This document shows positions 1-31,606 of a stretch of 31,606 bases of DNA, piece after piece. Made by a program: the position numbers and the translations under genes. The stretch is from an uncultured Bacilli bacterium (GTDB lineage Bacteria; Bacillota_I; Bacilli_A; RF39; UBA660). Numbering within the stretch: the stretch's first letter is position 1; each line of letters opens with the position of its first letter. Location: positions 1-31,606 of the forward strand of contig CANRGW010000001.1 of assembly GCA_947630205.1 (NCBI GenBank). Reading direction: 5' to 3'. A model generated the notes under the pieces. It did not search any database and was not told the origin of the DNA. It saw nothing but the letters and a program-made list of their open reading frames with translations.

Positions 1-131
1 TCCTTATATCATTAATTTCCTTTGTACACTTTAATCTTATCATATAAAATTACATATTTCTACAATTTAACACTTTTTTGACAAAAATATCTTAAAAAAA
101 GTACAATATGGATTTTTTTCAATATGTACTT

Positions 132-1625
132 TTATTTTTTATTTATATCATCAATAGTAACTTTACTTTCATGGGGAATTGGTTTCCATTCAACCTTTTT
201 AAATAAAGCAATATAAGTAGTATACATACCAATTAAATCAAAAATTGGCCAGGTAAAACAAAATAAAACTTTTTTCGAAAAAGGAATTTTTTTAATTCTT
301 TTACGTTCAATTATAAAAATATAAACGGCTTGGAAAATATTTTCTAAATAACTACCAATACGGTAGAAAATTCTTGCCCAAATAGCAATAAGTAAAGCAC
401 CAAAGAAAGCATGAAAGCCAGGAGCAATATTAATTCTAAAATTAAAAATTAATCTTAAGAACTTTGCTAAATAAGTTCCTCCTCCAAAGAAATTAATACT
501 TTTTAAACCAAATACATAAGCATTAAAAGAATAAAGAATTAAAGTTACTAAAATCCAACGAGCCAAATTAATAACTGTAAAAGGAATTGTTAACATTAAC
601 ATATCAAAAGATGCAAAACGATGTCTTATAGACTCAACAACAGAAAGAAGAAATTCTTTAAATGTCTTCTTTTTCTTTTTTTCTTTATCTTTATCTTTAT
701 TTTTAATTAAAGCCTTACCAAGAAAGATATTTAAAAATAACTTAGGACCTGTTTCAGCAAAGGCTAATAAATGTCCTTTAGACCAACGAAGTCGTTGTCT
801 TAAAGCAATCTTTAAATCGGTTGGTTGTTCATCATAAAATATGGCTTCATCTTGATAGGTTATTCGATAACCAAGAGCAACAGCATCAACGGTAAAAGCT
901 CTATCTTCAGTTAAAGAAGTATATTTCCAACCATCTTTTACTAGTTCAGAAGCAAACAAAAAACCTGTTCCTTGAATATTTGTTGCAAGTCGTAAAATTG
1001 ACCTTGCTCGATGATCTGTTCTAATTGACCTTAACCAGTGAATAGCATAAGTAGAAGATATCCAGTTTTCATCAAAGTTTTTGGAATGTCTATAAGATGT
1101 AATAATTTTTTCTCCTGATGCAAACGCATTATTCATTTTACTTACATAATCACTTTTTAAAAGGTTATCAGCATCAAAGATAAAATAACCATCAAAAGAT
1201 AATCTACCATAATCTTCCCCTATTCTATCCATTAAAAATTGTAAAGCAAAACCTTTTGTTTTATGCAAGTCATCAAATCTTTCATAACAAATTGCCCCAT
1301 GATCTCTCGCAATCTGAGCAGTTTTATCTGTACAATTATCAGCAATAACAAAGGTAGTTATTAAATCACTAGGATAATCTTGTTTTTTAATACTATCAAG
1401 TAAATTACCAATAACTTTTTCTTCATTACGGGCTGCTATTAAAATACCATATTTATATTTTTTCTTAGCTTCTTTAAATTTTCTCGTTGCAACCATTCCC
1501 ATTATAAAATAAATACTTTTATATGCAAATAAAATTGTAATAACGGTTCCAATCGTATTATTTATATTTCTAACACTCGGATAAATACTTGCAATATTTT
1601 TAAATAAATAATCTAAAAACGACAT
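132..1625 (-). CDS. Processive membrane glycosyltransferase family 2 (cellulose synthase/IcaA-like)
   Basis: GT-A motifs ARNEE, ADNCTD, FDAD, TED and QRLRW (QxxRW); N- and C-terminal hydrophobic segments. RBS GAGGT lies 6 nt before the ATG at 1625 (the track's TTG at 1628 is one codon upstream). Confidence 0.85.
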   Translation of the reverse strand: MSFLDYLFKNIASIYPSVRNINNTIGTVITILFAYKSIYFIMGMVATRKFKEAKKKYKYGILIAARNEEKVIGNLLDSIKKQDYPSDLITTFVIADNCTDKTAQIARDHGAICYERFDDLHKTKGFALQFLMDRIGEDYGRLSFDGYFIFDADNLLKSDYVSKMNNAFASGEKIITSYRHSKNFDENWISSTYAIHWLRSIRTDHRARSILRLATNIQGTGFLFASELVKDGWKYTSLTEDRAFTVDAVALGYRITYQDEAIFYDEQPTDLKIALRQRLRWSKGHLLAFAETGPKLFLNIFLGKALIKNKDKDKEKKKKKTFKEFLLSVVESIRHRFASFDMLMLTIPFTVINLARWILVTLILYSFNAYVFGLKSINFFGGGTYLAKFLRLIFNFRINIAPGFHAFFGALLIAIWARIFYRIGSYLENIFQAVYIFIIERKRIKKIPFSKKVLFCFTWPIFDLIGMYTTYIALFKKVEWKPIPHESKVTIDDINKK

Positions 1626-1651
1626 CAAATTACCTCATTTCTAACATAAAG

Positions 1652-1680
1652 ATTATAGCATACTCTATTTTCTTTAGCAA
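1652..1680 (-). promoter_or_regulatory. SigmaA promoter of the GT2 gene
   Basis: TTGCTA (1680-1675), 17 bp, TATAAT (1657-1652), with extended TG. Confidence 0.8.
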
Positions 1681-1875
1681 TCAAAAAGATTTAGAAAAAG
1701 TTTCTATAAAAGAAAAAAGTTATCAAAAACTTTTAAATTTTTAATAACTAATAATTATTCAACTTCAATAGAAGTTATCATTTTGCAAATTTATTTTAAA
1801 AAAAATCTTTACTTGGTTCTAAACAAACAAAATAAAATAATAAATATTAAAATATTATCTTTATTCTAAATTAAT

Positions 1876-1910
1876 AAAAAAGAAGAAATTTTGTTATTTT
1901 TCTTCTTTTT
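1876..1910 (-). terminator. Probable intrinsic terminator overlapping the ftsH stop
   Basis: Minus strand AAAAAGAAGAAA...TTTCTTCTTTTTT inverted repeat; weak, GC-poor stem. Confidence 0.5.
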
Positions 1911-3915
1911 CTTCATCTTTTAAATCCGTTGCATCCGTTGGTTCTATATCATTTGCTTCAAGTAATCTAATTAATTCATCCTTACTTAGTTTAGAATATC
2001 CTTTAATATTTTTATCTTTAGCTAAATCTTTTAATTCATCTAAAGTCATATCTTCAAAAGTTGTATCTTCTGGTAATTCTTTATGTTCTACTAAATATTC
2101 GATTTGTTCTTTTGTTAAAGTTTCTCTTTCAAGTAAAGCATTAGCAATTAATTTTACTAAATCAGCATTGGCTTTTAATATTTCGGTTGCTTTTTGATAA
2201 CATTCTCCAACTATTTTTCTTATTTCTTCATCTATTTCATGAGCAACAATATCAGAGAAGTTACGACTCTTATTATAATCACGCCCTAAGAAAACACCTT
2301 CTGATTGATGTTCTAATTGAACTGGTCCTAAATCACTCATACCATATTCTGTAACCATTGCTCTTGCGATTTTGGTTGCTTTTTCAAAGTCATTATGAGC
2401 ACCCGTTGTAATTTCTCCAAAGTTTAACTCTTCCGATACACGACCTCCAAGTAAACCTGTAATTTGCTCCAATAATTCTCTTTTTGTTTGGGTATATTTT
2501 TCTTCTTTTGGAACCATCATAGCATAACCACCAGCATAACTTCTTGGAATGATGGTAACTTTTTGAACAATATTAGCAGAATTTAATTTTAATCCTAAAA
2601 CAACATGTCCAGCCTCATGATATGAAACAAGTCTTTTTTCCATTCTCTTCTCTTCATCTGTATATTTTTTACTCTTTTTAGCAGGTCCCATTAAAACTCT
2701 ATCAGTTGCTTCATCTACTTCACTCATTGTAATAGCATCCTTATTTCTGCGAACAGCTAGTAAAGCCGCTTCATTTAATAAGTTCTCAAGGTCAGCCCCA
2801 GAAAAACCTGGAGTTCTTTTGGCTAAATTACTTAAAGTTACATTTTTATCTAAAATCTTATTACGAGCATGAACTTCTAATATTTCTTCACGAGCCTTTA
2901 CATCTGGTAAATTAACGGTTACTTGACGGTCAAATCTTCCTGGTCTTAATAAAGCAGGATCTAAAACATCTGCTCTATTAGTTGCCGCTATAATGATAAT
3001 TCCTTCATTAGCCCCAAAACCATCCATTTCCGTTAACAATTGATTTAAGGTTTGTTCACGTTCATCATGACCTCCACCTAAACCAGTTCCTCTTTGACGA
3101 CCAACAGCATCAATTTCATCAATGAATATTAAACAAGGAGCATTATGTTTTGCTTGTCTAAACATATCACGAACACGACTAGCACCTACACCAACAAATA
3201 ATTCTACAAAGTCAGAACCACTTATATAATAGAAAGGTACATTTGCTTCCCCAGCAACGGCTCTAGCAAGTAAAGTTTTACCAGTTCCTGGAGGACCTAC
3301 TAATAATACACCCTTAGGAATTCTTGCTCCAAGTTTTTGAAATTTCTTAGGATTTTTCAAAAAATCTATTAATTCTTTTAATTCTTCTTTTTCTTCCTTA
3401 AGTCCTGCTACTTCATTAAATGTAACTTTCTTTTGACTATCATCTAATTTAGCACGACTTTTTCCAAAATCAAACGATTTATTATTACCACCAACTTGTT
3501 TAGAAACAATGAAAAACATTAAGACACCAATAATGATAAGTGGTAAGAAATTTAAAATAACAACAATCCACATACTACCATTTGGATCACCTTTAGTATT
3601 AATTTCAAAATCATATTTTTCATTAGCCGTTGCAATATATTTCATTACTTCTTCTGATAAAGGTACTTGAACATGAAAACTTTCTTTTTCAGAATAATCT
3701 TTTAATTGTCCACTTATATCATATATTCCTTCATCAATACTAGGAACAATTGTTATTTCCTTTACTTCATTATTATTCAAACTAGCAACAAACTTATCAT
3801 ATGTTAATTCATTTACTTTAACATTTAAAACATTAAAAAAGTAAATTACAGCTAGCATTATTACAATTAAAACTACATAAGGTATTATACCTTTTCTTAT
3901 ATCTTTTTTATTCAT
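1894..3915 (-). CDS. ftsH: ATP-dependent zinc metalloprotease FtsH with a C-terminal Rho_N-like extension
   Basis: Two N-terminal TM segments; Walker A GPPGTGKT; Walker B IFIDEID; [13 protein letters not shown]; zinc motif HEAGH. Confidence 0.98.
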
Positions 3916-3927
3916 TAAAATCTCTCC

Positions 3928-5247
3928 TTACAAACATTTAAATATTATATCACATAATTCATGATTTTGACTATCATATTTTGATTTTTTTAATTTAGGT
4001 ATCCAAATAATTTTTCCACTACTATCTACTACTATAGGATAACTATCTCTTTTATCACGACTTAACTTCTTATCAATAAAAATATCACTTACTTTTTTAA
4101 ATTTATTCATTCCTTTTAATTCTATAGCATCTCCTACTTTTTTACTTCTAACATAAAGTGGTAAATCTATATCAGAACTTATTAAATGAATTACATCATT
4201 ACCATTTTCTTTACCGTGATATTCTTGAAAAGTCATTCCATTAGGAAGTTTTAAACCATCTTCTAAAAGATAACAATAATTACTATCTAAATTATTCGAT
4301 TTTTCTAAAAGAAAATAACCATAATCAATTTTTGCTATAATCCCCAAAGGAAGACTTATTTTACTACCACTTTTATTCTTTCTAATAAGATTTAAAAGAA
4401 TATCAATATGTTTACTTTCAACAAAAGATAAATCATCATAAAAATTTAATAATATTTTTTCTAATAACATTTTTTGAAGAAAAATATCTTCTTCTTTAAA
4501 CAAGGAAATATCAAGTTTAGCATCTTGATAAATATTATTATAAGCATTATTTAGAACTTTTTCAATATAATTATCACATTCCGTAAGCATAGCACTAAAT
4601 TTCAAAAACTTTAAATGAACATTCTTATTTTCTTCTTTTAAAAAAGGTAAAACATTATGTCGGTAACGATTTCTTGTATATTTATTGGAAAAATTACTTT
4701 GATCAATTCGATAAGGAATATTATTAGCTTTATTAAAATTTTCTATTTCTTCTTTAGTTACATATAATAAAGGTCTTACAATAAAATAATTATCCATATT
4801 TGTAATTAAAGAAATACCTTTATAGCCACTTAAAGTTGAACCGCGAACTAAACGCATTAAAATAGTTTCAATCAAATCATCGCCGTGATGAGCCGTCATT
4901 AAATAAGCAGCCTGATATTTATTAATTAAATCTTGATAAAACTTATAACGAATTTCTCTTGCTTCTTTATGAAAATTACCTGTTCCATATTTTTCAATCC
5001 GCATACTTTCAAAAGAACAATTATGATTTAAACAGTATTCTTTTAAAAAACTTTCTTCTTCCTTACTTTCTTCTCTTTTTTGATGATTAATATGAGCAAC
5101 TATAATTTTATAGCCTATCTTTTTTTGTAATTCTAAAAGTAGATACAAAAGACACATAGAGTCTGGTCCTGCACTTACACCAACAACTATGCTATCTTCT
5201 TTAGTTAATTTAATTTTATTTTCTAAAAAATCGTATACTAAATCCAT
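3928..5247 (-). CDS. tilS: tRNA(Ile)-lysidine synthase
   Basis: PP-loop SAGPDS, TAHHGDD and RPLL motifs; C-terminal TilS_C; canonical position before ftsH. Confidence 0.96.
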   Translation of the reverse strand: MDLVYDFLENKIKLTKEDSIVVGVSAGPDSMCLLYLLLELQKKIGYKIIVAHINHQKREESKEEESFLKEYCLNHNCSFESMRIEKYGTGNFHKEAREIRYKFYQDLINKYQAAYLMTAHHGDDLIETILMRLVRGSTLSGYKGISLITNMDNYFIVRPLLYVTKEEIENFNKANNIPYRIDQSNFSNKYTRNRYRHNVLPFLKEENKNVHLKFLKFSAMLTECDNYIEKVLNNAYNNIYQDAKLDISLFKEEDIFLQKMLLEKILLNFYDDLSFVESKHIDILLNLIRKNKSGSKISLPLGIIAKIDYGYFLLEKSNNLDSNYCYLLEDGLKLPNGMTFQEYHGKENGNDVIHLISSDIDLPLYVRSKKVGDAIELKGMNKFKKVSDIFIDKKLSRDKRDSYPIVVDSSGKIIWIPKLKKSKYDSQNHELCDIIFKCL

Positions 5248-5265
5248 CTCTTCACCTTTTAAAGT

Positions 5266-5294
5266 ATTTTACTAAATTTATATGGTTTTAGCAA
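5266..5294 (-). promoter_or_regulatory. SigmaA promoter of tilS-ftsH
   Basis: TTGCTA (5294-5289), 17 bp, TAAAAT (5271-5266). Confidence 0.7.
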
Positions 5295-5437
5295 GTAGTA
5301 ATTACCTTTTCTTTTAATATTCTTATTTAAAGAAAATATTTTGAATTTAAAGAAAAAAATATCTTTAGATAATCAAACTTTCAAACTTTTGAGGTTCAAT
5401 TCCTTATTGATATTTTTTAGGTTATTATTTATTAAAT

Positions 5438-5614
5438 TTATTTGAATTTTGTTGTATCATTTTCTTTTCTAAAATATGTTTCTGGTACTTTATCATGCAT
5501 ACTTTTATCATAACTAGCAAAAAGAGTGATAATAGGTTCTAAATTTTCTTGAAGTGTTATAACATCATCTTCTATTTGACTATATTCTGAATAAATATAA
5601 TAACATTTCCTTAA
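5438..5614 (-). pseudogene. Possible start-less gene remnant (about 58 codons)
   Basis: Open frame LRKCYYIYSEYSQIEDDVITLQENLEPIITLFASYDKSMHDKVPETYFRKENDTTKFK* directly behind divIC, with no N-terminal start codon. Confidence 0.3.
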
Positions 5615-5925
5615 TTATCTTCCTCTTCATCTTCTGGTATTCTAAGTATTAATTCTCCATCTTTGGAATAAAAATACTTTTCACGGGCATATCGTGCTAA
5701 ATACTCTGGATCTTTTAATTTATTAACATTATTTTCTAATTCTTTTTCCTTTTCCTGCAAGGATACTAATTTATTTTCTAAGTTAGTTTTTTCTTGATAC
5801 TTGTCGACTATTTCAATCACAACTTTAAGGACAGTGAAACTGATTATTACAATCAATAAAAAAGAGGCAAGACCAAAAGTTACTAAACGTTTTGCTTTTT
5901 TCTTTACTTTTTTCTTCTTAGCCAA
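5611..5925 (-). CDS. divIC: Septum formation initiator DivIC/FtsB family
   Basis: Basic N-terminus, one TM helix, coiled coil, LKDPEYLARYAREKY motif; follows yabQ as in Bacillus; TTG start. Confidence 0.92.
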   Translation of the reverse strand: MAKKKKVKKKAKRLVTFGLASFLLIVIISFTVLKVVIEIVDKYQEKTNLENKLVSLQEKEKELENNVNKLKDPEYLARYAREKYFYSKDGELILRIPEDEEEDN

Positions 5926-5948
5926 TTTATCACCATCCTATCATATTA

Positions 5949-5977
5949 ATCATATCAAAAATGGACCCTTATTTCAA
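5949..5977 (-). promoter_or_regulatory. SigmaA promoter of divIC
   Basis: TTGAAA (5977-5972), 17 bp, TATGAT (5954-5949), with extended TG. Confidence 0.7.
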
Positions 5978-5993
5978 GTTAAGTTAAACCTTA

Positions 5994-6011
5994 AAGTGTC
6001 AAATGACACTT
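5994..6011. terminator. Perfect inverted repeat after yabQ (terminator or operator)
   Basis: AAGTGTCA-AA-TGACACTT, 5 nt downstream of the yabQ stop; the U-tract after it is weak. Confidence 0.5.
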
Positions 6012-6016
6012 ATTTT

Positions 6017-6295
6017 TCAACCATTTCCCCGAAGTTTTTTAAATAAAAGGTTATATAAAAAGAAACTTAAGATAAAAGTAAACAATAAATAAAGATGAAT
6101 AATACCGTTATTAACTTTAAATAAAAAATAAAAATACAAAATACTATTTAAAAATACAAAAAAGAAATTAATAAATATATTAATTAAAATATGCTTGGTA
6201 AATAAAATTCTATATAATAAATTAAAAAAGAAAGCAAGATAAAGTCCAAATAAAAAAGTATAAGCAAGGGATTGTATTTGAATTATTAAACTCAT
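6017..6295 (-). CDS. yabQ: Spore cortex biosynthesis protein YabQ family (short form)
   Basis: 92-aa, very hydrophobic protein with Q..F / NNG.IHLY pattern; start overlaps the yabP stop (ATGA); yabP-yabQ-divIC synteny. Confidence 0.75.
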   Translation of the reverse strand: MSLIIQIQSLAYTFLFGLYLAFFFNLLYRILFTKHILINIFINFFFVFLNSILYFYFLFKVNNGIIHLYLLFTFILSFFLYNLLFKKLRGNG

Positions 6296-6582
6296 TTAAA
6301 TAACCTACTTATAACAGAATTTTCTTTATTTTTTTTATTTACTTCATCAATATAAGCCATACTATTAACCATACCTTTAATGGTTACAACACCTTGTAAA
6401 GTATCAAGTTTAATTAATTCTAGCCCTTCTCCCTTTAAAACAACATATCCCATAACTGTTTCAATTAAAAATTCTTCACTATCAAAACTATCAATTTTTT
6501 TAACTCCACTTAAACTAACATTTTTTCTTTCAACTAAATTGAAAACATGATTGTAATTATGTAATTCTCTTTCTCTTTCCAT
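6292..6582 (-). CDS. yabP: Sporulation protein YabP
   Basis: RKNVSLSGVKKIDSFD...ETVMG...KGEGL motif. RBS GGAGG places the start at ATG 6582 rather than 6594. Confidence 0.9.
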   Translation of the reverse strand: MERERELHNYNHVFNLVERKNVSLSGVKKIDSFDSEEFLIETVMGYVVLKGEGLELIKLDTLQGVVTIKGMVNSMAYIDEVNKKNKENSVISRLFK

Positions 6583-6614
6583 ATAAGCCTCCAATTAAGT
6601 TTATTAATTAAATT

Positions 6615-6636
6615 AAAAAAAAGACCATTGGTCTTT
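6615..6636 (-). terminator. Intrinsic terminator of spoVG
   Basis: AAAGACC-AAT-GGTCTTT followed by a T-run on the minus strand; overlaps the stop codon. Confidence 0.8.
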
Positions 6637-6922
6637 ATTCTTCTTCTTCAGTATTCGTTGGTTCTTCTACTTCAGCATGTTCGTAAGCTTCTAAGACAGC
6701 ATCTTCAAACATCTTTCTTGTTTCACGATTAATTGGATGTGCTATATCTCTATGACCACCTGGTACTTTCTTACTTGGCATTGCAATAAATAAACCATTG
6801 TCTCCGTCAATAATACGAATATCGCGAACTACAAAACAGTCATCTAATTGTACTGTAGCACGTCCTTTCATACGAGATCCTTCTTTTTCAAATCTTCTGA
6901 CATCTACTGATGTTATTTTCAT
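6635..6922 (-). CDS. spoVG: Septation/sporulation regulator SpoVG
   Basis: MKITSVDVR, FVVRDIRII, GLFIAMPS and RDIAHPIN motifs; RBS AAGGAGG. Confidence 0.96.
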   Translation of the reverse strand: MKITSVDVRRFEKEGSRMKGRATVQLDDCFVVRDIRIIDGDNGLFIAMPSKKVPGGHRDIAHPINRETRKMFEDAVLEAYEHAEVEEPTNTEEEE

Positions 6923-6958
6923 ATGTAATCCTCCTTTTGAACTCCATGTTCTATAATA

Positions 6959-6987
6959 ATAATATAATAGTTTTTAAAAAAATGCAA
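6959..6987 (-). promoter_or_regulatory. SigmaA-like promoter of spoVG
   Basis: TTGCAT (6987-6982), 17 bp, TATTAT (6964-6959). Confidence 0.55.
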
Positions 6988-7028
6988 TTACTTTTTGTAA
7001 AAAATTGACAATATAATTTAATGACAAT

Positions 7029-7063
7029 TAAAAAAGTTTAAACACTATTTGCATTCAAACTTT
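7029..7063 (-). terminator. Intrinsic terminator of the WXG100 pair
   Basis: AAAGUUUGAAUGC-AAAUA-GUGUUUAAACUUU, a 13-bp stem with 3 G-U pairs, followed by UUU. Confidence 0.7.
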
Positions 7064-7078
7064 AATTAACTGAATTTA

Positions 7079-7390
7079 TTATTCATCCAAATATTGTTGA
7101 GCCAAATTTGCAATTTCGGTATTTGTTTCAGCATAAGTTTCAGATGTCTTATTTAAAAACTTAGCATAAGCAAGCATTGCTCCTTCAAAAGCATCATATC
7201 TTTTAGTTAAAGCTTGATACTTATCCATGAACTCTGAAGCTGCTGTTCCCTTAAAACTATCTGGTAATTTTTGCATTTGTAAAGATATTATATCTAATGC
7301 CGAACTTATTTCAGATACCTTTCTTTCAATTTGTGTTGAACTTGTTTTTAACGCTTGTGGTGATACTTTTAATTCTTCTGGTGCTGCCAT
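7079..7390 (-). CDS. WXG100 (ESAT-6/CFP-10-like) family protein with an FxG variant motif
   Basis: 103 aa, helix-turn-helix hairpin pattern with central SFKG-AA at the WxG position; N-terminal LKVSPQAL; RBS AAGGAGG overlaps the upstream stop. Confidence 0.8.
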   Translation of the reverse strand: MAAPEELKVSPQALKTSSTQIERKVSEISSALDIISLQMQKLPDSFKGTAASEFMDKYQALTKRYDAFEGAMLAYAKFLNKTSETYAETNTEIANLAQQYLDE

Positions 7391-7402
7391 CTTTTTCCCT
7401 CC

Positions 7403-7699
7403 TTACATTCTACTTGCCGCATCGGCTATATCATCTTGTGTTCCTTTAATAGCATCAGCTGAAGCAGTTAAAAATTTAGAATAATTATCTAATGCTTTTC
7501 CTAATGCTAATAAATCTTCTTGATAAGATTTTGCGGTGTTAACATATGATAAATTATCAACACCTTGCCAATTGGTTTCTAGATCCTCAATTATTTTATA
7601 GATATCTTCAACACCACGTGAATAATCTTCTGCTGAACTTGCTACTTTAGTAGCTATACCGTGCATTTCGGCATAATTTGCTTGAATGTTATCATTCAT
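7403..7699 (-). CDS. WXG100 family type VII secretion substrate
   Basis: 98 aa with central NWQG (WxG) and amphipathic helices on both sides; RBS AGGAGGTG. Confidence 0.88.
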   Translation of the reverse strand: MNDNIQANYAEMHGIATKVASSAEDYSRGVEDIYKIIEDLETNWQGVDNLSYVNTAKSYQEDLLALGKALDNYSKFLTASADAIKGTQDDIADAASRM

Positions 7700-7720
7700 T
7701 CTATGACACCTCCTATTTTC

Positions 7721-7754
7721 ATTATAACTTAATTTTTCTATTAATCAATAGCAA
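7721..7754 (-). promoter_or_regulatory. Probable sigmaA promoter of the WXG100 pair
   Basis: Perfect TATAAT (7726-7721) with TTGATT 16 bp upstream; an alternative is TTGCTA (7754-7749), 17 bp, TAAGTT. Confidence 0.5.
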
Positions 7755-7790
7755 AGACAGTTTATTGACATTTTATTTAGAACGTTATTT

Positions 7791-8504
7791 CTAACCTCCA
7801 AATACTTCAGCATTATCGCTCGCTTCAACTTTTACTTTCAAACTATAATATGTCTTGCTATAAACAGGCTTTTTACTAACACATGTAGAACCATCGTCTT
7901 TTCCTTCAGTTGCTGCAGAATCAGCACTAGCACAATAATCTGCATCTGATTCACTATCAGAAATCTTTACGGTATCATTTACCCACATTTGTAATTCGTA
8001 TTCATGAGTAACATTTTGACCTGGTTGAATTGTTGAAGTTGCTAATAGGAAGCCTGTTTCACTAGAACCAGCAATTGCTCCTCCATTAGTATCTTTATAT
8101 GGAGATTCAAGTGTAACTGCGGCTCCAGCTGTTGTTGTAAGATGTAAACTTATATCACCATCTGCCATTCTTGTAAAGCCTTGAGATTCTTTAGATGTAT
8201 CACCCTTAATACCATATACCTTATAAGTAACTGCACCTACAGTTGAAGGAATATTAGCCTTAACAGTAAATTTGAATTTAGAGGCGGTTGCTATAGCACT
8301 CGCAGCATCTTGTGGAAATTGATTTGATAAAGACAATGCTGACTCATTAGAATAAGTAAAATCAACTTTACCTGTTTTAATTACGTTGTTAGTAGTACCA
8401 TTTTTAGCATAACTGAAGAATGCGAAAGATACACTAAATACTGTAACTATTAATAAAACAAGACCTACAATTATAAAGACTGTTTGTTTTGAACGATTTT
8501 TCAA
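7791..8504 (-). CDS. Secreted TasA/camelysin-like protein with a SipW-type signal peptide
   Basis: Basic n-region, hydrophobic h-region, then SFA|FF and N..KTGKVDF (compare TasA WA|AF...SGTLDL); beta-rich Ser/Thr/Ala mature part. TTG at 8504 fits the RBS AGGTG better than GTG at 8513. Confidence 0.6.
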   Translation of the reverse strand: MKNRSKQTVFIIVGLVLLIVTVFSVSFAFFSYAKNGTTNNVIKTGKVDFTYSNESALSLSNQFPQDAASAIATASKFKFTVKANIPSTVGAVTYKVYGIKGDTSKESQGFTRMADGDISLHLTTTAGAAVTLESPYKDTNGGAIAGSSETGFLLATSTIQPGQNVTHEYELQMWVNDTVKISDSESDADYCASADSAATEGKDDGSTCVSKKPVYSKTYYSLKVKVEASDNAEVFGG

Positions 8505-8529
8505 ATTAGTCACCTACCTTATACATAAA

Positions 8530-8558
8530 ATATTAACATATTTTTTTCTCATTGACAA
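8530..8558 (-). promoter_or_regulatory. SigmaA promoter of the TasA-like gene
   Basis: TTGTCA (8558-8553), 17 bp, TAATAT (8535-8530), with extended TG. Confidence 0.6.
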
Positions 8559-8594
8559 CATTTTTTCAATCATTGTCATTAACTTTACATTTTT

Positions 8595-9203
8595 TTAATA
8601 TCCCCATCGTTCGATTTTGAAATTAATATTATATGATCTACCTAAATTTTGTATCTCACTTTCACTATTATAAAGTAAATCCATAGTTAAACCATGAATA
8701 TCACTTCCTCTATCCAAAACTATCCCATAAAAATCACCTGGTTCATGGGAAAAATTGGAAATTTTTACAATACTACCACAAGGAATACTCTCATCAGCCG
8801 CCAAAATACGAATTTTTCCATAAGTATTATCTTCATAATAAATATTACCATTTTGAACATTATGACTTGGATTACATCCAAGATTACCATTACATCCTAC
8901 ACAATCAGGTCCATATCCTGTTAAAGTTCCTTCAAACTCAACTAATTTATTTTCATTTTGTTCTAATTCTGAAATTGAAAAAACTCTTACTATATTTGAT
9001 AAATTACCTTGTAAAGAATTCAAATTAAGATTACTAAAAGACATTAACTTTGAAGACTCAATTGTCTTTATGTTATTAATATTACTAACCACTATATCAT
9101 TAGATGAATTACTATTTGCAACTAAAAATAGCAAAAAAATAACAAAAAACAATCCACCAAAATAGGCTAAAATACGTTTAGTTTGCTTCTTTTTCCATTT
9201 CAA
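8595..9203 (-). CDS. Membrane-anchored 3D-domain protein (YabE/MltA-like cell wall hydrolase family)
   Basis: N-terminal TM helix; C-terminal LTGY...ILAADESIPCGS...LDRGS...MDL carries the three Asp of the 3D domain; lies downstream of tatD, like Bacillus yabE. Confidence 0.82.
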   Translation of the reverse strand: MKWKKKQTKRILAYFGGLFFVIFLLFLVANSNSSNDIVVSNINNIKTIESSKLMSFSNLNLNSLQGNLSNIVRVFSISELEQNENKLVEFEGTLTGYGPDCVGCNGNLGCNPSHNVQNGNIYYEDNTYGKIRILAADESIPCGSIVKISNFSHEPGDFYGIVLDRGSDIHGLTMDLLYNSESEIQNLGRSYNINFKIERWGY

Positions 9204-9228
9204 AGTAAACCACCTCTATTATATGATA

Positions 9229-9257
9229 ACTATATCACTTTAAAGATTTTAAGTCAA
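9229..9257 (-). promoter_or_regulatory. SigmaA promoter of the 3D-domain gene
   Basis: TTGACT (9257-9252), 17 bp, TATAGT (9234-9229), with extended TG. Confidence 0.7.
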
Positions 9258-9472
9258 ATCAATTAATAATCACTCCTTATTTTTTTATTTTCTTTAAAAT
9301 AATTTAAGAATATTTTAACATTAGACTTTACTTTTTTTATTTTTTATTTTTTAATTAATAATTTTCTTTTTTTAATTTTTTTAAAATAAATGTATAAATT
9401 ATTTTTAACTAAGCATAATATAAATGACAAGTGATTTTGGTATTACTTGTTAAAAGCATTTACGCTTTTTTT

Positions 9473-9537
9473 AAAACTCTATCAAACTATAGTTATAACA
9501 TTTAATGTTTATACTACTAGTTAGTCGATAGAGTTTT
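9473..9537. repeat. 65-nt imperfect inverted repeat (long hairpin, may also act as a terminator)
   Basis: AAAACTCTATC pairs with GATAGAGTTTT, AACTA with TAGTT, TAGT with ACTA and TATAACA with TGTTTATA; begins 1 nt after the 9539 stop. Confidence 0.75.
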
Positions 9538-9538
9538 T

Positions 9539-11033
9539 TTATTTTCTATTAATAGTAATATACTTTTGATTTCTAGCATTTATACTTTTTTTATTAGTAA
9601 AATCTAATAATTTTTTATCAATTAATGGTCTAATTATATTTTCTCCAACATATCTTTTGGATAATATTCCTATATGATTTCTTATTTCTTGAGCTGTTCT
9701 AGGTTCAATACAAAAATTTAATATTTTATCTATAATATCCTGTGATACACCTAGAGTTTGTGCACCACTTTGTGCACCACTTTCTAAATTATTATATAAT
9801 GTTTGAAATTCTGTTTGATTTCTAAATATTACCTTAAAACTATCTCGTTCTTCATAAAATTCAGGTTCCGGCAAACCATACTTTTTCATTTCCCTTTTCA
9901 TCGTTGGAATACCTGAATGTCTATTTTCAATTACTGAGCCTTTTTCCTCTAAAATTCTAACAAGAGTAGGATTTCTCGCTTCCATTGTTGTTGCTGTTCC
10001 AAGTTTTTCTAATTTATTAGTTCCATATAATGTTCCAGGATTTATAACCTCAATTCTATCATCATACATATTAACAGAAATATAAGCGTTTTCTGTTTGA
10101 GTTGAATAATCTCTATGAATTAAAGCGTTAGCAACGGCCTCTCTTAATGCTTCTAAAGGATATTCTGTTCTATTTATTCTATTTCCGTTTGCATCAATTA
10201 TTATGCTTGTTTTCATATTTCGCCTTAAAAAATTCATAGTTTCATTAAGCATTTCTTCAATTGTTCCTTCTACCCTTTTATTATCTATAAATCGTTCTCC
10301 TAATAATCCAGTATCTCCTAATTCTTTACCAGGAACAACTACACAAGCAACAAAGAGTTGAGGATAATCTCCAAATATCATGGTTCCAGCAAGTGTTGGA
10401 TAAGTATATTCATTATTTTTATCTATTATTCCACACAACTTTAAACATTTATCAAATTTATTTTTAGAAAAATGAGGTTTATTACTTTTTACTTTTTCAA
10501 TATATGTTATTAATTCCTCTTTATTTAAATCTTCAATGGTCGCTCTTTTAGTTGGTCTTGTATCTTCAAATATATGATCTTTATAACTTTGTAAAGCATA
10601 CAACTCGTAATCTGTCATAAGATCATCTCGATCACCAATTCTTATATAAGATCCATTTTTAATACCTTTAGGTTTATAAATAACATGGTTTTTTATTTTG
10701 GGAAATTTCTTCTATTTTAACTGCTAAAATTTCTTTACCATCTAAATTTAATGGCAAAATTTCAGGACGTATCGCTGGTTCTAGTGAGTCACTACATAAA
10801 TCTGTTATTTGTTGTTGAATATTATTTAAATTATACACACCTTCAATTTCAAAATCTTTTTGTTCATTTATACCAAAGATAATTAAACCACCATGTGTAT
10901 TTGAAAAACTAGAAAAAGTATCATAACATTTTTTAGGAAAACCTAAAGATGCAGATTTAACTTCTATTCTATCCGTTTCCGTTTTATATTTTCTTAAATA
11001 TTCTATTGCTTTTAATACTTCTGATTTATCCAT
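9539..11033 (-). pseudogene. AlbA_2 (Schlafen-like) domain + HATPase_c_4 ('RecG C-terminal-like') + wHTH protein, split by a +1 frameshift
   Basis: N-terminal part has ETDRIEVK...FSNTHGG...GINE; C-terminal part has ALREAVANALIHRDY...DDRIEVINPG...RNP...GIP. Removing one T from TAT-T-TAT (10678-10680) gives KPCYYKPKGIKNGSYIRIGDRDDLMTDYE and one 497-aa ORF. Confidence 0.85.
9757..9783 (-). repeat. 12-nt tandem repeat (SGAQ-SGAQ linker)
   Basis: TTTGTGCACCAC x2 plus TTT. Confidence 0.85.
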
Positions 11034-11106
11034 AAAACCATCTCCTAATAATCATTATACTATAAATTTAATATTAATTTGTCGTTATTTGAAAAAAACA
11101 GACTAA

Positions 11107-11861
11107 TCAATTTAGCCTGTTATACATTCTTAAAACATTATCAGTAGTTACTCGCGTTGCTTCTTCTCTTGATATATTTTTTATAGCACATAAATTATCA
11201 CAAATAATACTTACATTTTTAGGTTCATTTACTTCTTTTCTAATTGGTTCAGGTGTTAAATAAGGACTATCAGTTTCAAAAACAATACTTGTAAGAGGAA
11301 TACTTTTTAAAGTTTCTTTTAAATTAGTATTTTTGTATGTCGAAACGCCACCTATTCCAAGTAAATAACCTAAATCAATATACAATAAAGCTGTCTCTTT
11401 AGAACCACTAAAACAATGAATTGTTCCTTTTAACTTATATTCTTTTAAAATATTATAAGTATCATTAAAAGCATCTCTTGTATGAATTACAACCGGAAGA
11501 TTTAATTTAGTTGCTAAATCTAATTGAGCCTTAAAAATTCTTTTTTGCTCTTCTTTATTTTCTTTATTATGATAATAATTTCACCTATTCCTATAATTTT
11601 TTTGTTTTCAAGTAACAATTTTTCTAAATAAGAAATTGTATCATCATGAAAATCTTTTATCTCGTCAGGATGAATTCCTATTGTTAAATATATTCCTGGA
11701 TAACGATTAATAATTTCTATTCCCTCTTTAATACCTTTTAAATCACAACCAGAAATAATAAAATTCTGAACATTATTTTTCCTTGCTCTTTCTAGTATTA
11801 AAGCAATATCATCATTTAAATCCAAATGAAAATGCGTATCCGTTAAACTTTCTTTATTCAT
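11107..11861 (-). pseudogene. tatD: TatD family nuclease, frameshifted
   Basis: DTHFHL, GIHP, IGE, VVIHTRDA, IHCFSG and ETDSPYL motifs lie in two frames. The junction at 11578/11577 lacks the GLD of GEIGLDYY; adding 10 nt restores a 254-aa ORF. Confidence 0.88.
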
Positions 11862-13389
11862 CTTTTTTCTCAATTCTCATAAAAATTGGTTTAAAATCGT
11901 TAATATGAATATTTTCTTCTAATAAGCCAAATTTTTCAAGGTCTGAATAGGATGTCTCTTTTGTATTCAACTCTCTTAATATTTCTTTAGAAGTATCAGG
12001 TAAGAAAGCCTCTAGTAAAACAGCACCTATACGAATTGCTTCTAATAAATTATATAAAACTGTTTTTAGTTTATCTTTATTTTCTTCTTTAGCAAGTAAC
12101 CAAGGGGTTGTTTCATCAATATATTTATTACATCTTCGAAAAATATCAAAAATAGCATCAAGGGCTTCTGGTATTTCTAATTTATCCATGTAATCTTTTA
12201 CTTTCTTTTTAGTTCCAACAACTAAATTAATTAAATCATCATCAAATTCTGTTTTAACATCTGATTTTAAAATTATACCATCAAAATATTTGGTTAACAT
12301 TGACAATGTTCTATTTACTAAATTACCAACGGTATTGGCTAAATCTGTATTATAACGCGTAACTAATAATTCTTCACTAAAATTACCATCCGAACCAAAA
12401 GGAACTTCTCTTAATAAATAATAACGAATGGCATCAACTCCATATAATTTAACATATTCTCGTGGATCACGATAGTTACCTAAACTTTTAGATATCTTTC
12501 CACCATTAATAATTAACCAACCATGTCCAAATACTTGCTTTGGAAGTGGTAAATCTAAAGCCATCAATAAACAAGGCCAAATAATCGTATGAAAACGAAC
12601 GATTTCCTTACCTACTATATGTAAATCAGCGGGCCAATACTTTTTAAACAAACTATCATCTTCTGTTAAATAACCTAAAGCACTTATATAATTTGATAAA
12701 GCATCAATCCAAACATATATAACATGTTTATTATCAAAAGTAACTGGTATTCCCCAAGTAAAAGTAGTTCTAGATACACATAAATCTTCAAGTCCTGGCT
12801 TAATAAAATTATTTAACATTTCATTTTTTCTTGATACAGGTTGAATAAATTCTGGATGACTTTCAATGTAATCAACTAACCTATCTTGATATTTGCTTAA
12901 TCTAAAGAAATAGGCTTCTTCGGATACTTCACTTACTTCTCTTCCACAATCAGGACATTTACCATCTACCAATTGCGTTTCCGTCCAAAAAGACTCACAC
13001 GGAGTACAATAAAGGCCCTTATATTCTCCTTTGTAAATATCACCTTGGTCATATAACTTTTTAAATATTTTTTGAACAATTGCAACATGATAATCATCCG
13101 TAGTTCTTATAAATTTATCATAATTAATATTTAAAGTTTTCCACAAATCCTTTGCATCAGCAATAATTTTATCCACATATTCTTGTGGAGAAACTCCTGC
13201 TTCAGTTGCTTTCTTTTGAATTTTTAAACCGTGTTCATCACTTCCAGTTAAAAAATAAACATCATAACCATTTTGTTTTTTAAATCTTGCTAAACAATCA
13301 GCCGATACCGTTGTATAACAATGCCCAATATGAAAATTAGCTGATGGATAATAAATAGGCGTTGTTATATAATATTTTTTCTTTTCCAT
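11854..13389 (-). CDS. metG: Methionine--tRNA ligase (short form without the C-terminal OB domain)
   Basis: YYITTPIYY, HIGH, zinc knuckle CTPC...CPDC and KISKS motifs; Met T-box upstream. Confidence 0.98.
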   Translation of the reverse strand: MEKKKYYITTPIYYPSANFHIGHCYTTVSADCLARFKKQNGYDVYFLTGSDEHGLKIQKKATEAGVSPQEYVDKIIADAKDLWKTLNINYDKFIRTTDDYHVAIVQKIFKKLYDQGDIYKGEYKGLYCTPCESFWTETQLVDGKCPDCGREVSEVSEEAYFFRLSKYQDRLVDYIESHPEFIQPVSRKNEMLNNFIKPGLEDLCVSRTTFTWGIPVTFDNKHVIYVWIDALSNYISALGYLTEDDSLFKKYWPADLHIVGKEIVRFHTIIWPCLLMALDLPLPKQVFGHGWLIINGGKISKSLGNYRDPREYVKLYGVDAIRYYLLREVPFGSDGNFSEELLVTRYNTDLANTVGNLVNRTLSMLTKYFDGIILKSDVKTEFDDDLINLVVGTKKKVKDYMDKLEIPEALDAIFDIFRRCNKYIDETTPWLLAKEENKDKLKTVLYNLLEAIRIGAVLLEAFLPDTSKEILRELNTKETSYSDLEKFGLLEENIHINDFKPIFMRIEKKDE

Positions 13390-13411
13390 AATTATCTCCT
13401 ATCCTTTTATT

Positions 13412-13453
13412 TTATTTTTCTAAATTAAAGAAAATACACATTCGTTTCTTCAT
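13412..13453 (-). CDS. Putative 13-aa peptide MKKRMCIFFNLEK
   Basis: Perfect AGGAGG (13463-13458) 4 nt before the ATG; lies between the T-box terminator and metG. Confidence 0.35.
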   Translation of the reverse strand: MKKRMCIFFNLEK

Positions 13454-13463
13454 ATTTCCTCCT

Positions 13464-13660
13464 AAAAAAAGATTTTCATCCAAAGGACGAAAATCTCGTG
13501 GTACCACCTTATTTCACATATTACTATGTCTTATTACTTTTAACGCAAGTATACGTGTTGCCAAGCTCCAAAACCATCTTCAATTCAAAGTTATTGTTTT
13601 TTGCACCACCCAAAACATCTCTAAAAAAACTTTTAAATTTACTCATTTCTTCTTTGCTTT
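13464..13660 (-). promoter_or_regulatory. T-box riboswitch, Met-specific
   Basis: Stem I with AGAGA and GGUGGUG motifs; specifier GAAG-AUG-G (AUG at 13577-13575); T-box AAGGUGGUACCACG (13510-13497); terminator GAGAUUUUCGUCC-UUU-GGAUGAAAAUCUU plus U-run. Confidence 0.93.
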
Positions 13661-13666
13661 TTAAGT

Positions 13667-13695
13667 ATTCTAACATAAAATAAAATTCTATTCAA
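13667..13695 (-). promoter_or_regulatory. SigmaA promoter of the T-box-metG leader
   Basis: TTGAAT (13695-13690), 17 bp, TAGAAT (13672-13667), with extended TG; overlaps the spoVT stop. Confidence 0.75.
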
Positions 13696-14212
13696 GATAT
13701 TTATCTAAAAAAGAATTAACAAGTTCAAGTATTTTTAAATCATTATTTTCTAAATTATTATCAGTAATTAAAATTAATAATCCTACAATATCACCATTTT
13801 TTATAACTGTTTTTATAGCATAAGAAACTTTTTTATCAGGAAGTTCACTATTAAGTGATAAATTAACAGGAATATTTTCAAATACTTCTTTTCTTTCATC
13901 TAAAATATTATTTAAATAAGGACTTAATTCTAAACCTTTATATTCTTGATAATCTTTTGAAGTTAAAACAATAGCATTTAAATTAGTTAACAAAACATTT
14001 TTTCCATAAACTTTAGAAATTGCATCAATTAAATTAGTTAAAGAAATATCATAATCATTTATTTCTGAATAACGATTTAAAATAATACTATCATCAGATA
14101 TATTTATTTCTACTTGTTCATTTTCTTTTATCTTTAAAACCTTTCTTATTTCTTTTGGAATAACTATTCTTCCTAAACTATCAACTCGTCTAACCATACC
14201 AGTTGTTTTCAT
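13688..14212 (-). CDS. spoVT: Stage V sporulation protein T (AbrB-type DNA-binding domain + GAF-like C-terminus)
   Basis: MKTTGMVRRVDSLGRIVIPKEIR; 174 aa with C-terminal VIKNGDIVGLLI resembling SpoVT IVANGDPIGAVV, too long for AbrB. Confidence 0.85.
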   Translation of the reverse strand: MKTTGMVRRVDSLGRIVIPKEIRKVLKIKENEQVEINISDDSIILNRYSEINDYDISLTNLIDAISKVYGKNVLLTNLNAIVLTSKDYQEYKGLELSPYLNNILDERKEVFENIPVNLSLNSELPDKKVSYAIKTVIKNGDIVGLLILITDNNLENNDLKILELVNSFLDKYLE

Positions 14213-14227
14213 TTAATCACCCAATTT

Positions 14228-14256
14228 TATTATTGGTTAATTTTAGAAAAATATAC
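14228..14256 (-). promoter_or_regulatory. SigmaG-like promoter upstream of spoVT
   Basis: GTATA, 17 bp, AATAATA, compared with the Bacillus sigmaG consensus GHATR...CATWHTA. Confidence 0.4.
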
Positions 14257-14388
14257 TTAAGTTACAAGTCTTATTTTATCTTAAAGTTTATTTTTAACTA
14301 AACTTTTTTTATCTTGATTTTCTTTATTTTAAAAATTATAAATTTCTATAACTATTCTTTTATTTTATCAAATTATATTTATTTTATA

Positions 14389-14982
14389 TTAATTTATTCC
14401 TACTGTATTTTTATTTAATTCTAAATACTTTAAATATGTTTCTTTAAATGTATTAATAAGTATTATATCTCGACCTTTTATTATTTCTAAAACTTTATTA
14501 TTTAAATTTAAAAGAAAGATATTTTTTAAATATTTTTTTAATCTATCTATTTTAAAATTAGTATCTAAATACTTTTGTAAATTATTTTCTAATTTAATTA
14601 TTATTTCTTTAGAAGAAGTTTCCAATTCACTTTTTAACTTTTGGTAATTACTATCTAAATTCTTTCTTGTTAATTCTAAATCATCTTCTATAACTAAATT
14701 ATTTTGTAAAAAAGATTTTTTATCATCCAAAAGTTTCATTAAAATTTCTCGATAATCATTCATAAAAACTTTAATATCTTCTTCCATTTCTTTTTTATCA
14801 CGAAAACTTTCAGCAATATCAATTACTTTAAGAGTTAATTCATGAGATAAAGTTGTTAATAAATTATCAATTGCTAAAACAAGAACTTCCAAATTATTAT
14901 CAACATCAAGATTTAGTTTATTAAGATAAATTTCTTTATTTTTAACTTCCAACTGCTTCTTAATATCGTCTTTTTCGTTCAT
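14389..14982 (-). CDS. Hypothetical alpha-helical protein
   Basis: 197-aa ORF with AAGGA RBS and its own promoter; rich in L/K/D/N; no recognised motif. Confidence 0.75.
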   Translation of the reverse strand: MNEKDDIKKQLEVKNKEIYLNKLNLDVDNNLEVLVLAIDNLLTTLSHELTLKVIDIAESFRDKKEMEEDIKVFMNDYREILMKLLDDKKSFLQNNLVIEDDLELTRKNLDSNYQKLKSELETSSKEIIIKLENNLQKYLDTNFKIDRLKKYLKNIFLLNLNNKVLEIIKGRDIILINTFKETYLKYLELNKNTVGIN

Positions 14983-15013
14983 ATATATCCTTTCTATACT
15001 TTCTTACATTAAT

Positions 15014-15064
15014 AGAATATCAATTTTACATATATTTGTCAAATTGCTAGTTTTATGTTATATT
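15014..15064. promoter_or_regulatory. Overlapping divergent sigmaA promoters
   Basis: Minus: TTGACA (15042-15037), 17 bp, TATTCT (15019-15014). Plus: TTGTCA (15036-15041), 17 bp, TATATT (15059-15064). Both have an extended TG. Confidence 0.7.
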
Positions 15065-15082
15065 CTTAAAAGAGGTATTTTT

Positions 15083-15487
15083 ATGGAATTATTAGATTTA
15101 ATTAATGATTATATTAATACAGTTCTTGAACCAGAAAGTTTTACTTCCTTTAAAGAATTATTAAAGGAGAAACAAGGTAATTATCACGCTTTTGTTGCTA
15201 GTTTAGATATAGAAACAATTCAAAAAGAAATAACTAATATAGAAAATGAAAAAAGTATTTTAGAACAAGAATTAAAGAAATTAGAAAATCGTATTAAAAT
15301 AAGTGAAAAAAGAGGTTTAGAAGAACTTAGTAAAAGGAATTATTTAGAGGCTTTTGGTTATAGAGATATCGAAGGAAAAGCCTATAATAAGATTTTAAAA
15401 TTAAAACAAATTATTTTTTTGTATAATTCTTTTTTAAATGACTTAAATAACAGAAAAGAAAAAGGACTAGATAGTCCTAAGATATAG
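15083..15487 (+). CDS. Hypothetical coiled-coil protein (only plus-strand protein gene in the window)
   Basis: RBS AGAGGT before ATG 15083; heptads IQKEITNIENEKSILEQELKKLENRI; own promoter and terminator. Confidence 0.75.
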   Translation: MELLDLINDYINTVLEPESFTSFKELLKEKQGNYHAFVASLDIETIQKEITNIENEKSILEQELKKLENRIKISEKRGLEELSKRNYLEAFGYRDIEGKAYNKILKLKQIIFLYNSFLNDLNNRKEKGLDSPKI

Positions 15488-15505
15488 AGATTTTTTATCT
15501 CTTTT
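15486..15505. terminator. Terminator between convergent genes
   Basis: AGAGAT-TTTTT-ATCTCT followed by TTT. Confidence 0.55.
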
Positions 15506-16343
15506 ATTTTTCACTCATTTTGTATGCTGCAAGAAAACCTATTATGAAAAGGATAAAAGCAACGATTACTTCTAGAAAATTTAAATCAATTCCAAGAAGG
15601 GGTTTAATAATAGCAATCATAGAGGCTAAGACAAAACCTAAAACTCCATAGTAAGTTTTTACTTCATATTTCTTTAATAAAAATTCTATCAATTTAGCAA
15701 CTAAAATAATTCCTATTAAAACTCCTAAACCAAAAATACCAAGAATTATAATATTATGACCTAATAGACTAAAATTAGTAAGACTACGAACCGTATCAAT
15801 AATTGGTTTATAATAACCTAAAAGCATTAAAACAAAAGAACCACTTATACCTGGAATAATCATTGTAGAAGATGCTATAATACCAACCGAGAATAATAAA
15901 AGATAACCACCTAGTCCTAAATTTTCTAACACTTGAACATTATTACCAGACTTTAAAAAAGCAAAAGTTGTTACAAGAGCAAAAGTTAAAGCAAAAACTA
16001 ACCAATTACTAATTTTCTTTTTCTTGGTATTAACCTTTTTCCATAAAAGAGGTAATCCTCCTAAAATTAAACCAATAAAGAATAGAGTTGTTGCAAATGG
16101 ATATTTATCTAAACTTAAACCTATTATTTTACTAAATAATAAAATTGCTAAAACAAGACCTATTCCAAGAGGAAGAATAAATTTTAAATTTTCTTTAAAG
16201 TTTTTAAAGAAATGACTTATAACATCAATTACTTTTTCATAAATTCCTAACGTAATCATTAAAGTACCACCACTTACTCCTGGGATAACATTGGCAAGAC
16301 CAACAATCATTCCTTTTAAAACTAATATAATATTTTTTTTCAT
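15504..16343 (-). CDS. DUF368 family membrane protein (undecaprenyl-phosphate recycling translocase, PopT-like)
   Basis: Duplicated re-entrant motif ANVIPGVSGGT / TMIIPGISGS; 279 aa, polytopic. Confidence 0.9.
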   Translation of the reverse strand: MKKNIILVLKGMIVGLANVIPGVSGGTLMITLGIYEKVIDVISHFFKNFKENLKFILPLGIGLVLAILLFSKIIGLSLDKYPFATTLFFIGLILGGLPLLWKKVNTKKKKISNWLVFALTFALVTTFAFLKSGNNVQVLENLGLGGYLLLFSVGIIASSTMIIPGISGSFVLMLLGYYKPIIDTVRSLTNFSLLGHNIIILGIFGLGVLIGIILVAKLIEFLLKKYEVKTYYGVLGFVLASMIAIIKPLLGIDLNFLEVIVAFILFIIGFLAAYKMSEK

Positions 16344-16414
16344 ATAACCTATAAAATCCTTTCTTTATTATCTTTTTATTAGAATATCATAAAATATTTA
16401 ATTTGACTTCTTTT

Positions 16415-19400
16415 TTAATCTTTTAATAAATCAATTAAGTAATAAACAGGGTGCTTATCCAAATTCTTTAAAGGCAAGATAACATGAAGTCGCAAGCCAG
16501 CATAAGTAAATTTAAAATCATGCGAAATAGAAAATGATTTTGTAAATAGTGCTTCGGCATTTATTTCTTTCGTTGCTTCTATTGAATATATAAGTTCTAT
16601 TTTATCTTTCGTTTCGAAAACTTCTTCTATTCCTTTCGACTTAGCTAATTTTTCAAACCATTCTTGATACATATAAACAAGTATTTCTTCTGAGACTTTT
16701 CCAAATCTATCTTCAAATTCTTCTTTAACACTTAGTAATTTTTCATAAGAGTCTATAGTATTAATTAATTTATGAATTTCAATTTTTAAATCACTTTCCG
16801 TTACATATTTATCGTCTATATGAGTAGATACATTCATTAAAGGTTTTTCATCTTTTATTTCTTCAGGAGCAATAACTTCTCCTTTTAAACGTTTAATTTC
16901 ATCATTTAAGATTTTTAAATATAAATCTATTCCAACAGTATCAATAAAACCTGCCTGTTCACTTCCTAAAATATCCCCGGCTCCTCTTATGGATAAATCT
17001 CGACTTGCTATATTATACCCACTTCCTAACTCTGTAAATTCTTTTAAAACATTTAGTCTTTTAACGGCTTCTTCATTTAAAATTTTATGTTCAGGATACA
17101 TTAAATAAGCATAAGCAATTTTATCACTTCTTCCAACTCTTCCTCGTATTTGATAAAGTTGAGCAAGACCAAATTTTGAAGCATCTAAAACTATTAAAGT
17201 ATTAGCATTAGAAATATCAATACCAGTTTCTATTATCGTTGTACAAAGTAAAATATCGTATTCATGATTAATAAATTTTAACATTCTATTTTCTAGTTCT
17301 ACTTTAGATAATTGCCCATGAGCGACTACTATTTTTGCACTTGGTACAAGTTTTTGAATTTCTAGCATTTTGTTTTCAATTGTTTCCACCCGATTATAAA
17401 GAATAAATACTTGCCCATCTCTTGCTAATTCTTTAACAATAGCATCTTTTATTAATTGTTCTTGTTCATAGACAACATAAGTTTGAACAGGAAATCTATT
17501 TACAGGAGGCGTTTTGATAACTGATAATGATCTAATTCCAATAATTGACATTTGTAAGGTTCTTGGAATTGGCGTTGCCGTTAAAGTTAAAACATCAACA
17601 TTTGCTTTATATTGCTTTAATTTTTCTTTATGTTTAACCCCAAATCTTTGTTCTTCATCAATAATTAAAAGTCCTAAATCACGAGGTTTAATATCATCAC
17701 TTAATAAACGATGGGTTCCTATTACAACATCAACTTCGCCAGTTTCTAATTTTTTTATAATTTCTTTCGCTTTTTTTGCTGTTGTAAAACGATTAAATAA
17801 TTCTATATTAACAGGGAAACTTTTAAATCTTTCTAAAGCATTTTGATATTGTTGATTAGAAAGGATGGTTGTTGGACAAAGATATAAAACTTGTTTACCA
17901 TCATAAACGGCTTTAAAGATAGCCCGGAAAGCCACTTCTGTTTTGCCAAAGCCAACATCTCCACATAAAAGTCTATCCATTGGATGCTCATCTTCCATAT
18001 CCCGTTTTATTTCTTCATAAGTTGTTAATTGATCTAAAGTTGGTTCATGCATAAATTCATTGTAAAAATCCTCATGATACTTAGTATCTTTAGAAAAAGC
18101 AAAACCTTTTTGCATTTCTCTTTCTGCATATAATCTTATTAATTTTTCAGCAATATCATGAACTTTATTAATAATTCGTTGCTTATTCTTTCGCCATTCT
18201 GAACTTCCTAAACCATTTATCTTAGGAGTTACTCCTTCTTTACCAGAATATTTACTAATAAGTTCAATTTTTTCAACTGGTATATAAAGTTTATCATTAT
18301 CTTTATAAAGTATTTCTAAATAATCTTTTTGTAAAGTACCAACCTTTAAAGTTTTTATACCATTATAAATACCTATCCCATTAATACTATGAACAATATA
18401 ATCGCCTTTTACTAATTTATTAACATTACTTATCTTGGTCGCATATTTAAACTTCGTTTTATATTTTTTCTTCGTAGCACTTATATTAAACAAATCTTTA
18501 TCCGTTAAAACAACGGCTGTTTCAAGAAGAAAACCTTTTGGTAAATCAAATATCACAATATTAACTAAATTATTACTTAAATTATTAATATCTGTTAAAA
18601 CATAAGGAACTTCTAAATACTTAAGAAAGTTTTTAATTTGATATTCTTTCAAACAAATAATAACTTGTTTTTTTAAACCAAGGGCTTCTTTTAAATATTT
18701 ATTAATTAAATCTATATTTTCATGAAATTTAGGAGACTCTTTAACATGAAAATTTAAATAGTTAGAAAATTCATGATTAGGAAGTAAATTATCTAAACTT
18801 AAATAATGAACAACTTTATCTTTATCTAAAATATCTAGAGGAAACATATAAGAACCATGATAATTTTTATCATTTTCTTGATAAACTTTTATTTCTTCCT
18901 GCATCTTTTGATAAGTATTTAAAATAATAGTATAATCTCTTGCAATTACTATAGGTTTATTTACATAATCTAAGATATTTTTCGTATTTTTAAGATATTT
19001 AGGTAAATTTTTTTGTTTACGTTCTTCTTCTTTTAAATTTTCATAGTCATCTAATAAGAACTCTGTATAAGGATAAATTGTTATTTCTTTTATTTCTTCT
19101 AAAGACTTTTGCGTTTCTTCATCGAAAATTCTAATGGAGTCTATCTCATCACCAAAAAATTCAAAACGGATAGGATGATTTTCGGATACTGGAAAAATAT
19201 CAATGATAAAACCTCTTACACCTAATTCACCTGTAGTTGTTACTAAACTTTCTCTTTTATAACCAATATTATAAAATAATTCAACTAAATCTTTAGGAGC
19301 AATTGTATCTCCTTTTTTCAAAGTTAAAACATTTTTTTCATAAGTTTTTTTATTAGGTAAATATCTTAAATAACTAATCATGTGGGTAATAACAATCTCT

Positions 19401-19702
19401 GGAGAGCCTTTTAACAATTCATTTAAGGTTTCTAATCTTGTTATCATTAAATCAGGACTTGTACTAAGGGCTTCACTTGTTAAAAAATCATCCATAGGAA
19501 AAAATAAAACATTGTTAGTTAAAGATGTTAAAATATTCAATAAATTATTAGCATCAGGTAAACTAGCAGTAACAACAACAATACTTCTTTTTTCTTCTTG
19601 AAAAGTTTTTAATAAAGAAAGGCAAAAAGACTCATCAGTCATTCCTGATAAGCCAAGATTTTCTTGATAACTTATATTAAATAAATCAAATAATTTATTC
19701 AC
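16415..19702 (-). CDS. mfd: Transcription-repair coupling factor
   Basis: UvrB-like N-terminus; RID HSINGIG; GDVGFGKTEVA, DEEQRFGV, TATPIPRT and QIRGRVGR motifs; TRCF C-terminus; GTG start overlapping pth. Confidence 0.98.
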   Translation of the reverse strand: MNKLFDLFNISYQENLGLSGMTDESFCLSLLKTFQEEKRSIVVVTASLPDANNLLNILTSLTNNVLFFPMDDFLTSEALSTSPDLMITRLETLNELLKGSPEIVITHMISYLRYLPNKKTYEKNVLTLKKGDTIAPKDLVELFYNIGYKRESLVTTTGELGVRGFIIDIFPVSENHPIRFEFFGDEIDSIRIFDEETQKSLEEIKEITIYPYTEFLLDDYENLKEEERKQKNLPKYLKNTKNILDYVNKPIVIARDYTIILNTYQKMQEEIKVYQENDKNYHGSYMFPLDILDKDKVVHYLSLDNLLPNHEFSNYLNFHVKESPKFHENIDLINKYLKEALGLKKQVIICLKEYQIKNFLKYLEVPYVLTDINNLSNNLVNIVIFDLPKGFLLETAVVLTDKDLFNISATKKKYKTKFKYATKISNVNKLVKGDYIVHSINGIGIYNGIKTLKVGTLQKDYLEILYKDNDKLYIPVEKIELISKYSGKEGVTPKINGLGSSEWRKNKQRIINKVHDIAEKLIRLYAEREMQKGFAFSKDTKYHEDFYNEFMHEPTLDQLTTYEEIKRDMEDEHPMDRLLCGDVGFGKTEVAFRAIFKAVYDGKQVLYLCPTTILSNQQYQNALERFKSFPVNIELFNRFTTAKKAKEIIKKLETGEVDVVIGTHRLLSDDIKPRDLGLLIIDEEQRFGVKHKEKLKQYKANVDVLTLTATPIPRTLQMSIIGIRSLSVIKTPPVNRFPVQTYVVYEQEQLIKDAIVKELARDGQVFILYNRVETIENKMLEIQKLVPSAKIVVAHGQLSKVELENRMLKFINHEYDILLCTTIIETGIDISNANTLIVLDASKFGLAQLYQIRGRVGRSDKIAYAYLMYPEHKILNEEAVKRLNVLKEFTELGSGYNIASRDLSIRGAGDILGSEQAGFIDTVGIDLYLKILNDEIKRLKGEVIAPEEIKDEKPLMNVSTHIDDKYVTESDLKIEIHKLINTIDSYEKLLSVKEEFEDRFGKVSEEILVYMYQEWFEKLAKSKGIEEVFETKDKIELIYSIEATKEINAEALFTKSFSISHDFKFTYAGLRLHVILPLKNLDKHPVYYLIDLLKD

Positions 19703-20267
19703 CTAAATCTCTCCTATTATATTTTGACATTAAATCATTAAAAGGTAATTTAAAATAATCATTTAGCAAATTTACAATTATAGAATTTATACTAGTTAAC
19801 TTCTTTTCTTCTTCTAAAGAAAATGCAGCAAGAACATAATCTTTAGTATCCATTTTTATATCTTTAGAAATACCAATTTTTAATCTTTTAAATTCTTCTG
19901 TTTGAATATTGGAAATAATATTTTTAATACCATTATGTCCGCCTGCACTTCCATTTTCTTTTAACTTTATTCGTCCTAATGAAAGATCTAAATCATCATG
20001 AATTACTAAAATATCTTCTGGTAAAATTTTAAAATAATTCATGAATTTTTTGACAACTTCTCCGGATAAGTTCATATATGATAAAGGTTTTAAGAAAATA
20101 ATATCTGTGTTTTGATAAGTTGTTTTTAAATACAAGCCATTAAATTTTTCTTTAAAGTTACCTAATTTATTTTGCATGACAAATAAATCTAAATAACGAA
20201 AACCAATATTATGTCTTGTTTTTGCATATTCTTTGCCAGGATTTCCCAAACCAACGATTAATTTCAT
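19695..20267 (-). CDS. pth: Peptidyl-tRNA hydrolase
   Basis: LIVGLGNPG, TRHNIGF, YMNLSG, HDDLDL and GGHNG motifs. Confidence 0.98.
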   Translation of the reverse strand: MKLIVGLGNPGKEYAKTRHNIGFRYLDLFVMQNKLGNFKEKFNGLYLKTTYQNTDIIFLKPLSYMNLSGEVVKKFMNYFKILPEDILVIHDDLDLSLGRIKLKENGSAGGHNGIKNIISNIQTEEFKRLKIGISKDIKMDTKDYVLAAFSLEEEKKLTSINSIIVNLLNDYFKLPFNDLMSKYNRRDLGE

Positions 20268-20288
20268 TTTAAATAACCTTACTTTCTT

Positions 20289-21122
20289 TTATTTTTTCTT
20301 TTTTGTATCATCTAAAGATACCATATAATCATGAATAGCCTTTATTGAATTACTATCTTCTTCACTTAAACTTTTCTTAGCAGGTTGTTCACGTTCTTCT
20401 AATAAACTTGCTTTTAAAGTTTGGCGGTATCTAGCATAATTTGTAAGTTTTCTCTCTAAATTACTTATAGCAGCATCAGGATTAGGAAGATAGGCTTTGC
20501 TAACAAAAGATTTAATATCTTTTTGAACTTGAACATAATTTTGAATACTAGCATCTAAAATAGCATTGATTTCATCTTGACTAGATATATATAAAATATT
20601 TCCTAGTAAAACAGGTATTTCATCATAAGTTTTATCTATTAAAGTAGAAAAAACATTTTCAACATTTTCTTTCGTCCATTTACAAACATTTAAAGCATAT
20701 CTTGCTACTAAAGTACAAGTTTTTTCATAATCAAGTCCCCAAATTAAACATTTTTCGGTTATATGAAGTTTATTAAATCTAACTTTTTGAAAATATCTAA
20801 ATAAATACTCAATAACTATTTTAGAAATAGGTTCACTTTCCCATAATTTTTTATTATAACGCATATCAGCATTTACCATTTCTGCTAATAAAATACGATA
20901 CTTATCAATAAAACGAGCCCTATCTTTGGAAAATAAAAAAGTTGCTTCATTTACTGTTAATTCATAAATGGGCTTTTTTAAAGTAAATTGCATATAATCA
21001 AAAACTTCCGATAATAATTCATCATAAAAAAGATGTTTTCTTTCACAAAAACGACTTATTGCTTTCTTTTCAAAATTAACTTTTTGACAAAAATCATAAT
21101 ATTCTTTTACATTTTCTTCCAT
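20289..21122 (-). CDS. Hypothetical protein with an internal repeat
   Basis: 277-aa ORF; RBS AGGTGA overlaps the yabB stop; residues 9-43 align without gaps to 108-142. Confidence 0.8.
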   Translation of the reverse strand: MEENVKEYYDFCQKVNFEKKAISRFCERKHLFYDELLSEVFDYMQFTLKKPIYELTVNEATFLFSKDRARFIDKYRILLAEMVNADMRYNKKLWESEPISKIVIEYLFRYFQKVRFNKLHITEKCLIWGLDYEKTCTLVARYALNVCKWTKENVENVFSTLIDKTYDEIPVLLGNILYISSQDEINAILDASIQNYVQVQKDIKSFVSKAYLPNPDAAISNLERKLTNYARYRQTLKASLLEEREQPAKKSLSEEDSNSIKAIHDYMVSLDDTKKKK

Positions 21123-21126
21123 ATTA

Positions 21127-21843
21127 TCACCTAAATAACTCTTTTATTTCTTTTTTATAACTTAAATCTTTATTATAAATATAAATTCCCTCTTGGATTT
21201 TTAAACCTGCGCGACCATTTTTAACAGCCTTTATCATAAATAATTTAGACGTCTTGCCTTTATAAGGATAAATAAATGCTATTTCTTTAGGAACTAAACG
21301 ATATTTTTTTAAAATATCTAATATTTCGATTAAACGTTCCGTCCGATGAACCATATAAAAAGAACCATTATCTTTTAAAAGAAATAAAGTAATCTTTGCT
21401 AATTCTTCTAAAGTCAAACTATTTTCATGTCTTGCCGTTGCTTTAATAGCATTTTCATTTACTAAACTATCATCTAAGACTTTAAAATAAGGGGGATTAA
21501 CTGTTATTATATCAAATGTATCACCTTTAAAAACTTGTTTTAAGTTTTTAACATCTTCATTTAAAATTGTAATTTGATCTTCTTTATGATTAATTTTTAT
21601 ACTATCAATTGCTAAATCATATACTTCTTTTTGTAGTTCAACTCCATAAATTTTAGCCTTAGTCTTAAGGGATAAAATTAAAGGAATAGGAGCATTACCA
21701 GTACATAAATCTAAAATCATTTTATCTCTTAAATTAACATTTACAAAATTAGGAAGTAAAATAGACTCTAAAGAGAATTTAAAAAAATCTTCGTCTTGAT
21801 AAATCTTCAAATTCTTATCAAGAATATCATTTAAAACTTTCAT
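21127..21843 (-). CDS. yabB: tRNA1(Val) adenine(37)-N6 methyltransferase family (YabB/TrmN6)
   Basis: LDLCTGNA SAM motif, NPPY, ARHE and VHRTERL; follows yaaT. Confidence 0.9.
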   Translation of the reverse strand: MKVLNDILDKNLKIYQDEDFFKFSLESILLPNFVNVNLRDKMILDLCTGNAPIPLILSLKTKAKIYGVELQKEVYDLAIDSIKINHKEDQITILNEDVKNLKQVFKGDTFDIITVNPPYFKVLDDSLVNENAIKATARHENSLTLEELAKITLFLLKDNGSFYMVHRTERLIEILDILKKYRLVPKEIAFIYPYKGKTSKLFMIKAVKNGRAGLKIQEGIYIYNKDLSYKKEIKELFR

Positions 21844-22625
21844 ACTTCTATATAAATCTCTTCTTGATGATGGTTTTCATCTTCTAATTTAACTTTTCTT
21901 TTGTAAATATCAATATCAATTACTTTATAATTATCTCCATTATAATTATAGTTATCTCCAATATTAGGAAGTCCTTTTTTTAATTCTTTATAAGTATCAT
22001 CTTCATAAGCAAGGCAACATAAAAGTCTGCCACAAGCACCATTTATTTTCGAAGGGTTTAAAGCCAACATCTGATTTTTAGCCATATTAATTGTTACACT
22101 GTTTAAATCTGTTAAAAAGGAATTACAACATAAAAATCTGCCACAAGGTCCTAGTCCTCCTATTTCTCTTGCTTTATCACGAATACCTATTTGGCGAAGT
22201 TCTATTCTCGTTTTATATATTTGAGCAAGTCTTTTAGCAAGTTCACGAAAATCAATTCTATCATCAGCCGTAAAATTAAAAAGTAATTGCTTTCTATCAA
22301 AAGTATAATTAGCATCAAGAATATTCATTTCTAAATTTAATTCTTGAACAAGTCTTCGAGCCTTTTTTAAAGCTTCTTTACTTTCTTCTAAATTTTTATC
22401 ATAAACTTTTCTATCATCTTTATTAGCAACTCTTAAAATATCTTTTAAGGGACTTATTAAAGTTTCTTCTTCTATTTCTTTAGATGGAATTAAGACAAAG
22501 CCATATTGCAAACCTCTTTCTGTTTCAACAATTACTTCTTGATTAATTTTTAAATCTAAATCATTTTTATTAAAATAGTAAACTCGACCTTTTAAAGAAA
22601 ATTTTATTCCTGTTACGGTAAGCAT
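21840..22625 (-). CDS. ricT: PSP1-domain protein YaaT/RicT
   Basis: FTADDRIDFRELAK, RIELRQIG.RD.A, GPCGRFLCC and GACGRLLCCL motifs. Confidence 0.93.
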   Translation of the reverse strand: MLTVTGIKFSLKGRVYYFNKNDLDLKINQEVIVETERGLQYGFVLIPSKEIEEETLISPLKDILRVANKDDRKVYDKNLEESKEALKKARRLVQELNLEMNILDANYTFDRKQLLFNFTADDRIDFRELAKRLAQIYKTRIELRQIGIRDKAREIGGLGPCGRFLCCNSFLTDLNSVTINMAKNQMLALNPSKINGACGRLLCCLAYEDDTYKELKKGLPNIGDNYNYNGDNYKVIDIDIYKRKVKLEDENHHQEEIYIEV

Positions 22626-22626
22626 C

Positions 22627-23505
22627 TTAATTCACCTCACATTTAGACATCTCTATAACAAATTTATCCATGAATAAATTAATATTTAAATTAGATATAT
22701 TTATTAACTTATTTTTAAATTGAACAATCTTTGAAAGATAAAAAATTAAGTCATCATTGGAGATGTCTTCTAAATTTGTCTTTATTATATCACAAAAAGG
22801 TTCTAAAAAAATAGGCTTTATTTGATAATTTATTTTTATTTTGGTATCAATTATTTTTTCTAAAAGATTAAAGGAAGCAATTATTTTATCACGATTTTCA
22901 TATTTATCTAAAAACATACTTTTTACTTCTGGTAAAAAGTTTTCTTTTAAAGAATTTAAAGTTTTTAAAAAATCAAGAAGAGGTTGCACTTCTTCTAAAG
23001 AATAATCTAAAGTAGAATTTCCTTTTAAACTAATTAAATTACATCTTGAAAAAATCGTTGGTAAAATTTGTTTTCTATTCTCTGTTATTAAAATACCATA
23101 CAAACCAGGTGCAGGTTCTTCAATAAACTTTAATAAAGAATTAGCAGAACTTAAATTAAGTTTTTCAGCATTTTTAATTATATATACTTGATTAGTATCA
23201 TTGACTGATTTTAAACTTAATTCCTTTTGTAAATTTTCAATAGCCTCTTTTTTTATACTAATACCGTCTGGTTCTATTACTTTTAAATCAGAGTAATAAC
23301 CTTCATCTATTAAATGACAAATGTTACAATCTGAACAATTAGTTAAATTTGTATAATGCTTTTTACAAATTATCATTTTGGCAAATGCTAAAATAAGCGG
23401 ATAACTTTTTTCTAAATTATCTACTTCAAATAAATATGCATGATAATATTTTTGTAAATTCGTGGCATAATCATAAAATTTATTATCTTTATAATCATCC
23501 AACAT
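22627..23505 (-). CDS. holB: DNA polymerase III delta' subunit
   Basis: HAYLF, Cys cluster C..NCSDCNIC, NSLLKFIEEP and ILPTIFSRC motifs; precedes yaaT. Confidence 0.9.
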   Translation of the reverse strand: MLDDYKDNKFYDYATNLQKYYHAYLFEVDNLEKSYPLILAFAKMIICKKHYTNLTNCSDCNICHLIDEGYYSDLKVIEPDGISIKKEAIENLQKELSLKSVNDTNQVYIIKNAEKLNLSSANSLLKFIEEPAPGLYGILITENRKQILPTIFSRCNLISLKGNSTLDYSLEEVQPLLDFLKTLNSLKENFLPEVKSMFLDKYENRDKIIASFNLLEKIIDTKIKINYQIKPIFLEPFCDIIKTNLEDISNDDLIFYLSKIVQFKNKLINISNLNINLFMDKFVIEMSKCEVN

Positions 23506-23513
23506 AAAACCAC

Positions 23514-23699
23514 CTACAATCCAACTATTTTTAAGACAACTAAGGCTAAAAGACCAGGAAAATCTAAAAGACCTATGGTTGTTATCGTAAAAAGATTTAT
23601 GGGAACAGTTATATTAAAAGTTACAGCAATTAAGTTATAAGCATAAAGTAAAAAACCACCCAAAATAAATCTTTTAAAATATTTTAAACATAATTTCAT
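23514..23699 (-). CDS. bofA: Pro-sigmaK processing inhibitor BofA family
   Basis: 61-aa hydrophobic protein with VPINLFT...GLLDFPGLLAL (BofA IPIN...LG.PG pattern), downstream of recR as in Bacillus. Confidence 0.75.
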   Translation of the reverse strand: MKLCLKYFKRFILGGFLLYAYNLIAVTFNITVPINLFTITTIGLLDFPGLLALVVLKIVGL

Positions 23700-23714
23700 A
23701 AAATCACCTATAAA

Positions 23715-23743
23715 AACTTATGATTTTAGAAAGATAATTTAGA
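23715..23743 (-). promoter_or_regulatory. SigmaE-like promoter upstream of bofA
   Basis: TCTAAAT (23743-23737), 14 bp, CATAAGTT (23722-23715), compared with the consensus TCATATT-14-CATACAWT. Confidence 0.45.
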
Positions 23744-24335
23744 CTATTTTTTTACGATTATCAAAAGCCTTTTCTAAAGTAATTGGGTCAATATATTCCA
23801 TATCAGCACCCATTGGTATACCTGATGCTAAACGGGAAACTAAAATATCCATACCTGATAATATATTATTAATATAAAGAGAAGTCATTTCTCCTTCTAA
23901 ACAAGGTTTAACAGCAATGATTACTTCTTTAAAATGACCATTTTCTATTCTTTTTATTAACTTATCAAGGCGAATATCTTCCGGATTAATACCATCAAGG
24001 GTTGAAATAAGTCCATTTAAAACATGATAATAACCATGAAATATTCCTTGTTTTTCAATATAGACAATCGTTTTAGGATCTTCAACAACACATAAATAAT
24101 CTGGATTTCTTGAACTATCTTCACAGATTGAACATTTATCTTCTTCCGTTAAATTATTACATATTTCACAACGTTTAATTTTAGACTTAACATTTTGTAT
24201 GCTTTCAATTAGAAAATTTGTTTGTTCAATATCCATTCCTAAAACTTGAAAAGCCCGACGTTCAGCTGTTTTTTCTCCAACACCTGGAAAATATTTAAAT
24301 GCTTCTATTAAATTACTAATACTGCGTGGATACAT
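23739..24335 (-). CDS. recR: Recombination mediator RecR
   Basis: FPGVGEKTA, C4 zinc finger CEIC...CSIC, YHVLNG and SRLASGIPMG motifs. Confidence 0.97.
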   Translation of the reverse strand: MYPRSISNLIEAFKYFPGVGEKTAERRAFQVLGMDIEQTNFLIESIQNVKSKIKRCEICNNLTEEDKCSICEDSSRNPDYLCVVEDPKTIVYIEKQGIFHGYYHVLNGLISTLDGINPEDIRLDKLIKRIENGHFKEVIIAVKPCLEGEMTSLYINNILSGMDILVSRLASGIPMGADMEYIDPITLEKAFDNRKKIV

Positions 24336-24340
24336 AATGA

Positions 24341-24640
24341 TTAAAATAAACCTGGCATGCCATTAGCATACTTACCTAATTTTTGTTCTGTTACTTTATC
24401 TACTTGTTTTAAAGCATCATTAACAGCGACTTGAACCATATCTTCTAAAAGGTCTACATCAGAAACTTCAAAATCACTATCTGGTTTAATCGTTACCTTA
24501 ACTATTTCTTTTTTACCATTTACTTTTACTGTAACAAAAGAACTTTCGGCTGTAAATTCCATCTTGTCTATTTCTTCTTTGGCTTTCATCATTTCTTTTT
24601 GCAAACTTTGAGCTTGCTTCATAAGGGCTTGTATATTCAT
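24341..24640 (-). CDS. ybaB: YbaB/EbfC nucleoid-associated protein
   Basis: MNIQALMKQAQ...LLEDMVQVAVNDAL...MPGLF; dnaX-ybaB-recR synteny. Confidence 0.95.
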   Translation of the reverse strand: MNIQALMKQAQSLQKEMMKAKEEIDKMEFTAESSFVTVKVNGKKEIVKVTIKPDSDFEVSDVDLLEDMVQVAVNDALKQVDKVTEQKLGKYANGMPGLF

Positions 24641-24649
24641 TTTTTCCTC

Positions 24650-26389
24650 CTATTCAACTTCAACGTATTCACTTCCGAATACATCTATTGCTTTCTGTAC
24701 TAAATTAGAGTAACATACTTCTTTATTATTTTCAACTTCTACTTTCGGATAAATTATAAATTCCTCTGTCTCTTCTTGATAAGAATAATAATTCTCATCT
24801 TTCATATGCTCTTTATATTTTAAAACTTCTTCTTGAAACTCTTTATCACTTAAAATTACTAATTTATAGGTATTTCCCAAAATTTTATTTAATAATTCCG
24901 TTATCAAGTTTAAATCTAAATAAATCTTATCAATAACTGATGGGTACTTCGTTGTTAAAATAATATTCGTGTTACTAACAACACCTAAAGTACAATCTTT
25001 TAAAAGTCCTGCTACTTCTTCATATTTATCGTCTGTTAAATAACCACTTAAATCTTGCCATTTTGAAAGAGCCATATTTTTTAATAATTTACTGGCTAAA
25101 GCAAATGTATTATTAATTCTTTGAATTTTTACTTTTTCGTTTATCTGATATGTTTTAGAGGCTTTTAAATTAGGGGTATTAGGAATTTCCTGGGAAATAA
25201 CTTTAGGGGCTACCTCTTTCGTTTCAAGAACTTTAGGTTCAGATTTTTTTTCTTCTTCTTGTCTTGGTTCTTCTTTTCTTTCTTGTTGCTTTACCTCGTT
25301 TTCTTTAGTTCTTGCTTCTTCATTAATGGATACATTATCTTCTTGCTTTTTATTTTTTCTATTCATGAACATTAAAAGTTTTACTTCAACAATTATCCGA
25401 CGATTAGCAGCCTCTTTTAATAAATTATAAGTTTCATTAAAGCACATTATCAAAGAATATAATTCATCTGGATTTTGTTTTTGTTCACTAGAGCCTGTTA
25501 TTTCTAAAACTAATAAATCTCTTAGTTCTTCTAAAAGTTTTTCAATTAACTTAGAAAAATCATATCCTAATTCATCAAATTTATCTAAAGTTTTTAATAC
25601 TTCTTCCGTCTTATTAGTTAAAATCAGATTAATAAATTCTTCCATATCACTTTTAGAAATAAGACCATTTATCTTTAAAAAATCTTCGGCTGTTATTTCT
25701 TTTAAGGAATAAGATGCAAGTTTATCAAGCATTCCTAAAGCATCGCGCATTCCACCATCGGCATATAAAGCAACTTCATGAATAGCATCATCAGTTATCT
25801 TGATTTTTTCTTGCTTAGCAACTTCTTGTAAACGTTTTTCAATTGATGAAGTTTTTATTCTCGTAAAATTTAAACATTGGCATCTTGATACTATTGTTGT
25901 TGGTACTTTATAAAACTCCGTTGTTGCCAAGATAAAAATTACATGGCTAGGTGGTTCTTCAAGTGTTTTTAATAAAGCATTAAAAGCACTTATTGATAAC
26001 ATGTGTACTTCATCAATGATATAAACTTTATATTTTAATTTATTAGGAACTAAATTTATTTTACTTTTTAATTCCCGAATTTCATCAACACCATTGTTAC
26101 TGGCTGCATCGATTTCGATTATATCAGAACTATTAGCATCGATATCTAAACAATTCTCGCACTTATGACAAATTGAAAAATCTTCTCCTAAATTTAGACA
26201 ATTAACCGTTTTCGCAACTAACTTAGCAATTGTCGTTTTCCCCGTTCCTCTTGGACCAGAAAATAAATAAGCATGGGAGATTTTATTTTCTTTTATAGAA
26301 TTAGTTAAAATTTTTAAAATACTTTCTTGGTCAACTACATCACTAAATTTTTCAGGTCGATATTTTCGATATAAAGCCTGATATTCCAT
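24650..26389 (-). CDS. dnaX: DNA polymerase III subunit gamma/tau
   Basis: YQALYRKYRP, GPRGTGKTT, EIDAASNNGVD, IIDEVHML, SRC and GGMRDA motifs; start ATG 26389 after RBS GGTGGTG. Confidence 0.98.
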   Translation of the reverse strand: MEYQALYRKYRPEKFSDVVDQESILKILTNSIKENKISHAYLFSGPRGTGKTTIAKLVAKTVNCLNLGEDFSICHKCENCLDIDANSSDIIEIDAASNNGVDEIRELKSKINLVPNKLKYKVYIIDEVHMLSISAFNALLKTLEEPPSHVIFILATTEFYKVPTTIVSRCQCLNFTRIKTSSIEKRLQEVAKQEKIKITDDAIHEVALYADGGMRDALGMLDKLASYSLKEITAEDFLKINGLISKSDMEEFINLILTNKTEEVLKTLDKFDELGYDFSKLIEKLLEELRDLLVLEITGSSEQKQNPDELYSLIMCFNETYNLLKEAANRRIIVEVKLLMFMNRKNKKQEDNVSINEEARTKENEVKQQERKEEPRQEEEKKSEPKVLETKEVAPKVISQEIPNTPNLKASKTYQINEKVKIQRINNTFALASKLLKNMALSKWQDLSGYLTDDKYEEVAGLLKDCTLGVVSNTNIILTTKYPSVIDKIYLDLNLITELLNKILGNTYKLVILSDKEFQEEVLKYKEHMKDENYYSYQEETEEFIIYPKVEVENNKEVCYSNLVQKAIDVFGSEYVEVE

Positions 26390-26415
26390 ATTATCACCAC
26401 CATTCATCTATTTAT

Positions 26416-26424
26416 ATTATAACA
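26416..26424 (-). promoter_or_regulatory. Extended -10 promoter of dnaX
   Basis: TG-T-TATAAT with no recognisable -35 element. Confidence 0.55.
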
Positions 26425-26450
26425 AAAAAAACTATTTCCAGGGAAATAAT
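26423..26450 (-). terminator. Intrinsic terminator after tadA
   Basis: AUUAUUUC-CCUG-GAAAUAGU followed by a U8 run. Confidence 0.75.
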
Positions 26451-26915
26451 TTACTTAACTTTACCTTTTTTTCTCTGTTTTTTGAAAAACGATTGTAAAA
26501 GTTCAAGACTTTCTTTTTCTAAAACTTTTTCGGTTATTTGAACAGTAGGCTTTTCTTTATTGATAGCAAATATTAAGTCGACGATTTCTTTATTTTTTAA
26601 ATCAGGGTTAAGTGCACCTACAACAACTCTTTTTATCCTTGATTGCACAATAGCACTAGCACACATTGCACATGGTGATAAAGTAATATAAAGGGTTGCT
26701 TCATTCAAACGCCAATCATGAATTTTTTTACTTGCATTTCTAATTGCAATTAATTCTGCATGACTTGTAACATCATCTTTTCTTTCTTTTTGATTATAAC
26801 CTTTTCCAATTATTTTATCATCTAAAACTACAATAGCACCGACAGGAACTTCATCTTTTTGATAAGCCTTTTTTGCTTCCTTTAAGGCTAATTGCATATA
26901 TTCTTCGTCTTTCAT
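26451..26915 (-). CDS. tadA: tRNA adenosine(34) deaminase
   Basis: EVPVGAIVV, HAE and PCAMC motifs. The true start is MKDEEYM at 26915 (RBS GGTGA); the track's extension runs through the SRP RNA. Confidence 0.92.
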   Translation of the reverse strand: MKDEEYMQLALKEAKKAYQKDEVPVGAIVVLDDKIIGKGYNQKERKDDVTSHAELIAIRNASKKIHDWRLNEATLYITLSPCAMCASAIVQSRIKRVVVGALNPDLKNKEIVDLIFAINKEKPTVQITEKVLEKESLELLQSFFKKQRKKGKVK

Positions 26916-26935
26916 ATCATCACCATAAAATAAAA

Positions 26936-27006
26936 GTGCACATAAAAGAGTTATGTTAAGGCTGCTATCTTCCGATTCTGACCTGGTTCCATTTCTTTTA
27001 TTGCAC
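26936..27006 (-). ncRNA. ffs: Signal recognition particle RNA, small (4.5S-type, no Alu domain)
   Basis: GGAACCAGGUCAGAAUCGGAAGAUAGCAGCC: GGAA tetraloop, CAG./AGCA loop and ACCA bulge, closed by the stem GUGCA-AUAAAAGA / UCUUUUAU-G-UGCAC. Confidence 0.93.
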
Positions 27007-27013
27007 GTCATAT

Positions 27014-27042
27014 ATTTTACAATAATTTTTATTTATTAGCAA
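27014..27042 (-). promoter_or_regulatory. SigmaA promoter of ffs
   Basis: TTGCTA (27042-27037), 17 bp, TAAAAT (27019-27014); predicted start about 27008-27006, matching the RNA 5' end. Confidence 0.8.
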
Positions 27043-27130
27043 GAACTTTTTGCAAGAAAAAATTCTCTTTACCTATATATACACTTTTTTGAGAAAAAAT
27101 TCTAAAAAAAAAGACAAAAAATTTTCCAAA

Positions 27131-27159
27131 ATGTTATTAATTAGAAAAAATTATGTCAA
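27131..27159 (-). promoter_or_regulatory. Second upstream promoter directed toward ffs-tadA
   Basis: TTGACA (27159-27154), 17 bp, TAACAT (27136-27131). Confidence 0.5.
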
Positions 27160-27175
27160 ATTTGTATCGGTCATC

Positions 27176-27205
27176 TTGACAAGAAATTAAAAATAATGCT
27201 ACATT
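27176..27205 (+). promoter_or_regulatory. Plus-strand sigmaA promoter with no downstream gene
   Basis: TTGACA (27176-27181), 18 bp, TACATT (27200-27205), with extended TG. Confidence 0.55.
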
Positions 27206-27303
27206 ATATTTACAAAGTTGCACTCGATTATAGAGAGTTTCTTAAAAAACGGAATTATCTATATGTTGTTCGTAAATGTTGCTTAAACGGGCTAAAAACT
27301 ATG

Positions 27304-27332
27304 AAAAAAGATGCTTTATTCAGCATCTTTTT
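27304..27332. terminator. Bidirectional intrinsic terminator at the gyrA stop
   Basis: AAAAAAGATGCT-TTATTC-AGCATCTTTTT; the loop contains the gyrA stop codon. Confidence 0.8.
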
Positions 27333-29940
27333 CTGTATTATCTGGAAGTTCTTCTAAACTATTTTGTTCTTCTCCTTCTTCTACTTCTTCTTTTTCTAAG
27401 ACGGTTACTGTTGCAACTTTATGTTCATCTTTTAAGTTAATTAATCGAACACCTTGCGTTGCTCTTCTTAAAGTAGATACTTGTTCAAGAGAAATTCTAA
27501 TAATTATTCCGGCATCAGTTATCATGATTAAATCTTCCATTCCTGATACGGCTTTTAAAGTAACTAAACTTCCATTTTTATCTGTTACATTTAAGGCTTT
27601 AACTCCTTTACTACCACGATGAGTTAAACGATATTCATCAATTGGTGTTTTCTTACCATAACCTTTTTCAGTTACGATTAAGACTTGTTCATTTTCTGTA
27701 ATTACTTCGCCTCCAACAACCGAAGCATCACCTAAATCAATTCCTCGGACACCACTGGCCGTTCTTCCCATAATTCTAACTTCGTTTTCTCCGAAACGAA
27801 CCATTCGACCATTTGTGGCTCCAATTATAATTTCATTTTCCCCAGTTGTTTTTTGAACAGAAATTAATTCATCATCTTCTTTTAGTCCAATAGCAATTTT
27901 ACCATTATTCCTAATATTATCAAATTCACTTAAATCCGTTCTTTTAACAATACCTTTTCTTGTTACAAAGAATAAATATTTATATATCTCTTCATTGGCT
28001 TTTAAAGAAATAATTGAGTTTATTCTTTCATCCTTTTCAAGAGCAAGTAAATTTATAATTGGTAAACCTTTACTTTGACGACTAAATTCTGGTATTTCAT
28101 AACCTTTCATTCGGTAAACTTTACCTTTATTACTAAAGAATAAAATATAGTCATGCGTTTCAGCATTAATCATTTTTAAGACAAAATCTTCTTCATTAGT
28201 TGTCATACCTTTAATACCAACACCACCACGATTTTGTGTTCTATATTCAGAGACTAACATACGTTTAATATAGCCTTTGTTTGTTAAGGCAATTAAAGTA
28301 TTTTCAACAGGTATTAAAGACTCGTCTTCTATATAATCGATTGCTGTCATATCAATTGTGGTTCTTCTATCATCAGCAAAACGTTTCTTTATTTCTAACA
28401 TTTCTTCCTTAATGATATTAGCAACTCTTGTTGGTGATGATAAGATATCTTTATAATCAATTATCTTAATATTTAAATCAGCTAATTCACTTTCTACTTT
28501 TCCACGTTCTAAGCCTGTTAAACTACGTAAACGCATTTGCAAAATACTTGTTGCTTGAGCATCATCAAGACCAAAACGCGAAATTAATTTACTTTTAGCA
28601 TCATCATCACTTTCAGCACCACGAATGATTTTTACAACTTCATCAATATTATCAAGAGCAATTTTTAAACCTTCTAATATATGTACTTTTTCTTCGGCTT
28701 TCTTTAAATCATATTCCGTTCTTCTAATAATAACTTCTTTTTGATGATCTATATATTTAGAAATAATATCTTTTAAACCTAAAGTTCTTGGTGTACCGTT
28801 ATCAATCATTAAGAAAATAATTCCATAATTAACTTGAAAGTTAGTATGTTTGTATAAATTATTTAAAATAACTTGAGGATTAGCATCTCTTTTTAAAGTA
28901 ATTGTTATTTTTATACCATCTTTTAAATCAGTATGATAATCAGATATTCCTTCAATTACTTTATTATGAACAAGTTCAGCAACTTTATTTTTTAACTCTA
29001 AAGTATTTACACCATAAGGTACTTCTGTAATAACAATTGTACTATGATTTTTACCTTCTTCAATGGTTGCTTTACTTCTAATCGTTATACTTCCTCGACC
29101 GGTTTCATAAGCCTTTTTAATACCAGAATTACCTAAAATAATACCACCTGTTGGAAAGTCTGGTCCTTTAATATATTGCATTAAACCTACTGTATCAATG
29201 TCAGGATTGTCTATATAGGCAACACAACCATCTATTACTTCTCCTAAATTATGAGGCGGAATATTGGTTGCCATACCAACAGCAATTCCCATTGAACCAT
29301 TAACTAAAACATTAGGAAATCTTGATGGTAAAACGGTTGGTTCTTTTAAAGTTTCATCAAAGTTTGGCATCATATCAACAGTTTCTTTATTGATATCACG
29401 AAGTAACTCTAAGGAAAGTTTAGAAAGACGTGACTCAGTGTAACGCATTGCTGCGGCTCCATCGCCTTCTATATTACCAAAATTACCATGACCATCTATT
29501 AATGTATAACGTTGATTAAAATCCTGGGCTAAACGTACCATTGCTTCATAGATTGAAGAGTCTCCGTGAGGATGATAATTACCCATAACCTCTCCAACTG
29601 TTTTCGCACTTTTTCGATGAGGTTTATCAGGAGTATAGCCAGATGTATACATTGACCATAAAATACGTCTATGAACAGGTTTTAAACCATCTCTTAAATC
29701 AGGAATTGCACGTGAAATAATAACACTCATTGAATAATCAAGAAATGATTGTGAAACTTCTTCAACGATATTAGTTTCGGTTAATTTATCTGGTTCATGA
29801 AATTCTCCTCCAAAATCGGAATTAGACATTTCTATTTCTAATTCATCATTTTCATCTTCTATTGTATCGTTTGAAGACTCATCTTTCGCATCTTCTTCGG
29901 CTCTTGTTAATAACTCATCTAATTCATTATTATCTTCCAT
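27316..29940 (-). CDS. gyrA: DNA gyrase subunit A
   Basis: [16 protein letters not shown] and catalytic AAMRYTE motifs; GyrA-box QNRGGVG; C-terminal beta-pinwheel repeats; acidic tail. Confidence 0.98.
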
Positions 29941-29951
29941 ATAACACCCTC

Positions 29952-31606
29952 CTATATATCAAGGTTCTTAACCTTTTTAGCATATTCTTCAATATATTGC
30001 CTACGAGGTTCTACTTCATCACCCATTAGTTTCTCAAAAATCTTATCAGCCGCAACACAATCACTAATAGTAATTTTTTTCAAAATTCTTTTATTAATAT
30101 CCATAGTTGTTTCATTTAATTCTTCGGCATCCATTTCTCCTAAACCTTTCATTCGAGCAATTTCAGAACGGGCTCTTACATTTTCTGGTAAAGTATTTAA
30201 ATATGCTGATAATTCTTCTGGACTTAAAACATATTTGCGCGATTTTCCATGCGTAACTCTAAATAATGGTGGTTGAGCAGCGTAAACATGTCCGGCTTCA
30301 ACAATTGGTTTAAAGAAACGATAAAACAAAGTTAGTAATAATACTCGAATATGAGAACCATCTACATCGGCATCGGTCATGATTATAATCTTGTCATATC
30401 TTAATTTAGATAAATCAAAATACTCGCCAATTCCTGTTCCAAAGGCTGTAATAATTGTTTTGATTTCTTCATTTCCCAAAGCCTTATCAAGACGGGCTTT
30501 TTCAACATTTAGAATTTTACCTCGAAGAGGAAGAATGGCTTGAGTCATAGCATCTCGGCCTAGTTTAGCACTACCACCGGCTGAGTCTCCCTCGACGATA
30601 AATATTTCGGATATACTAGGGTCTTTACTTTTACAATCGGATAATTTACCAAAGAAATTAGTTGTCGTTAAATCCGTTTTTCTTGTTGCTTCTCGGGCTT
30701 TTTTAGCAGCCATTCTGGCATCTCTTGCTAAGATAGATTTACTAATAATAGTCTTCGCTTCAGTTGGATTTTCTAATAAAAATCTTTCAAAACCCTCAGC
30801 AAAAATACTATCTGCTAAACTTCTTACTTCCGAATTTCCAAGACGTCCCTTAGTTTGACCCTCAAATTGAGGATTAGGATGCTTACAAGAAATAATCATT
30901 GTAAGTCCTTCTTTTACATCATCTTCTTTTAAACTTTCATCTTTTTCTTTTAAAATATTATTCTTTCGTGCATAACTATTAACAACACGGCTTAACGCTC
31001 TTTTTACTCCGTCTTCATGAGTTCCTCCATCATGCGTATTAATGTTATTAACAAATGAATAAATATTAGAATTATAGGACGTATTATATTGCATAGCAAC
31101 TTCTAAGAAAACACCATCTTTTTCACCTGATAAATGAATAATATCTTCATGTAAAGGTGTCTTTTCTTTATTTATAAATCTTACATATTCACTTATTCCA
31201 CCCTCATAAAGGAAAGTCTCACCCGTTGTATCTTCTAGGTCACGATCATCTCTTATGTTAAGTGATAAACCACGATTTAAAAAAGCCAATTCCCTTACTC
31301 TGGTCTTTAAAGTTTCATAATCATAAATGTCTGTATCAAATATCTCAGGATCTGGTTTAAAGGAAACTGTTGTTCCCGTTCTTTTTTTATCACAGTCTCC
31401 AACAACATGTAAAGGAGCAACCGGATGTCCTCCGTTTTCAAAACGAATATTATATATCTTGCCATCTTTATAAACATTTACTTCAACCCAAGAACTTAAA
31501 GCATTAACAACACTAGCACCTACACCATGTAATCCTCCAGAGACTTTATATCCGCCTCCTCCGAATTTTCCTCCTGCATGTAATACAGTATAAACTGTTT
31601 CTACTG
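29952..31606 (-). CDS. gyrB: DNA gyrase subunit B (5' end outside the window)
   Basis: The frame stays open to the window edge ([31 protein letters not shown]); also [28 protein letters not shown] and KGLGEM motifs. Confidence 0.98.

Follow-up and report, generated by a model that had tools for sequence, protein, structure and literature searches.

The FtsH protein of this uncultured Bacilli bacterium ends, behind its protease domain, in a small autonomous helix-extended-helix (HeH) domain of the Rho_N/SAP/HeH clan, a module that ribosomal proteins S2 and L20 carry in the same genome. The gene lies in the window (the whole stretch of DNA analyzed here, 31,606 nucleotides long), which belongs to a metagenome-assembled genome of 1.15 Mb in 138 contigs with an estimated completeness of 71%. 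The coordinates of the features are collected in Table 1.

Table 1. Features of ftsH in the window and carriers of the module elsewhere (G000 is the present genome)
Feature	Location	Strand	Basis or remark
ftsH coding sequence, 673 aa plus TAA stop	1894..3915	(-)	ORF and TIGR01241
AAA ATPase domain, residues 203-335	2911..3309	(-)	PF00004, 156.8 bits
Peptidase_M41 protease domain, residues 424-606	2098..2646	(-)	PF01434, 229.8 bits; genome search 2095-2646
Acidic hinge/linker, 16 aa, residues 607-622	2050..2097	(-)	Irregular in the predicted model
Rho_N/SAP-type helix-extended-helix module, residues 623-653	1957..2049	(-)	PF07498 match from residue 621
Acidic C-terminal tip, 20 aa, residues 654-673	1897..1956	(-)	Disordered, pLDDT < 50; non-conserved
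rplT (L20, 179 aa)	G000 contig C13, L001:27-566		C-terminal Rho_N, 38.2 bits
rpsB (S2, 318 aa)	G000 contig C13, L001:649-1605		C-terminal Rho_N, 38.7 bits
Multi-TM carrier of family f16	L143:218-1012, L144:202-1116, L145:142-945	(-), (+), (-)	Genomes G322, G096, G084

The FtsH core protein and its gene context

Judged from its translation, the protein is a complete and apparently active FtsH. Its reading frame is unbroken from end to end, and the TIGR01241 FtsH equivalog (cut-off 600 bits) matches residues 16-605 with 813.7 bits, covering model positions 5-598 of 598; the family model stops at residue 605, in support of the call of an added domain in the first-pass annotation. Four Pfam domains were found (FtsH_ext, AAA, AAA_lid_3 and Peptidase_M41). 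FtsH_ext (PF06480; 37.8 bits against a cut-off of 25.5) is flanked by two hydrophobic stretches (membrane anchor and extracytoplasmic loop), the PF00004 and PF01434 scores lie far over their cut-offs, and Walker A, Walker B and HEAGH (the HEXXH zinc site of M41) are all legible. A genome search found this ftsH as the only Peptidase_M41 gene of the assembly.

The surroundings are those of housekeeping genes (gyrB, gyrA, dnaX, mfd and metG), with tilS immediately upstream of ftsH and a gene for a family-2 glycosyltransferase downstream. The tilS gene (3928-5247) stops 12 bases (3916-3927) ahead of ftsH, and hprT is absent from this gap; the order in B. subtilis is tilS-hprT-ftsH. A scan for promoters and terminators around ftsH gave signal no better than chance. 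Two ORFs of this otherwise housekeeping region are without a Pfam match at E <= 1e-5, namely 7791-8513 (240 aa) and 8595-9203 (202 aa), both on the minus strand.

Identity and predicted fold of the C-terminal module

The Rho_N model (PF07498; gathering cut-off 24.9 bits) matched residues 621-653 with 31.7 bits when the entire protein was scored and with 35.8 bits (E 8e-9) when the isolated 70-aa tail was used, and a six-frame search of the genome returned the same match in ftsH, at 1954-2055, with 35.5 bits. The first-pass annotation had placed a Rho_N-like domain behind the protease domain at 1950-2058 (residues 620-655) and had proposed scoring the tail with PF07498; the placement holds, with a score over the cut-off. 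The tail also reached 21.0 bits on SAP (PF02037; gathering cut-off 23.9) and scored on Ish1, in each case under the cut-off. Going by these profile scores and by the predicted models, the SAP likeness of the module is one of clan-level kinship only.

AlphaFold2 predicted a helix, an extended loop and a second helix for the module in context (81-sequence alignment; pLDDT 75-80), with the tip disordered, and it predicted the 34-aa module by itself (39-sequence alignment) at pLDDT 92, with helices at residues 8-17 and 28-33. The module is thus predicted to be a folded HeH domain and not a disordered extension. With the 134-aa and 34-aa models as queries, Foldseek found nothing in the PDB at E <= 0.001, a consequence of the shortness of the domain. 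The 24 rows returned for the module were nearly all Rho N-termini, FAN1 SAP, S/MAR-binding SAP and Tho1: Rho N-terminal bundles superposed with TM 0.75-0.78 (RMSD about 1 A over 30 residues) and FAN1 SAP domains with TM 0.80-0.82 (RMSD likewise about 1 A), both with non-significant E-values. Comparing the tail with PDB sequences brought up a single weak match, also to a Rho (8hsj, E 0.2). Among the polar positions of the module, conservation is highest at lysines of the loop and of the beginning of helix 2; in the alignment of tails the module is almost neutral overall (median net charge +1) and is flanked by acidic residues on both sides.

Conservation of the tail

The C-terminal 134 aa of the present FtsH retrieved 80 species-level relatives, and all 80 have kept the module. 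In the resulting 81-row alignment the majority residue has a mean frequency of 0.79 at the protease end, 0.64 in the hinge/linker and 0.70 in the module, which is at full occupancy across the 81 tails, and the acidic tip has a frequency of 0.11 and an occupancy of 0.31 (the related genomes compared here being non-independent samples). The linker varies from 10 to 22 aa across the 80 tails (median 13, median net charge -4), and the stretch after the module is 0-20 aa long in these relatives, with a median of 3. The module is under purifying selection family-wide and, because it stays conserved while linker and tip vary across species, it is more than a chance match. The acidic tail that the first-pass annotation had described behind the domain is present, at 20 aa, but it is genus-specific and not a conserved feature.

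Some close FtsH relatives are titled 'uncultured Muribaculaceae' or 'Acidaminococcus fermentans' (L025, L030, L039, L040, L050, L052, L064, L071 and L083); these titles look like mistakes of binning or labeling, since the architecture of the proteins is of the same Bacilli/Mollicutes type.

PF07498 annotation is precomputed on 120 of the 120 best database relatives, the sole named one of which is annotated merely as FtsH, and a literature search found no paper on a Rho-N, SAP or HeH tail in FtsH. Since databases annotate the domain automatically and we found no paper, the fusion is catalogued but not characterized, and the earlier suggestion that it was undescribed stands for the literature but not for the databases.

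The same module on ribosomal proteins S2 and L20

A search of the present genome with Rho_N returned three matches: FtsH, L20 and S2. The genes rplT and rpsB adjoin one another (contig C13, outside the window), and in both products the module occupies the extreme C-terminus, after a Lys/Glu-rich linker. All 24 family relatives searched have a Rho_N match, and in near-complete genomes of the genus the count is exactly three, the frames being of L20, S2 and FtsH size. The RNA-binding domain of Rho (PF07497) was found in none of these 24 relatives, nor in the present genome; with three Rho_N matches and Rho undetected, the tags are the lineage's only Rho_N modules. Rho was found in just two genomes, both of other families (G027 and G028). 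Rho is missing from some small AT-rich genomes (PMC11347177), which agrees with a lineage in which it was undetected. In the present FtsH the module comes after a protease and PF07497 does not come after the module, and the protein is not a Rho. A leftover of a decayed rho gene was considered as the origin of the module and ruled out, as the module is in frame at the end of FtsH in 80 species and PF07497 was not found in the 25 family genomes searched.

A multi-domain ribosomal protein S1 was not found in the present genome or in 18 genomes of the same genus, where S1-domain matches are single and the frames that hold them measure about 715 aa and about 130 aa; in the same class, several other families do possess a multi-domain S1. 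S2 is the normal docking site of S1, and the lack of a multi-domain S1 might have to do with the S2 tail. Strict complementarity does not hold, given that one genome (G036) has an S2 tail plus a multi-domain S1.

Age and distribution of the fusions

We compared the FtsH, S2 and L20 modules from 14 genomes. Modules on the same carrier are 75-80% identical in different genomes, modules on different carriers are 51-60% identical within one genome versus 51-62% between genomes, and each carrier's module has its own signature. The modules therefore group by carrier and not by genome, so that the fusions predate the radiation of the family and have not been homogenized; a recent copy from S2 or L20 is ruled out as the origin of the FtsH module on the same ground. 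In one genome of another family (G030, family f7; loci L122 and L123) the modules of S2 and L20 share about 90% identity (28/31 residues), compared with about 60% for the same pair in family f1, which hints, from these sequences, at copying from one gene to the other there.

A survey with the protease end plus the module as query gave a match through the module in 30 of the 36 family-f1 genomes sampled (about 29 genera). In the other six FtsH ends in a charged low-complexity tail; all six match Rho_N in a frame of S2 size, and four of them in one of L20 size as well. Beyond f1, only G030 and one genome of family f16 (G322) showed a true FtsH module, and none was found in other members of the class or in a 250-genome sample taken at phylum rank. 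The survey by taxon proposed at first pass thus gives a fusion that is lineage-wide and rare outside f1. Apparent FtsH extensions past the protease domain in five further genomes (G245, G153, G111, G103 and G199) were rejected as low-complexity charged tails in which the module is absent.

Every genome seen with the FtsH tail also has Rho_N tails on frames of ribosomal-protein size. The distribution is nested, the ribosomal tails being the broader and older ones; the FtsH tail occurs only where they exist and can be lost. In the six f1 genomes it was lost or never gained, and because it is missing from these 6 of 36 genomes and from nearly all other families of the class, it is not essential.

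Other carriers of the module

In other genomes, S2 with the module was found in G025, G039 and G040, and L20 with the module in G027 and G029. Two further carriers lie in G026, at L084 (C1:129000-132000, minus strand) and L085 (C1:269800-272600): a sigma-70-like protein with apparently two tandem N-terminal Rho_N modules, and an unidentified 673-aa protein with one C-terminal module. Three genomes of family f16 have a second membrane carrier, a multi-TM protein of 265-305 aa that belongs to no known family and has several N-terminal TM helices followed by a linker and a C-terminal module (27.8-30.6 bits); the same query did not find this protein in the present genome (assembly 71% complete).

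A profile of the module matched 10,223 representative clusters at E <= 0.001, frequently in tandem copies. Among the top 116 relatives Rho_N was matched in 116, SAP in 73 and HeH in 23, and the occasional fused partners in this set are mostly nucleic-acid enzymes and domains (HMG boxes, helicases, HNH and the MCM winged helix).

A possible role of the FtsH tag

FtsH is, to our knowledge, a universal membrane-bound quality-control protease, and the way in which it finds the sites where its substrates arise is still poorly understood. It is a hexamer, and its C-terminus exits the protease ring opposite the AAA entry pore, on the membrane-distal side (as in crystal structures such as 3KDS). A hexameric architecture implies six copies of the module per particle, and a membrane-distal C-terminus with a linker of 10-22 aa suggests that the six tags hang beneath the hexamer, away from the entry pore.

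We infer, tentatively and with somewhat less than even confidence, that six RNA-binding tags, tethered at the membrane-distal face of the hexamer, hold FtsH close to ribosomes or mRNA. Each hexamer would show six tags to the cytoplasm, on the membrane-distal side of the protease ring; the tags would show little sequence preference in the nucleic acid that they bind, which would most likely be RNA (rRNA of the ribosome or mRNA of polysomes), and the ligand would be common to the FtsH tag and the tails of S2 and L20. Multivalent weak binding could then hold the protease beside membrane-associated translating ribosomes, and FtsH would become concentrated where membrane-protein and stalled-translation substrates arise, as opposed to being fed directly through its pore. 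We count in favor of such an RNA tether the Rho_N identity of the module, its HeH fold and conservation, its sharing with S2 and L20, the failure to find Rho in the family genomes searched, the nested distribution, the precedent of RHON1 (discussed below), the conserved lysines and the f16 carrier. We count against it the near-neutral charge of the module, its acidic flanks, the dispensability of the FtsH tail, the non-significant E-values of the structure matches and the fact that Rho contacts RNA chiefly through its OB fold and less through its helix bundle.

The ligand of the FtsH tag could equally be DNA or protein. If the module behaved as a SAP/LEM-like binder of AT-rich double-stranded DNA, the tags would hold the nucleoid, or transcribing/translating loci, at the membrane, which we regard as unlikely. 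The tail does score on SAP and Ish1, its best superpositions include the DNA-contacting FAN1 SAP domains and the S/MAR-binding 1h1j, its relatives match SAP (73/116) and HeH (23/116) and have HMG, helicase, HNH and MCM winged-helix partners, and both the sigma-70-like protein of G026, with its two N-terminal copies, and the second membrane carrier of f16 would suit a DNA ligand. The tail nevertheless falls under the SAP cut-off and over that of Rho_N, the carriers that go back furthest and range most widely are ribosomal proteins, which would more naturally bind RNA, and the only isolated Rho-N motif assayed in the literature that we found (that of RHON1) bound RNA.

A protein ligand appears distinctly unlikely. 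The tag would then be a docking site, either for a protein partner shared by the carriers or for the S2 and L20 tails themselves, with which the FtsH tail would pair; HeH-HeH or HeH-partner contacts would then bring ribosomes to FtsH. The tag is common to three unrelated carriers, the FtsH tail is found only in genomes that also have the ribosomal tails, and HeH-clan members such as LEM bind proteins, all of which would fit; however, each carrier has its own signature, and because the modules of different carriers are equally alike within genomes (51-60%) and between them (51-62%), there is no sign of within-genome co-evolution.

We likewise give little credence to the tag as a dispensable passenger, that is, a promiscuous small domain spreading among the highly expressed proteins of reduced AT-rich genomes with at most a generic benefit to solubility or stability. 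The module family is indeed huge, promiscuous and often in tandem (the 10,223 clusters above), and 6 of 36 sampled f1 genomes replace the FtsH copy with an ordinary charged low-complexity tail; against this, the conservation of the module comes near that of the protease end over 81 species as its flanks drift, modules of the same carrier remain 75-80% identical across genera, and a true FtsH module recurs in families f7 and f16. Recruitment of substrates or adaptors, the second idea of the first-pass annotation, in which the tags would catch RNA- or DNA-bound proteins or nascent chains and pass them to the protease, is very improbable: six tags would give avidity and the C-terminal region of E. 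coli FtsH is implicated in the recognition of some substrates, but direct recruitment is made less attractive by a C-terminus that exits opposite the AAA pore, and a linker of 10-22 aa is short for reaching the entry side.

A wider reading would make the HeH tags on S2, L20, FtsH and the f16 multi-TM protein one lineage-specific tethering system, in which a common ligand couples ribosomes or mRNA to the membrane and the protease. The set occurs in reduced genomes where neither Rho nor a multi-domain S1 was found. We consider this wider reading a long shot; if true, it would give bacteria a counterpart to the HeH/LEM proteins that serve as membrane tethers at the nuclear envelope of eukaryotes.

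Six folded tags per hexamer, of a nucleic-acid-binding type common to two ribosomal proteins, would be a simple way of placing a protease beside translating ribosomes, in a host group of large extent that consists of uncultured gut bacteria with small genomes, with Rho undetected in the genomes searched. If the tag has no measurable effect, it is one more variable FtsH tail.

Comparison with known systems

Canonical FtsH (TIGR01241; E. coli, B. subtilis, Thermotoga and Thermus) has in common with the present protein two TM helices, the FtsH_ext loop, AAA, lid and M41 with HEAGH, as well as a housekeeping setting just downstream of tilS; the family model covers nothing beyond this core, and in the present protein a linker leads on from it to a folded Rho_N/HeH domain. 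Across the class, FtsH proteins mostly show a disordered charged tail in place of linker and module. The added domain has counterparts in the S2 and L20 tails of the same lineage, which have the same module (51-60% identical to the FtsH copy), likewise C-terminal and on a flexible charged linker. They differ in that their linkers are longer and Lys/Glu-rich and the module is at the extreme C-terminus, whereas the linker of the FtsH copy is short and acidic and its module bears a separate signature, and they are phyletically broader than the FtsH copy.

The N-terminal bundle of Rho (PF07498; 1a8v, 2a8v and 1pv4) resembles the module both in sequence, with a match over the gathering score, and in predicted fold. 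In Rho, however, Rho_N precedes an OB fold and an ATPase, and the FtsH module is terminal and followed by neither. The Rho helix bundle is reported to be positively charged and to help RNA loading (PMC11347177). RHON1 of the Arabidopsis chloroplast is an unrelated protein that terminates, as FtsH does, in a Rho-N motif of roughly 40 aa preceded by acidic residues, and its last 40 aa (the C-terminal Rho-N motif) alone bind RNA in gel shifts, including fragments of 16S and 23S rRNA (PMC3458557). RHON1 is a eukaryotic organellar partner of RNase E and not a protease, and it is likened to FtsH here by description.

The SAP/HeH/LEM domains (Pfam clan CL0306; 1h1j, Tho1 4uzw and FAN1 SAP 4rea) have the same two-helix fold as the FtsH module (TM up to 0.82); they are eukaryotic and mostly bind DNA or BAF. 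The HeH/LEM proteins of the inner nuclear membrane are membrane-anchored and tether chromatin, and they offer a functional analogy to the tag on FtsH.
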